64,000 nucleotides of DNA from Acidiphilium sp. (GTDB lineage Bacteria > Pseudomonadota > Alphaproteobacteria > Acetobacterales > Acetobacteraceae): contig JAQTXH010000002.1 in assembly GCA_028688905.1 (NCBI GenBank), positions 19,061 to 83,060 of the forward strand. The letters run 5' to 3'. Below the pieces are notes generated by a model. It was not told the origin of the DNA and ran no database searches. It worked only from the letters and a program-made list of their open reading frames with translations. Position numbers and translations under genes: made by a program. Every line of letters begins with the position of its first letter. Positions within the stretch are counted from its first letter, which is position 1. Of the stretch, positions 1 to 64,000 are shown in pieces.

Positions 1-204
1 CGGCGATGACACGCACGATGCCGTCCTTGCCGCAATCGAGTCCGTCGCCGTCGCGCAGACGGGTGGTTTCGGCAAGGTCGAGCAGCAGATCGGTGCCGGC
101 ATCGGTGCGCAGCATGATGCGGCGGCGGTGGCGATGGTCGTAATCGAGGGTGATGGTATCGGTCGCGTGCCAGTCACCTATTGGCAAAACCGCTGTGGCG
201 CGCA

Positions 205-205
<1 letters not shown>
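1..205 (-). CDS. ureE: Urease accessory protein UreE (partial, runs off window start)
   Basis: Not in the ORF track. Manual translation from ATG at 205 gives MRATAVLPIGDWHATDTITLDYDHRHRRRIMLRTDAGTDLLLDLAETTRLRDGDGL, the UreE N-terminal signature. TGATG overlap with the ureC stop. Confidence 0.9.
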
Positions 206-1910
<1,705 letters not shown>

Positions 1911-1911
<1 letters not shown>

Positions 1912-2216
1912 TACAACGCTCCCATTGTCAGGCCGCGAAATCCGAACACGATCCGATCGCCGCGTAACGGCACTAACACGACATCCCGCGTCTGGCCCGG
2001 CTCGAACCGGATGGCGGTGCCGGCCGGAATATCGAGCCGATGCCCATGCGCGGCATCGCGATCAAACCGCAACGCCGCATTGGTTTCGGCAAAATGATAG
2101 TGACTACCAACCTGAATCGGGCGGTCGCCGGTGTTCGCGACCGTCAATGTTAGTATTTCAAGCCCCGCGTTCAGCTCGATATCGCCCGCGGCACAAATGA
2201 TTTCGCCAGGAGTCAT
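1911..2216 (-). CDS. ureB: Urease subunit beta
   Basis: 101 aa; [17 protein letters not shown] and [14 protein letters not shown]. Confidence 0.98.
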
Positions 2217-2239
2217 GTTAGAATCATCATGTCAGCGCC

Positions 2240-2542
2240 TTACCGTATCGGGTCATGAACCGTGACCAGCTTGGTGCCGTCCGGAAACGTTGCTTCGACC
2301 TGCACATCGGGGATCATCTCGGCAATCCCGTCCATCACCTGTGCCCTTGTGATCACATGCGCGCCATGCTCCATCAGATGCGCGACACTCAACCCGTCCC
2401 GCGCGCCCTCGACCACGAAATCGGTGATCAGGGCGATGGCTTCGGGATAGTTCAGCTTCACACCACGACCCAGGCGGCGACGCGCGACGAGGGCGGCCAT
2501 CGCGATCAGGAGTTTGTCTTTTTCGCGGGGAGATAGGTTCAT
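2240..2542 (-). CDS. ureA: Urease subunit gamma
   Basis: [12 protein letters not shown]...GVKLNYPEA...[18 protein letters not shown]. Start trimmed from the ORF-track 2575 to ATG 2542. Confidence 0.98.
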
Positions 2543-2547
2543 CAGAA

Positions 2548-2668
2548 GGGTTCTTTTTTGAAAAAAAGAACCCAAAAATTTTTACTCGTTGGGTCTGGGG
2601 CGAGATGACGCGAACGCCCATGATCCGGAGTCAAAAAAAATTTTGCTTCTTTTTTATAAAAAATAAGC
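2548..2668. repeat. AT-rich MITE-like element with imperfect terminal inverted arms, each arm self-palindromic
   Basis: Left arm GGGTTCTTTTTTGAAAAAAAGAACCCAAAAATTTTTACTC (2548-2587) aligns with the reverse complement of the right arm GAGTCAAAAAAAATTTTGCTTCTTTTTTATAAAAAATAAGC (2628-2668). It fills the ureD-ureA gap. Confidence 0.7.
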
Positions 2669-2678
2669 ATTCCTTCCC

Positions 2679-3512
2679 CTAACACGCCCAATTCCGCGGC
2701 ATCGCCCGCCCTCCTCGCAACACATCCAAAACCCGCACCACAAGCCCGCGCAGTGCCGTTCCAGTCTGGGCCAGAATCCGCACCAGAAGCAAGCCATTCC
2801 ATACGCTGGCACCGGCCTGCGCATCGCCCAACGCCAGACGCACGGTATCGAGTTGCCCGACCGCGTCGGGTGCGGCGAGGAGAATTGTGGCGAGGCCGGC
2901 GGCATTGCCGAGCATCGCGCGTCGCGCTGCGCCGGTGAACGGGTTGGGCGGTTTCAATGCATCGCGAAAAATCAAAGTACCGTCGCGATAAAGTTCGATG
3001 ATGTCGCTCAGATCGAGGCGGTTCACGGTCTCGCCCATCGCGGCGCGGCCGAAAATGAGGGTTTCGACGCCGAGGTAGCGTGATGATCCGGTCAGGTCGA
3101 TGTGCAAGCGGCGGGTGAGCGCGGATTGGTCGAACAGGATGGTCTCCTGCGGCAGATATTCCACGCTCGCGGCGGCTTCGATGCGGATGCGCGTGGTGAT
3201 GCGCGCGGGTGAATCGGTGGTGCCGGCGCGATAGATGCGTTCGGCACTCTGGGTGCTGATGGTGAGGACGGTATTCGGTTGGCCGGTGATGCTGATGGTG
3301 TGGGAGTCGCCGCCGGCGATGCCGCCGCCGGTGTTGAGCAGAATTGCGGTGGCCTCGGTCGCGGCTTCGTGGTGGAGCATTCGCAGGCGGAGAGGCCCGG
3401 CCTGATGCAGGCGGTCGAGCACGGTGCTGCCGTCGCGCGGCTTGACCGACAGTTCGATCCGCCCGGCCGAGCGTTGCGCGACGCTGGGGCGGCGGGGCGA
3501 TAGCGCGTTCAG
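2679..3512 (-). CDS. ureD: Urease accessory protein UreD
   Basis: LHQAGPLRL, LLNTGGGIAGGD, LTISTQSAERIYR and EYLPQETILFD motifs. The start is uncertain: CTG at 3512 (CTGA overlap with the fmdB stop) or ATG at 3593 inside fmdB. Confidence 0.93.
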   Translation of the reverse strand: MNALSPRRPSVAQRSAGRIELSVKPRDGSTVLDRLHQAGPLRLRMLHHEAATEATAILLNTGGGIAGGDSHTISITGQPNTVLTISTQSAERIYRAGTTDSPARITTRIRIEAAASVEYLPQETILFDQSALTRRLHIDLTGSSRYLGVETLIFGRAAMGETVNRLDLSDIIELYRDGTLIFRDALKPPNPFTGAARRAMLGNAAGLATILLAAPDAVGQLDTVRLALGDAQAGASVWNGLLLVRILAQTGTALRGLVVRVLDVLRGGRAMPRNWAC

Positions 3513-3829
3513 TGACCGATCATCCAGGGCCGTTTGCCGGGGAAGGATTTTTTCACATTGGCGTTCGGCACCAACGGCTTGCAGCAGCCGCATCCCGAGG
3601 GGTGCTTGCCGCTGCGGCGCGAGGTTTCAGGCGCGTGGGCGCTGCGCTCGTTGGTCGCGAAGGCGCGGCGGCGCGCTGATTCCATGATCGAGAGCATCGG
3701 CACCGAGAGCAGGGCGCGGGCTGATGGATTGCCGCAGTCCGGGCAAGGCTGCGGCTGATCGAACTGGGCGATCGGGGCGATGGTTTCGAACCCGCCACAG
3801 GTGGCGCATTCGTATTCATAGACCGGCAT
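3509..3829 (-). CDS. fmdB: FmdB-family zinc-ribbon regulatory protein
   Basis: MPVYEYECATCG...QPCPDCG, C-terminal HPSGCGCC and RPWMIGH; lies directly downstream of formamidase. Confidence 0.92.
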   Translation of the reverse strand: MPVYEYECATCGGFETIAPIAQFDQPQPCPDCGNPSARALLSVPMLSIMESARRRAFATNERSAHAPETSRRSGKHPSGCGCCKPLVPNANVKKSFPGKRPWMIGH

Positions 3830-3866
3830 GGGAACTCCGTTTGGAGGTCGGGGGGTGGGCCGCGGC

Positions 3867-3922
3867 ATGATACTTGCGTGATTCTTGCATACGTTTACCT
3901 ACGGCATACTCTTACTTGCGTA
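3867..3922 (-). promoter_or_regulatory. Putative internal promoter for fmdB-ureDABCE with two imperfect TACG-N8-CGTA sites
   Basis: Minus-strand TATCAT (3872-3867) is -10-like. TACG-N8-CGGC at 3890-3905 and TACT-N8-CGTA at 3907-3922. Confidence 0.45.
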
Positions 3923-3924
3923 CG

Positions 3925-5157
3925 TCAAAGATCAGGTGCCAACAACACATCCGACCCTGCCATATCCCGCGGTGCCGGTCCATCGGCGCTCGGATTGATA
4001 TCGAAATCGAAAATCTCGGTCGGCAGATAGAGGGTGGCGCAGGCGTTCGGAATATCGACCACGCCGGAAATGTGGCCGTGGACGGGGGCGGTGCCAAGGA
4101 TCGAGTAGGCTTGGGCACCGGAATAGCCGAATTTTTTCAAATAGTTGATCGCGTTCAGACAGGCTTGCTGATAAGCGACGAACACGTCGAGATAATGCTG
4201 GCCGCCCTGATCGTCGACCGAGATACCCTCGAAGATCAAAAAATCGTTGTAGTCGGGTTTGATCGGGCTGGGTTTGAAAATCGGGTTTTTGATGCCGTAT
4301 TTCGCAACCCCGCCCTTGATCAGCGAATGGATGCCCAGGTGAATCCAGCCGGGCATTTCGATGGCACCGCAGAAGGTGATTTCGCCGTCGCCCTGGCTGA
4401 AATGGAGATCGCCGACCGAGAGACCGGCTCCCTTCACATAGACCGGGAAATAGACCCGTGCGCCGCGCGACAGATCCTTGATGTCGCAATTGCCGCCGTG
4501 CTCACGGGGCGGCACGGTGCGCGCACCGGCCGCCGCCGCCGCGTCGCGCGCCTCGCCCTTCAGCCTGCCCATATGGGCGGTGCCAGGGAAGGGCGCGTTG
4601 GCCAGCGGTGGGATGCGGGTGGGGTTGGTATTGATGAAATCGACCTCGCGTTTGTTCCAGGTCGCGAGCAATGACGGGTCGGGCATGCAGCCGATCAAAC
4701 CCGGGTGAACCAATCCCGCAAACCGCACGCCGGGGATGTGGCGCGAGGTGGTGAACATACCCTTGATATCCCAGATCGATTTCTGCGCCTGGGGGAAATA
4801 ATCGGTGAGAAACCCACCGCCGTTCTGCTTGGAGAAAAACCCGTTGAAGCCCCATTCATTGCCGGGCAGCGCGCCGATGTCGAGAATATCGACCACCAGC
4901 AGATCGCCGGGTTCGGCCCCTTCCACCGCGATCGGGCCGGACAGGAAATGGACGGTGGTGAGGTCGATATCGCGCACATCGGCCGCCGATTCGTCGTTCT
5001 TGATGAAGCCGCCGGTCCAGTCGTAGGTTTCCAGAATGAAATCATCGCCGGGTTTGACGGTGGCCACCATCGGCACATCCGGGTGCCAGCGATTGTGGAT
5101 CATGTCGTTTTCGTATGGCGATTGGGTGAGATCGACCTTGATCAACGTTTCCGTCAT
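3925..5157 (-). CDS. fmdA: Formamidase (acetamidase/formamidase family)
   Basis: HNRWHPDVP, HFLSGPIAVEGAEPGDLLVVDILDIG, PPREHGGNCDIKDLSRG and GDLHFSQGDGEITFCGAIEM. Start ATG 5157 follows a GGAG RBS. Confidence 0.97.
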   Translation of the reverse strand: MTETLIKVDLTQSPYENDMIHNRWHPDVPMVATVKPGDDFILETYDWTGGFIKNDESAADVRDIDLTTVHFLSGPIAVEGAEPGDLLVVDILDIGALPGNEWGFNGFFSKQNGGGFLTDYFPQAQKSIWDIKGMFTTSRHIPGVRFAGLVHPGLIGCMPDPSLLATWNKREVDFINTNPTRIPPLANAPFPGTAHMGRLKGEARDAAAAAGARTVPPREHGGNCDIKDLSRGARVYFPVYVKGAGLSVGDLHFSQGDGEITFCGAIEMPGWIHLGIHSLIKGGVAKYGIKNPIFKPSPIKPDYNDFLIFEGISVDDQGGQHYLDVFVAYQQACLNAINYLKKFGYSGAQAYSILGTAPVHGHISGVVDIPNACATLYLPTEIFDFDINPSADGPAPRDMAGSDVLLAPDL

Positions 5158-5220
5158 GGCATTCTCCTGCAAAACCGGTCAATGGTGGCGCAAGGGTCCG
5201 GCTTAATCGTGCCGGGCTGA

Positions 5221-5238
5221 ATACGGGGTTCGGCGTAT
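5221..5238. promoter_or_regulatory. Perfect inverted repeat ATACG-N8-CGTAT; candidate site for the adjacent LuxR/NarL-type regulator
   Basis: Lies in the divergent fmdA/kinase intergenic region; TAC-N10-GTA geometry matches NarL-family 7-2-7 sites. Confidence 0.5.
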
Positions 5239-5321
5239 AGGCATGCGCGAGATTGCGGGCGAAGACCGCCGCGGCAACCGGATTTCGGGGGATGATGCGC
5301 CGCAACTGGAAGGGACATCGC

Positions 5322-8300
5322 TTGGCTCTGCGCCAACGAATCACCGCGCCGCGCCGTTCGTATAACCAATGGGTCGCGAACGAGACGCTGGAAGACTACG
5401 CGCTGCGGTTCACCGCCCTGAGCGCGCGGCGATTTTCTGCCGGGCGGGTAGCGGACACCGCATTCGGGGCTACCGCGTTTCTCGCCCTTGAAGCGATCGG
5501 CGGTGCCATCACCCTGCGGTTCGGTTTTGCTAACGCGATGCCGGCAATATTGGCGGCGGGGTTGATCATTGCCCTCACGGCGGGGCCGATCGCGTTGGTG
5601 GCAGCGCGGGCCGGGGTGGACATCGACTTGCTGACGCGCGGTGCCGGGTTCGGTTATCTGGGTTCGACCGTCACGTCGCTGATCTACGCGACATTCACGT
5701 TCATTTTTTTCGCGATCGAGGCCTCGATATTGTCCGGGATGCTGGCGTATTGCGTGGGGATACCCGAGTGGCTCGGCTACATCATCTCGGCGGTGCTCGT
5801 GTTGCCGATGGTTGCGTTCGGCATCACTTTCATCAGCCGGTTCCAGTGGCGCACGCGCGGACTGTGGCTGATCCTGAATTTTGCGCCCCTGATCGCGCTG
5901 CTGTGGCTGGCGGCGCGCGGCCGGATCGATCTGGGGCCATGGGTCCGGTTCGGTTCGGGGTTCAACTGGCTGGATTTCGGGGCGTCTCTCTCGGTGATCG
6001 TGTCGCTGATCGTGCAAATCGGCGAGCAGGTCGACTACCTGCGCTTCCTGCCGCCACCGGTCCCCGGCGAGCGGGCCGCCTGGTGGCGCGCGGTGATCAT
6101 TGCCGGGCCAGGCTGGGTGGTTCCGGGCATCGTGAAACTGGCGGCAGGGTCGTTGCTGGCGGCGCTGGCGGTGCATGCCGGTATCGCGATTGGCGAGGCG
6201 GGGCAGCCGGTCGTGATGTATCGTACCGCCTGGGCGATGATCCTGCCGCATCCGCTTATGTTTCTGGCGATTCCGCTGACAGTCGCGCTGGTGCTGGTCG
6301 CGCAGCTGAAAATCAACGTCACCAATGCCTACGCCGGGTCGATTGCGTGGTCGAATTTCTTCTCCCGCCTGACCCATCGGCATCCTGGCCGGATCGTGTG
6401 GGTCGGGTTCAACGTCGCGATCGCCTTGTTGCTGATGGAGCTTGGGATTTATCGGGCGATCGAACATATCCTGGTGTTCTATGCAGTGTTGGCCTGCTCC
6501 TGGGTGGGGGCGATTTTCGGGGATCTGGCGATCGCCAAGCCGCTGGGGCTGGCACCGCATCGGATCGAATTCAAGCGCGCGCATTTGTTCGACATCAACC
6601 CGGTGGGCCTGGGCAGCATGGCGTTGGCGGTGCTGCTGGGCAGCATCGCGATGAGCGGTGCGCTGGGGCCAGTCGCGCGGGCATTTTCACCGATCCTCGC
6701 GCTGGTCCTCGCAATCGTCGCGGCACCGGCGATTGCCGCGATGACCAAGGGACGCTTCTATCTTGCCCGCAAGCCGCGCCGGTCGTGGCGCGGCGGGGCG
6801 CGACGCGTCTGTATCGTCTGCGCCAACACTTTCGAAGCTGAGGACATGGCGCATTGCCCCGTCTACGCCGCGCCGATCTGCTCGCTGTGCTGCACGCTGG
6901 AGGCGCGTTGCCACGATGCGTGCAAGCCGCAGGGGCGCTACGGGGTGCAACTGTCGTCGGTGGCCAATGCGGTGTTGCCGGCATGGGCATATCGGCGACT
7001 GTCGCCAGCGGGCTTGCGGTTTTTATTTGTTTTCAGCATCGCCAGCACCCTTCTGGGTGGTTTGCTCGCAGCACTATACTGGTTGGCCAACCCGCCAAAT
7101 CCAGCGGCTTCGGCTTTGCTGGCGCATGCCCTGTGGCGAGCGTTTTTGTTGCTTTCGATTGTCTCCGGCGTGGTCGCATGGCTGGGCGTTCTCGCGCGCG
7201 AATCCCACCGTGCCGCCGAGGCTGAAACCGCGCAGCAGACGCGGTTGCTGCTCGCCGAGATTGAGGCGCACCAGCGTACCGACGCGCAGCTGGCCCGGGC
7301 GCGCGAAGCGGCGGAGGCTGCCAATCTTGCGAAAAGCCGCTTCGTCGTCGGCGTCAGCCATGAATTGCGCTCGCCCCTCAACGCCATTCTGGGATATGCG
7401 CAACTGCTCGAAATCGACCCCACGATCCCCGAAAAGCGTCGCCACGCACTGCGGGTGATCCGCCGGTCGGGTGAGCATTTGTCGGGCCTGATCGAGGGCC
7501 TGATGGATATTGCGAAAATCGAAGCCGGGCGGATCGAGATCGAGCGGCGGGAAATCCGCCTGCATGAGTTTTTGAGCCAGATCGCCGATATGTTTAGCCA
7601 CCAGGCGGCGGCGCGCGGCATCGGGTTCGTATTTGATTGCCCGCAGACGCTGCCTGAAACCGTGACCACCGACCCGACGCGGCTGCGCCAGATTCTGATC
7701 AATCTGCTCTCCAACGCCATCAAGTTCACCTCCACGGGTGAGGTACGGCTGGCGGTGCGGGTTCCGGGGCAGGTGGCGGAGTTCACCGTGAGCGATACGG
7801 GGTCGGGCATTGCGCCGGAGCATCGCGCGCGGATTTTCGAACCCTTTCAGCGGATCGCACCCCGCGCCGGCGCGGCACCACCGGGCATTGGGTTGGGATT
7901 GACCATCACCAAACTGCTCGCCCAGATTCTCGGCGGCGATATCACGGTGGCGTCCGAGTTGGGCCAGGGCAGCAGGTTCACGGTGCGGCTGATGTTGTCG
8001 CACCGGGCGCGCGGAGTCATGATCGCTCCGCCCAAGCCGGCGGTAACCGGCTATGGCGGTACCCGCCGGCGGATCGTGGTGACCGATGACAACGCCACCC
8101 ACCGCGCGTTGCTGGAAGATGCACTGGCCCCGCTGGGGTTCGAGGTACTATCCGCCCCAGACATCCGGTCCTGCCTCGACCTCGCGCAATCGGCGCAGCC
8201 CGATCTGTTCGTGCTCGACCTTTCGATGCCCGATGGCGATGGTGTCGGGCTGGCGGAGCGGCTGCGGGCAGCGGGGCACGGGCATACCCCGATCATTCTG

Positions 8301-8684
8301 GTCTCGGCCGATGCCGGCGAGGTTGCCAGACTACGCGCCCATGCCTCACCATTCGATGCGCTGTTAGTCAAACCGCTCGATCTGCGTCAGTTGCTCGATG
8401 ACATAGGACGGCTGCTGCATCTAACTTGGGAGACCGGCAATGTCGCCCCGAATATCGCCAATCACCTTGAACCGGCTTTAAGCCGTTTGGTGCCCTATGC
8501 CGGGGAACTGCGCCGGCTCGCGGAAATTGGCTTTGTCCGGCCGCTGCGGGATCGGATCGACGAACTGACCCTCGCCGATCCTGAGGCCGCACCGGTGTTA
8601 GTCGATCTGCGGCGTCTGCTCGATGAGTTTCGTCTGCCCGAACTGATTGCGGCTTTGGCCGGCCTCGATCGGGATGCGGCATGA
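5322..8684 (+). CDS. Hybrid sensor histidine kinase: NCS1/purine-cytosine-permease-like transporter domain + Cys-rich module + 2 TM + HisKA + HATPase + REC
   Basis: About 500 aa of multi-TM N-terminus (ETLEDYALRF, QIGEQVDYLRF, KINVTNAYAGS), then CxxC...CSLCC...CHD.C, SHELRSPLNAILG, LINLLSNAIKFT, DTGSGI, GIGLGL and a REC domain (TDDN, LDLSMP, KP). The ORF is open from 5253; the probable start is TTG 5322 after GAAGGGA. Confidence 0.92.
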   Translation: MALRQRITAPRRSYNQWVANETLEDYALRFTALSARRFSAGRVADTAFGATAFLALEAIGGAITLRFGFANAMPAILAAGLIIALTAGPIALVAARAGVDIDLLTRGAGFGYLGSTVTSLIYATFTFIFFAIEASILSGMLAYCVGIPEWLGYIISAVLVLPMVAFGITFISRFQWRTRGLWLILNFAPLIALLWLAARGRIDLGPWVRFGSGFNWLDFGASLSVIVSLIVQIGEQVDYLRFLPPPVPGERAAWWRAVIIAGPGWVVPGIVKLAAGSLLAALAVHAGIAIGEAGQPVVMYRTAWAMILPHPLMFLAIPLTVALVLVAQLKINVTNAYAGSIAWSNFFSRLTHRHPGRIVWVGFNVAIALLLMELGIYRAIEHILVFYAVLACSWVGAIFGDLAIAKPLGLAPHRIEFKRAHLFDINPVGLGSMALAVLLGSIAMSGALGPVARAFSPILALVLAIVAAPAIAAMTKGRFYLARKPRRSWRGGARRVCIVCANTFEAEDMAHCPVYAAPICSLCCTLEARCHDACKPQGRYGVQLSSVANAVLPAWAYRRLSPAGLRFLFVFSIASTLLGGLLAALYWLANPPNPAASALLAHALWRAFLLLSIVSGVVAWLGVLARESHRAAEAETAQQTRLLLAEIEAHQRTDAQLARAREAAEAANLAKSRFVVGVSHELRSPLNAILGYAQLLEIDPTIPEKRRHALRVIRRSGEHLSGLIEGLMDIAKIEAGRIEIERREIRLHEFLSQIADMFSHQAAARGIGFVFDCPQTLPETVTTDPTRLRQILINLLSNAIKFTSTGEVRLAVRVPGQVAEFTVSDTGSGIAPEHRARIFEPFQRIAPRAGAAPPGIGLGLTITKLLAQILGGDITVASELGQGSRFTVRLMLSHRARGVMIAPPKPAVTGYGGTRRRIVVTDDNATHRALLEDALAPLGFEVLSAPDIRSCLDLAQSAQPDLFVLDLSMPDGDGVGLAERLRAAGHGHTPIILVSADAGEVARLRAHASPFDALLVKPLDLRQLLDDIGRLLHLTWETGNVAPNIANHLEPALSRLVPYAGELRRLAEIGFVRPLRDRIDELTLADPEAAPVLVDLRRLLDEFRLPELIAALAGLDRDAA

Positions 8685-9571
8685 ATTTCCGACCCACCAT
8701 TCTGGTCGTCGACGATGATCCCGCCATGCTCGGCTTGTTGACCGAAACGCTCGAAGCCGCCGGCTATAACGTGTTGGTGGCATTGCAGGGCGAAATGGCG
8801 CTGAGCATCATTGAGCGGATCACCCCGGACGCGGTGCTGCTGGATGCGATGCTGCCTGGTATTGACGGTTTCGAAACCTGCCGGCGGATCAAGCAGCGCC
8901 CCGCCTGCGCCCTGGTGCCGGTGATTTTCATGACCGGCCTGGCGGAGACCAATCACGTGGTCGACGGTCTGCAGGCGGGCGGCGTCGATTACGTGACCAA
9001 GCCGGTGCGGCCCGATGAGGTTGCGGCACGGCTGAAAGTGCATCTGGCGAACGCCGGGCTGACCCGCAGCGCGCAGGCGGCGATGGACGCGGCCGGGCGG
9101 TTTCTGCTGGCGTGCGACCGGCGTGGCAAAATCCTGTGGAGCACCCGGCAGGCGGCGAAACTGGCAGGGCTTGGCACCGGCGAACCGCTGCCTGCCGCAA
9201 TAGCGGGTTGGCTCGCCGAGCGGATCGCGCGCGAAACCACGAATGAGACCCAGATGCTCGATCTGGCCGATCGCGTGGTCGAAATTGCACTGCTCGGTCA
9301 GATCGGCGTGGACGAGTTTCTGCTGCGGATCACCCAGCAGGATGTCGAGGCCGATCTCGCCCGGTTGCGTGCGCACGCTGCCCTGACGCCGCGCGAGGCG
9401 GAGGTGTTGTTCTGGCTGGCGCGCGGTAAATCAAACCGCGATATCGGGACCATTCTGGTGGTCAGTCCACGCACGGTCGATAAACATCTTGAACAGATCT
9501 ACGTCAAATTGGGCGTCGAGAATCGTGCCTCGGCGGTGGCGGCGGCGATGCGCGCCCTCGGAACTACGTAG
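8681..9571 (+). CDS. Response regulator, REC + LuxR-type HTH
   Basis: ILVVDDD, LLDAMLPGIDG, DYVTKP; C-terminal LTPREAEVLFWLARGKSNRDIG...SPRTVDKHLEQIYVKLGVENR. ATGA overlap with the kinase. Confidence 0.95.
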   Translation: MNFRPTILVVDDDPAMLGLLTETLEAAGYNVLVALQGEMALSIIERITPDAVLLDAMLPGIDGFETCRRIKQRPACALVPVIFMTGLAETNHVVDGLQAGGVDYVTKPVRPDEVAARLKVHLANAGLTRSAQAAMDAAGRFLLACDRRGKILWSTRQAAKLAGLGTGEPLPAAIAGWLAERIARETTNETQMLDLADRVVEIALLGQIGVDEFLLRITQQDVEADLARLRAHAALTPREAEVLFWLARGKSNRDIGTILVVSPRTVDKHLEQIYVKLGVENRASAVAAAMRALGTT

Positions 9572-9581
9572 TTTCACGCAG
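9564..9581. promoter_or_regulatory. CTACG-N8-CGCAG, one-mismatch copy of the TACG-N8-CGTA motif upstream of the transporter-amiE genes
   Basis: Overlaps the regulator stop codon and the 12-bp palindrome AACTACGTAGTT (9562-9573). TATGGT at 9609-9614 is -10-like. Confidence 0.4.
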
Positions 9582-9675
9582 GCTGGGGCGCGATAAGCCC
9601 CATTCCGTTATGGTGCCCTGACGTGGCCTGATCGGCTTACCATTTTTTCACTTCTGCCGATCGAAAGGTGCAACC

Positions 9676-11364
9676 ATGTCGATAACCTTGCCCGACGACC
9701 CAACTGACATCAAAACAGCCACAAAACCCCGCCGAAAATTCAACCGTTTCGTCAATAACCCGGTTATCGAAGACTATTCGCTGCGCTATGCGCCCAAAAG
9801 TTTTCGCACATGGTCGCAATATGCGGTGTTTTCGGCCGCACTGGGTGGCATCGCGTATCTGGCGGATCAAGCGATCGGCGGTTCGCTGGCGGTGGAATAT
9901 GGCTTCACCAACGCGTTTTACGCGATCCTGGCAGCCGCAACGGTGATCTTTTTGACCGGAATTCCGATTGCTTATTATTGCGCGAAATACAATGTCGACG
10001 TCGATTTACTAACGCGTGGTGCCGGATTTGGTTATCTTGGTTCGACCATCACCTCGGTCATCTATGCGAGTTTCACCTTCATATTCTTCGCCCTCGAAGG
10101 CTCGGTGATGGCGCAGGCCTTTAATTTGTATTTTGGCATTCCGCTCCCCTATGGTTACGCGATCGCCTCGCTGATGATCATTCCACTGGTCGCGTTCGGA
10201 ATGACATTATTGTCAAAATTGCAGGTGTGGACACAGCCGATCTGGTTGTTTCTGCTGTTTTCGCCACCGATCGCGGTTCTGGTGGTCGATCCGCATGCGA
10301 TCGGCCAATGGACCAGCTTTGCCGGATCGTCACCGAGTGGCACCGCCTTCAATCCGTTGCTGTTCGGTGCCGCCGCCGGTATTGCATTGTCACTGATCGC
10401 GCAAATCGGCGAGCAGGCGGATTATCTTCGGTTCATGCCCGACAAAACCAAGCAGAATTCTATCGGCTGGTGGCTTGCCGTGCTCGGTGCCGGTCCTGGC
10501 TGGGTCATTCTCGGTGCGGCGAAGCAATTGATGGGGTCGTTTTTCGCCTCGGTGGCCTTCAACCACGGCACACCGCTCGCCAAGGCTAACGAGCCGATCC
10601 AGATGTATCATGCCGGCTTCAACGCCATGTTCGGTGTCGGCATGGTCGCGATCAGTATCGCGACGTTTTTTATCATACTTTCACAAATCAAGATCAACGT
10701 GACGAACGCATACTCCGGTTCACTTTCCTGGTCGAACTTCTTTTCACGCATCTTCCACGCTCATCCTGGCCGCCTTGTTTACATCTTCCTCAACATTGGC
10801 ATCTCGCTGACATTGATGGAATTGAACATGTTTGAATTCCTCGGCAAAATTCTCGGGTTTTATTCGAACGTCGCGGTCGCCTGGATCGGTGCCGTGACCG
10901 CCGATCTCGTCATCAACAAGCCGTTGCTGAAACTCAGCCCGAATTATGTCGAGTTCAAGCGCGCCAATCTCTACAATTTCAACCCGGTCGGCTTCGGCTC
11001 GATGATCATTGCGTCGGTCATTTCGGTGGCCGCGTTCTTCGGGCTGTTTGGCGCTTATGCGGCGGCGTTTTCGTCTTTCATTGCGCTGGGTATTGCCTTC
11101 ATTGCCTCGCCGATTATCGCGATCATCACCAAGGGGAAATACTACGTCGCCCGCGATCCGTCGTATCACGCCGGAATTTCCCATAGCACGATGAACTGCG
11201 TGTCCTGCGGCTATGAGTTCGAGAAGGAGGATATGACCGGTTGCCCGTTCCACGCCGGCAACATCTGCTCGCTGTGCTGCTCGCTCGACAGCGATTGCCA
11301 TGACATGTGCAAAAAACCGCACGCGACCCCGTCCCTCGCGTTCGGCACACCACCGATCGTCTGA
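9676..11364 (+). CDS. NCS1/purine-cytosine-permease-like secondary transporter with C-terminal Cys-rich module; probable amide/urea importer
   Basis: 562 aa, about 12 hydrophobic segments. Shares EDYSLR, VDVDLLTRGAGFGYLGST, QIGEQADYLRF, QIKINVTNAYSGS and the CxxC...CSLCC...CHD.C tail with the kinase N-terminus. Confidence 0.88.
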   Translation: MSITLPDDPTDIKTATKPRRKFNRFVNNPVIEDYSLRYAPKSFRTWSQYAVFSAALGGIAYLADQAIGGSLAVEYGFTNAFYAILAAATVIFLTGIPIAYYCAKYNVDVDLLTRGAGFGYLGSTITSVIYASFTFIFFALEGSVMAQAFNLYFGIPLPYGYAIASLMIIPLVAFGMTLLSKLQVWTQPIWLFLLFSPPIAVLVVDPHAIGQWTSFAGSSPSGTAFNPLLFGAAAGIALSLIAQIGEQADYLRFMPDKTKQNSIGWWLAVLGAGPGWVILGAAKQLMGSFFASVAFNHGTPLAKANEPIQMYHAGFNAMFGVGMVAISIATFFIILSQIKINVTNAYSGSLSWSNFFSRIFHAHPGRLVYIFLNIGISLTLMELNMFEFLGKILGFYSNVAVAWIGAVTADLVINKPLLKLSPNYVEFKRANLYNFNPVGFGSMIIASVISVAAFFGLFGAYAAAFSSFIALGIAFIASPIIAIITKGKYYVARDPSYHAGISHSTMNCVSCGYEFEKEDMTGCPFHAGNICSLCCSLDSDCHDMCKKPHATPSLAFGTPPIV

Positions 11365-11369
11365 ACGCC

Positions 11370-11402
11370 GCCCTGGCCGGGCGCAACCCGCCCGGCCAGG
11401 GC
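11370..11402 (+). other. 14-bp perfect GC stem-loop between the transporter and amiE
   Basis: GCCCTGGCCGGGCG-caacc-CGCCCGGCCAGGGC; no U-tract follows. Confidence 0.6.
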
Positions 11403-11495
11403 CATATATCAGCCTGGCCGGAATCGCGAGGCGATCTTAGGCTGATGAAATAGCCCGGGCCATTCAACCTATTCAACCTATAAAAGGACATGCAC

Positions 11496-12539
11496 ATGAT
11501 GCACGGCGATATCTCATCGAGCTTGGATACGGTTGGGGTTGCGGTGGTCAACTACAAAATGCCGCGCCTTCACACCCGGACCGACGTTACGGCCAATGCC
11601 GAGGCCATCGCCACGATGCTGGTCGGCATGAAGACTGGCCTGCCGGGCATGGACCTCGTTGTTTTCCCAGAATATTCCACGCATGGCATCATGTACGACC
11701 GCGCCGAAATGATGGAAACCGCGACCACGATTCCGAGTCCGGAGACTGATATTTTCGCCGCGGCCTGCCGGAAAGCCAAGGTCTGGGGCGTGTTCTCGCT
11801 GACCGGCGAGCGCCACGAGGATCATCCACACAAGGTGCCGTACAACACGCTGGTCCTGATCGACGACACGGGTAAAATCGTCCAGAAATACCGCAAGATC
11901 ATGCCGTGGACGCCGATCGAAGGCTGGTATCCCGGTTCGACCACTTATGTCAGCGAGGGGCCGAAAGGACTCAAAATCAGCCTGATCATCTGCGACGACG
12001 GCAATTTTCCCGAGATCTGGCGCGACTGCGCGATGAAGGGGGCGGAACTGATCGTGCGCTGCCAGGGCTACATGTACCCATCCAAGGAACAGCAGATCAT
12101 CATGGCGAAGGCGATGGCCTGGGCCAACAATGTTTACGTCGCGGTCGCCAATGCGGCGGGGTTCGACGGCGTCTATTGCTATTTCGGTCACTCCGCGATC
12201 GTTGGCTTCGATGGCCGCACCCTGGGTGAATGCGGCGAGGAGGAATACGGGATCCAGTATGCGCAGTTGTCGAAATCATTGATCCGCGACGCCCGCCGGA
12301 ATGGCCAGTCGGAAAACCATTTGTTCAAGCTGTTGCACCGAGGCTACACCGGCATGCTCAACTCGCGCGAAAACGAACCCGGCAAGGCGGTCTGCCCCTA
12401 TGATTTCTACCGCGATTGGGTCACCGACCCCGAGGGTACGCGCCTCAAGGTGCAGGCATTGACGCGCGGCACGCTCGGCACACCGGAATGTCCGATCGAG
12501 GGCGTGCCGTTCGAAGGTGGCATGAAAGCTGCCGAATAG
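11496..12539 (+). CDS. amiE: Aliphatic amidase (nitrilase superfamily)
   Basis: [40 protein letters not shown] and [35 protein letters not shown]; Glu-Lys-Cys triad present. Confidence 0.97.
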
Positions 12540-12582
12540 GCTCTCGCGAAGCGGGCAGGTCCAGTCTATCCGGTTTTTCGGT

Positions 12583-13434
12583 CTATTCGGTTTTGAGGAA
12601 CAACAGCAGCTTGTCGATCGCTTCCTGCTTGCCGAGTCCTTCGAGCGCGCCGTACTCGGCGGCGAGGCGTTCCAGTGCCGCCTCGAAAATCTGGCGCTCG
12701 GAAAAGCTCTGATCGGGCTGGCCGGCGTTGCGGTGCAGGTCGCGCACCACTTCGGCAATCGACATCGGGTCGCCCGAGTTGATTTTTGCTTCATATTCCT
12801 GCGCCCGGCGCGACCACATGGTGCGCTTGATCCGCGCACGGCCCTTCAGTGCGGCCAAAACCTCGTCGAACTGCTTGCGACCGGAGAGCTTGCGTAAGCC
12901 GGCGGTGCGCGCCTTGTTCACCGGGACCCGCAAGGTCATGCGGTTCTCATCGAAGGTGATGTGGATGAGTTCCAGCTTCTGTCCGGCGATTTCCTCGGCT
13001 GCAATGCGATCGACCTTGCCGACGCCGTGGGTGGGGTAGACCACGTGATCGCCCGCCTTGAAGTTTTCCGCCTTGGCAACCAGGCGTTGCGGCAGCACCG
13101 GACGCGGGCCGGGCGGCGGCATAGCGTCGCGCTGTACGAGGGGGGCCGCCGGCACGGCAAGGGCCGGCACCGTCTGGTCCGGTTCGGCGGCGGTCGTGAC
13201 GGCAGGTTGCGGTGAAGCGGTCATATCGGGGAGAGAGCCTTTTTCTGGAGTCGGGTGCAGGTCGGCCACTGTGGCCGGGTCCGGTTCGACCGGTTTGGAA
13301 TCGGCGCGTTTCGCCGGCCGGACCGGCACCGTCTCTCCGGGATCGGCCGAACCTGCCTTCGGCACCGATTTACGGGACGGTTTTGCCCCCTTGGCAGCCG
13401 CAGCCGCCGGTGGCGTCTGGTCTTGTGTCATCAT
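12583..13434 (-). CDS. carD: CarD-family RNA polymerase-binding regulator with long Pro/Ala-rich N-terminal extension
   Basis: FKAGDHVVYPTHGVGKV, TMWSRRAQEYEAKINSGD and EVVRDL. Confidence 0.93.
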   Translation of the reverse strand: MMTQDQTPPAAAAAKGAKPSRKSVPKAGSADPGETVPVRPAKRADSKPVEPDPATVADLHPTPEKGSLPDMTASPQPAVTTAAEPDQTVPALAVPAAPLVQRDAMPPPGPRPVLPQRLVAKAENFKAGDHVVYPTHGVGKVDRIAAEEIAGQKLELIHITFDENRMTLRVPVNKARTAGLRKLSGRKQFDEVLAALKGRARIKRTMWSRRAQEYEAKINSGDPMSIAEVVRDLHRNAGQPDQSFSERQIFEAALERLAAEYGALEGLGKQEAIDKLLLFLKTE

Positions 13435-13556
13435 GAACCCTATAGAGACGCGTATCTCTACCCGGCACGCAGGGCGCGCCTTAGCAGAGACATCTCGCTA
13501 ATTTTGATGATTATATCACAAAATCACCGAGTCGGGAACGTCCTGGCACCGAGGGG

Positions 13557-13889
13557 TCAGGGGCTGCCCGGTTCGGCCGAGAACATTGCATCCTTGCCGG
13601 GTTTATCTTTCCAGGCATCGGCATCGTCCGGTGGGGTGCCCTTGCGGGTGATATTGGGCCAGATCGCCGCGAAATCGCGGTTCTTTTCCAGCCAGGCGTT
13701 CGCTTTGTCGTCGGAATCCGGCACAATCGCCTCCGCCGGGCATTCCGGTTCGCACACCCCGCAATCGATGCACTCATCGGGGTGGATGACGAGCATGTTT
13801 TCGCCGACATAGAAGCAATCGACCGGGCAGACCTCGACGCAATCCATATATTTGCACTTGATGCAGTTTTCGGTGACCACATAGGTCAT
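13557..13889 (-). CDS. fdxA: 7Fe/8Fe ferredoxin
   Basis: [26 protein letters not shown]...[16 protein letters not shown]; start trimmed to 13889. Confidence 0.97.
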
Positions 13890-13965
13890 CGGGCACTCCT
13901 GAAACTTGGGTATGAAGGAGGGCGATATGCCCCCAATGCGGCATTTAGGCAAGATTGCGTCGCGA

Positions 13966-14256
13966 TCAGCCCTCGGCGACCTCGTCATACAGGTAACACG
14001 CCTCGTTCGCCGGGACCCGCCGCACCCCCAGCGCCCGTACCCGCACCACCAGCACGTCGCGTGGCAGGGTGAGGGTGAGAACGTCGCCGGGCCTCAGCTT
14101 GGCGTGGGGTTTTTCGGTGGTTTGCCGGTTGATCCGCACACAACCCGCGCCGATCAACCGTGCCGCAATGGCACGGGATTTCGCAAAGCGCGCGTGGAAC
14201 AGAAATTTGTCCAGCCGTTGCCAGCCGACGTCTTCGGCGGTCTCAGGATGCGGCAC
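13966..14256 (-). CDS. S4-domain RNA-binding protein (Hsp15/HslR-like)
   Basis: [15 protein letters not shown]...VRIN...[10 protein letters not shown]; conserved helicase-S4-fdxA-carD order. Confidence 0.88.
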
Positions 14257-16747
14257 GGCGAAGTGCGGCCAGCACCGCGAAAGGATGGTCGGGGTTTGGC
14301 GGCTCCGGCGCGGGGGCCGGCGGCACGATCGCCGCCTTGCGGCCTGGCGCGATCGCGATGTGAGGAGGTGCCGCAGGGCCGAATTGGTCCGGGGCCAGGG
14401 TCGCTTGTGGGATCAGCCGTAGCCCGAAACCGGTGAGCACGGCGGCGAGGTCGTCCGGCCCGACGCCGAGTCGCGAGGCAAGTCCCGGCGGTAACGGCAC
14501 CGCCCGGCGGCGGGCGGCGTAGCGCAGGTCGGCGGCGACCCGCTCGGCGATGTCCAGCCTGATCGCGCGCGGGCCGCAGGCGAGCCAGCCGAGAAACGCC
14601 GCGAGACCATCCGGCCAGTCGGGTGTGGCAATGGCGACGAGGCCGGGTGCGGGCAACGGCGGTAGTCTGCGTCGATGCCATGCCGCCCATAAAACGGCAC
14701 GCAGGGCGGCCGGGCGGGGTTTGAGCAGGGCAGGCAGATAGAGGGCGAAAGCACCGGCGCGGACACCGATCCGGCGCAGTGCCGGGCGCAGCGATGCATC
14801 GATCGGCACCGCCGGGAGCACCCCGGCCTGTTCGGCAAGCCGGTGGACCACGCCGCGCAGTTCGGGTTTTTGGTCCGCCGCGCGGGCGGCGGCGAACAGT
14901 GGCATCAGGTCGCGGGCGATCACCGTCTCGACAAACCGGGCCAGACGGGCGCGCAGAATTTCGCGCTGGACCCCATCGAGAAACTCGCTGTCGATCACCT
15001 CGATCGCCGGGGCCAGCAGAGCGCTGCCCTGGTGCAGACGGGCGATCGGGGCGGTCTGCCAGTGGATGATGCCATCGGGTTGGAGGGAAAATTCCGTATC
15101 GGGGGCGGCGTTGAGGCGGACGACCCGGCGCGGCATTTCGCCGCCCAGTGCCCGGCGGGCGGCGCGCAGCACCAGGCGCTTGTCCGCTCCGCCGATACTC
15201 GCGTCCGGCTCGAAGCGGAACCCATCGACCCGGCCGACCGGATGGCCCTCGACCACCACTTCGCCCGCACTTGTCACCGCCGACATCAGCCCCGCCGCCT
15301 CGCCGGCATCGAGACTGCGGGTGATTTTGGCGGCACGGCGGTCGACAAAGCGGGTCATCAGTTTTTCATGCAGCGCATCGGACAACAAATCTTCGGCCTC
15401 GCGCGCCCGGCCCTGCCAGACCAGTGCGTTGCGCACCCAGTCGGCCCGGGCGGCGATATAGGCCCAGATCCGGACATCGGCGAGGCGCTGCATCAGCGTA
15501 TCGATATCGCCATCGGTCCGGCCCAGCCCGGCGATCTGGGCGGCGACCCAGTCTTCCGGCAACACCCCGTCATCGAGCAGATGCTGAAACACTCTGGCGC
15601 ATAATTTCGTGTGGATGTCGGTTGCCAGCTTGCGGAAATCGGGGATCTGGCAGGCGTCCCACAGCAGGCGCATCGCGCGCGGGTTGCGTGCCCGGTCGCG
15701 GATCGCGGCATCACCCGACAAGGCTGACAGAGTCAAAAGATCCGATGAGTCATGCCCCCGGGTAAGGCCGATCCGGTCGGGGGCAGCGAGCAGGCTGGCA
15801 AGCAAAGCCTCGATCGAGGTGAAATCGAGGGTGGAATTGCGCCACGCGAGTTGTTCCAACGGGTCGAACGCATGGCTTTCCACCGCCGAAATCAGTTCAT
15901 CGGTCAACGGCCGGCAGCGTCCGGTGGTGCCGAACGTGCCGTCGCGCATCCCGCGTCCGGCGCGGCCGGCGATTTGCGCGATTTCGGCGGCGGCGAGCGG
16001 ACGGGGACGGTGGCCGTCGAATTTCGACAGGCCGGCGAAGGCGACGTGGTCGACATCCATGTTTAGACCCATGCCGATCGCGTCGGTCGCGACCAGGAAG
16101 TCGACCTCCTTGTCCTGATACAGCGCCACCTGGGCGTTGCGGGTGCGTGGTGACAGGCGGCCCATCACCACGGCGCAACCGCCCCGGCGCGAGCGCACGG
16201 CCTCGGCGATCGCGTAAACTTCGGCGGCGGAAAACGCGACGATGGCGGAGCGCGGCGGCAGGCGCGAGAGCTTGGTCGCCCCCACGTAGGTCAGTTGCGA
16301 CAGGCGAGGGCGGGTTTCGATTTCGGCTTCAGGCACCAGGCGTTTGAGCAGCTTGCGGATGGTTTCGGCACCGAGAAACATGGTCTCGACCATGCCGCGG
16401 GCATGGAGCAGGCGGTCGGTGAACACATGGCCCCGATCGGCATCGGCGCAGAGCTGGATTTCATCGACCGCGATGAACTCGACCTGCCGGTCCAGCGGCA
16501 TGGCCTCGACCGTACAGGAAAACCAACGCGCGTCGGGCGGGACGATCTTTTCCTCGCCGGTGATCAGTGCCACGTTGCGGACACCTTTGAGGTTGACCAT
16601 CCGATCGTAATTCTCGCGGGCGAGCAGACGCAGCGGAAATCCGATGATCCCCGAGGAATGGCCCAGCAGACGCTCGATGGCGAGATGCGTCTTGCCCGTA
16701 TTGGTGGGGCCAAGCACCGCTTTCACACGCGGGGCGAATCCGGACAT
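14243..16747 (-). CDS. Suv3-like SF2 helicase
   Basis: LGPTNTGKT, PLRLLARE, VDEIQ, LVATDAIGMGLN and QIAGRAGR. Confidence 0.93.
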   Translation of the reverse strand: MSGFAPRVKAVLGPTNTGKTHLAIERLLGHSSGIIGFPLRLLARENYDRMVNLKGVRNVALITGEEKIVPPDARWFSCTVEAMPLDRQVEFIAVDEIQLCADADRGHVFTDRLLHARGMVETMFLGAETIRKLLKRLVPEAEIETRPRLSQLTYVGATKLSRLPPRSAIVAFSAAEVYAIAEAVRSRRGGCAVVMGRLSPRTRNAQVALYQDKEVDFLVATDAIGMGLNMDVDHVAFAGLSKFDGHRPRPLAAAEIAQIAGRAGRGMRDGTFGTTGRCRPLTDELISAVESHAFDPLEQLAWRNSTLDFTSIEALLASLLAAPDRIGLTRGHDSSDLLTLSALSGDAAIRDRARNPRAMRLLWDACQIPDFRKLATDIHTKLCARVFQHLLDDGVLPEDWVAAQIAGLGRTDGDIDTLMQRLADVRIWAYIAARADWVRNALVWQGRAREAEDLLSDALHEKLMTRFVDRRAAKITRSLDAGEAAGLMSAVTSAGEVVVEGHPVGRVDGFRFEPDASIGGADKRLVLRAARRALGGEMPRRVVRLNAAPDTEFSLQPDGIIHWQTAPIARLHQGSALLAPAIEVIDSEFLDGVQREILRARLARFVETVIARDLMPLFAAARAADQKPELRGVVHRLAEQAGVLPAVPIDASLRPALRRIGVRAGAFALYLPALLKPRPAALRAVLWAAWHRRRLPPLPAPGLVAIATPDWPDGLAAFLGWLACGPRAIRLDIAERVAADLRYAARRRAVPLPPGLASRLGVGPDDLAAVLTGFGLRLIPQATLAPDQFGPAAPPHIAIAPGRKAAIVPPAPAPEPPNPDHPFAVLAALRRAAS

Positions 16748-16830
16748 AAATCGAGTTTGGCGCTTTTATCGACGAATGCAAGCCGTATCATGTCTAGTTA
16801 TAATAACTAACTGTTTGCTGCCCCAATTGT

Positions 16831-18594
16831 TCATGCCCCAATTGGTGCGCAGGCAAGGTCCAGCCAGCCCCTGGTCGCGGCATCGACCAGGGGTGCGATC
16901 GTGGCGAGAACCCGGGCGTGGTAGGCATCGATCCAGGCGATGGCCGCGCGATCGAGCAACGATGGTTCGATCAGGCGGCGTTCGAACGGGGCCAGGGTGA
17001 GGGTTTCGAAGGCGAGGAAGCGTTTTTTGCCGCTGATCGGCGCTTCGGTCACCAGCAGCAGGTTTTCGAGCCGGATGCCGAACGCGCCCGGCTCATAATA
17101 ACCCGGCTCGTCGGACAGGATCATTCCCGCTGCCAGCGGCACCGGCTTGGCCAGCTTGTGGAAACTTACCGGACCTTCGTGGACCGACAGGTATGATCCG
17201 ACGCCGTGGCCGGTGCCGTGGTCGAAATCGAGTCCCGCGGCCCACAACGGCGCACGGGCCAGACCGTCGAGCTGCGGGCCGGTGGTGCCTTCGGGGAACT
17301 GGGCGCGGGCGAGGGCGATGTGACCGGCGAGCACTCGGGTGAACCGGTCCTTGATTATTGCGGGCGGTGCGTCCGGCCCGGTCCAGAGGGTGCGAGTGAT
17401 GTCGGTCGTGCCGTCGGGGTATTGGCCACCGCTATCGATCAGATAAACCTCGTTCGCCCCGATCGCGCGGTTGCTCGCGTCGTCGACGCTGTAGTGGATG
17501 ATCGCACCGTGCTCGGCGGCACCGGAAATTGCGTTGAAACTCTCGGCCCGGAATTCGGGTGCGGCGGCGCGAAAGTCGCGCAGGGCGGCGGCGGCGGCCA
17601 GTTCGGTCAGATCGCCCGACGGCGCGGTCGCGGCGAACCACGCGAGGAAGCGGCACATCGCGACCCCGTCGCGTTGATGCGCCGCCCGCGCGCCGGCTTG
17701 TTCCGTCGGGTTTTTCATCGCGCGCGGCAGCACGCAGGGATCATCGCCCGAAACGATGATCGCCCCGGCCTCGCCAAGCATTTGGGTGAAGCGGATCGGT
17801 GCGGTCACGGGGTCGAGTCGGACGCGTTTGCCGCGCAAAGTCGCCAGGGTTTCGGCCATCGCCGTGCGGGGCACGATGCTCACCGAGGTCCCCAGATGCG
17901 CACGGGTATCGGGCGGGATTTTCTCAGGGTCGATGAACAGCACCGCCGAGGAATCTCGCCGCAGCAAAGCAAAACACAGCACGATCGGGGTATGCGCCAG
18001 ATCCGCCCCGCGCAGGTTGAACAGCCAGGCGGCGGCGTGCGGGTCGGTCAGAAGTACCGCATCAGCACCGTCCTTGGCGATGATTTCGGCGACGCGGTTG
18101 CGTTTGGCGGCGGCGGTTTCGCCGGCATAGGCGACTGGGTGCGGCGTGGCGGCGGCGGCGGGCGGGGCCGGGCGATCGTTCCAGAACGGATCGATCGGAT
18201 TGGCGATCGGCACCAGGGTTAGCCCGGCATCGGTGAATTTTGCGATGGCGGTGGCGCTCATCAGCCAGGGATCGTAGCCGATCCGGCCCTTGGGGGCGGC
18301 ATTCTTGAGCCAGACCTCGGGCGGGGTTTCGGTGATGTGCTGGCGCTCCCAGATCGCCCCGTCGGTCTGGTTGGCGAGTTGCAGCGTATAGCGTCCATCG
18401 GAAAAGACGGCGGCGCGACCGGCCAGCACGATGGCGATGCCGGCACTGCCGGTGAAACCGGTCAGCCAGGCGAGGCGTGCGGCGGAATCGGGGACATATT
18501 CGCCCATGAATTCATCGTTGCGGGGTTGGATGAAGCCGTCCAACGCCTGTGACCGCAATGCCGTCCGCAAGGATGAGATACGCTTATTCATCAT
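16831..18594 (-). CDS. pepP: Xaa-Pro aminopeptidase (M24B)
   Basis: RLAWLTGFTGSAG, DGRYTLQ, IDSGGQYPDGTTDITRT, HGTGHGVGSYLSVHEGP, SDEPGYY and GIRLENL. Confidence 0.93.
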   Translation of the reverse strand: MMNKRISSLRTALRSQALDGFIQPRNDEFMGEYVPDSAARLAWLTGFTGSAGIAIVLAGRAAVFSDGRYTLQLANQTDGAIWERQHITETPPEVWLKNAAPKGRIGYDPWLMSATAIAKFTDAGLTLVPIANPIDPFWNDRPAPPAAAATPHPVAYAGETAAAKRNRVAEIIAKDGADAVLLTDPHAAAWLFNLRGADLAHTPIVLCFALLRRDSSAVLFIDPEKIPPDTRAHLGTSVSIVPRTAMAETLATLRGKRVRLDPVTAPIRFTQMLGEAGAIIVSGDDPCVLPRAMKNPTEQAGARAAHQRDGVAMCRFLAWFAATAPSGDLTELAAAAALRDFRAAAPEFRAESFNAISGAAEHGAIIHYSVDDASNRAIGANEVYLIDSGGQYPDGTTDITRTLWTGPDAPPAIIKDRFTRVLAGHIALARAQFPEGTTGPQLDGLARAPLWAAGLDFDHGTGHGVGSYLSVHEGPVSFHKLAKPVPLAAGMILSDEPGYYEPGAFGIRLENLLLVTEAPISGKKRFLAFETLTLAPFERRLIEPSLLDRAAIAWIDAYHARVLATIAPLVDAATRGWLDLACAPIGA

Positions 18595-18760
18595 AACTTA
18601 ACCGTAATCCTATCATGTTTTTGCATGGCTGACCGAAAGAAACCTTGCTCCCCAAACCAGATCGCCGGGTCTATGTTGCATCGCGAAACGGCGATGACGA
18701 TTGGCAACGACGACAAACCTGCCCGCGCGGCGTTTTATCCCTGAACTGAAAGTGAAAACC

Positions 18761-19033
18761 ATGAGCACGACGACCAATCAAACCAAACTCGGCTCGCCCA
18801 TTGGCGACGCCATCGCTTCGCGGAATGCCGCGATCGACGCGGCGCTGCGTGACAACTTCAACCGTACCGTTGCGATGTTCGAGCGCGTGCGTTCGATATT
18901 CAGCCAGCGACGCGCGGCTCGCGCGGCCTATCGTGAGCTGTCCGAGTTGAACGACCGTGAACTGGCCGATCTGGGCATTGCCCGGTCGGATATCCGCAAG
19001 GTGGTGCGCGGTAAGTTCCCGAGTCACGTCTGA
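18761..19033 (+). CDS. DUF1127 small protein
   Basis: RRAARAAYRELSELNDRELADLGIARSDI is the DUF1127 signature; start trimmed to 18761. Confidence 0.9.
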   Translation: MSTTTNQTKLGSPIGDAIASRNAAIDAALRDNFNRTVAMFERVRSIFSQRRAARAAYRELSELNDRELADLGIARSDIRKVVRGKFPSHV

Positions 19034-19073
19034 CTTCTGCTGATCTGGCCCGGCACACGCCCAGGCGGGGTGC

Positions 19074-20027
19074 TCACGCATTCGCCCCGGCTTTTGTCGT
19101 CCCGGTTTTTGTTGGCCCGGTTTCTGGTGACCTGCGGATCGGTTTCTCCAGGATAAGTGTGGTCCATTCGCCATCGTGGACACGTGATCTGAGTACCAGA
19201 CCGTGACGGCGATGCGCCGATAGCACCCAGCGCGCCTGACGGTCGAGCAACCCCGCCAGAATCGCGGTGCCGCCGGGTGCCAGTTTCGCCGCCAGTTGAT
19301 GCGCCATGGCGGCGAGCGGCCGGGCGAGGATGTTGGCGAATACAAAATCATAGGGGGCGTGCCGGCGCAGCACCGGACTCAACCAGCCATCGGCGTGCCG
19401 CGCGCGGAACAGCCGCGCGGTGCCGTTCAACGCCGCGTTCGCCGCCGCCACCCGTACCGCGCGAGCATCGATGTCGGTGGCCAACACCTTGCGGCCCCAG
19501 ATTTTGGCACCGGCAATGCCCAGTACCCCGGACCCGGTGCCGAGATCGAGGATGTTCAGGGGGTGGCGGCGTTTGGCGACGCGTTCCAGTGCCAGCAGGC
19601 AGCCACGGGTCGAGCCGTGCTCGCCGGTACCGAAGGCCAGACCGGCATCGACGATGATGGTGATGCGTCCCGGCAGGCGGGGGGCGGCGATGTGGGTGCC
19701 GCGGATCGCGAATCGCGCGCCGATTTTTTGTTCGGGAAATCCCTGATAGCTGCGCGCCAACCAGCCGCCAACAGGCACCATGCTCCGCTTGATGGCGGGG
19801 GTGATACCGCTGGCGGCCTCGGCGAGGATCAAGGCAGTGACCAGATCGCCGTCCGAGCCGTCGGGTTCGCGCAAACCCTCCACCACCCATGTGTTGGTCG
19901 GTTCATCCAGAAAAAATCCCACGGTGCGGCAGCATGAACCGAGCGCGGCCTCGAAGGTTTCGAGCGCGGTCGCGGGCACGGTGAGCACAATGCGTTCGAG
20001 TTGTTCGGGGGGAGCAGCGTGCGCCAT
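19074..20027 (-). CDS. prmA: Ribosomal protein L11 methyltransferase
   Basis: AGLAFGTGEHGST, ILDLGTGSGVL, YDFVFANILARPL and ILAGLL. Confidence 0.93.
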   Translation of the reverse strand: MAHAAPPEQLERIVLTVPATALETFEAALGSCCRTVGFFLDEPTNTWVVEGLREPDGSDGDLVTALILAEAASGITPAIKRSMVPVGGWLARSYQGFPEQKIGARFAIRGTHIAAPRLPGRITIIVDAGLAFGTGEHGSTRGCLLALERVAKRRHPLNILDLGTGSGVLGIAGAKIWGRKVLATDIDARAVRVAAANAALNGTARLFRARHADGWLSPVLRRHAPYDFVFANILARPLAAMAHQLAAKLAPGGTAILAGLLDRQARWVLSAHRRHGLVLRSRVHDGEWTTLILEKPIRRSPETGPTKTGTTKAGANA

Positions 20028-22234
20028 TACGCGCGCTCCACGAAGCGATCGAGCACGCGTTTCTCGCCGGCGGTTTCGAAGCGGATATCGAGCCGGTCGT
20101 CATCGGCGTCGAGCACCACGCCGTAGCCAAATTTCTGGTGAAACACGCGGGTTCCTTCGGTGAGTTTGTCGGCACGCGCCGGGCGGGACGGGGTGTTCCA
20201 GCTATCGGCCTCGCGCTGGTTGAGCAGGGGCGCGGCCTCGCGCCGGGCCAATAAAGGTGTTGCGGTCGCGAACACCGGCGGTGCGGCGAGGCGCTGCTCG
20301 CGCGCGAGGCTGGCCGAGCCGCCGAGCGTGATGAATTCGGCGGGCAGTTCCTCGATGAAGCGCGACGGAACGCTCGATTGCCAGTTGGCGTAGATCCGGC
20401 GGTTGGCGCAGTGCGAGATGATCGCGCGCTGCTTCGCCCGGGTGATGCCGACATAGGCGAGGCGGCGCTCCTCCTCCAGCGATTTGGCACCGCCTTCGTC
20501 GAGCGACCGCTGGTTGGGGAACACGCCTTCCTCCCAGCCGGGCAGAAACACCGTGTCGAACTCCAGGCCTTTGGCGGCGTGCAGGGTCATCAGGAACACT
20601 TTGTCGTCATTGATCTCGTTGTCGTTGTCCATAACGAGTGAAACATGTTCGAGGAACCCTTCGAGGGTGTCGAAATCGGCCAAAGCGCGGACCAGTTCCT
20701 TCAGATTCTCGATCCGTCCCGCCGCATCGGGCGTCTTCTGCTCCTGCCACATCGCAATATAGCCGCTTTCGTCGAGCAGCGTTGCGAGGGTGGCGACATG
20801 GCCATCGTGTTTGAGGGCTGTGCGCCAATTGGCACATTTCACCAGCAGATCACGCAACCCCTCGCGCGCCTTGCCGCGCAGCGTGGCTTCGGCGGCGATC
20901 CGCGCGGCGGCTTCGGCGAGCGGCACCGCGTCGGCGCGGGCGCGTTCGTGCATGGCGCGCAATGCGGTCTCGCCCAGCCCGCGCTTGGGTACATTGACGA
21001 TCCGCTCAAACGCCAGATCGTCCGCCGGCTGCACCAGCACCCGCAAATAGGCGATCGCGTCCCGGATCTCGGCGCGTTCATAAAAGCGCAAGCCACCGAT
21101 GATCCGGTAGGGCAGGCCGATCGCGATGAACCGTTCCTCAAAGGCGCGGGTCTGGAAGCCGGCGCGCACCAGCACCGCGCATTCGGCGAGTTTATGGTTC
21201 TCGCGGCGCAGTGCTTCGATGCGGGTGGAGACCGCTCGCGACTCCTCATCGGAATCCCAGAACGCCATCACCTCGACATTGTCACCCTCGGCATTTTCGC
21301 GCCCTGGATGCAACGTTTTGCCGAGTCTGCCCTCGTTGTGGGCGATCAGCCCGGAAGCCGCTGCGAGAATCGGCGCGGTCGAGCGATAATTGGCCTCCAA
21401 TCTGACGATCTTAGCCCCCGGAAAATCCGCCTCGAAGCGCAGGATGTTCTCGATCTCGGCACCGCGCCAGGAATAGATGCTCTGGTCGTCATCGCCCACA
21501 CAGCAGATGTTTTTCGATTGCTGGGCGAGCAGGCGCAGCCAGTAATACTGCACCAGGTTGGTGTCCTGGTACTCATCGACTAGAATATAGCGGAACCGGC
21601 GGTGGTAATGCGCCAGAACTTCGGGGTCGCGCTTGAGCAGATCGGTGGCGAGCAGCAACAGATCGCCGAAATCCACCGCGTTCAGCGCCCGCAACCGCTC
21701 CTGATACGCCGCATATAAGTCGCGTGCGGATTCCGCCCCCCAGTCGACATCCTGCTCGCGCGGAACCGCGTCGGGCAGCATCGCGCGGTCTTTCCAGCGC
21801 TGGATCGTGCCCATCAACCCTTGCGGGGTGAAGCGCTTGGTGTCCATCCGGCGGGCCTCCATTACCTGTTTAAGCAGGCGGAGCTGATCGTCGGGGTCGA
21901 GGATGGAAAAATTCGAGGTGCGTTCGACCCGTTCGGCGTAGCGCCGCAGCATCCGCGCCGCCAGGGCGTGAAAGGTGCCCAGCCACAGCCCTTCGGCGGG
22001 CCGATCGAGCAGGGTCGCCACTCGCTCGCGCATTTCGCGTGCCGCTTTGTTGGTGAAGGTGACCGCGAGAATCTGGTTCGGGAACGCCCGCTTGCTCAAC
22101 AATATATGGGCGAATCGCGTGGTCAGCACGCGGGTTTTGCCGGTGCCGGCCCCGGCCAGCACCAGTACCGGCCCGTCGACCGCCTCGACGGCTTCGCGCT
22201 GGGCGGGGTTCAGCCGTGCCAGATAATCACTCAC
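20027..22234 (-). CDS. uvrD: UvrD/PcrA-family ATP-dependent DNA helicase
   Basis: LAGAGTGKT, TFTNKAA, LVDEYQDTN, VGDDDQSIYSWRGA, MTLHAAKGLEF and EEERRLAYVGITRA. Confidence 0.96.
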   Translation of the reverse strand: MSDYLARLNPAQREAVEAVDGPVLVLAGAGTGKTRVLTTRFAHILLSKRAFPNQILAVTFTNKAAREMRERVATLLDRPAEGLWLGTFHALAARMLRRYAERVERTSNFSILDPDDQLRLLKQVMEARRMDTKRFTPQGLMGTIQRWKDRAMLPDAVPREQDVDWGAESARDLYAAYQERLRALNAVDFGDLLLLATDLLKRDPEVLAHYHRRFRYILVDEYQDTNLVQYYWLRLLAQQSKNICCVGDDDQSIYSWRGAEIENILRFEADFPGAKIVRLEANYRSTAPILAAASGLIAHNEGRLGKTLHPGRENAEGDNVEVMAFWDSDEESRAVSTRIEALRRENHKLAECAVLVRAGFQTRAFEERFIAIGLPYRIIGGLRFYERAEIRDAIAYLRVLVQPADDLAFERIVNVPKRGLGETALRAMHERARADAVPLAEAAARIAAEATLRGKAREGLRDLLVKCANWRTALKHDGHVATLATLLDESGYIAMWQEQKTPDAAGRIENLKELVRALADFDTLEGFLEHVSLVMDNDNEINDDKVFLMTLHAAKGLEFDTVFLPGWEEGVFPNQRSLDEGGAKSLEEERRLAYVGITRAKQRAIISHCANRRIYANWQSSVPSRFIEELPAEFITLGGSASLAREQRLAAPPVFATATPLLARREAAPLLNQREADSWNTPSRPARADKLTEGTRVFHQKFGYGVVLDADDDRLDIRFETAGEKRVLDRFVERA

Positions 22235-23163
22235 GAAACCGGTTTCACCCCGAGAATCCGTGCGATCGCGTAGGTCAGATCGGCGCGGTTCAGCGTATAG
22301 AAATGGAATTCGTCGATCCCGTTGGCCTGGAGCGTGCGGACCTGTTCGGCGGCGATCGCGGCGGCGACCATCTGGCGGGTTTCGGCATCATCGTCGAGAC
22401 CATCGAACATCTCGGCCATCCAGCCCGGCACATAGGTGCCGCCCATCTCGCTGATCCGCTTGGCCTGGGCGAAGTTCGACACCGGCATGATGCCCGGAAT
22501 GACCGGCGCGGTGATCCCGGCGGCCAGCGCGCGGTCGAGAAATTCGAGAAAATGTCCGGTTTCGAAAAACACCTGGCTGATCGCACGGGTCGCCCCGGCA
22601 TCGAGTTTGCGCTTGAGATTGTCGAGATCGGCGGCGGGGCTGGCGGCCTGGGCGTGGGTTTCCGGGTAGGCGGCGACCGAGATGTCGAAATCGGCGACGC
22701 GTTTCAGGCCGGCGACCAGATCGGCGGCAAAATGATAGCCGTCGGGATGCGGCGCGTAGGCCGCCTTGGAAGGCGGGTCGCCCCGGAGGGCGACGATGTG
22801 CCGCACCCCGGCGTCCCAATAGCGGCGGGCGACGTCGTCCACCTCCCCGCGCGACGCGCCGACGCAGGTGAGATGCGCCGCCGGGATCAGGCTGGTCTCG
22901 CGCACCAGGCGCGTAACGGTCGCGTGGGTACGCTCCTGGGTCGAGCCGCCGGCCCCGTAGGTGACCGAGACGAAACGGGGTGCCAGCGGCTCCAGCCGGC
23001 GAATACAGACCCAAAGCTGGGTTTCCAGCGCCTCGGTTTTCGGTGGAAAAAACTCGAATGAGATCGCCGGTGCCGGGGCGCGCGGCGCGCGGGTGGGCAA
23101 CGGCTCGATCCGGGGTCCGGACAGCCAGCGTTCAAGAGCGGTATGGGGTGGGTCGTGGCTCAT
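22231..23163 (-). CDS. metF: 5,10-methylenetetrahydrofolate reductase
   Basis: SFEFFPPKT, FVSVTYGAGGST, AAHLTCVG, ALRGD and HFYTLNR; start ATG 23163 after GAGGAG. Confidence 0.97.
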   Translation of the reverse strand: MSHDPPHTALERWLSGPRIEPLPTRAPRAPAPAISFEFFPPKTEALETQLWVCIRRLEPLAPRFVSVTYGAGGSTQERTHATVTRLVRETSLIPAAHLTCVGASRGEVDDVARRYWDAGVRHIVALRGDPPSKAAYAPHPDGYHFAADLVAGLKRVADFDISVAAYPETHAQAASPAADLDNLKRKLDAGATRAISQVFFETGHFLEFLDRALAAGITAPVIPGIMPVSNFAQAKRISEMGGTYVPGWMAEMFDGLDDDAETRQMVAAAIAAEQVRTLQANGIDEFHFYTLNRADLTYAIARILGVKPVS

Positions 23164-23387
23164 CACACTCTCCTCGGCCGATTTCGTGACAGCAAGCGGC
23201 ATCGGTTGCAAGCCGGGCAGCGGCATCGGGCATAGGTTATGCCTGATCATCGAAGGGCATGGTTGATCAACCTCTTCGTTGCGCTACATAACGATGGATA
23301 GAGCGGCTCGTAAATGGGTCCGGCGTCGGCACAAAGCCGCATTTGAGTGAACGCGGCCTCGATTTCCGGGGTCGATGAAGGAGGCCC

Positions 23388-24200
23388 ATGGGCATTGTAA
23401 TGAAATCGGTCGTGCCGCTTCTGGCGGTTGGTGGGCTGCTGGGGGGGTGCGCGACCCCGCCGCCCCAAACGAATGCGGCGGCCTATCAGGCTTACCAACA
23501 GCAGAACGACCCGCTGAAGCCGGTTAACAAGGTCGTTTATCAATTCGATGACAAGCTGGACACCTATGTGCTCAAGCCGGTGGCGCTGGGCTACATCGAT
23601 GTCACCACGCCGGGGATACGCGAGCATGTCACCTATTTCATGCGCAATCTCCTGGCACCGGGGCAACTTCTCTACTTCATGGCCGCCGGTAAACCGCGTG
23701 ACGCCGGGACCACGCTGGTGCGCTTCCTGGTCAATTCCACGGTCGGAATCGGCGGTATTTTCGATCCGGCTCGTGCGCTCGGTTATCATCACGTCTATAC
23801 CGACCTTGGCCTGACTCTGGCCGGCTATGGCGTGCCGGAGGGGCCATATTTGTATCTGCCCTTGTTTGGGCCGTCCGATGTGCGGGATGCCTTCAATTGG
23901 CCGGCCAGTTATTTCATGACACCGACCTTTCCGGCACCGCCGTCAACCGGGCTGACCATTTTCAGCGACTCCGCCACCACTCTGGGTCTGGTGAACCTGC
24001 GTGCGCGACTCCATGGAACCATTTCCAACATTAAAATGACGTCACTTGACCCTTATGCCACATTTCGGAGCCTTTATCGCCAACATCGTGCCGCACAGCT
24101 CAACGAGATTAACCAGCGTGACGTCGCGACCCCGCCGGCTTGGTATCCGGCCGTGCAGCGTAAAGCGATGAAGCACGAAGACTACGACGACAATAACTAG
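23388..24200 (+). CDS. mlaA: MlaA/VacJ-family lipoprotein
   Basis: Lipobox LLGGC; DPLKPVN, RFLVNSTVGIGGIFD, DLGLTL, GPYLYLPLFGPS and DPYA. Confidence 0.93.
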   Translation: MGIVMKSVVPLLAVGGLLGGCATPPPQTNAAAYQAYQQQNDPLKPVNKVVYQFDDKLDTYVLKPVALGYIDVTTPGIREHVTYFMRNLLAPGQLLYFMAAGKPRDAGTTLVRFLVNSTVGIGGIFDPARALGYHHVYTDLGLTLAGYGVPEGPYLYLPLFGPSDVRDAFNWPASYFMTPTFPAPPSTGLTIFSDSATTLGLVNLRARLHGTISNIKMTSLDPYATFRSLYRQHRAAQLNEINQRDVATPPAWYPAVQRKAMKHEDYDDNN

Positions 24201-24212
24201 AAAGGACTGCCC

Positions 24213-24851
24213 ATGGCCGCCTATTTCCGCCGGGTTCTGCTCGGTGCCTTCGCCGTGATACCAGCGCTCGCCCTCTCACCGATCGCAATCCCTGCGGTTG
24301 CCTATGCCGCCGCCCCCAGCGCGACCGCCGCTCAGGGGTTCATCAAGCAATCCGGTGCCAAACTGGTCTCGATCATCAATGGGCCAGGCTCGAGCGACCA
24401 GAAGGCCGCCGATTTGCGCAGCCTCGTGAACAACATTGTCGCGGTTGACCAGATCGGCAAATTCGTGCTCGGCCGCTACTGGCGGGTCGCAACACCGAGC
24501 CAGCGGAGCCAGTACATGAGCCTGTTTCACCAGACGCTGGCATATAACATCACGACCCAGATCCGTGCCTACAAGGGAGTGACCTTCACGGTCGGTCGTG
24601 TGAGCAGCGGGCCGGAAGGCGAGATGGTCAGCACCGTGGTCACCCGCCAGGATCAGTCGCCGGCGCATGTGCAGTGGGTGGTCGAAACGGTTGGAGGGGA
24701 GCCGAAGATTGTCGATGTCGTGGTCGAGGGAACCTCGCTGCGCGTCACCGAGCGCGCGGACTATTCAAGCGTGATCGACGACCATGGCGGCCAGGTTACC
24801 GCCCTGCTCGACGCGATGAAGCAGCAGCTTTCGCGGATGCAGGCAGGCTGA
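24213..24851 (+). CDS. mlaC: MlaC/Ttg2D phospholipid shuttle protein
   Basis: Signal peptide; IGKFVLGRYWRVATPSQR and KIVDVVVEGTSL; follows mlaA. Confidence 0.9.
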   Translation: MAAYFRRVLLGAFAVIPALALSPIAIPAVAYAAAPSATAAQGFIKQSGAKLVSIINGPGSSDQKAADLRSLVNNIVAVDQIGKFVLGRYWRVATPSQRSQYMSLFHQTLAYNITTQIRAYKGVTFTVGRVSSGPEGEMVSTVVTRQDQSPAHVQWVVETVGGEPKIVDVVVEGTSLRVTERADYSSVIDDHGGQVTALLDAMKQQLSRMQAG

Positions 24852-24873
24852 TGTCAGACCGAAGCCGCGCCAG

Positions 24874-24902
24874 CTTGCCTTGGTGCGGCTTCGGGTCTAT
24901 AT
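24874..24902 (+). promoter_or_regulatory. Sigma70 promoter of the rimP-nusA-infB operon
   Basis: CTTGCC-N17-CTATAT matches the alphaproteobacterial RpoD consensus CTTGAC-N17-CTATAT. Confidence 0.7.
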
Positions 24903-24932
24903 AGCGCCAAAATCATACTCCAACCTTGACGG

Positions 24933-24959
24933 AGGTGGCCTCAACGGGCCGCCTTTTTT
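24933..24959 (+). terminator. Intrinsic terminator/attenuator hairpin in the rimP leader
   Basis: AGGTGGCC-tcaacg-GGCCGCCT followed by TTTTT, between the promoter and the rimP start. Confidence 0.7.
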
Positions 24960-25009
24960 GTTGTCCAACCGCCTTTGTCACCGAGACCAATATTTTGAAC
25001 CAACCCCGA

Positions 25010-25519
25010 ATGCAACACACCGGCCTTGAAGGCCGCATCGCCGACCTGATCGCCCCCGGGCTGGAATCGGTCGGCTATGAACTTGTCCGCGTCACAATCA
25101 TGGGCAAGCAGACGCCCACCGTGCAGATCATGGCGGACCGGGCGGATCAGACCCAGCTCTCGCTCGATGATTGCGAGCGGATCAGCCATCTGGTCTCCGC
25201 CGTGCTCGATGTCGATGATCCGATCAGCACGGCCTGGACGTTAGAAGTCAGCTCCACCGGGATCGATCGGCCATTGACCCGGGTGAAGGACTGGAACCGC
25301 TTCGCTGGCCATCTTGCCAAAATCGAACTGGACGTGCCGATCGCCGCCGGCCGCAAACGGGTGACCGCAACCGTGCTGAGTGCCGATGAAACAGCGGCAC
25401 GGGTCAAGCTCGATACTGGCGAAACCGTCGATCTGCCGCACCAGGATATTCGCAGGGCCAAGCTGGTCTTGACCGAAGATTTGATCAAGGCGACCGAAAC
25501 GCCGTCTCCGCCCAACTAA
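25010..25519 (+). CDS. rimP: Ribosome maturation factor RimP
   Basis: [22 protein letters not shown] and [12 protein letters not shown]; start probably ATG 25010. Confidence 0.95.
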
Positions 25520-25560
25520 GTTCCCCAGAGCAACAACCAGAGCAACAAAGCGAGATTTCC

Positions 25561-27075
25561 ATGGACACCGCGATTGCCCGCCCCGAATTGCTCCTCGTCG
25601 CCGACGCCGTCGCCCGCGAAAAACAGATCGACCGCGACGAAGTGCTCGAAGCGATGGAACAAGCCATCCAAAAAGCTGGCCGTGCCAAATACGGCCATGA
25701 AAAAGATATTCGGGCCACCATCGACCGCAAGACCGGCGATGTCCGCCTGTCGCGTTGGACCGAGGCAGTCGAGGTGGTGGAAAATGAGGAAACCCAGATT
25801 CCGCTGCATATCGCGAAGAAGTTCAAACCCGATATCGAACTCGGCGGTCATCTGATCGACCCGCTGCCGCCGATCGACTTCGGGCGCATTGCTGCGCAAA
25901 CCGCCAAGCAGGTGATCGTGCAGCGGGTGCGCGAATATGAGCGCAAGCGCCAGTATGACGAGTTCAAGGATCGGGTCGGCGAGATCATCACCGGTGTGGT
26001 CAAGCGCACCGAATACGGGAATCTGATGGTCGATCTGGGTCGCTCGGAAGCGCTTCTGCGGCGCGATGAGACGATTCCGCGCGAGAATCTGCACAATGGC
26101 GACCGGGTGCGGGCGTTCATTTACGATGTGCGCGAGGAACCGCGCGGGCCGCAAATTTTTCTGTCGCGCACCCATCCCGGCTTTCTCGCCAAATTGTTCG
26201 CCCAGGAAGTGCCGGAGATTTATGAGGGCATCATCGAGATCAAGGCGGTTTCGCGCGATCCGGGTTCGCGCGCGAAAATGGCGGTGATTTCGCGTGATTC
26301 CTCGATTGATCCGGTTGGGGCCTGTGTCGGTATGCGCGGCTCGCGGGTGCAGGCGGTGGTAGCCGAATTGCAGGGCGAAAAGATCGACATCATCCCCTGG
26401 TCGCCCAACCCGGCGACCTTTGTGGTCAACGCGCTGGCACCTGCCGAGGTTTCCAAGGTCGTGCTCGATGAAGAGGCGGGCAAGGTTGAGGTTGTCGTTC
26501 CGGACACCCAGTTGTCGCTCGCCATCGGCCGGCGGGGCCAGAATGTCAGGCTTGCCTCGCAGCTGACCCGCTGGGATATCGATATCCTCACCGAGGCCGA
26601 GGAAAGCGAACGCCGTCAGGAAGAATTCCGCCGCCGCTCTTACCTGTTCGTCGAAGCCCTCGATGTCGATGATGTGATCGCCGGCTTGCTTGTCACCGAA
26701 GGATTTGAAGGGATCGAAGACTTGGCTTCAACACCGCTGGACGAACTGGCCTCGATCGAGGGATTTGACGAGGGCATTGCCTCCGAACTGCAACGCCGCG
26801 CCGAAACGGCAATTGAGAAACGTGCGACCGAAATGGAAGACAAACGCAACACCCTTGGTGTCACCGATGAACTCGCCGGACTCGATGGTTTGACCGCCGC
26901 GATGCTGGTCGCGCTTGGCGAAGCCGGCGTGAAGACGCTCGACGATCTGGGCGATCTGGCGAGCGACGAGTTGATCGAGATTGTCGGCAAGGAAGCGCTC
27001 GATGAAGAGAGCGCCAATGCGATCATCATGGCTGCCCGCGCGCATTGGTTCGAAGGGGATGAAACTCCTGGCTGA
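25561..27075 (+). CDS. nusA: Transcription termination/antitermination factor NusA
   Basis: [49 protein letters not shown] and [14 protein letters not shown]. Confidence 0.99.
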
Positions 27076-27733
27076 ACCGGAAGCGCCCGATACGGGGATC
27101 ATTGAGGATGACGCAGCCGACCACACCGGCCCGTTGCGTCGGTGCCTGGTCACGCGCGAGCGTCACCCCCGTGAAACCATGCTGCGGTTCGTAGCGGGGC
27201 CGGGCGATGCCTTGGTCTTCGACGTGGTTGCAACCCTGCCCGGTCGCGGCATGTGGTTGAGTGCGCGGCGGGATGTGATAGATATAGCTGGCAAACGCGG
27301 CGTTTTTGGCAAAGCTGCGGGTCGGCGTCTGATCACACCCGAACGGCTTGCCGATCGGGTTGAAGGCGTTCTGGAAAATCGGATCGTCGAATTGCTGGGT
27401 CTGGCGCGCCGTGCTGGGGCCGCGATCGGCGGGTTCGAGAAGGTGAGAGAGCGGTTGGGTGCGGGTCAATGTGCCCTGTTGGTTGCAGCGTCCGATGGTA
27501 GCGATGCCGAACAGGCAAGGCTGCGCGGGCATCACAATGTACCGGTGGTGCGGCCGTTATCAGCGCAGCGGCTCGGTGCGGTGTTCGGGCGTGATCGGAC
27601 CGTGCATGTGGCGATCGGCCCCGGCAAACTCGCCGGCATGATCGAGATCGAAGCGGTTAAACTGGCCGGCGTCAGCGCCGCCGCGATTGCCAGTGCGGCA
27701 GAGAGCGGGCAGAGAGAGCCGCAACCGGGGTAA
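27059..27733 (+). CDS. ylxR: YlxR/DUF448 RNA-binding protein fused to an L7Ae-like domain
   Basis: RRCLVTR, LRFV, LPGRGMWL, then LLGLARRAGA..GFEKV; sits between nusA and infB. Confidence 0.88.
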   Translation: MKLLAEPEAPDTGIIEDDAADHTGPLRRCLVTRERHPRETMLRFVAGPGDALVFDVVATLPGRGMWLSARRDVIDIAGKRGVFGKAAGRRLITPERLADRVEGVLENRIVELLGLARRAGAAIGGFEKVRERLGAGQCALLVAASDGSDAEQARLRGHHNVPVVRPLSAQRLGAVFGRDRTVHVAIGPGKLAGMIEIEAVKLAGVSAAAIASAAESGQREPQPG

Positions 27734-27862
27734 ACCCGACTTTTTGCGGGGACACCGCAGAGTATCATTTGCGGCGACGACCGCAGAGCATTAGGTGACG
27801 GCCGCAGAGCCTATCTGCGGAGGCTACGACTAAGAAACTGAATTGAATACGGACCGGATTGT

Positions 27863-30562
<2,700 letters not shown>

Positions 30563-30986
30563 CCGGTAAGGACCGGGCTGGCGTTACCGGCAAGGTTGCC
30601 GAAGGTCCGACCCAGCGTCAGCGCCGGGTCGCCGAAGACATCCGCCATCGTCTCGCGGCGATTTTTGCGCGCACCGAGTTCCGCGACCCTGATCTGATCG
30701 GGGTCCACCTTACCGTGGCCGAAGTGCGGATGAGTCCGGACCTCAAACACGCCACGGTGTTTGTCTCGCGCCTGGGTAATATACCGGCCGATCCGCTGCT
30801 GCCGGCGCTCAAGCGGGTGGGGCCGTTCCTGCGCAGTGCGGTAGGGCAAGGGATGCGCACTAAATTCGTTCCCGACCTGCATTTCCAGCCCGATCATGCG
30901 CTCGATGAGGCGACCAGGATCAATCGCCTGCTCCACACGCCGGAGGTCACGCGCGATCTGCCCGCAGCCGTCAAACCGGACGATCA

Positions 30987-31955
30987 ATGACTGAAATCCT
31001 GCGTGACGATGCCGAAGGCATCGCCCGCGCCGCGTTGTTGCTCCGCACCGGCCAATTGGTCGCCTTTGCCACCGAAACCGTCTATGGCCTTGGGGCCGAT
31101 GCCACCAATGGCGCGGCTGTCGCCGGGATTTTTGCAGCCAAGGGCCGCCCGCAATTCAACCCGCTGATCTGCCATTTCCCCGATGCGGCCAGCGCGTTCG
31201 CCCATGTGGTTGCCGATGACCGTGCGCAAATCCTTGCCGCCAAATTCTGGCCCGGACCCCTGACGTTAGTCCTCGTCCGCCGCGCCAACAGCCCGATCTC
31301 CAGCCTCGCCGCCGCCGGGTTACCCTCGCTTGCGGTGCGAATTCCCGGTCACCCGACCGCCCGTGCCTTGCTCGAAGCCGCCAGCACCCCCATCGCCGCC
31401 CCCTCCGCCAACCGCTCCGGCCGGATCAGCCCAACTCGTGCGACCCATGTCGCCGCCGACCTCTCCGACCGAATCGCCGCCATTCTCGACTCCGGCCCTA
31501 CCTCTGTCGGCCTCGAATCCACCATCCTCGACCTGACCGCCGCCACTCCGACCCTGCTACGCCCCGGCGGCATCCCGATCGAGGCGCTGGAGGCCGCGAT
31601 TGGCCCGATCGACCGCGCCACCACTGCGTGTGCCATCGTCGCCCCAGGCATGATGATCTCCCACTACGCCCCCCGTCTGCCGCTGCGCCTCAACGCCATA
31701 GCACCCGCCCGTACCGAGGCGTGGCTCGGTTTCGGCCCGGTCCCGCCGATGCCGAACTTCACCATCAATCTTTCGCCTTCAGGCTCCCTGACCGAAGCCG
31801 CCGCCACTCTGTTCGATGCCTTGCACCGGATCGACGCCGAAGCGACAGCGCGGGGTCTTACCGGAATCGCCGCCGGTGCCATTCCTGCCCACGACCTGGG
31901 AGCCGCCATCAACGACCGGCTTGCGCGCGCCGCCGCACCGCGCGGAACCTGCTGA
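30987..31955 (+). CDS. sua5: Threonylcarbamoyl-AMP synthase with SUA5 C-terminal domain
   Basis: VAFATETVYGLGADA, KGRPQFNPLI, FWPGPLT, AAPSANRSG, GLESTI and APGMMISHYAP. Confidence 0.96.
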   Translation: MTEILRDDAEGIARAALLLRTGQLVAFATETVYGLGADATNGAAVAGIFAAKGRPQFNPLICHFPDAASAFAHVVADDRAQILAAKFWPGPLTLVLVRRANSPISSLAAAGLPSLAVRIPGHPTARALLEAASTPIAAPSANRSGRISPTRATHVAADLSDRIAAILDSGPTSVGLESTILDLTAATPTLLRPGGIPIEALEAAIGPIDRATTACAIVAPGMMISHYAPRLPLRLNAIAPARTEAWLGFGPVPPMPNFTINLSPSGSLTEAAATLFDALHRIDAEATARGLTGIAAGAIPAHDLGAAINDRLARAAAPRGTC

Positions 31956-32140
31956 TATAACAGGGCGGGAAGGACGTCGCGTTAGGACATGCGTAGAGAA
32001 CGAGGTTGGTTGCGCATCATAACCTGGACTGCGGATGATCGCCCAACCGGCCGCTGCGGAGACTTCAGCAGTTCTGCCTTGAAAAAATAGCATTTGTTAT
32101 TTTTTGAAATCTATATCACACGTTTTTTAGGTTATTATTG

Positions 32141-32153
32141 ATGTTTAAAACAT
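32141..32153. promoter_or_regulatory. Palindrome ATGTTT-A-AAACAT overlapping the XRE start codon; candidate autorepressor operator
   Basis: In an AT-rich stretch with TATTAT at 32133-32138; no RBS precedes ATG 32152. Confidence 0.45.
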
Positions 32154-32409
32154 GATATCTGCCGGGCAACTCAAAGCCGCACGCGCGCTGCTGGATCTGG
32201 ACCAACGGAAACTCGCCGAGATCTCCGGTCTGTCTCTGCCGACGATCCAGCGGATGGAGGGGAGCGACGGGATGATCCGAGGGAATGTTGATTCCTTGAT
32301 GAAGTTGCTCGATGCGCTGGATCGTTCAGGGATCATCGTGATCCGTCCAGGCGATGCGTGCGATGCATCGGGCGGGCGCGGTGTCCGCCTCAGGAACGAC
32401 GGCGCGTGA
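32152..32409 (+). CDS. XRE-family HTH transcriptional regulator
   Basis: QLKAARALLDLDQRKLAEISGLSLPTIQRME...GGRGVRL; GTGA overlap with the next gene. Confidence 0.9.
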   Translation: MISAGQLKAARALLDLDQRKLAEISGLSLPTIQRMEGSDGMIRGNVDSLMKLLDALDRSGIIVIRPGDACDASGGRGVRLRNDGA

Positions 32410-34463
32410 CGCCGGTTATCCTCTTCTGCGCCCTGGCCTGGTTCGCGCTTGGGGGCATCGGGATGCTGTGGGGGCGGCGCGATGTGACGCGGGTGGTCGT
32501 TTACGGCGGAACCCTCGCCGTTGCCGGTATCGCCCTCCTGGCGGCGTTCTTTCAACTCGGTCTCGGTGACGCGCCGGTGCCGACCTTGGTGCTGCCGCTT
32601 GGCCTGCCGTGGCTCGGAATGAATTTCCACCTTGACGATCTGGCGGCGGTCTTTCTGATCATCACCAATCTGGGTGCTGCGGCGGCCAGTCTCTATGCCA
32701 TCGGCTATGGCCGCCACGAGCATGAACCCTGGCGGATTTTGCCGTTCTATCCGGTGTTCATCGCCGCGATGAACCTGGTGATCGTCGCCGCCGACGCGTA
32801 TGATTTCCTAGTGTTCTGGGAATTGATGTCGCTGGCCTCCTGGGCGCTGGTGATGGCGCACCATAATCAGCAGGAGACGCGCCGCGCCGGTGTCACCTAC
32901 TTGCTGATGGCGGATGCCGGCACGCTGGCGCTATTGCTGGCTTTCGGTTTGCTCGCGGGTGCTCACGGGCATTACGATTTCGCGGCGATGCAAGCGGCGC
33001 ATCCATCCCCGGCGGTCGGCGCGGTCGTCATGGTGCTGGTGCTGATCGGCGCAGGGTCCAAGGCCGGTCTGGTGCCGTTGCATGTATGGTTGCCGCGCGC
33101 GCATCCGGCGGCACCGAGCCAGGTTTCGGCGCTGATGAGCGGGGTGATGACCAAGGTCGCCATTTACGCCTTCATCCGCATCGTGTTCGATCTCGCGGGT
33201 CCGGTCGCCTGGTGGTGGGGGCTGGTGGTGCTGATTGCCGGGGGCGTCACCGCCGTGCTCGGCGTGCTCTATGCGCTGATGGAAGACGACATCAAGACCA
33301 TTCTTGCTTACAGCACGATCGAAAATGTCGGGCTGATCTTTGTCGGTCTCGGGCTGGCGCTCGCGTTCAAGGCGGATGGCATGGTGGTCGCGGCCGCCCT
33401 TGCCCTCACCGCCGCCCTGTTCCACGCCCTGAACCACATGCTGTTCAAGAGCACGCTGTTTTTCGGAGCCGGTGCGATCCAGCATGCCACCGGCACGCGT
33501 GATTTGTCGAAACTCGGCGGGCTGATCCGCCGGATGCAGATCAGTGCGGTGCCGATGCTGATCGCCGCCATGGCAATCGCGGCGCTGCCGCCGCTCAATG
33601 GTTTCGCCTCCGAATGGCTTTTGTTGCAGGCGATCCTGCTCAGTCCGGCGCTGCCGCAGTTCGGGTTGAAACTGGCGGTGCCGGCGGTTGGCGCGCTGGT
33701 TGCCCTTTCCGCCGCTTTCGCCGCCGCTTGCTTCGTCAGATTTTTCGGTATCGCCTATCTCGGCAGACCGCGCAGCGGCGCGGCCGCCGCCGCGCACGAG
33801 ACCGATGTGTTTTCCCGCGGCGCGATGATCGGGCTGGCGGCGCTGTGCATCGCGGCCGGAGTGCTCCCCGGACTGGTGGTTGACCTGCTCGCCCCGGTGA
33901 CGCAGTCGCTGCTCGGCGCGCATGTCCCCTCGCAGCGTGGGCTGTCGTGGCTGACCATTATTCCGGTATCGGCCAGCAGAAGTTCCTATGATCCGCTGCT
34001 GATCTTCATTTTCATTGCGGTGAGCGGCTCGCTGGCGGCGTTGGCGCTGCACCGATTCGGCTCACGGGTGATCCGGCGCGCGCCGTTCTGGGGTTGCGGT
34101 TTTCGCGGCCTGGAGGAGGCTTCGGCACCGGATCGGGCGATCGGCACGCAATATTCGCCCTCCGGCCTGGCCCAGCCGATCCGGCGGGTGTTTGCGAGCG
34201 TCGTGTTTCGCGCGCGGGATGATGTCGTGTTTCGCGCGCGGGATGATGAAATGATGCCTGCATCGGGCCGGCCGGTGCCGACCAGTTTTGTGTCGCGATG
34301 GATCGATCCCGCATGGGGATTGTTCTATACGCCGATGGTGGCCCTGATCGGCCAGATTGCAGACCGGGCGAACCGGCTGCAATTTCTGTCCATCCGGCGC
34401 TATCTTGGCTTCGTGTTCGCAGCCCTCGTCGCTTTGCTGGCCTGGAACGCGCTATGGGGCTGA
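32406..34463 (+). CDS. hyfB: HyfB-like (NuoL/MrpA-type) antiporter-like subunit of an Ehr complex
   Basis: FLVFWELMSL, SKAGLVPLHVWLPRAHPAAPS.VSALMSGVMTK, LAYSTIENVG and LPPLNGFASEW; GTG start 32406. Confidence 0.9.
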   Translation: MTPVILFCALAWFALGGIGMLWGRRDVTRVVVYGGTLAVAGIALLAAFFQLGLGDAPVPTLVLPLGLPWLGMNFHLDDLAAVFLIITNLGAAAASLYAIGYGRHEHEPWRILPFYPVFIAAMNLVIVAADAYDFLVFWELMSLASWALVMAHHNQQETRRAGVTYLLMADAGTLALLLAFGLLAGAHGHYDFAAMQAAHPSPAVGAVVMVLVLIGAGSKAGLVPLHVWLPRAHPAAPSQVSALMSGVMTKVAIYAFIRIVFDLAGPVAWWWGLVVLIAGGVTAVLGVLYALMEDDIKTILAYSTIENVGLIFVGLGLALAFKADGMVVAAALALTAALFHALNHMLFKSTLFFGAGAIQHATGTRDLSKLGGLIRRMQISAVPMLIAAMAIAALPPLNGFASEWLLLQAILLSPALPQFGLKLAVPAVGALVALSAAFAAACFVRFFGIAYLGRPRSGAAAAAHETDVFSRGAMIGLAALCIAAGVLPGLVVDLLAPVTQSLLGAHVPSQRGLSWLTIIPVSASRSSYDPLLIFIFIAVSGSLAALALHRFGSRVIRRAPFWGCGFRGLEEASAPDRAIGTQYSPSGLAQPIRRVFASVVFRARDDVVFRARDDEMMPASGRPVPTSFVSRWIDPAWGLFYTPMVALIGQIADRANRLQFLSIRRYLGFVFAALVALLAWNALWG

Positions 34464-35410
34464 TCGTTCCGCTGTTTCTGCAATTCGCCCAGATGGCGCT
34501 GGTGCTGGCGGCTGCCCCCTTGCTGACCGGCTTCGTGCGCGTGCTGAAAGCGCGGTTGCAACGGCGCGCCGGGCCACCATTGTTGCAAATGTATCGCGAT
34601 ATCGCCAAGCTGACGGTGAAGGACGTGATTGTCGCGACCGACTCTTCCTGGCTGTTCCGCACCGCTCCCTACTTGATATTTGCCACAACCTGGGTTGCCG
34701 CAGCGCTGGTACCGAGCTTCGGAACCAACATGCTGTTTTCCTGGTCCGGTGACCTGATCGTGATCGTGGCGCTGCTTGGCACGGCACGGTTTTTTCAGAT
34801 GCTCGCGGCCCTCGACATCGGCACGGCCTTCGGCGGCATCGGGGTCAGCCGCGAGGCGATGTTCGCCTCGCTCGCCGAACCCGCGATGCTGATGATCGTG
34901 TTCACCGTTGCCCTGGTCGCGGGGTCGAGCCAGTTGTCCGACATCTCGAATTTCATGCATTCGGGTGCCGCGGGATTGCGGCTGTCGCTAGCCCTGGGTC
35001 TGGTCGCCCTGGTGATCGTCGCCATCGCGGAAACCGGTCGCTTTCCGGTCGACAATCCGGCGACCCATCTGGAACTCACCATGGTGCATGAGGCGATGGT
35101 GCTGGAGTATTCCGGCCGGCATCTCGCGTTGATCGAACTCGCGCATGCGCTCAAGCTGTTGCTGTATATTTCGTTGATTGCCTGCATCTTCGCGCCCCTG
35201 GGCATCGCGCCGCCGGGTGCGGCACTCCCCGCCCTGGTACTCGGTCTCGTCACCTACGGGGTGAAGCTTGCCGCCGGTGCCATCCTGCTGGCCGGCTTCG
35301 AGACCACGATTGCCAAAATGCGGGTGTTCCGCGTGCCCAATTTTGTCGGGGCCGCCCTGATGCTGGCGTTGCTCGGCACCCTGCTGCTTTTTGTATCGGC
35401 AACGCTATGA
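34454..35410 (+). CDS. hyfC: HyfC/HycD-like (NuoH-type) membrane subunit
   Basis: ARLQRRAGPPLLQMYRD, FGGIGVSRE, AETGRFPVDNPATHLELTMVHEAMVLEYSG and ETTIAKMRVF. Confidence 0.9.
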   Translation: MGLIVPLFLQFAQMALVLAAAPLLTGFVRVLKARLQRRAGPPLLQMYRDIAKLTVKDVIVATDSSWLFRTAPYLIFATTWVAAALVPSFGTNMLFSWSGDLIVIVALLGTARFFQMLAALDIGTAFGGIGVSREAMFASLAEPAMLMIVFTVALVAGSSQLSDISNFMHSGAAGLRLSLALGLVALVIVAIAETGRFPVDNPATHLELTMVHEAMVLEYSGRHLALIELAHALKLLLYISLIACIFAPLGIAPPGAALPALVLGLVTYGVKLAAGAILLAGFETTIAKMRVFRVPNFVGAALMLALLGTLLLFVSATL

Positions 35411-36096
35411 TGGGTTTCCTCGCACCGCTGCTTTCGACCGAAACCTCGCTCAGCGTTGCGCATGTGCTGGCGGGCGGCCTGGTTCTGGTCAGCTTCATGA
35501 TGCTGTATCAGGATCGGCTCTCCTCGGTCATCAACGTGCTCGCACTGCACTCGGCGGTGCTTGGGTTTGCCGTAGGCTGGCAAGCCATTATCCAAAATGC
35601 CCCCGAACTTTATATCACGGCGGGGCTAGCGCTTGGATTCAAGGCGATCGTCATTCCGCTTGCTTTGCACCGAATGGTGGAGAAACTCGGTATCCACCGC
35701 CAGGTCGAAGCGGTGGGCGGGATCAGCCTCACAATGCTTGCCGGAATCGGGCTGGTCGCGCTGTCCATGGTGGTCATGCTGCGCACCGCCGCCCATGCCG
35801 ATGCGCTGGCGCGCGAGGATGTGGCGCTGGCACTTTCGGTCATTCTGCTCGGGATGCTGATGATGGTGACACGGCGTAACGCGGTCAGCCAGATCGCCGG
35901 GTTCATGTCGCTTGAAAACGGCCTGATCCTCGCCGCCGCCGGCGCGCAGGGCATGCCGCTGGTGGTGGAAATCAGCGTCGCCTTCTCGATCCTGATCGCC
36001 TTCATCGTGATCGGGGTGTTCCTGTTCCGCATCCGCGAGCGGTTCGACACGGTGGACAGCACCACACTCGATGCGTTTCGTGGAGAAATGCAATGA
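35407..36096 (+). CDS. hyfE: HyfE-like membrane subunit
   Basis: KAIVIP, RRNAVSQIAGFMSLENG and MPLVVE; operon position. Confidence 0.88.
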   Translation: MMGFLAPLLSTETSLSVAHVLAGGLVLVSFMMLYQDRLSSVINVLALHSAVLGFAVGWQAIIQNAPELYITAGLALGFKAIVIPLALHRMVEKLGIHRQVEAVGGISLTMLAGIGLVALSMVVMLRTAAHADALAREDVALALSVILLGMLMMVTRRNAVSQIAGFMSLENGLILAAAGAQGMPLVVEISVAFSILIAFIVIGVFLFRIRERFDTVDSTTLDAFRGEMQ

Positions 36097-37541
36097 CCAG
36101 CCTCGCTTACGACGCCGTGGTGGCGACCATCGCCGTGCCGGCTGTCGCTGCATTGATTCTCGCGGTGGTGCCGTTTTGGCGGCTCGCATCGCAGATCAAC
36201 GTCCTTGCCAGCCTGTTGACGGTCCTGGCGTCTGCGGTGCTGCTCTGGCATCGGCCGGCACCATCGGCGCTGTTCCTGATCGATGATCTTAACATCGTCT
36301 TTTTGCTGCTGAACGGCTTTGTCGGGTTCACCACCAGCGTGTTCAGTGCCAGCTACATCGCCCACGAACTGCAAACCGGCCATCTGACGCCACGCTATTT
36401 GCGGTTCTACCACGCGATGTATCAGGTGATGATGGTCGGGATGAACCTCGCCTTGATCACCAATAATCTCGGTCTGATGTGGTTCGGGGTGGAACTGGCA
36501 ACGCTTTCGACGGTGATGATGGTGGGGATTTACCGCACGCCGGCGTCGATCGAGGCGTCGTGGAAATATCTCATCCTCGGCAGTGTCGGCATCGCGCTCG
36601 CGCTGTTCGGCACCATCCTGATCTATCTCGCCGCCAAGCCAGTGCTCGGCACCGGCATGGGCGCGATGCAATGGACGAATTTGTTGCACCACGCCGCCGT
36701 TCTCGACCCGGCGATGCTGAATGTCGGGTTCATTTTCCTGCTGATCGGTTACGGCACCAAGGCCGGGCTGGTACCGATGCACGCCTGGCTGCCCGATGCC
36801 CATGCCGAAGGGCCGACACCGATTTCGGCCGTGCTCTCCGGGTTGCTGTTGAACGTCGCCCTCTATGCGATTTTACGTTTCAAGGTGTTGCTCGCCGGGA
36901 GTGCCGCGACCATCGAGCCTGGGATTCTGATGTCCGGCGTTGGCCTGTTATCGCTGTTTTTCGCGGCGATCATGCTATACCGGCGGCGCGACATCAAACG
37001 CATGTTCGCCTATTCCTCGATCGAGCATATGGGCATCATCGCCTTCGCTTTCGGCATTGGCGGACCGCTCGGCAACATCGCTGGCCTGTTGCAGATGATG
37101 CTGCACAGCCTGACCAAATCGGCGATCTTTTTCACGGTGGGGCACGTTGCGCAGGCCAAGGGTACCCAGAAAATTGCCGATATCAGGGGGCTGACGACCA
37201 GCCATCCGCTGCTCGGCTGGACCTTGGTCGCCGGGGTCGCGGCGATCGCCGGGTTACCGCCGTTCGGTATTTTCACGTCGGAATTTTTGTTGATCACCTC
37301 AACCTTCGCGCGCGCGCCGCTCCTTGCTGTGTTACTCGGGCTTGGCATTTTGCTGGCGTTTGGTGCCTTGCTGATGCGCATGACCACGCTCTGCTTCGGC
37401 GAACCCAGCCCAGGCTCGCACCCGATCACCGCTTCGTCGGCGCCGATTTTTCTGCACCTGGGGATCGTCCTGCTGATCGGTCTGGCGCTGCCGGCGTTCC
37501 TGTACGACTGGTTCGCGCATGTCGCGATGTTGCTGGGTTAG
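36093..37541 (+). CDS. hyfF: HyfF-like (NuoN/MrpD-type) antiporter-like subunit
   Basis: NNLGLMWFGVELATL, EASWKYL, GYGTKAGLVPMHAWLPDAHAEGPTPISAVLSG and KRMFAYSSIEHMG. Confidence 0.9.
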   Translation: MTSLAYDAVVATIAVPAVAALILAVVPFWRLASQINVLASLLTVLASAVLLWHRPAPSALFLIDDLNIVFLLLNGFVGFTTSVFSASYIAHELQTGHLTPRYLRFYHAMYQVMMVGMNLALITNNLGLMWFGVELATLSTVMMVGIYRTPASIEASWKYLILGSVGIALALFGTILIYLAAKPVLGTGMGAMQWTNLLHHAAVLDPAMLNVGFIFLLIGYGTKAGLVPMHAWLPDAHAEGPTPISAVLSGLLLNVALYAILRFKVLLAGSAATIEPGILMSGVGLLSLFFAAIMLYRRRDIKRMFAYSSIEHMGIIAFAFGIGGPLGNIAGLLQMMLHSLTKSAIFFTVGHVAQAKGTQKIADIRGLTTSHPLLGWTLVAGVAAIAGLPPFGIFTSEFLLITSTFARAPLLAVLLGLGILLAFGALLMRMTTLCFGEPSPGSHPITASSAPIFLHLGIVLLIGLALPAFLYDWFAHVAMLLG

Positions 37542-37545
37542 CGAC

Positions 37546-38976
37546 ATGACCCTGATCGATCACCAAACCTGGCAGGCGGCGGTTGCGGACCTCACCGCTG
37601 GATCGTCGGTATTCGTCGCGATCTGGGCGGAACGGAATGCCGATGCGGCCATCGTCCACCTCGCGGGGCGGCACCGTGGCGCGGCTTCGGTCGAAGTGCT
37701 GAGTCTCGCCACCTCTAGCCTGCACTACCCATCGGTGGGCCTGCATCACCCAGCGGCCATCCTGATGGAGCGGGCGATTCAGGATATCCATGGTCTCACC
37801 GCTGACGGATTGCCGGATACGCGCCCCTGGCTCGATCACGGTACGTGGCCGCATTCGCGCCCCGTGGTACCTTACCCATTCAAGCCGGTTACCGGCGAGG
37901 GTGTACACCAGATTCCGGTAGGACCGGTTCACGCAGGCACGATTGAACCGGGGCATTTCCGGTTTTCGGTCAACGGTGAAACCATCGTCGGGTTGGAAGC
38001 GCGCCTCGGCTACACCCATAAGGGCACCCTCGATCTGATGCGCGGCAAAGCGCCGGATCAGGCGGCACGGCTGGCCGGTCGCGTCTCGGGCGATTCCACC
38101 GTCGCCTACACCTTCGCGTTCTGTCGCGCGGTGGAGCAGGCGATGGGCGTGGACGTGCCGCCGCGCGCGGCATCGCTGCGCGGCATCATGGCCGAACTTG
38201 AACGGCTGGCCAACCATTTTGGTGATTTCGGAGCGATCTGCAATGATTCCGGGTTCCCGCTGATCAACGCGCACGGCGGCGTACTACGCGAGCGGGTCCT
38301 GCGTCTCGCGGCGAGCGCGTTTGGTCACCGATTGATGATGGATTGCATTGTCCCAGGAGGCGTGGCGGTTGATCTCACCGCCGACTCCGCGCGGACCATG
38401 ACAGCCTCCCTTCCTGATCTGCTCGTGCAATTCGAACGCCTCGTAGAACTTTACGACAAAACCGCCTCCCTGCAGGACCGCGTTGTCACTGCCGGATGGC
38501 TCGATCCCCTCCTCGCACGGCGGCTTGGCTGCGGCGGTTATGTCGGACGCGCGTCCGGACAGGATTTCGACGCCCGGCGCGATCTGCAATACGCCCCATA
38601 CGATCGCTTAACGCTCGCGGTGCCGTGCCTCGACGCTGGCGACGTCGATGCGCGGGTGCGGGTGCGCATGGCGGAAATTCGCCAGAGCGTCGCCCTGATC
38701 CTGGAACTGCTGGGTACTCTGGCTGATGGCGAGTTGCGTGCCGTCCTGCCCGATGGTGTGGCAGCCAGCACCGGCAGTGCTGTGGTCGAAGGGTTTCGCG
38801 GCGATATTTTCGCGCATGCGCGCACAAGCGAGGGCCTGATCGCCGAGGTGTTTCTGCGCGATCCCTCGTGGTTTTTCTGGCCAGCGCTGGAGGCGGCGAT
38901 CGAGGGCAATATCGTCGCGGATTTCCCGCTGTGCAACAAATCCTTCAACGCCAGCTATTCTGGCTGTGATCTGTAG
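37546..38976 (+). CDS. HycE/HyfG-like (NuoCD-type) large subunit lacking Ni-binding cysteines (EhrL)
   Basis: IPVGPVHAGTIEPGHFRF, RLGYTHKG and DFPLCNKSFN. The L1 RxCxxC motif reads RVSGDS and the C-terminal DPCxxC motif is absent. Confidence 0.88.
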   Translation: MTLIDHQTWQAAVADLTAGSSVFVAIWAERNADAAIVHLAGRHRGAASVEVLSLATSSLHYPSVGLHHPAAILMERAIQDIHGLTADGLPDTRPWLDHGTWPHSRPVVPYPFKPVTGEGVHQIPVGPVHAGTIEPGHFRFSVNGETIVGLEARLGYTHKGTLDLMRGKAPDQAARLAGRVSGDSTVAYTFAFCRAVEQAMGVDVPPRAASLRGIMAELERLANHFGDFGAICNDSGFPLINAHGGVLRERVLRLAASAFGHRLMMDCIVPGGVAVDLTADSARTMTASLPDLLVQFERLVELYDKTASLQDRVVTAGWLDPLLARRLGCGGYVGRASGQDFDARRDLQYAPYDRLTLAVPCLDAGDVDARVRVRMAEIRQSVALILELLGTLADGELRAVLPDGVAASTGSAVVEGFRGDIFAHARTSEGLIAEVFLRDPSWFFWPALEAAIEGNIVADFPLCNKSFNASYSGCDL

Positions 38977-38982
38977 GATGAC

Positions 38983-39489
38983 ATGCGCAAACTCCTGATC
39001 GAGAGCGTCTTTCGCGGCAAGTTGACCGAACCGCCGCCGATTGTTTCTGATGGTGAAAAAGCCGCCCTGGTTGCCGACCTCGATCGCGTCGCCCAGCGCC
39101 GGCTTGGCCGTTCGCTTGCGATCCGCGAGGTCGATGCCGGGTCCTGCAACGGTTGCGAGCTTGAAATCATCGCGCTCACCAACGCGCTGTACGATCTGGA
39201 GCGTTTCGGCCTGAAATTCGTCGCCTCGCCGCGCCATGCCGATGTGCTGATGGTCACCGGCCCGGTTACCCGCAATATGGAAGCGGCGCTGCGCCTGACC
39301 TACGAAGCGATGCCTGCCCCCAAATTCGTGGTTGCCGTGGGCGACTGCGCCTGCACCGGCGGTTTGTTCGCCGAAAGTCCGGTGTGCGTCGGTACCGTCG
39401 AACAAATTTTACCCATCGATCTACGGATTCCGGGCTGCCCACCCGACCCGGTGGCGCTGCTCAAGGGGTTGATCAGCCTGATCGGCTGA
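38983..39489 (+). CDS. HycG/HyfI-like (NuoB-type) [4Fe-4S] small subunit (EhrS)
   Basis: DAGSCNGCE, SPRHADVLMVTGPVT, VAVGDCA and IPGCPP. Confidence 0.9.
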   Translation: MRKLLIESVFRGKLTEPPPIVSDGEKAALVADLDRVAQRRLGRSLAIREVDAGSCNGCELEIIALTNALYDLERFGLKFVASPRHADVLMVTGPVTRNMEAALRLTYEAMPAPKFVVAVGDCACTGGLFAESPVCVGTVEQILPIDLRIPGCPPDPVALLKGLISLIG

Positions 39490-39500
39490 TGCGCCCCGAT

Positions 39501-39561
39501 GCATTGAAATTGCTTGCAATATTAGAGGCAAAGTACGATCGATCTTAAACGATCGGACTCT
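39501..39561 (+). repeat. Degenerate copy of the intergenic element at 46166-46226
   Basis: Manual ungapped alignment gives 45/61 identities, including TGAAATTGCTTGC and AAACGATC. Confidence 0.7.
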
Positions 39562-39658
39562 CTACTATAGGCACTATAGGCGGAGCCATGTGATCCCTAT
39601 ATATTCCAGGTAGGCGCGCTCGTCCGACCAAACCCGGTGCGCCCCATTGGAGGTCCCC

Positions 39659-40480
39659 ATGAGGGGGTTATCGTTCTTTCGCATTGCTTTTCTCGCGGCC
39701 TTCGTCCTGATTTGGCAGGTGCCTGCCTATGCCGAGACGGGAGCGACACCGCAGCAGCTCCAGACGATGATTGCGGGTGGCCACGAAAAGGCGGCTCTGC
39801 TCGATCTACAGAAAGTCCTTCGGGTTCACCCCCAGAGCGGCGTCGCTTGGTATCTGGTAGCCGAGGCACAGGACGCGGCGGGGAACCGCGATGCCGCCCG
39901 CAGTGCCCTTGCCAAGGCTGAAACATTTGCCCCAGGTCTTCCGTTTGCCCAAGCCGACAAGGTTGCAGCGCTGAAGGCGCATCTGGCCGGGCCGGCCTCC
40001 CCCCCTGGATTTGGTGTGAGTCCGGCAGTTCTGATCATTGGTGGGCTGGTGATCCTGTTCATCATAATCCGGCTGTTCGCGCGTTCCCGTCGGGTCATGT
40101 CGCCTCCGGGCTATCAGAATGGCTATGGCTTCGGAAGCCAGGGTGTACACCCGGGCAATCCTCCTCCCTTCGGGCCGGTCGGGGCTGTCCCCTATCCGAC
40201 GGGAATCGGCGCGGCAGGTTCAGGCGCGGGTAGCGCGATTATTACGGGGTTGGCCGCGGGGGCCGGGTTTGCGGCGGGCGAGCGGATCATCGAGGGGCTG
40301 ACCGGAGCGCCGCACGGTGAACGCCCGGTTGAACCGAACCCCACCGATACCACGACGCCCGCCCCCGAACGTGACGACGGGTTGTCGGGTTCGCCCGGAT
40401 GGGGGAACGACGACCCAGCGCCGGGTAATACCGATACGCTCGGCAGCGGCGGCGATTTCGACCCTGGCAACGATTGGTGA
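39659..40480 (+). CDS. Exported TPR protein with one TM and a Gly/Pro-rich cytoplasmic tail
   Basis: Signal peptide; TPR-like HPQSGVAWYLVAEAQDAAGNRDAARSALAKAE; TM AVLIIGGLVILFIII; acidic C-terminus. Start 39659 after GGAGG. Confidence 0.8.
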   Translation: MRGLSFFRIAFLAAFVLIWQVPAYAETGATPQQLQTMIAGGHEKAALLDLQKVLRVHPQSGVAWYLVAEAQDAAGNRDAARSALAKAETFAPGLPFAQADKVAALKAHLAGPASPPGFGVSPAVLIIGGLVILFIIIRLFARSRRVMSPPGYQNGYGFGSQGVHPGNPPPFGPVGAVPYPTGIGAAGSGAGSAIITGLAAGAGFAAGERIIEGLTGAPHGERPVEPNPTDTTTPAPERDDGLSGSPGWGNDDPAPGNTDTLGSGGDFDPGNDW

Positions 40481-40550
40481 TTGTGGGCAGGCGCTGAACG
40501 TTCTTGAGTTACCGGAAGGTATCAAAGAGACTAGCTCGTTGTTTTCACGG

Positions 40551-40580
40551 GTGATTTACGCTCCGCCGATCATGCGCTCT
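40551..40580 (+). repeat. Degenerate copy of the GTGATTCACGGCTCCG(G/C)CGATCA hairpin element
   Basis: GTGATTTACG-CTCCGCCGATCA versus 52640-52662: one mismatch and one gap. Confidence 0.6.
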
Positions 40581-40735
40581 GGCGCGCCGCCTCTTCCAGG
40601 CCCTATGTGCAGCAGGGTCTGGGAGTCGCCCCTGAGTCCGAGGGTGCCTTGGAAGTTTCACCACCCCGAACAACCATGCGGGGCTGAGACATGTTAGGCC
40701 ATGGCTAATTGGCCCACCCCATAACGGAGTTATCG

Positions 40736-41431
40736 ATGCGACGGATTCACCGGGAAAACCATTTGATCGCACGGATCGGCTGGCTGCGCGCCGCCGTGCT
40801 TGGTGCCAATGACGGGATCATTTCCACGGCGAGCCTGGTGCTCGGCGTCGCCTCCGCCGGCGGCAACGTCCATGGTGTGCTGGTGGCGGGGGTCGCGGGA
40901 CTGGTCGCGGGGGCGATGTCGATGGCGGCGGGGGAGTATGTCTCGGTCAGTTCGCAATCGGACACCGAACATGCCGATCTCGCCCGCGAAACGCGCGAAC
41001 TGGCCAGCGATCCGGGGTACGAGACCGAGGAACTCACCCAAATCTATGTTGACCGCGGGCTGGATGCCAAACTTGCCAGGGAGGTCGCGCGGCAACTCAT
41101 GGCCAAAGACGCGTTGGGTGCCCACGCCCGCGACGAACTCGGCATTTCAGATGCGACGACAGCACGACCGGTGCAGGCGGCGATGGCATCGGCTGCGACA
41201 TTCTCGATCGGAGCCGCCGCGCCGCTGATCCTGGTTCTGCTGGCCCCTGCCTCCGCGCTGCTGGCGGTGGTGGGGGTGGGGTCGCTGCTGTTTCTTGCCG
41301 TGCTGGGCATGATCGGGGCCAAAACCGGCGGTGCCGGCCTGCTGCGGCCAACCCTGCGGGTCGCGTTCTGGGGCGCGCTCGCCATGGGCATCACCACCGG
41401 GATCGGTGCCTTGATCGGCTCGGCGGTGTGA
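40736..41431 (+). CDS. VIT1/CCC1-family Fe2+/Mn2+ exporter
   Basis: GWLRAAVLGANDGIIS, AGAMSMAAGEYVSV and HARDELGI. Confidence 0.95.
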   Translation: MRRIHRENHLIARIGWLRAAVLGANDGIISTASLVLGVASAGGNVHGVLVAGVAGLVAGAMSMAAGEYVSVSSQSDTEHADLARETRELASDPGYETEELTQIYVDRGLDAKLAREVARQLMAKDALGAHARDELGISDATTARPVQAAMASAATFSIGAAAPLILVLLAPASALLAVVGVGSLLFLAVLGMIGAKTGGAGLLRPTLRVAFWGALAMGITTGIGALIGSAV

Positions 41432-41471
41432 CTGGCACAATGGTGCCGCCCACCGAACGGCACATCGGCTG

Positions 41472-43346
41472 ATGCTCGCACGACCCCGGCTGCGCGCGGC
41501 GATTCTCGGACTGGTCGTGCTCGGGTTGATCGTGGGGCTGCTCACCGATTTCCTGGGCTATCCGAAGGCGACCCTGGCCGCCTGGGTCGGCCCGGCCGCG
41601 ATTGTCGCGCTGGTGGTCGCGATCGATTTCATGGGTGGGTTGTGGCGCGGCACGCTCGGGGTCGATCTGATCGCCTTGCTCGCGATTGCCGCCTCGATCG
41701 CGCTGGGTCAGCATCTCGCCGGCATCATCATCGCCGCCATGGTCGCCGGCGGTGCGGCGCTCGAGGAATATGCCGGGGCGCGGGCGCGGCGCGAACTGGC
41801 CGCCCTGGTCTCGCGCACGCCGGTCACCGCGCATCGGACCAGCGATGGCACAATCGTCGATATCGCGATCGCCGAGGTTGCGATCGACGATCGGCTGATG
41901 ATCAAGCCCGGCGAGGTGGTGCCGGTCGATGGCGTGGTGGCGCAAGGGCCGGCCATTCTCGATGAATCCGCTTTGACCGGCGAGCCTTTGCCGGTCACCC
42001 GGAACGTCGATCAATCGGTGCGCAGCGGCGTGTTGAACGCCGGCGGGCCGTTCGTGCTGCGCGGCACAGCAACGGCGGAGCGCAGCACCTTCGCCGCCAT
42101 CGTGCGGCTGGTCCAGACCGCCGAGCGCGAGCGCCCGCCGATGGCGCGGCTGGCCGATCGCTGGGCGCTTGGGTTTCTGGTGGTCACCTTGGCATCGTGT
42201 GGCGCGGCCTGGGCATGGAGCGGCGATCCGGTGCGGGCGCTGGCCATTCTGGTGGTGGCGACCCCTTGCCCGCTCATTCTGGCAACCCCGGTCGCCCTGA
42301 TCTGCGGCATTTCCCGGGCCGCCGGGCGCGGGGTGATCATCAAGGGCGGTGGCGCGCTGGAGCGGTTGTCGCGTGCCAATGTCGCCCTGTTCGACAAAAC
42401 CGGCACGCTGACCACCGGATCGCCCCGCGTCACCGGCATCGAGGTGCTTGATGGGTTCACCGCCGATCAGGTGTTGCACGATGCGGCGTCGCTCGAACAA
42501 TTGTCGCAGCACGCGGTCGCGGTGGCGATCACGACGGCCGGTGCCACCGGCTTGGCGTTGACGATTCCCGCCGATGTCACGGAAAATCCGGGCAGCGGGC
42601 TGGCCGGCCTGATCGGCGGCCGGCGGGTGATGGTCGGCGGTGCCGGCCTGCTGACCGCCAGCGGCATCGCCCTGCCGAGCACCGGCACGGCGGCGACGAT
42701 GGCGCAATCCGCGGCGGCAGCGGCCTGGGTGGCGATCGATCGGCAGGTGGCCGGGGTGATCCTGCTGACCGATACCGAACGCCCCGAAGCCGTCGGGACA
42801 TTGCGTGCCTTGCGGTCAGCCGGGTTCAAGCGGCTGGTCATGCTCACCGGCGATCGCGCCGGCCCGGCCCAACTGATCGGCGATCATCTGGGACTCGATG
42901 CTGTGTTCGCCGCCCTGTCACCCGCCGATAAAATCGCCCGGGCGCGCGCCGAGCGGGCGCACGGCACCACGATGATGATCGGCGATGGCATCAACGATGC
43001 GCCGGCACTGGCGGCGGCCGACATCGGTGTCGCCATGGGCGCGCGCGGTGCGGCGGCAGCGGCCGAGGCCGCCGAAATTGTTCTGATGGTCGACCGGATC
43101 GACCGGATCGCCGAAGCCGTCGCCATCGCCCGCCGCGCCCGGCGCATCGCGCTGCAATCGATCACGGTGGGGATGGGATTGTCGTTCATCGCCATGGGAT
43201 TCGCGGCCCTTGGCGATCTGCCGCCGGTGATCGGTGCCCTGTTGCAGGAAGCGATCGACGTCGCGGTGATCCTCAACGCCTTGCGCGTCCTCGGTGGCGG
43301 CCCGGCCATCGCCAACATTGCGGAATCGGTGCCGGCGGGGAGGTGA
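41472..43346 (+). CDS. P1B-5-type heavy-metal ATPase without hemerythrin tail
   Basis: DESALTGE, ATPCPLILA, FDKTGTLT, MIGDGINDAPALA and last-TM QEAID. Confidence 0.9.
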   Translation: MLARPRLRAAILGLVVLGLIVGLLTDFLGYPKATLAAWVGPAAIVALVVAIDFMGGLWRGTLGVDLIALLAIAASIALGQHLAGIIIAAMVAGGAALEEYAGARARRELAALVSRTPVTAHRTSDGTIVDIAIAEVAIDDRLMIKPGEVVPVDGVVAQGPAILDESALTGEPLPVTRNVDQSVRSGVLNAGGPFVLRGTATAERSTFAAIVRLVQTAERERPPMARLADRWALGFLVVTLASCGAAWAWSGDPVRALAILVVATPCPLILATPVALICGISRAAGRGVIIKGGGALERLSRANVALFDKTGTLTTGSPRVTGIEVLDGFTADQVLHDAASLEQLSQHAVAVAITTAGATGLALTIPADVTENPGSGLAGLIGGRRVMVGGAGLLTASGIALPSTGTAATMAQSAAAAAWVAIDRQVAGVILLTDTERPEAVGTLRALRSAGFKRLVMLTGDRAGPAQLIGDHLGLDAVFAALSPADKIARARAERAHGTTMMIGDGINDAPALAAADIGVAMGARGAAAAAEAAEIVLMVDRIDRIAEAVAIARRARRIALQSITVGMGLSFIAMGFAALGDLPPVIGALLQEAIDVAVILNALRVLGGGPAIANIAESVPAGR

Positions 43347-43392
43347 GGGCCGGCACCGATCTCGGAAAAATCGGGATCAACACTAGTTCATA

Positions 43393-43566
43393 TCAATCGT
43401 CATCATCATCACCACGACCGTGCCAGTACCCGCCACCATGGGCAGGCGCACCATAATAGCCGCTACCGTACCCATAACCGGGGTAGTACACACAACCTCC
43501 AAGTGAAAAAACCAAAAAAGCCAGCGCAATTGTAACGAGAGTTGAGCGGATGATTGTCTTTGTCAT
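43393..43566 (-). CDS. 57-aa Gly/Tyr-rich lipoprotein with poly-Asp tail (absent from the ORF track)
   Basis: Manual translation: MTKTIIRSTLVTIALAFLVFSLGGC-VYYPGYGYGSGYYGAPAHGGGYWHGRGDDDDD. GGAG RBS 8 nt upstream; lipobox LGGC. Confidence 0.8.
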   Translation of the reverse strand: MTKTIIRSTLVTIALAFLVFSLGGCVYYPGYGYGSGYYGAPAHGGGYWHGRGDDDDD

Positions 43567-43632
43567 TGCTTTGACTCCAAACAGTCGATGTTGAGGTATG
43601 GAAAAGCCCAGACAGCAGCAGATCCCGTTGGT

Positions 43633-43920
43633 TCAATCATCATCGCCCCGGTCGTCATCGTCACCTTGGCCATTGCGGCCCCAATATCCCGGCGGGGGCG
43701 CATAATACCCTGGAGGCGGCGCGTAGTAGGCGGGCGGTGGTGGGGGTGCGTAATAGGGGGGTGGCGGCGGGGGTGCGTAATAAACCGGAGGAGGTGGGAC
43801 GAATCCAAATGAGATGATGGGTCCGCCATCGCCGTCATCACCATCCGCGTGGGCAAAATGGGTAAAACAAACGGTCACCCCGACGAGCACCAATGCTGTA
43901 ACAGCCGATTTTTTGATCAT
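43633..43920 (-). CDS. Secreted Pro/Tyr-rich (YYAPPP repeat) protein with poly-Asp ends
   Basis: Signal peptide ending AHA, DGDDGD, four YYAPPP units and GYWGRNGQGDDDDRGDDD; AAGGTG RBS. Confidence 0.82.
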   Translation of the reverse strand: MIKKSAVTALVLVGVTVCFTHFAHADGDDGDGGPIISFGFVPPPPVYYAPPPPPPYYAPPPPPAYYAPPPGYYAPPPGYWGRNGQGDDDDRGDDD

Positions 43921-44118
43921 GGATCACCTTAACTATCTTATGCTTCTACTCACCTTGTGCCCTCTACACCTGAAAACCGCGCTTTTCTGGGTCAAAAATG
44001 TGGCTTTTGGGTGCTAGGGCTGATTGTGCTGACAGTGATATTTGCGTGCTCGGTAAACTTGGAAAAATTCCTGATCGCGCGTTCGGTGTCCGCTCCGGTC
44101 AGGCGATTCCTGATCCGG

Positions 44119-44132
44119 TTGATCTTGATCAA
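44119..44132. promoter_or_regulatory. FNR/FixK box
   Basis: Perfect TTGAT-cttg-ATCAA, with TAGAAT (44156-44161) at class II spacing towards the DUF302 operon. Confidence 0.75.
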
Positions 44133-44294
44133 TGCCCTGCGGCCAAACATAGAGATAGAATTAACTTTCGTTTTCGGACGATGATTTTGATGATTTTGCG
44201 GAGTCGCGAGGCGAATGGGCACCGGCAGGGGGGTAGCGTTGTTTTTGGCGACAGAGGCGTTATGGAAGCTGGTATTTCTGAGGGAGGAAGCCTG

Positions 44295-44723
44295 ATGGCG
44301 CACTATGGTTTCAGCGTTCCGGTCAGCGGCGCGTTCGGCAGCGTCGTGGAGCGGGTCATTCAAGCGCTCAAGGGGGAAGGGTTCGGCATCCTGGCGACGA
44401 TCGATGTGGCAACGACCCTCAATGCCAAGCTGGGGCAGGAAATGCCGCCCTATCTTATCCTGGGGGCTTGCAATCCCGGCCTTGCTCATCAGGCTCTCGC
44501 CGCAGACCCTGATATCGGCCTGCTGCTGCCCTGCAATGTGGTAGTGCGCCAGACCCCGAACGGTGAGGTCATCGTTGGGTTCATGGACCCCGAGGCGGTT
44601 CTCGGACTGGTTGGCAGTCAACAGATCTCGATGATCGGGCGGCAGGTTCGGACCAAATTGGAGCATGTGCGCGATGCTTTGCGAACCGTGTCGGATCATC
44701 CGGTCGCGGGCGCGGGGCCGTGA
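44295..44723 (+). CDS. DUF302-family protein
   Basis: ALKGEGFGIL..ID....L..KLG....PYLILGACNP.LA..AL...PDIGLLLPCNVVVR. The ORF-track start 43998 is an upstream extension; ATG 44295 follows GGAGG. Confidence 0.9.
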   Translation: MAHYGFSVPVSGAFGSVVERVIQALKGEGFGILATIDVATTLNAKLGQEMPPYLILGACNPGLAHQALAADPDIGLLLPCNVVVRQTPNGEVIVGFMDPEAVLGLVGSQQISMIGRQVRTKLEHVRDALRTVSDHPVAGAGP

Positions 44724-44962
44724 TGTGGTCCGGTGGTTGGTGGGGGCCAAGCCCCTGGTTTGGAGGGATGAGCATGTTGATCGTTCCGCTTCTGGTTCTG
44801 GGCGTCGTTCTATGGTTGATCTTTCGCGCCGGCGACAGAATGCCCGTCGGACATTCCGGCCCGTCGAAGCCGGAAACCGCACGGGAGGTGCTGGACCGGC
44901 GCTATGCCGCGGGCGAGATCAATCGTGAAGACTATCAGCGGATGAAACAGGATCTCGCGTAG
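44720..44962 (+). CDS. Small membrane protein with SHOCT domain
   Basis: Single TM, then ETAREVLDRRYAAGEINREDYQRMKQDL. Confidence 0.88.
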   Translation: MMWSGGWWGPSPWFGGMSMLIVPLLVLGVVLWLIFRAGDRMPVGHSGPSKPETAREVLDRRYAAGEINREDYQRMKQDLA

Positions 44963-44965
44963 TCC

Positions 44966-45598
44966 ATGCCACAGCCGCCTGACCGGATGCTGGATTTCCC
45001 GCGAAACGGCGTCGCCACGCGTGATCGCAATCACGCCCGCAGGGGTGGCATAAGGGGTCTCGCGCTTATCCTGCTTGGGTCTGCGGTTCTTGAACCGATG
45101 GCAATTGCCGCGACGATAACGAACAAGAATCCCAAGACCGGTCTCGATACCTGGAAAAACCAGAAAGGCGGATTCAGTCTGTCACTTCAGCAACTGACGC
45201 CGAATAATGTGCGGGCGATGTATGAAGCCATGGGAGCGAAGCCCGTGGTGGTGAACCGTATTGCGGCCTACTGCGTTTTTGGCACGGAAGCGCAGAACCA
45301 GTCGCACCGGCCGGTCCGTTACGATGTTTCGACTTGGCGCGCCGTTACCGCCGATGGGAAGCTCCATCATTTGCGGAGCAAGACCGGCTGGCAGAAGATT
45401 TGGAAAACCGATGGTGTCGATTACGGATTTTCGATCCTGCCCGCACAGCAGACATTCCAGCCAGGCGATTGGGGCGAAGGCTTCACCACGGTCAAACTAC
45501 CGCACGGCACGAAGTTCACCCTGGTGTATCATTGGAGTGAAGGCGGTAAAATCCGAACCGGAGCGTTGACGAATGTCCGATGCGCCGCTGATCGTTGA
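44966..45598 (+). CDS. Hypothetical exported protein with two cysteines
   Basis: Hydrophobic signal LALILLGSAVLEPMAIA; Cys only in AYCVF and VRCAA; overlaps the tlpA start. Confidence 0.7.
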   Translation: MPQPPDRMLDFPRNGVATRDRNHARRGGIRGLALILLGSAVLEPMAIAATITNKNPKTGLDTWKNQKGGFSLSLQQLTPNNVRAMYEAMGAKPVVVNRIAAYCVFGTEAQNQSHRPVRYDVSTWRAVTADGKLHHLRSKTGWQKIWKTDGVDYGFSILPAQQTFQPGDWGEGFTTVKLPHGTKFTLVYHWSEGGKIRTGALTNVRCAADR

Positions 45599-46151
45599 AC
45601 CCAGGTTTCGCGCCCGGCGGCAGGTACTGGCGATACTCGGCAGCGTAGGCGCAGGTTTGGCGATGGCGCGATCCGCGCGCGCCGGCACGAACCCTTTCGA
45701 TGCGCCGCTCACCCGGTTGACGCCGCGCCCGCCCGCGCCCGATTTCATGCTCGCCAGCGTGGCCGGACCCGTTGTTTCGCTCGCGCAGTTCCGCGGCAAA
45801 GTGGTTCTGGTCAATTTCTGGGCGACCTGGTGCCCGCCATGCCGCGCCGAGATGCCCTCGATCGAGCATCTGTATCAGGCGCTGAAGGGGAAGGGTTTCG
45901 AGGTTCTGGCACTTGATCAGGGTGAGACCCAGAGTGCCGTCTTCGCCTCTCTCGGGCAAATCAGCCCGACGCCGTCATTTCCGGTTCTTCTCGACCATGA
46001 CAGCAAAGTCGCCCACGCGTTCCACGTGGCCGGTATTCCGACCACGTTCCTGGTCGATAAGACGGGGCATATCGCCTACAAAGCGATTGGTGGGCGCGAT
46101 TATGCGACGCCGGCGATGCGCAAGATTATTCTGGATTTGGTGAACCGATAG
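45573..46151 (+). CDS. TlpA/ResA-like periplasmic thioredoxin, Tat-like signal
   Basis: RRQVL signal, APDF, VVLVNFWATWCPPCRAEMP and IPTTFLVDK.G. Confidence 0.93.
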   Translation: MSDAPLIVEPRFRARRQVLAILGSVGAGLAMARSARAGTNPFDAPLTRLTPRPPAPDFMLASVAGPVVSLAQFRGKVVLVNFWATWCPPCRAEMPSIEHLYQALKGKGFEVLALDQGETQSAVFASLGQISPTPSFPVLLDHDSKVAHAFHVAGIPTTFLVDKTGHIAYKAIGGRDYATPAMRKIILDLVNR

Positions 46152-46165
46152 CTAATCCGGCTAGA

Positions 46166-46228
46166 GCAATGAAATTGCTTGCGAAAATAGAGATAGAGCC
46201 TGTTCGTCCTCAAACGATCAGGCTCTAT
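46166..46228. repeat. Composite palindromic intergenic element (TAGAG...CTCTA family)
   Basis: AGCAAT-gaa-ATTGCT followed by ATAGAGCCTG (46193-46202)...CAGGCTCTAT (46219-46228). Confidence 0.75.
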
Positions 46229-46335
46229 GCCATTTTTTAAACACGATCGCCTGTCACTCCCTTGAAGTGTGATCGAGGATTGGTCCAATCCTGTGGCCGT
46301 CATCCCGGATCTTTCAAACAATGGAACATCGTTAA

Positions 46336-46581
46336 ATGAAATTACGGACTTTTGTTCTCCCGCTGACCCTTGCGGGCATGGCTCTCGGTCTTTCCGGCTG
46401 CGGCTATACGCCGGGTAGCCGCGCGCTTTCGGGTGGCGCAATCGGTGCCGGCACCGGGGCTATCATTGGCGCGGCCACCGGCACCGGCCCGGCCGGCGGT
46501 GCCTTGATCGGCGGTGCGATCGGCGCGATCGGCGGTGCCATCACCAATCCACGGACCATCAATCTCGGCCACGCGCTCTGA
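46336..46581 (+). CDS. Glycine-zipper lipoprotein
   Basis: Lipobox LSGC; GGAIGAGTGAIIGAATG and GALIGGAIGAIGGA. Confidence 0.88.
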   Translation: MKLRTFVLPLTLAGMALGLSGCGYTPGSRALSGGAIGAGTGAIIGAATGTGPAGGALIGGAIGAIGGAITNPRTINLGHAL

Positions 46582-46609
46582 ACCTTGCGCCGTGCCGCCA
46601 TGAAGCCTG

Positions 46610-46659
46610 ACCTGATCGCGGGGCGATAACACCGCGATCAGGTGCCCAGAGTGTGATTC
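46610..46659. repeat. 12-bp stem-loop plus half copy of the TAGAGTGTGATTC element
   Basis: ACCTGATCGCGG/CCGCGATCAGGT (46610-46643); AGAGTGTGATTC (46648-46659) is identical to 49213-49224. Confidence 0.6.
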
Positions 46660-46747
46660 CCATGTGCCGTGAAGGTGAGATTTCCCTACTCTATCGAGGC
46701 TCCCTTGCCATGTGATATGCTTGACTTAAATCTGTAGGAGATCAGAT

Positions 46748-47536
46748 GTGTCAGCCACGAGGCGCAACAATGTCCAGATGACAGGAGCCGGTGATAAAGC
46801 CATCGTCTTCGCGCATGGCTTTGGATGCGATCAGAATATGTGGCGTCTTGTCGCGCCGGCATTCGAGGCTGATTTCAGAATTGTCCTGTTCGACCATGTT
46901 GGAGCAGGGCAGTCGGATCTCTCGGCCTACCAGCTGGAAAAATATCAAAAGCTCGACGGTTACGCCGACGATGTCGTAGAAATCGGGCGCGAACTCGGCC
47001 TGGAGAACGCAATCTTCGTGGGCCATTCGGTCAGTGCCATGATCGGGGTAATGGCCTCCCTCAAATCTCCGGAGCTGTTTGAAAGCCTGGTCCTCGTCGG
47101 GCCATCGCCCCGATACATTGACGATGGCGATTATATCGGCGGTTTCACCGCGCTGCAGATCGATGAACTCCTGGCGTTTCTCAACGACAATTACATGGGG
47201 TGGTCGGCCGCCATGGCTCCGGCAATCATGGGTAACCCCAATCGTCCGGAACTCGGCGAGGAACTCGTCAACAGCTTTTGCCGAACCGACCCAGAGATTG
47301 CCAAGGCTTTTGCGCGAACCACATTCACAGCGGACAATCGGGCCGATCTCGCCAAGGTTGCGTTGCGGACGTTGATCCTGCAATGCAGCGAGGACATCAT
47401 CGCACCCACGCAGGTTGGCGAGTATGTCCATCGACATATGCCGGGGAGCGAACTGGTGTATTTGCGGGCGACCGGGCATTGCCCCAATCTGAGCGCGCCC
47501 GAAGAGACCATTGCTGCCATTCGGGCCTTCGTCTGA
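46748..47536 (+). CDS. rsbQ: RsbQ-like alpha/beta hydrolase (KAI2/D14 homolog family)
   Basis: RRNNV...FAHGFGCDQNMWR, VGHSVSAMIG, GPSPRYIDD, SFCRTDP and ATGHCPNLSAP. Confidence 0.92.
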   Translation: MSATRRNNVQMTGAGDKAIVFAHGFGCDQNMWRLVAPAFEADFRIVLFDHVGAGQSDLSAYQLEKYQKLDGYADDVVEIGRELGLENAIFVGHSVSAMIGVMASLKSPELFESLVLVGPSPRYIDDGDYIGGFTALQIDELLAFLNDNYMGWSAAMAPAIMGNPNRPELGEELVNSFCRTDPEIAKAFARTTFTADNRADLAKVALRTLILQCSEDIIAPTQVGEYVHRHMPGSELVYLRATGHCPNLSAPEETIAAIRAFV

Positions 47537-47543
47537 TGCGACC

Positions 47544-49193
47544 TTGAGTGAACGCGACCCCGTAGCAAGCGAAGACTTCGAGGATCTCTACGAGAACGCA
47601 CCCTGCGGCTATTTATTGATCTACCCGGACGGTCGTATCTGCAAAGCCAATACTACATTCGCGACGTGGCTGGAATTTACGCCCGAACAACTCGTCAGGA
47701 AACGGCTACATGAACTGCTCAACATAGCCGGGCGGATATTTTACGAAACCCACTTCGCGCCGTTACTGCGCATGCAGGGCTTTTTTAACGAGGTTGCCCT
47801 TGATTTCGTGACACAAAGCGGTGGCCTGCTCCCGGTGCTGGTCAACGCGACCGAGCGCCGCGGCACCGACGAACGGGTGCTATTTACCCGCCTGACCGTT
47901 TTCAACGCCACGGACCGACGGCGCTATGAGCGCGAGTTGGTGGCGGCACGGACTGCGGCGGAGGTAGCGAACAAGCAATTACAGGAACTGAATGACAGCT
48001 TGGCGACGCAGATCACCGCCGCCATCACCGAGCGCCTGAAGGCGGAGGATACGCTGCGGCAATCGCAGAAGATGGAAGCCCTGGGTCAGCTTACCGGCGG
48101 CATTGCGCACGACTTCAACAATCTTCTGACCGGGATCATCGGGTCCATCGATATCGTGCGGAGACGTCTGGCATCCGAACGAATAGCCGACATTCCTCGC
48201 TTCATGGACATCGCATCGACGTCTGCGCATCGTGCGGCTGTCCTGACGCATCGGTTGCTGGCATTCGCACGTCGGCAATCGCTCGATACGAGGTCGAACG
48301 ACGTGAACCGGCTTGTCGCGAGCATGGAGGACCTGCTCAAAAGGACTTTTGGGAAAGATGTGGAATTGCAAACTGTGCTCGCGAATGACCTCTGGCCTGC
48401 TCTGACCGATGCCAACCAGTTCGAGAATGCGATCCTGAATCTCGCCATCAACGCCCGCGACGCTATGCCGGACGGCGGCAAGCTGACGATCGAAACGGTG
48501 AATACCCGACTTGATGCCGACTACGTACGGCGGAACGGCGACGTCGAGAGTGGCGATTATGTCGAGATCAGCGTTTCGGATACCGGCAAAGGTATGCCGC
48601 CCGACGTTGTGGCCAGGGCATGCGACCCTTTTTTCACGACCAAGCCGATTGGCCAGGGCACGGGACTTGGCCTTTCGATGATCTACGGCTTTGCTAAGCA
48701 AAGCCGGGGACATCTGCGCATTTACAGTGAGGTAGGGCAGGGAACGACTGTCAAACTCTACCTGGCCCGCGCAATGACAGACGTCGCCGAGTCCTTGGTC
48801 CAAGTCGACGTCGCGACGCCGCGTGGTCATGGCGAAGCCATCCTGGTTGTCGAAGACGACGCAACAGTGCGTTTACTGATTGTTTCAGCGCTCGAAGACC
48901 TCGGCTACGAGCACCTTGAAGCGGCGGACGCCGGCACGGCGATGGCTATTCTGCAGAGTCATCGCCGGATTGACCTGCTTATTACGGATGTCAGCTTGCC
49001 GGTTACGAATGGGCACCAGCTTGCAAAATTTGCTCGCGAAATCCGCCCCGATCTGAAAGTGTTGTTTGTCACTGGTTATGCCGAAACTGCGGCGGTTCGC
49101 GGCGGCTTCCTTGCTGGAGGCATGGAAATGCTGACAAAGCCCTTCGCGCTGGATGCGCTCGGCACCAAAATTCAGGAGATGATCAAGCGCTAA
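47544..49193 (+). CDS. Soluble hybrid histidine kinase: RsbP-like PAS + HisKA + HATPase + REC
   Basis: FEDLYENAPCGY, GRIFYETHFAPLL, GGIAHDFNNLL, NLAINARDAMPDGG, FFTTKPIGQGTGLGL and a REC domain; probable TTG start 47544. Confidence 0.92.
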   Translation: MSERDPVASEDFEDLYENAPCGYLLIYPDGRICKANTTFATWLEFTPEQLVRKRLHELLNIAGRIFYETHFAPLLRMQGFFNEVALDFVTQSGGLLPVLVNATERRGTDERVLFTRLTVFNATDRRRYERELVAARTAAEVANKQLQELNDSLATQITAAITERLKAEDTLRQSQKMEALGQLTGGIAHDFNNLLTGIIGSIDIVRRRLASERIADIPRFMDIASTSAHRAAVLTHRLLAFARRQSLDTRSNDVNRLVASMEDLLKRTFGKDVELQTVLANDLWPALTDANQFENAILNLAINARDAMPDGGKLTIETVNTRLDADYVRRNGDVESGDYVEISVSDTGKGMPPDVVARACDPFFTTKPIGQGTGLGLSMIYGFAKQSRGHLRIYSEVGQGTTVKLYLARAMTDVAESLVQVDVATPRGHGEAILVVEDDATVRLLIVSALEDLGYEHLEAADAGTAMAILQSHRRIDLLITDVSLPVTNGHQLAKFAREIRPDLKVLFVTGYAETAAVRGGFLAGGMEMLTKPFALDALGTKIQEMIKR

Positions 49194-49206
49194 CCGTACC
49201 TTGGCA

Positions 49207-49252
49207 GCCTTTAGAGTGTGATTCACGGCTCCGGCGATCACACTCTAAAGGC
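49207..49252. repeat. Perfect 16-bp palindromic element between convergent genes
   Basis: GCCTTTAGAGTGTGAT-N14-ATCACACTCTAAAGGC; it contains the TAG stop of the mscS-like gene and a GANTC site. Confidence 0.85.
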
Positions 49253-50750
49253 CGAAGATATCTCGCATCCGGCTGGCGAGCCGATCGGCCAGATGATTAC
49301 CGTGGCTGTCGTGGACAGCGTGTTGTTCAAGGAGTTTCTTGCCCATGGCTTCGCGCCGCGCCAGGATATGGCCGAGTTCGGCGGTGATGGCCGGCCTTTC
49401 CTTAAGAATCGGAGCCAGATCGTCCTTCGCGATTTCGTAAACGACTGCCTTGGTTAACGCTTTGACCCTGAATGTCGTCGAGGCACCGGTTAGGACGCCA
49501 GCCTCACCGAAACAGTCTCCCGGACCGAGCCGGACGACTTCACCTTCCTCTGCCCCGCCATCCTGCAATGCAACCAGCACGCCGGTCGTCAGTATCGACA
49601 GTTGTTGGGCCACGGTCCCGGGTTCGGCGACAACTTCACCGGCTTTGTAGATATGTCGCATTAGTTTTGGAGCCAGGGCGATGCGTTCATCGTCGGAGAG
49701 TGGACCGAAGATGGGCAGGTTTTCGAGTAGCCGCCGCGGCATGTCCCTGGGGTCCTGCCGGATGGTGCGTGGTGGCAGGGCGATGGGACTTTCCGGAGGG
49801 GGAGCGAGACGGATACCCGCTGCCGCGCAATGACGATGCACGAGATCGAAGAGTTCGTTCTGAGCTTCGGGGCCATTTTCAACAGCAGACACGAAAAACT
49901 GCAATTCGCACTCCAAGGCCACGGCGTCGAGCGTCCTAATCGCTACAGTCGGTGCCGGAGTGCGGAGGATTCGATTGCAGCTCAACAACGCCGTTTCCAG
50001 CACGGCGCACTCGTGCGACGGTGCCATCAACGGTTCGAGCCTGATAACGATCGTGAGGCCGTGCGCCTTTGTCGGATGACTCGCATTGACGAGCTTGCCC
50101 TTGGCGATGAGGCTGTTTGGGATGGTGGCAAGGTCATTGCTCAAGGTGAGGATTTGTGTCGCACGCCAGGTGGTTTCGATGACTCGCCCCTGAAGGCCGT
50201 CGCCAAATATCACCCAATCGCCGACATAATACGGCTTGGCGATATTGAGGACGATACCTGAGAAGACATCGCCCAATGTGCTTTGCAGGGCGAGGCCGAG
50301 AACGATGGCGATGACGCCCGATGCTGCGAGCAGTCCGCGAATAGGGACATTGAAAACGTATGAGATGATCGCGAGGACGGCGGTGATATAAACGGCACCG
50401 GCGACGATGTCCTGCACGAACCGCGTTTCCCGGAGATGTTTCTTGAAGAGTGCGTGAAAGAGGTCAACAACCAGCCATGAAGCCGCAAGCCACCAAACGA
50501 TTTTGAAAACGCTGATGACGACAAATTGGACGGTTCCATCGATGGCTGGGGTCGGCTCCGATGGGATCACCTTGGCGACCAAAAGCATGATGGAGAAACC
50601 GGCGAAGGCGGCAACCTGACCGATAAACCGTCCGACTGGGCGGTTGCGAAAGAGAAACGGCGTTGCCAGGACTCCCGCGACGAGGAAAGCTCCTGCGAGG
50701 ATCAACGGGTTGGGAAGCCGTGAGATCAAATGCGAGAGATCGTTGGTCAT
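49245..50750 (-). CDS. MscS-family channel with C-terminal cNMP-binding domain (bCNG-like)
   Basis: LGLALQSTLGDVFSGI...PY.VGDWV...GRVIETTWRAT, then LPIFGPLSDDER...RLGPGDCFGEAGVLTG. Confidence 0.9.
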   Translation of the reverse strand: MTNDLSHLISRLPNPLILAGAFLVAGVLATPFLFRNRPVGRFIGQVAAFAGFSIMLLVAKVIPSEPTPAIDGTVQFVVISVFKIVWWLAASWLVVDLFHALFKKHLRETRFVQDIVAGAVYITAVLAIISYVFNVPIRGLLAASGVIAIVLGLALQSTLGDVFSGIVLNIAKPYYVGDWVIFGDGLQGRVIETTWRATQILTLSNDLATIPNSLIAKGKLVNASHPTKAHGLTIVIRLEPLMAPSHECAVLETALLSCNRILRTPAPTVAIRTLDAVALECELQFFVSAVENGPEAQNELFDLVHRHCAAAGIRLAPPPESPIALPPRTIRQDPRDMPRRLLENLPIFGPLSDDERIALAPKLMRHIYKAGEVVAEPGTVAQQLSILTTGVLVALQDGGAEEGEVVRLGPGDCFGEAGVLTGASTTFRVKALTKAVVYEIAKDDLAPILKERPAITAELGHILARREAMGKKLLEQHAVHDSHGNHLADRLASRMRDIFGL

Positions 50751-50894
50751 GCAAGACCCAGACTGGGTACCCTGAAGACGGCGGGGGGCTTTACCAGTTC
50801 AGGTGCGACGTGGGGTTCCTCACTCAAGCGCGCGATGGGCTGGCAATTGTCGAGCCGACCCGGGAGTCCGGAAGCGCCCATCATTGCCAGACGA

Positions 50895-51095
50895 TCAATG
50901 AATACCACGTACGAAGCCGATGCCCACCAGCACCAGCATCACCACGATATAAACGCGCAAGCCCCAGAAAGCGACATTGATCCAGCCTCGAATCGGAGCG
51001 CGGGTCAGAGGGGCCAGCGTCTGCACAGGTTCCTCACGGAGAAACGTGTTAACATCCTCAATGGAAATAGGGGGAAGGGATTCGTTGTTATTCAT
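50895..51095 (-). CDS. 66-aa single-TM membrane protein downstream of the Nramp-like gene
   Basis: C-terminal FWGLRVYIVVMLVLVGIGF hydrophobic helix; same strand, 42 nt after the transporter. Confidence 0.7.
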   Translation of the reverse strand: MNNNESLPPISIEDVNTFLREEPVQTLAPLTRAPIRGWINVAFWGLRVYIVVMLVLVGIGFVRGIH

Positions 51096-51137
51096 GCGAC
51101 GCTCTATCTCTGTGTTCTGGAATTGTAGCCCTATGGT

Positions 51138-52511
51138 CTATAAGTGTGGGAGTATGATGGTGGCACCATAGAGACCGTTTGCCATGATCAGAAACGCTAC
51201 GATCGCGAACGCCGACAAATTCTGCCACGGTCGGTTGACATGGATGCCCATGATCGCCTTGTCGTTCAGCAACATCAGTAAAAACAGCATGGCTGCGGGC
51301 ATGAAGATCGTGGCTATCACCTGCACCGTGAGGTTTAGAAATCCCAAGGGAATATTTGGGATCAATACGATAATGCCTGCCATCGCGGCGCTGAGAATGC
51401 CCGAAAGATAAAAGGGTAGCGCCCGTTGCGGTCGCAGATTGAGGCTGCGGGGTAGTTTGAGTGCCTCCCCCACTGCCCAGGAGGTGCTGGCGGTAATGGC
51501 GATGGCGGCAATCAAACCGGCCTCCGTCAGGCCCAGGGCAAAGAGTGCGGTACCGATCGTTCCTAGACGGCTCATCTGTAAGGCTTCCAGGATCTTTTGA
51601 ATATTGAAATCCATGGCACCGGGGTGACCATAGACGACGGTCCCGGTCAGCACTACAATTGCTATCGCGATCACCCCCATTGAAAAACTGCCAACAGCAG
51701 TATCCATCTGACCATCGGGAATGTCCTGTACGGTGAGTCCCTTGTCCACCACTGAAGACTGCTGAAAAAAGAGCATCCAGGGTGCAACGGTCGTGCCCAG
51801 ATTGGCGAGAATGACATAGACGAAGGCACCAAGGGTCACTCCGGCGGGGATGTGCCAAGTCCCGATCGCGGCAACGACCTGTCCCCAGTCTGGGTGGGCG
51901 GCAATGGCCAGTGGCACGAAAACAATGTTCCCGGCAGCGATTACCAGGGCCAGCCGTTCCCAGGTGCTGTAATGAAGGAGTATCATGGTTAATGTGACGA
52001 AGATCCATCCACCGGTAACGGAGACAATGGGCGGCACACCGAAAACGCCCAGTCCCACCCGGATGCCGATGAACTCGGTCACCAGGGTCAAGATATTAGC
52101 CACGGTGAGATCCAGCAGGGAAAAAACGCCCCAAAAAGCCCCGTAGCGGCCCCAGATCATCTCCGCGTGGCCACGATGGGTCACGGCTCCCAGCCGCACC
52201 GTCATTTCCTGGACGACGTAAGCCACCGGGATCATCAACAGGAGAAAGGGGATGAAAAAGCCAATGCCATAGACTGCCCCCGTCTGGGCGTAGGTAATCA
52301 CGCCGCCAGCATCGTTATCGGCAATCATCACCAGGATGCCAGGCCCAAGCAGGCTCATAAAAAGCATGACGCGACGCCACAACGATGGATGCTGGCGTAG
52401 CTGATAGATTTGCCAGCGATCCAACTCCCGTTGGCGTTGATCCTCCGTGAGGTTGGAGGGCAAATCTCTCAGCAATTCTGCTTCGGTCTGCTTTTTTCTA
52501 CTTCTCAACAT
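51138..52511 (-). CDS. Nramp-related divalent cation transporter, NRMT (Mg2+) type
   Basis: TM1 DNDAGG instead of DPGN; TM6 LGTTVAPWMLFFQQS lacks the MPH motif of Mn/Fe Nramps. Confidence 0.88.
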   Translation of the reverse strand: MLRSRKKQTEAELLRDLPSNLTEDQRQRELDRWQIYQLRQHPSLWRRVMLFMSLLGPGILVMIADNDAGGVITYAQTGAVYGIGFFIPFLLLMIPVAYVVQEMTVRLGAVTHRGHAEMIWGRYGAFWGVFSLLDLTVANILTLVTEFIGIRVGLGVFGVPPIVSVTGGWIFVTLTMILLHYSTWERLALVIAAGNIVFVPLAIAAHPDWGQVVAAIGTWHIPAGVTLGAFVYVILANLGTTVAPWMLFFQQSSVVDKGLTVQDIPDGQMDTAVGSFSMGVIAIAIVVLTGTVVYGHPGAMDFNIQKILEALQMSRLGTIGTALFALGLTEAGLIAAIAITASTSWAVGEALKLPRSLNLRPQRALPFYLSGILSAAMAGIIVLIPNIPLGFLNLTVQVIATIFMPAAMLFLLMLLNDKAIMGIHVNRPWQNLSAFAIVAFLIMANGLYGATIILPHL

Positions 52512-52637
52512 TTGTGTTGCAGGTCCAGTATCGGAACGAGAAAAGACAAGGCTCTATTCGCAATTCGGCCGCAACCATGCTAAAATTCATTAAGTGTTGA
52601 TAGAGGTATTTGATAGATTTCAGGTCTTTGTTTTTAC

Positions 52638-52665
52638 GTGTGATTCACGGCTCCGCCGATCACAC
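52638..52665 (+). repeat. 28-bp direct copy of the element core at 49216-49243
   Basis: GTGTGATTCACGGCTCCGCCGATCACAC versus GTGTGATTCACGGCTCCGGCGATCACAC, 27/28 identical. Confidence 0.85.
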
Positions 52666-52689
52666 ACTAGCCGATCATACGTTTCTGGC

Positions 52690-53304
52690 CTACCCCTGAC
52701 CGTGTTCGATCCGGATCATGCGCTGACTCGGGATCCGCAGCCGCCGGTCCTCAAGCGGAGCACGGCGATGAAGGGCCGCCATGGTCAGGCGTTCATCGCG
52801 CGCGGTCAGCAGCGCCGCTATGGCTGGTTTGAACGCGACGAGCAGATGGTTCAGCCACCCCGCGACATCGCGTGGTTCGGCATCGTGCAACGCTGGTGAC
52901 CTGAGGTGGCGGATCATCGCGTCGGCCGGTTGCCAGACCTCGTCGGTGACCCAGCGGTTGGTGGTGAACAGGCGCAACGGCAAGCCTTTGGCATCAACGG
53001 AAACCGCGATCAGATGGGAAAATGCGGCGGCAGTATCGGGTCGGGCGGTGGCCGGGGCGGGCACGAAGATGTGGAAATGCCCATGCTCGTCGCGCAGGCG
53101 CTGCGACCGCGGATGGGCGTGATAATAGAAACGCCAGAAACTGTGCGGATCGATCGCGTCCGGCTGCGGATAATGCGCCCACTCGGCGAAGGAGGCCGCC
53201 CCTTCGAGCACGCGGGCCGGTGCGCTTTGCCCCCGCGCCGCCCAGGCGATGATCTGGTCGATCACCGCTTCGCCGGCGCGGCGCATCGGTGGTTTTCGGG
53301 TCAA
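52690..53304 (-). CDS. His-rich protein of unknown function (resembles DUF6969 as I recall it; needs an HMM check)
   Basis: FYYHAHP, EHGHFHIF, SHLIAVSVD and RLFTTNRWVT; no signal peptide. Confidence 0.75.
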   Translation of the reverse strand: MTRKPPMRRAGEAVIDQIIAWAARGQSAPARVLEGAASFAEWAHYPQPDAIDPHSFWRFYYHAHPRSQRLRDEHGHFHIFVPAPATARPDTAAAFSHLIAVSVDAKGLPLRLFTTNRWVTDEVWQPADAMIRHLRSPALHDAEPRDVAGWLNHLLVAFKPAIAALLTARDERLTMAALHRRAPLEDRRLRIPSQRMIRIEHGQG

Positions 53305-53540
53305 GGGGCGCAGGGGTTCACTGGTTTTTTCGCGGTCTTTTTCATGGTTTTGGCGGATTTTTGGGTCTGATGCTTGGCTGTCGTCGGTGCCGGGGCGCAG
53401 GGGTTTTGCGGGGTTGCGGCGTAGCTGATGCCGACGGGGTTGAGCGCCCCGACCGCGGCGGGTAGGGCAGGGGTCAACCCGATCGCGATTGCGAGCAGGG
53501 AGGCCGTGCGGCGGGCCGGTTTCAGTGTGTGAGCGGTCAT
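53301..53540 (-). CDS. 79-aa exported peptide with two NPCAP motifs and a Lys-rich linker
   Basis: Signal-like N-terminus; mature ATPQNPCAP...KSAKTMKKTAKKPVNPCAP. 13 nt after the yeeE stop and 4-nt overlap with the next gene. Confidence 0.75.
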   Translation of the reverse strand: MTAHTLKPARRTASLLAIAIGLTPALPAAVGALNPVGISYAATPQNPCAPAPTTAKHQTQKSAKTMKKTAKKPVNPCAP

Positions 53541-53553
53541 CGGAGGGGCGATC

Positions 53554-54150
53554 CTAGTGTTTGGGTTGGGCGGTGCCGGCCGGGGTGAAGGGGCTTACGG
53601 TGGTCCGGGGTGAGGCGGGTTTGGCGCGATCGACCAGCCAGCTGATCGTGACCAACACGGCCAGCAGCACTGCGAGCACCACCCAGGGGGATACGTGCAG
53701 CAGTTGCGGCACGGTGATCGAAGCCGGGCCGGTCTGGGCATAAATCCAGGATTTGATCGCCGGAAACACTGCGTTGAACGCCAGCGTGCCGCCGCCGATG
53801 CCGATCAGGAACAGCAGCCCGTCCAGCCGGCCGGACGCCATTGCGACCGCCGAGGTGCCGGGGCAATAGCCGCCGACCGCCATGCCGATGCCAACGCCGG
53901 CACCACCGAGCAGGGTGCCCCAGAAATAGACCGAGGGGACGAAAATATCGGACAGATGGATCAGGCCGAGCGCGCGCGAGGCGTAGATCAGAATGCCGCT
54001 GACCACGATGGCGGTGAACATCACCTTGAACACCGCCCAGTTGGTGAACCGCAATTGGGCGGTGAGACAGCCGGGATCGCCGAAGCCGGCACCTTCGAGA
54101 ATAACGCCGAACAGAATCCCGAGTGCCAGTCCGGTCCAGGGGATCATCAT
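53554..54150 (-). CDS. YeeE/YedE-family sulfur-compound transporter, subunit 2
   Basis: FGVILEGAGFGDP...VFKVMFTAI...GVGMAVGGYCPGTS. Confidence 0.9.
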   Translation of the reverse strand: MMIPWTGLALGILFGVILEGAGFGDPGCLTAQLRFTNWAVFKVMFTAIVVSGILIYASRALGLIHLSDIFVPSVYFWGTLLGGAGVGIGMAVGGYCPGTSAVAMASGRLDGLLFLIGIGGGTLAFNAVFPAIKSWIYAQTGPASITVPQLLHVSPWVVLAVLLAVLVTISWLVDRAKPASPRTTVSPFTPAGTAQPKH

Positions 54151-54674
54151 GAGATTGACTTTCGTTGCCAGAGGGGTTTGAAAATGGTACCGAACGCGAC
54201 GCCTGCGGCAAAAAATCCGATCAGGAACAGGAAACCGGCGGCCGCGAGCGGGGCGGAGCCTGAGAGGCCCATGCCGCTGGTGCAGCCCATCGCCATCCGC
54301 GCGCCGAAGCCCGAGGCGGCACCGCCGAGCAGAGCCAACCCGAGTCGCCCGAATGAGCGGACCCGGGGCGGACCGTCGATCTGGGGTCCGAACCGCCGGC
54401 CGAGCAGACTGCCGGCGAGCGCGCCGACGATCACGCCGATCACTTCCCAGACGATCCAGGAATTGAGGCCGGATCGGGCATAAGCGGCGAGGTAGTCATG
54501 CGCGCCGAACGCGTGGGGAGCCACGCTGGCAACACCGACCGCTGTCATCGCGGTGGTCGCGCCGGTCACACCGAGGCCGTGACCGGTGGCGAAAAACGTC
54601 GCGAACAGCACGACGCCGAGGGCGATTCCCGAAAGATAGGGATTCCATCGTGGCCTTGGGTTAACCGCTCTCAT
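54147..54674 (-). CDS. YeeE/YedE-family sulfur-compound transporter, subunit 1
   Basis: WNPYLSGIALG, GLGVTGA and GFGARMAMGCTSG. Confidence 0.9.
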   Translation of the reverse strand: MRAVNPRPRWNPYLSGIALGVVLFATFFATGHGLGVTGATTAMTAVGVASVAPHAFGAHDYLAAYARSGLNSWIVWEVIGVIVGALAGSLLGRRFGPQIDGPPRVRSFGRLGLALLGGAASGFGARMAMGCTSGMGLSGSAPLAAAGFLFLIGFFAAGVAFGTIFKPLWQRKSIS

Positions 54675-54716
54675 GATGACTCCATCGCTGGTGGGACTGG
54701 AACAAATCGTGATGGT

Positions 54717-55691
54717 TCAGAAGGCGGATTTGCCGTTGACCACCGGAAGCGACGCATCGCGCGTCCATTCCGACATCGATCCGCTGTAGAGTTTCACGTC
54801 AGGCACGTGGGCGACCTCACGCAGGGCGAACCAGTCGAGCGAGGCGAGATGGCCGGTGTTGCAGAAAGTGTAGGCCGGCTTGTCGGTCGAAATGCCGGCC
54901 TTGTGCATCGCGGCAACGACCTCGGCGCGGTCGAGCATGCCCTCGCCATCGGATGTCAGTACGACCGAATACGGCAGGTTGAGCGCGCCCGGAATGGTGC
55001 CGACCTTCCGATCGACCGCCGGCCTGACCTTGCCTTCATACTGCTTCACAGGTCGTGCATCGACCAGTTGGAAACGATGCGTGTTGAGATCGGCCTGCAC
55101 CATCGCCTGGGTCGCGAGCAGACTGGCATCGAAATGCGGGGTGAAGCTGGCGACGGCGGGTGTGACATCGCCGGTGGCGACCGGGTCTTTCGGGTTGGCG
55201 AGCCAGGCGTGGTCGCCACCGTTCATGATCGAGACATTGTTCATGCCTTCGATCCGCAGGGTCCAGTAGACCCGCGTGGTCGCCGGGAAATCGCCCTTGA
55301 TCGCGCCGGCCGGTACCAGGATGACGCGGCTGTCGTCATTAATGCCGACGCCGGCAATGACTTTGGCGATGGTGGCTTCGGGCGGCAGCACGAAGGGCAA
55401 GCCGTTCATCGGCACCCGCCAATGATCGCTCAAAAAGCCGGTGAAGACCGCGCCGGGAATATGCTCCTTCTCGTAGGCCGGCTTCTGCTTGTCGAAATCA
55501 TAGACCTCGACGACGACCAGATTGGGCGTGTGCAGATGGGCGACGAGCCAGGCTGGAGTGACCAGCGCCGGTGCGACCGGGCCTGCCGCCTGCGCGGCGA
55601 TGACACCCAGGGGTGCCAGGGCCAGAAGGGCCGCCACCGCAGTGGCGCGGCCAAGCTGGGCGCGGAGCGAGCGTACTATTGGAATATTCAT
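54717..55691 (-). CDS. Periplasmic tandem-domain sulfurtransferase (rhodanese)
   Basis: Signal peptide; LVTPAWL, HIPGAVF, MNGGDHAW, LVDARP, GTIPGA, active-site FCNTGHLAS and LYSGSMSEW. Confidence 0.92.
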   Translation of the reverse strand: MNIPIVRSLRAQLGRATAVAALLALAPLGVIAAQAAGPVAPALVTPAWLVAHLHTPNLVVVEVYDFDKQKPAYEKEHIPGAVFTGFLSDHWRVPMNGLPFVLPPEATIAKVIAGVGINDDSRVILVPAGAIKGDFPATTRVYWTLRIEGMNNVSIMNGGDHAWLANPKDPVATGDVTPAVASFTPHFDASLLATQAMVQADLNTHRFQLVDARPVKQYEGKVRPAVDRKVGTIPGALNLPYSVVLTSDGEGMLDRAEVVAAMHKAGISTDKPAYTFCNTGHLASLDWFALREVAHVPDVKLYSGSMSEWTRDASLPVVNGKSAF

Positions 55692-55818
55692 TGATTATTA
55701 TCCCTCCTGATAGTGTCAAGCGCTTCTGGTTTTGCGGACGTCGGCAGGCGCTTAGCGCTTTCGATACGCGACCAAAGCGAAACATGCAAGAATTATTATA
55801 TTTCAGTCGTAATTGTCA

Positions 55819-55832
55819 TTGACCCAGATCAA
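55819..55832. promoter_or_regulatory. FNR/FixK box upstream of the psr-like operon
   Basis: TTGAC-ccag-ATCAA; TAATGT at 55855-55860 gives class II (-41.5) geometry. Confidence 0.72.
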
Positions 55833-55928
55833 TGACCCTGAGAGTTAGGACCGGTAATGTAATATTGTCAGGCTGCGGCTAGAGTCCGCAGTCTGGCTCG
55901 TCGGTGTTGACCTGTGGAGGAGATCGGC

Positions 55929-58124
55929 ATGCAGCGCCGTGACTTTATCAAGCTCAGTGCCACGGTCGGCTCAAGCGCGCTGCTCGGCTCGATGCTGGGC
56001 GGATGCACCGAGCCGGCCGAATGGCAGCGCATGATGAACGCGCCACCCGCCACCGAGACCGCGACGGTCTGCAACATCTGTTTCTGGTCCTGCGCCGCCC
56101 GCGTCCACACCCAGGGGTCGCGCCTGTGGAAGATCACCGGCCAGCCGGGCGATCCGCATTCCGATGGGCGGTTGTGTACCCGCGGCACCGGTGGGGTGGG
56201 GGCTTATTACGATCCGAACCGGCTGATCAAACCGCTGCTGCGCGTTACCCGCAACGGCCAGCAGCGCTTCGAGGTGGCAAGCTGGGACGACGCGCTCGGG
56301 GTGATTGCGGAACGGTTGACCAAGGTCGCCAAAACCTACGGGCCGGATCGGCTCGCCTCGCTGGTGCATGGGCCGGGGGCGGAACATTTCGTGCATTTGA
56401 GCCGCGCCTTCGGCAGCGACAGCATCGCCGAACCCGCCTTCGCGCAATGCCGCGGGCCGCGCGACACCGGATTTTTTCTCACCTTCGGCGAGGGCATCTC
56501 CTCGCCCGAGCAGACCGACATGTCGAATGCGCGCTGCGTCGTGCTGATCGGCACGCATCTCGGCGAGAATCTGCATAACAGCCAGGTGCGGACGTTTGCC
56601 GATGCGATCCGGAACGACGCGACGATCATCACGGTCGATCCGCGCTTCTCGGTGGCGGCCGGCAAGTCGCAGCACTGGCTGCCGATCAAGCCCGGCACCG
56701 ACATCGCCCTGCTGCTCGCCTGGATCAACGTGATCCTGGCCGAAAAACTGTATGATGCCGATTATGTCGCGCGCAACACGATCGGGCTGCCGGAACTCGC
56801 CGCCTATGTCGCGCCGTTCACGCCGGAATGGGCCTATCCCGCGACCGGGCTGGAACCCGAGGCGATCCGGCGGACCGCGCGGTTGATGGCGGCGGCGGCA
56901 CCGGCCACGGTCATTCATCCCGGCCGGCACACCGTGTGGTGGGGCGATGATACCCAGCGCGCCCGCGCGATGGCGATTCTGGCCGGGCTGCTCGGCATCT
57001 GGGGCAGCAAGGGCGGCTATTACCTGCCGGAAGCGGCGCTGATCCCGGATTACCCGCTGCCGGAATATCCGGTGCCGAAATCCTCCTGGCGCGACATCAC
57101 CCTGGCGAAATATCCGCTCGCCGGCGCGCCGGTCACCAATGTGATCATCGACAACGCGCTGGGCAAAAACGCGCATTACCGCGCCCTGCTGATCTATGAC
57201 ACCAACCTGCCGATGACGATGCCCGGCATTCGCGAGAAATTGCAGACCGCATCGCAATCGCTCGATCTGATCGTCGCGATCGATGTGCAGCCCTCCGAAG
57301 TGACCGGCTATGCCGATGTCGTGCTGCCGGAGTGTTCGTATCTGGAGCGTTATGACGGCTTGCGCAACGATCCCGAAATCGAACCCTGCATCGCGCTGCG
57401 CTCGCCCGCCTTGCCGCCACGCGGGGAGTCGAAGCCGGGCTGGTGGATTGCCAAGGAGATCGGCAACCGGCTTGGGGTGGCCGATTATTTCCCCTGGAAG
57501 GATTACGCCGAGGTGGTCGATTGGCAACTCAGGCAGGTCGGCAGTTCGCTCGAGGAGCTGAAAAGCACCGGGATCAGGTTTTTTCCGCGCACGACGCCGC
57601 TCTATTATAAAAAAGGCGAGACCATTCCGTTCAAGACCCCGAGCGGCAAGATCGAGCTGTATTCGACGACCCTGAAGGACGCCGGGTTCGATCCGATCCC
57701 GCGCTTCACCCCGCCGCAGGAGGCGAGGCCAGGGTTTTTCCGCCTCAATTACGGTCGCGCGCCGCAGCATAGTTTCAGCCGCACCCAGAACAATCCGGTG
57801 TTGTTTCAGTTGATGCCGGAAAACCTGGTGTGGATTCATCCGACCGTCGCGCGGCAATTCGGCATCGAGACTGCGAGCTATATCCAACTGGTCAATCAGG
57901 ACGGGGTGGTGAGCAATCGGGTGCGGGTGCGGGTGACCGAGCGGACCCGGCCGGATTCGGTGTGGCTGGTGCATGGGTTCGGCCATACCGCCGAAGGGTT
58001 GAAACTCGCGTTCGGCCGGGGGGCCGATGATTCCGCGCTGATGACGAATATTCTCTACGACCCGATCATGGGAGGCACCGGCATGCGCGGCAATTACGTG
58101 ACCTTTCGCAAGGCGGCGGCGTGA
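55929..58124 (+). CDS. psrA: Tat-exported molybdopterin oxidoreductase, polysulfide/thiosulfate reductase (PsrA/PhsA)-like catalytic subunit
   Basis: QRRDFIK signal, CNICFWSC...LCTRG cluster, AQCRGPR Mo-Cys motif, TVDPRFS, PSGKIELYS and HSFSRTQNN. Confidence 0.85.
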   Translation: MQRRDFIKLSATVGSSALLGSMLGGCTEPAEWQRMMNAPPATETATVCNICFWSCAARVHTQGSRLWKITGQPGDPHSDGRLCTRGTGGVGAYYDPNRLIKPLLRVTRNGQQRFEVASWDDALGVIAERLTKVAKTYGPDRLASLVHGPGAEHFVHLSRAFGSDSIAEPAFAQCRGPRDTGFFLTFGEGISSPEQTDMSNARCVVLIGTHLGENLHNSQVRTFADAIRNDATIITVDPRFSVAAGKSQHWLPIKPGTDIALLLAWINVILAEKLYDADYVARNTIGLPELAAYVAPFTPEWAYPATGLEPEAIRRTARLMAAAAPATVIHPGRHTVWWGDDTQRARAMAILAGLLGIWGSKGGYYLPEAALIPDYPLPEYPVPKSSWRDITLAKYPLAGAPVTNVIIDNALGKNAHYRALLIYDTNLPMTMPGIREKLQTASQSLDLIVAIDVQPSEVTGYADVVLPECSYLERYDGLRNDPEIEPCIALRSPALPPRGESKPGWWIAKEIGNRLGVADYFPWKDYAEVVDWQLRQVGSSLEELKSTGIRFFPRTTPLYYKKGETIPFKTPSGKIELYSTTLKDAGFDPIPRFTPPQEARPGFFRLNYGRAPQHSFSRTQNNPVLFQLMPENLVWIHPTVARQFGIETASYIQLVNQDGVVSNRVRVRVTERTRPDSVWLVHGFGHTAEGLKLAFGRGADDSALMTNILYDPIMGGTGMRGNYVTFRKAAA

Positions 58125-58666
58125 TGACCCATTATGCGATGGTGATCGACACCAGAACCTGCATCGGCTGTACTGACTGCGTCGATGCCTGCCGGATGGA
58201 GAACAACGTCCCCGAAGGTCTATGCTATGATTGGGTGGTCGAGATCACCAAGGGGCGCTATCCGAATTTGACCACCGAGTTTCGCTCTGAGCGCTGCAAT
58301 CATTGCTCCAACGCCACCTGTGTCACCGCCTGCCCGACCGGGGCGAGCCAGTATTGGAACGGCAGCAACATCGTCGTGGTCGATGCGACCAAATGCACCG
58401 GCTGCAAGGCCTGCATCGCCGCCTGCCCGTATGACGCAAGGCTGATCATGCAGCCGCAGGGCTACATCGGCAAATGCACCTTCTGTGTGCAACGGGTGCA
58501 ATATGGCGAGGACCCCGCCTGCGTCGCGGTATGCCCGGCGCATGCGATGCATTTCGGACTGCTCGATGATCCGACCAGCAACGTCAGCCGATTGCTGGCG
58601 GAGCGCGAGAATTACACCCTGCATCCGGAAACCGGCAACGAGCCGAACGTATTCTATTTGCGCTGA
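58121..58666 (+). CDS. psrB: Four-cluster [4Fe-4S] electron-transfer subunit (PsrB/NrfC-like)
   Basis: CIGCTDCVDAC, CNHCSNATCVTACP, CTGCKACIAACP and KCTFC...PACVAVCP. Confidence 0.92.
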   Translation: MMTHYAMVIDTRTCIGCTDCVDACRMENNVPEGLCYDWVVEITKGRYPNLTTEFRSERCNHCSNATCVTACPTGASQYWNGSNIVVVDATKCTGCKACIAACPYDARLIMQPQGYIGKCTFCVQRVQYGEDPACVAVCPAHAMHFGLLDDPTSNVSRLLAERENYTLHPETGNEPNVFYLR

Positions 58667-58690
58667 CCATGAAAAACGAGGTGCCGTGAC

Positions 58691-59731
58691 ATGCGCGAGG
58701 AGGTTCTGGCCAGTGTTCTGGCCAATCCAGGTGTCGAGCCGACGCTCGCGATCTGGGGCTGGCAGATTGCGACCTATCTGTTTCTCGGTGGTCTCGCCGC
58801 CGGGTTGATGGTGTTTTCCGGCTGGACGGTGCTGAGTGGGCGCGCGGCGCGCACACCCTTCGCCGCCAATCGCGCCCCGCTGATCGGGCTGGTGCTGCTC
58901 GGAGTAGGCATGGGAACGTTGTTTCTCGATCTGGAGCGCAAGATCAACGTCTGGCGGTTCTACGCGTTCCTGCACGAGACCTCGCCGATGTCATGGGGGG
59001 CGTGGATTCTGATTTTGGTGTTCCCGGTGCTCGCCCTGCTGGCTCTGGCCGGGCTGCCGGCGGGGTTCCCCTGGTTGGCCGGGAAACTGGGTCGTCTGCC
59101 GATCATCGGTCCGCGTGCCGTCACGCCGCTGATCGGGCTGTGCGGCAGGGTGCGGCGACCGCTGGCGTTTCTGGGGATCGCGCTCGGCATCGGGCTCGGC
59201 ATCTATACCGGGGTGCTGCTGTCGAGCTTCAATGCGCGGCCGTTCTGGCATTCGGCGCTGCTCGGTCCGCTGTTTCTGGTCTCCGGCCTGTCGACCGGCG
59301 CGGCGCTGATGATCCTGGGCGCCGGCACGAAGGAGGAGCGGCATCTGTTCGGCCGGATCGACCTCGGCCTGATCGTGGCCGAACTCGCGCTGATCTTTCT
59401 GTTCGTGATCGACATGCTGAACGGTGACGCGTTGCAGCGGAGCGCGGTGGCGCATGTGCTCGGCGGGTCCGAGACGCAATTGTTCTGGATCGGGTTCATC
59501 GGCCTCGGCCTCGCGATACCACTGGTGCTGGAGGCCGCGATGTGGTGGCGCTCGATGACGCCGATCGCAGGTGCTGCGTCGGTCCTGGTGCTGCTCGGTG
59601 GCTTTCTGCTGCGCGACGTCATGGTAACCACCGGCCAGCAGACCACCTGGACCAGCTTCAACAATCAGTTCAACCCCGGATTGCTCGCCAGACTGCGCAC
59701 CGATGGCGAAAATCCGAACGGACGTTTTTAG
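58691..59731 (+). CDS. psrC: NrfD/PsrC-family membrane anchor
   Basis: WGWQIATYLFLGGLAAG, LFLDLE, SPMSWGAW, YTGVLLS...RPFWH..LLGPLFLVSGLSTG and GGFLLR. Confidence 0.92.
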   Translation: MREEVLASVLANPGVEPTLAIWGWQIATYLFLGGLAAGLMVFSGWTVLSGRAARTPFAANRAPLIGLVLLGVGMGTLFLDLERKINVWRFYAFLHETSPMSWGAWILILVFPVLALLALAGLPAGFPWLAGKLGRLPIIGPRAVTPLIGLCGRVRRPLAFLGIALGIGLGIYTGVLLSSFNARPFWHSALLGPLFLVSGLSTGAALMILGAGTKEERHLFGRIDLGLIVAELALIFLFVIDMLNGDALQRSAVAHVLGGSETQLFWIGFIGLGLAIPLVLEAAMWWRSMTPIAGAASVLVLLGGFLLRDVMVTTGQQTTWTSFNNQFNPGLLARLRTDGENPNGRF

Positions 59732-59741
59732 GAGACGACCG

Positions 59742-60410
59742 ATGCAACGCACAAAGCTCTCCCGCACCCGGATCTCCGGCCTCGCGCTGGCTCTCGGTGC
59801 GATTCCCGCCCTGCCGATGGCGATCCCGGCGCTCTCGCCGCTCGGCGTCGCCCGCGCCGATGCCCAAGACGCGGCGACGCTGCAAACCATGGCCCAGGCG
59901 GTCGCGCGCGGGGAGACCCTGGTGACACCACACCATCTGCAAGGGCTGATCCTGGCGAAACGGCGCGATTTCACCCTGATCGACCTGCGCGCCCCGGGCG
60001 ATTTCGCCGCCGCCCATATCCAGGGTGCCACCAACATGCCGCTCCCCAAACTGCTCGAATCGGCGGAAATCGTGAAACTGCGCCGGATGCCGCAGGTCAT
60101 CGTGTACTCCACCACGACCGACGAAGCGGCCCAGGGCGTGGTGCTGCTGCGCCTGTCCGGCGTGGCGGCGATGGCGCTGGAGGGCGGGCTGCTCGCCTGG
60201 TCGCACATGGTCACGGCGGCATCGACACCGCAGACCGCCGCGATCGTGCGCGCCCTGAACGATTGCCCGCAACCGGCACCGGCGGTCATCCCCGCGCTCG
60301 GCAGCATCGTGCCGGCAAGCGCCACCACACCCGCCGTGTCGCCGGTGCCAGCGCCGCCCACCAAGCCGAAACCAAAAACCCCCATTAATCTGAACGCCAT
60401 GTGCGGTTAG
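59742..60410 (+). CDS. Exported rhodanese-fold protein lacking the catalytic Cys, with Pro-rich arm and C-terminal MCG
   Basis: LIDLRAPGDFAAAHIQGA, VIVYSTTT (Ser at the usual Cys position) and LEGGLLAW; start 59742 after AGGAG. Confidence 0.82.
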   Translation: MQRTKLSRTRISGLALALGAIPALPMAIPALSPLGVARADAQDAATLQTMAQAVARGETLVTPHHLQGLILAKRRDFTLIDLRAPGDFAAAHIQGATNMPLPKLLESAEIVKLRRMPQVIVYSTTTDEAAQGVVLLRLSGVAAMALEGGLLAWSHMVTAASTPQTAAIVRALNDCPQPAPAVIPALGSIVPASATTPAVSPVPAPPTKPKPKTPINLNAMCG

Positions 60411-60856
60411 ATTTCTGGCGGCAACACCGGCAGGTGGTGTGCGGCGCGTTGGGCAAAGGCTTCGATGGTGCGGTTAAGCATGATCGGCGCGATTCTTTCG
60501 GCAATCCGCTCGAATACCGCCGTGCGGAAACTAAGGTCGAAATCCGCGCGCACGGCGGTGCTGGTCGGGCACAGGCTGCGCAATTGCCAGACCAGGCGGA
60601 ATTTGCGGAACGGCGATTGAGAGGAACTGATTTGCAGCCGATGTGGCGGGTCGAGTTCCGCGACCGAGCGGAATTGCAGGGATAATCCGGCGAGGCTGAC
60701 GACCTGTTCAACCTCGAGATGCTGCGGCGCGCGCTGATCGATCCGCGCGGCCTGCCAGCCCGGCATGTAGAGCGGGTAGGATTCGATGTCCGCGATCAGG
60801 GCGAATAATGGGGCGATCGGATAGGCGAAGACGCGCTCGACGTGATGCGTCGTCAT
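60407..60856 (-). CDS. Coq10/RatA-like START (SRPBCC) domain protein
   Basis: LFALIADIESYPLYMPGW, SQSPFRKFRLVW and MLNRTIEAFAQRA. Confidence 0.85.
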   Translation of the reverse strand: MTTHHVERVFAYPIAPLFALIADIESYPLYMPGWQAARIDQRAPQHLEVEQVVSLAGLSLQFRSVAELDPPHRLQISSSQSPFRKFRLVWQLRSLCPTSTAVRADFDLSFRTAVFERIAERIAPIMLNRTIEAFAQRAAHHLPVLPPEI

Positions 60857-60945
60857 GCCGGCGCGTGGGCGGCGTGCGGGAGATCCGAGCGTGACAATCG
60901 AACAACCACGATGGTGGCATCAATCCAAAAAATACCGCACTGCCC

Positions 60946-60959
60946 TTGATCCATATCAA
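60946..60959. promoter_or_regulatory. FNR/FixK box upstream of the hydrogenase genes
   Basis: Perfect TTGAT-ccat-ATCAA; TATAAT at 61012-61017 would place it near -71.5 (class I). Confidence 0.75.
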
Positions 60960-61067
60960 TGCAATAGGCGGCATATTTGTTATGGGAACAAGGCGTTTGG
61001 ACGATCGTCACTATAATTTGTCGCGATAATCCTTTGCCCGTCGAGGGCAACAGACGGGGGAACGATA

Positions 61068-62189
61068 ATGGGCGCGGAGAGCCAGACTTTTTACCAGTTG
61101 ATGCGCGCTCAGGGTACTAGTCGGCGTTCGTTTCTCAAATTTTGCAGCCTGACCGCCGCCGCCCTCGGGCTGGAGCCGGTCTATGCCGCGCAGATCGCCC
61201 ACGCCATGGAAACCAAGCCGCGGATTCCGGTGCTCTGGATGCATGGGCTGGAATGCACGTGCTGTTCGGAATCCTTCATCCGTTCGGGGCATCCGCTGGC
61301 CAAGGATGTCATCCTGAAAATGATCTCGCTCGATTACGACGACACGCTGATGGCCGCCGCCGGGTACCAGGCCGAGGCGATTCTCGACGAAATCCCGAAA
61401 AAATACCCGGGCGAATATATTCTCGCGGTCGAGGGCAATCCGCCGCTCAACGAGGATGGCATGTATTGCATCGTCGGCGGCAGGCCGTTCGTCGACAAGC
61501 TCAAGGCGGTGGCGGCGAATGCCAAGGCGGTGATCGCCTGGGGTGCCTGCGCCTCCTGGGGCTGCGTGCAGGCGGCGCGGCCCAACCCGACGCAAGCGAC
61601 GCCGATCGACAAGGTGATCACCGACAAGCCGATCATCAAGGTGCCGGGCTGCCCGCCGATCGCCGAGGTGATGACCGGGGTGATCAGCTACATGATCACC
61701 TTCGGGCGCATCCCCGATCTGGACAGTCGCGGCCGGCCCCTGATGTTCTACGGCCAGCGGATTCACGACAAATGCTATCGCAGGCCGCATTTCGACGCCG
61801 GCGAGTTCGTCGAGACCTGGGACGATCAGGGGGCGCGCGAGGGCTACTGCCTCTATAAAATGGGTTGTCGGGGGCCGACCACCTATAACGCGTGCTCGAC
61901 GGTGCGCTGGAACGGCGGGGTGTCGTTTCCAATCCAGGCCGGCCACGGCTGCATCGGCTGCTCGGAAGACAATTTCTGGGACAATGGCCCGTTCTACCAG
62001 CCGCTGTCGCATGTCGGTGCCGGGTTCGGGGTCGAGGCGAGTGCCGACGAAATCGGCGCGGCGGCGGCGGGCGTGGTCGGTGCCGGCGTGCTCGCCCATG
62101 CCGGGGCCAGCGCGATCAAGCATTGGCAGAAAATCAAGCCGAAACCGAAGTCTGACGACCATCCGCCGCATGAGGGAGACCGGCCATGA
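61068..62189 (+). CDS. hupS: Membrane-bound [NiFe]-hydrogenase small subunit, O2-tolerant group 1d
   Basis: Tat SRRSFLK; ECTCCSES and GACASWGC (supernumerary Cys19/Cys120 positions); [12 protein letters not shown]; C-terminal TM. Confidence 0.96.
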
Positions 62190-63982
62190 CGACCGTCACC
62201 ACGCCGAACGGCTTCAGCCTCAATAACAGCGGACGGCGCATGGTGGTCGATCCGATCACGCGGATCGAGGGGCATCTGCGCTGCGAGGTCAATCTCGACC
62301 AGAATAACGTCATCCGCAACGCGGTGTCGTCGGGCACCATGTGGCGCGGCCTCGAGGTGATTTTGAAGGGCCGCGATCCGCGTGATGCCTGGGCTTTTTG
62401 CGAACGCATCTGCGGTGTGTGTACCGGCATCCACGCGCTGGCCTCGGTGCGGGCGGTGGAGGATGCGCTCGCCATCACGATTCCGGAAAACGCCAACACC
62501 ATTCGCAACATCATGCTGGCGACGCAATGGGCGCAGGATCATCTGGTGCATTTCTATCATCTGCACGCGCTCGACTGGGTCGATGTGATCAGCGCGCTGA
62601 AGGCCGATCCGAAAGCGACCAGCACGCTCGCGCAGAGCATCTCGCCGTGGCCGAATTCCTCGCCGGGCTATTTTCGCGATGTGCAGACGAGGCTGAAAAA
62701 ATTCGTCGATTCGGGTCAATTGGGTCCGTTCATGAACGGCTACTGGGGTAATCCGGCGTATCTGCTGCCACCGGAAGCCAATCTGATGGCGGTGACGCAT
62801 TATCTCGAGGCGCTCGATTTTCAGCGCGAAATCGTGAAAATCCACACCGTGTTCGGCGGCAAGAACCCGCATCCGAACTGGCTGGTCGGCGGCATGGCCT
62901 GCGCGATCAATCTCGACGGCCCGCTCGCCGCCGGCGCGCCGGTGAACATGGTGCAGCTCAATCTGGTATCCTCGATCATCGACCGCACGATCGACTTCAT
63001 CGATCAGGTCTATGTTCCCGATCTGATCGCCATTGCGACCTATTACAAACACTGGGATTACGGCGGCGGCCTCGCCGGGCGGAATCTGATGTCCTATGGC
63101 GATTACCCGGTCGCCGCCAACAACTGGTCGGACGCCAATCTGCTGATCCCGCGCGGGGCGATCATCAACGGCAAGCTCGACGAGATCATGGAGATCGACC
63201 TGCGCGACCCCAGCCAGGTGCAGGAGTTCGTCGATCATTCCTGGTATCGCTACCCCGACGAGGCGATCGGGCTGCACCCCTGGGCCGGCATCACCGATCC
63301 CAATTTCGAGCTCGGCCCCCACACGGTCGGCACCAAAACCGACATCAAGCAACTCGATGAAGGTGCCAAATATTCCTTCATCAAAGCCCCCCGCTGGCGC
63401 GGCCACGCGATGGAGGTCGGCCCGCTGTCGCGCTTCACTTTAGGCTACGCCAAGGGGATTGCGGAGTTCAAGGAGCCGGTCGACAAGGTGCTGACCGATC
63501 TCGGCCTGCCGCTCGGTGCCTTGTTCACCACGCTCGGCCGCACCGCCGCGCGCGGGCTGGAAGCCTCCTGGGCCGCGCACAAGATGCGCTTCTTCCACGA
63601 CCGGCTGATGGAAAACCTGCGCGCGGGCGATCTGGTCACCGCGAACACCGAAAAATGGGAACCGGCGACCTGGCCGGCCGAGGCCCGCGGCATCGGGCAT
63701 GTCGAGGCACCGCGCGGCGCGCTCGGCCATTGGGTGCATATCAAGGATCGCAAGATCGAAGCCTATCAGGCCGTGGTGCCGACCACCTGGAACGGCTCCC
63801 CGCGTGATCCGGCCGGCAATATCGGCGCGTTCGAGGCGGCACTGCTGAACACCCCGCTCGCGGACTCCAGCCAGCCGCTGGAAATTTTGCGCACGCTACA
63901 CAGTTTCGATCCCTGCCTCGCCTGTGCCACCCATGTGATCGCGCCCGATGGCAGCGAACTGGTGCGCGCCGACGTGCTTTAG
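62186..63982 (+). CDS. hupL: [NiFe]-hydrogenase large subunit
   Basis: [39 protein letters not shown] and a cleavable C-terminal extension. Confidence 0.98.
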
Positions 63983-64000
63983 GTCAATTTCCGGGAAACA

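What the first reader, a model, noticed from the sequence alone, without database searches (positions are those of the whole stretch)
59742..60410. Pseudo-rhodanese with a swinging-arm cysteine as the fourth psr gene
Seen: the canonical active-site Cys is Ser (VIVYSTTT). The only Cys are DCP after the domain and MCG at the very end of a roughly 45-aa Pro/Ala/Lys linker, echoing the Lys/Pro-then-Cys end of the NPCAP peptide. Known: Wolinella Sud delivers polysulfide to Psr using its catalytic Cys, and SoxY carries sulfur on a C-terminal GGCGG arm. Inferred: a new tethered sulfur shuttle for PsrA.
Basis: partly seen in the sequence, partly recalled or inferred. Interest (0 to 1): 0.55.

Follow-up and report, generated by a model that had tools for sequence, protein, structure and literature searches.

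The report
Cysteine-tipped pseudo-rhodanese of polysulfide reductase
The last gene of a polysulfide-reductase operon in an acid-loving Acidiphilium encodes an exported rhodanese-like protein that lacks the usual catalytic cysteine but carries a conserved cysteine at the end of a long floppy tail; it belongs to a widespread family I found undescribed in the papers searched, and it probably carries sulfur to the respiratory enzyme.

Summary
ORF 59742-60410 (+) is a 222-aa exported protein with a rhodanese fold. Ser123 sits where the catalytic Cys should be. There are exactly two Cys: C175 (NDCP) and C221 (terminal MCG). Between them lies a Pro/Ala/Lys-rich stretch that AlphaFold2 models with low confidence.

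All 13 complete close homologs end in Cys plus at most one small residue. In an unbiased set of sediment relatives, 76 of 76 end in Cys and 76 of 76 have Ser at the catalytic position.

The gene is a true fourth psr gene. psrC lies directly upstream in all ten GTDB loci with visible context and in 73 of 75 informative metagenome loci. The distance from the domain to the terminal Cys is held at about 56-77 residues even though the linker sequence varies.

I read it as a tethered persulfide or polysulfide carrier for PsrA, analogous to SoxY or DsrC but built on a Cys-less rhodanese scaffold. The chemistry and the partner are inferred. The co-occurring split YeeE channel is an alternative partner.

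No paper I could search describes the Cys-tipped tail. This scan has already met the same family on other DNA, mainly Bacteroidota. This copy is an acidophile, alphaproteobacterial variant ending in C-G with a second conserved Cys.

The parts
59742..60410 (+). rhdX: the whole gene for the 222-aa Cys-less rhodanese-like protein with a Cys-tipped tail (stop codon TAG at 60408-60410)
   Evidence: ORF and RBS; Pfam PF00581; homologs start at the same Met
59742..59858 (+). Signal peptide, residues 1-39: basic n-region MQRTKLSRTR, Pro-rich hydrophobic core, ARA/D cleavage motif. There is no lipobox, unlike many sediment relatives.
   Evidence: Read from the sequence. No signal-peptide predictor was available, so cleavage is inferred. 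A loose lipobox pattern matched 0 of 16 in the acidophile group and 52 of 76 in the sediment relatives.
59913..60221 (+). Rhodanese-fold core, about residues 58-160
   Evidence: Pfam match 75-154; AF2 blocks with pLDDT 75-88; Foldseek hits to Alr3790, YgaP and Sud
60108..60110 (+). Ser123 codon (TCC) at the position of the catalytic Cys of active rhodaneses
   Evidence: Aligned with Cys of VLYCSVGRRS. Homologs have S, A, G or V there. Ser in 76 of 76 sediment relatives.
60264..60266 (+). Cys175 codon (TGC) in the conserved RALNxCP motif just after the extra C-terminal helix
   Evidence: Nearly invariant in alignment A1. The equivalent AIACYF Cys is present in 73 of 76 sediment relatives. It is absent in the Chondrinema protein.
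60270..60380 (+). Pro/Ala/Lys-rich flexible linker, residues 177-213, including the conserved PAxIPxL stretch at its start
   Evidence: Composition; pLDDT below 50; variable sequence but constrained length
60381..60407 (+). Conserved terminal peptide P-I-N-L-N-A-M-C-G, with Cys221 at 60402-60404
   Evidence: Alignment anchored on the terminal Cys (n=16): L at -4 in 16/16, N or K at -3, G or A at -2, M at -1 in 12/16, C in 16/16, followed by G in 14/16
55929..58124 (+). psrA: molybdopterin catalytic subunit with a Tat signal MQRRDFIKL (the ORF also opens at a GTG at 55914)
   Evidence: Pfam and NCBIfam; E 2e-193 to Thermus PsrA 2VPW with the Mo-ligand Cys kept
58121..58666 (+). psrB: four-cluster ferredoxin subunit
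   Evidence: Pfam Fer4_11 and NCBIfam NrfC/DsrO-like matches
58691..59731 (+). psrC: NrfD-type membrane quinol subunit, ending 11 nt before rhdX
   Evidence: Pfam NrfD 5.5e-44
54717..55691 (-). Exported tandem rhodanese with an intact catalytic loop (FCNTGH), divergent from psrA; a candidate loader of the carrier
   Evidence: Pfam match with 2 rhodanese stretches. Conserved beside psr in L006, L010, L011 and L014.
53554..54674 (-). Two half-size YeeE/YedE (PmpAB-like) sulfur-transport genes (54147-54674 and 53554-54150)
   Evidence: Pfam Sulf_transp, N- and C-terminal halves. Present in the module at all 24 metagenome loci with enough upstream sequence to show them.

Best explanation
RhdX is a periplasmic accessory protein of a PsrABC-type quinol:sulfur reductase. 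It is a rhodanese-fold body that has lost its own catalytic Cys, followed by a disordered arm of about 65 residues that ends in a recognition peptide, P-[VI]-x-L-[NK]-[GA]-M-C-G-COOH. I propose the following cycle. Cys221 becomes loaded with sulfane sulfur as a persulfide or short polysulfide, either by direct attack on sulfur or through the exported active rhodanese encoded in the divergent operon. The arm then swings the loaded Cys into the substrate funnel of PsrA. There the outer sulfur is reduced to H2S with electrons from quinol, supplied here by the neighbouring uptake [NiFe] hydrogenase. Cys175 may act as a resolving or parking thiol. Shown: the anatomy, the family-wide conservation of the terminal Cys, the conserved arm length, and the operon linkage. 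Inferred: export, sulfur loading, docking into PsrA and the direction of the reaction. A protein-bound substrate would make particular sense in an acidophile, because free polysulfide is unstable at low pH (my own knowledge).
For: 1. The terminal Cys is invariant while the linker drifts. It is present in 16 of 16 acidophile-group proteins. It is the last residue in 76 of 76 unique sediment relatives that were selected by motifs in the N-terminal half only.
2. The catalytic position is never Cys, so the usual rhodanese chemistry is not available.
3. The tail is modelled with low confidence (pLDDT below 50). The distance from the GGxxxW motif to the terminal Cys is held at 56-72 residues (n=16) and 67-77, with one at 87 (n=76), as expected for an arm that must span a fixed distance.
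4. The last 8 or so residues form a conserved peptide with small residues around the Cys, as expected if it fits a partner's pocket.
5. Synteny: psrA-psrB-psrC-rhdX in all ten GTDB loci with context, and psrC directly upstream on the same strand in 73 of 75 informative metagenome loci. Several acidophile-type loci (L007, L011-L014) keep psrABC-rhdX with no yeeE in the sequence held (10.8-20.5 kb).
6. Active exported rhodaneses travel with it: the tandem rhodanese here, and a secreted triple rhodanese with two intact Cys loops directly upstream of rhdX in L020 and L018.
7. PsrA is a close homolog of structurally defined Thermus PsrA and keeps its own Mo-ligand Cys, so the tail is more likely substrate than ligand.
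8. RhdX and a close PsrA are present or absent together. Neither was found in 200 sampled genomes of the same family, including two of the same genus.
Against: No experiment or complex model links C221 to sulfur or to PsrA. In Bacteroidota and Thermodesulfobacteriota the carrier gene sits next to yeeE rather than psrC, and a published YeeE/PmpAB-sulfurtransferase fusion exists (PMC9324843). Both facts favour the channel as partner. The residues before the Cys are Lys-rich in acidophiles and Glu-rich in sediment relatives, so no single electrostatic mechanism fits all members. The mid Cys is missing in Chondrinema, so a two-Cys mechanism cannot be general. The direction of the reaction is unknown for the sediment clade: it could be sulfur reduction or sulfide oxidation onto the carrier.
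Confidence: 0.5

Rival explanations
1. The Cys-tipped arm serves the split YeeE/YedE (PmpAB-like) channel rather than PsrA. It hands sulfane sulfur or thiosulfate-derived sulfur into, or takes it from, the Cys-lined pore. Psr then acts on free substrates, and RhdX couples periplasmic sulfur chemistry to uptake.
For: The split yeeE pair is part of the conserved module wherever enough sequence is visible. In L015 and in Chondrinema the order is psrC-yeeE-yeeE-rhd. PMC9324843 reports a PmpA/B protein fused to a sulfurtransferase domain in the same kind of cluster.
Against: In Proteobacteria rhdX always follows psrC, whereas yeeE lies upstream or in a divergent operon. Acidophile-type loci L007 and L011-L014 keep psrABC-rhdX with no yeeE in the sequence held (10.8-20.5 kb).
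Confidence: 0.2
2. RhdX is a DsrC-like redox co-substrate. Cys175 and Cys221 together hold a bridging sulfur (a trisulfide) or cycle between dithiol and disulfide, and PsrABC regenerates the reduced form.
For: Two conserved Cys in both proteobacterial subgroups: 16 of 16 in the acidophile group and a mid Cys in 73 of 76 sediment relatives. PsrB and PsrC score against DsrO and DsrP models.
Against: The Chondrinema protein has no mid Cys. The motif around the mid Cys differs between subgroups (NxCP against ACYF). The Cys-Cys spacing is long and variable, unlike the fixed 10-residue spacing in DsrC (my own knowledge).
Confidence: 0.15
3. RhdX is a non-catalytic structural, assembly or docking subunit. 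Its terminal Cys ligates a metal, forms a covalent link to a partner, or serves as an anchoring or processing signal, with no sulfur carried.
For: Cys-less rhodanese domains elsewhere act as interaction modules (my own knowledge). PsrA of RhdX-linked clusters has an extra invariant Cys, C208, which is Tyr in Thermus PsrA and in classical PhsA. That Cys could be a disulfide partner.
Against: PsrA keeps its own Mo ligand. A disordered arm of about 65 residues with conserved length is unusual for a static ligand. Active sulfurtransferases and sulfur channels co-occur with it. I know of no bacterial sorting or lipidation signal of this form.
Confidence: 0.1

Closest known systems
Sud, the periplasmic polysulfide-sulfur transferase of Wolinella succinogenes (PDB 1QXN)
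   Same: Periplasmic single-domain rhodanese-fold helper of polysulfide reductase. The fold match is found by Foldseek at rank 49. The proposed role, bringing bound sulfur to PsrA, is the same.
   Different: Sud binds polysulfide on the active-site-loop Cys (my own knowledge). RhdX has Ser there and puts its conserved Cys at the end of a disordered arm of about 65 residues. RhdX is fixed inside the psr operon.
SoxY of the SoxYZ carrier (thiosulfate oxidation)
   Same: A carrier protein whose substrate-bearing Cys sits in a short, small-residue peptide at the flexible C-terminus (GGCGG-COOH, my own knowledge, against MCG, EGC or GGC-COOH here) and is presented to partner enzymes.
   Different: SoxY has an unrelated fold and needs SoxZ. 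No SoxY Pfam match was found here. Its partners are Sox enzymes, not a molybdoenzyme of the Psr type. The arm here is far longer.
DsrC (co-substrate of dissimilatory sulfite reductase)
   Same: A C-terminal arm with two conserved Cys that carries sulfur into a reductase active site and is recycled by a membrane complex whose DsrO and DsrP subunits are relatives of PsrB and PsrC (for that relationship).
   Different: DsrC is cytoplasmic, has a different fold, and has a fixed 10-residue Cys spacing with a short structured arm (my own knowledge).
Alr3790-type and other Cys-less rhodanese homology domains (PDB 3HIX, 3K9R, 3ILM; 1YT8 domain 1)
   Same: These are the best sequence and structure matches, and they too lack the catalytic Cys.
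   Different: The aligned regions of these chains end with the rhodanese domain. They show no counterpart of the Cys-tipped tail or of the psr context. Their functions are unknown.
phsABC-pmpAB-sulfurtransferase clusters noted in Ca. Electryonea clarkiae, Ca. Lernaella stagnicola and Caldithrix abyssi (PMC9324843)
   Same: The same kind of gene module: a Psr/Phs enzyme, two half YeeE genes and a rhodanese-like 'sulfurtransferase'.
   Different: That paper states that the function of the sulfurtransferase is unknown. In the passages I read, it does not mention the lost catalytic Cys or the terminal Cys.

Membership tests
Rhodanese homology domain (Pfam PF00581) | Profile match above the curated threshold | tested here: met
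   40.7 bits against a cut-off of 22.2, residues 75-154
Rhodanese homology domain (Pfam PF00581) | Alpha/beta rhodanese fold | tested here: met
   AF2 core pLDDT 75-88. Foldseek probability 1.00 to Alr3790, YgaP, TSTD1 and Sud.
Catalytically active rhodanese / sulfurtransferase (Sud, GlpE, PspE type) | Cys at the first position of the active-site loop after the central beta-strand | tested here: not met
   Ser123 aligns with that Cys. Homologs have S, A, G or V. Ser in 76 of 76 sediment relatives.
Sud (Wolinella polysulfide-sulfur transferase) | Periplasmic location | tested here: inconclusive
   An N-terminal signal-like sequence with an AXA motif is visible. No predictor or experiment was available.
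Sud (Wolinella polysulfide-sulfur transferase) | Homodimer that binds polysulfide covalently at the loop Cys | tested here: not met
   The loop Cys is absent. The oligomeric state could not be tested.
SoxY | SoxY fold or Pfam family, with a SoxZ partner | tested here: not met
   Rhodanese is the only Pfam match. None of the nine neighbouring proteins scanned matched a Sox family.
SoxY | C-terminal GGCGG carrier peptide | tested here: not met
   The end is NAMCG. It is similar in kind (a Cys flanked by small residues at the C-terminus) but it is not the motif.
DsrC | DsrC fold with two Cys 10 residues apart in the C-terminal arm | tested here: not met
   No DsrC Pfam match. The Cys spacing is 46 residues.
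Unnamed family of Cys-tipped pseudo-rhodaneses linked to Psr (defined in this scan) | Cys-less rhodanese domain, then a disordered linker, then a Cys within the last two residues | tested here: met
Unnamed family of Cys-tipped pseudo-rhodaneses linked to Psr (defined in this scan) | Encoded in a psrABC module, directly after psrC or after the split yeeE pair | tested here: met
   The gene starts 11 nt after psrC here. All ten GTDB loci with context and 73 of 75 informative metagenome loci show the same linkage.

The most novel reading that the evidence does not exclude
In this clade the physiological substrate of PsrABC is not free polysulfide at all. It is sulfur bound to the terminal Cys of RhdX, a dedicated protein co-substrate cycle like DsrC with DsrAB. 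That would explain how sulfur respiration can work at acid pH, where polysulfide does not persist. It would also define a new, cross-phylum class of periplasmic sulfur-carrier proteins built on a dead rhodanese.
Probability: 0.3. Interest if true: 0.82.

Novelty: new variant of a known kind. Interest (0 to 1): 0.66.

Why it matters
What polysulfide and sulfur reductases actually reduce, and how insoluble sulfur reaches a buried molybdenum site, is unresolved. [quoted passage not shown] A conserved operon-encoded protein with a Cys-tipped arm gives a concrete, testable answer, namely a protein-bound persulfide as substrate. The family extends from acid-mine Alphaproteobacteria and marine-sediment Proteobacteria to Thermodesulfobacteriota and Bacteroidota (leads; Chondrinema checked). 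It may therefore matter for sulfur cycling in many anoxic habitats. It is currently annotated only as 'rhodanese-related sulfurtransferase', a name that implies a chemistry the protein cannot perform. The Acidiphilium copy, with its neighbouring hydrogenase and FNR-type boxes, and a cultured Chondrinema litorale carrying the module on a plasmid, offer possible experimental systems.

Tried and rejected
- A 400-genome sample of the phylum found the family and a close PsrA only in the window's own genome. That gave too few negatives to test whether PsrA residues track the presence of RhdX.
- The broad alignment A2 was too diverse for a pattern scan. I used subgroup A3 instead.
- A search for longer, fused forms of RhdX found none in the close family.
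- The top profile hits, of 800-2300 aa, are arrays of ordinary Cys-containing rhodaneses that score by summing repeats. They are not relatives of interest.
- I considered the tail Cys as the Mo ligand and rejected it, because PsrA keeps the ligand Cys aligned with that of Thermus PsrA.
- I considered PsrA C474 as a partner Cys and rejected it, because it is also present in classical E. coli-plasmid PhsA. C208 remains a clade marker of unknown meaning.
- A scan of the own genome for other P/A-rich, Cys-ended ORFs returned only RhdX, the NPCAP peptide and what look like spurious high-GC frames.
- Literature searches on rhodanese with Psr, C-terminal cysteine, swinging arm, YeeE and pmpAB found no description of the tail.
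- AF2 on the single chain did not dock the tail onto its own domain.

Full report
**Observation**

The ORF at 59742-60410 (+) starts 11 nt after the psrC stop, behind an AGGAG box. It is the last gene before a convergent SRPBCC gene. It encodes 222 residues with exactly two cysteines, C175 and C221.

Pfam finds one rhodanese domain at residues 75-154 (E 3.4e-10, above the curated threshold). The residue at the catalytic position is Ser123, in VIVYSTTTDEA. In a pairwise alignment it falls on the Cys of a canonical VLYCSVGRRS loop.

The best matches among solved structures, by sequence and by fold, are rhodanese-like domains that also lack the Cys: Alr3790 and domain 1 of 1YT8. Sud of Wolinella (1QXN) is also found, at rank 49.

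Residues 177-216 are 30% Pro, with Ala and Lys also common. AlphaFold2 with a 16-sequence alignment models the core at pLDDT 75-88 and everything after residue 178 below 50. The N-terminus looks like a Sec signal peptide ending in ARA/D. That is my reading of the sequence, since no predictor was available.

**Is the tail cysteine conserved?**

A word-indexed search found only 15 close relatives, from Acidiphilium, Acidocella and metagenomes. The 13 complete ones all end in C-G or C-N, never have Cys at the catalytic position (S, A or G), and keep the mid Cys in RALNxCP.

Eleven GTDB loci added the endings LKGMCS and LNGMCN. A Thermodesulfobacteriota protein only 35% identical has YSNGSTH at the catalytic loop, an ACP mid Cys, a Lys-rich linker and ends in KLKGC.

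A profile search of 1.8 billion representatives showed a much larger family. Dozens of single-domain proteins of 200-300 aa end in ...LI[IV]xEGC-COOH.

That list was read with the tail in mind, so I made an unbiased test. Eighty metagenome loci were retrieved using only two motifs in the N-terminal half. All 76 unique complete ORFs end with Cys as the very last residue. All 76 have Ser at the catalytic position, and 73 have the mid Cys.

The linker sequence is poorly conserved, but the distance from the GGxxxW motif at the end of the domain to the terminal Cys is 56-72 residues in the acidophile group (n=16). It is 67-77, with one at 87, in the sediment group (n=76). The last residues form a subgroup-specific peptide: P-[VI]-x-L-[NK]-[GA]-M-C-G here, and x-E-[SG]-C in sediments. 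Conserved arm length with a drifting sequence is what a reach-constrained tether would show.

**Is it a psr gene?**

The upstream genes are a PsrA-type molybdoenzyme, a four-cluster ferredoxin PsrB and an NrfD-type PsrC. PsrA has a Tat signal, matches Thermus thermophilus PsrA 2VPW at E 2e-193, and keeps the Mo-ligand Cys.

The order psrA-psrB-psrC-rhdX is kept in all ten GTDB loci where context is visible. These loci often also hold the exported tandem rhodanese, DUF6969, the SRPBCC gene and the [NiFe] hydrogenase.

In the metagenome set, psrC lies directly upstream on the same strand in 73 of 75 loci that have enough upstream sequence. The usual order is yeeE-yeeE-psrA-psrB-psrC-rhdX.

The exceptions are instructive. 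In L020 and L018 the gene directly upstream of rhdX is a secreted triple rhodanese with two intact catalytic loops.

A cultured Bacteroidota species, Chondrinema litorale, carries psrABC-yeeE-yeeE-rhd-rhd on a plasmid. Its first rhodanese-like protein ends in KKKKKVQGGCS and has Gly at the catalytic position.

Within the window's own bacterial family, a sample of 200 genomes including two of the same genus contains neither RhdX nor a close PsrA. The module therefore behaves as an accessory island that comes and goes as a unit. The own genome holds a single copy.

**How it most likely works**

Three things are shown:
- The protein cannot do ordinary rhodanese chemistry.
- Strong selection acts on a cysteine at the tip of a disordered arm of fixed length.
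- The gene is tightly linked to a Psr-type reductase, to active exported rhodaneses and to a split YeeE channel.

The rest is inferred. I propose that Cys221 is loaded with sulfane sulfur and is inserted into the PsrA funnel, where the sulfur is reduced to sulfide. This resembles the way SoxY presents its C-terminal Cys to Sox enzymes and DsrC presents its arm to DsrAB (established knowledge of those systems). The nearby uptake hydrogenase suggests H2 to quinone to Psr as the direction in this organism. FNR-type boxes lie upstream of psrA at 55819 and upstream of the hydrogenase genes at 60946; there are three such sites in the window against 0.25 expected. They suggest anaerobic induction. 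In an acidophile a protein-bound substrate would get round the instability of polysulfide at low pH. I give this reading about 0.5.

**Rivals**

The arm may instead serve the YeeE pair. In other phyla the carrier gene lies next to yeeE, and a PmpAB-sulfurtransferase fusion has been reported (PMC9324843). However, several acidophile loci keep psrABC-rhdX with no yeeE in the sequence held (10.8-20.5 kb).

A DsrC-like two-Cys cycle is possible for the proteobacterial members. It cannot be general, because Chondrinema lacks the mid Cys.

A purely structural role, or a role as a metal ligand, is least likely. PsrA has its own Mo ligand.

**Comparison with the known**

RhdX is a member of the rhodanese homology superfamily. 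It fails the defining test of active sulfurtransferases, Sud included. It resembles SoxY and DsrC in principle but shares neither fold nor motif with them.

The only paper I found that mentions this kind of cluster states that the function of the sulfurtransferase is unknown. In the passages I read, it does not note the missing catalytic Cys or the terminal Cys (PMC9324843). Eight literature searches found no description of the tail. The library does not cover most subscription journals, so this is not proof of absence.

Earlier notes of this scan describe the same family at least eight times on other DNA, mostly Bacteroidota with GGC ends. My results were obtained independently on this window and agree with them.

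Three features are particular here:
- the alphaproteobacterial, acidophile setting;
- the penultimate rather than terminal Cys (C-G-COOH);
- a soluble form with no lipobox, together with the second conserved Cys.

**Verdict**

I class it as a new variant of a known kind, a swinging-arm sulfur carrier on a dead-rhodanese scaffold that is dedicated to a Psr-type enzyme. Interest is 0.66.

Noticed in passing
window 55929-56021 (PsrA N-terminus): The Tat signal of PsrA ends in a lipobox-like L-G-G-C. This Cys (C31) is invariant in all 29 PsrA sequences from RhdX-linked proteobacterial loci. It is absent from the Chondrinema, E. coli-plasmid PhsA and G539 homologs. PsrA of this clade may be a Tat-exported lipoprotein, or C31 may be a functional thiol.
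   Followed up: partly
window 56535-56537 (PsrA Cys208): Cys208 (ARCVVLIG) is invariant in 29 of 29 RhdX-linked PsrA sequences and in Chondrinema. It is Tyr in Thermus PsrA, E. coli-plasmid PhsA and G539. It could be a clade marker or a partner thiol for the carrier. Its position in the structure was not mapped.
   Followed up: partly
L020:6541-7908 and L018:2-1153: A secreted triple-rhodanese protein lies directly upstream of rhdX, and in L020 it sits between psrC and rhdX. Domains 1 and 3 have intact Cys loops and domain 2 is Cys-less. It is a candidate dedicated loader of the carrier.
   Followed up: partly
window 53301-53540 (-): The 79-aa NPCAP peptide has a signal peptide that resembles that of RhdX. 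tblastn with the peptide hits the RhdX signal region in L007 and L008 at 33-61% identity. Like RhdX it has two Cys, with the last one near the C-terminus. It is conserved at 72% in the Acidiphilium MAG locus L006.
   Followed up: partly
window 55819-55832, 60946-60959, 44119-44132: Three FNR/FixK-like TTGAY-N4-ATCAA boxes are present (0.25 expected by chance). One lies in the divergent psr / tandem-rhodanese intergenic region and one upstream of the hydrogenase genes, which suggests joint anaerobic control.
   Followed up: partly
window 60407-60856 (-): An SRPBCC / Coq10-like (RatA family) gene converges on rhdX, overlapping its stop by 4 nt. A homolog lies downstream of rhdX on the opposite strand in L008 and L010-L013, and between psr and the hydrogenase genes in L011-L013 and sediment locus L049. 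It may be a quinone-binding helper of the chain from H2 to Psr.
   Followed up: no
L100 (Chondrinema litorale plasmid NZ_CP111047.1, 246578-252515): A cultured Bacteroidota isolate carries psrABC, two yeeE halves and two rhodanese-like genes on a 310-kb plasmid next to an IS4 transposase. The first rhodanese-like protein ends in ...KKKKKVQGGCS, and the second (138 aa) has no Cys tail. It is a possible experimental model and a hint that the module is mobile.
   Followed up: partly
window 61068-63982 (+): The small and large subunits of an uptake-type [NiFe] hydrogenase follow the psr cluster. They are conserved at 84-87% identity next to psrABC-rhdX in acid-mine MAG loci L011-L013, and at 67-74% in four sediment loci.
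   Followed up: no
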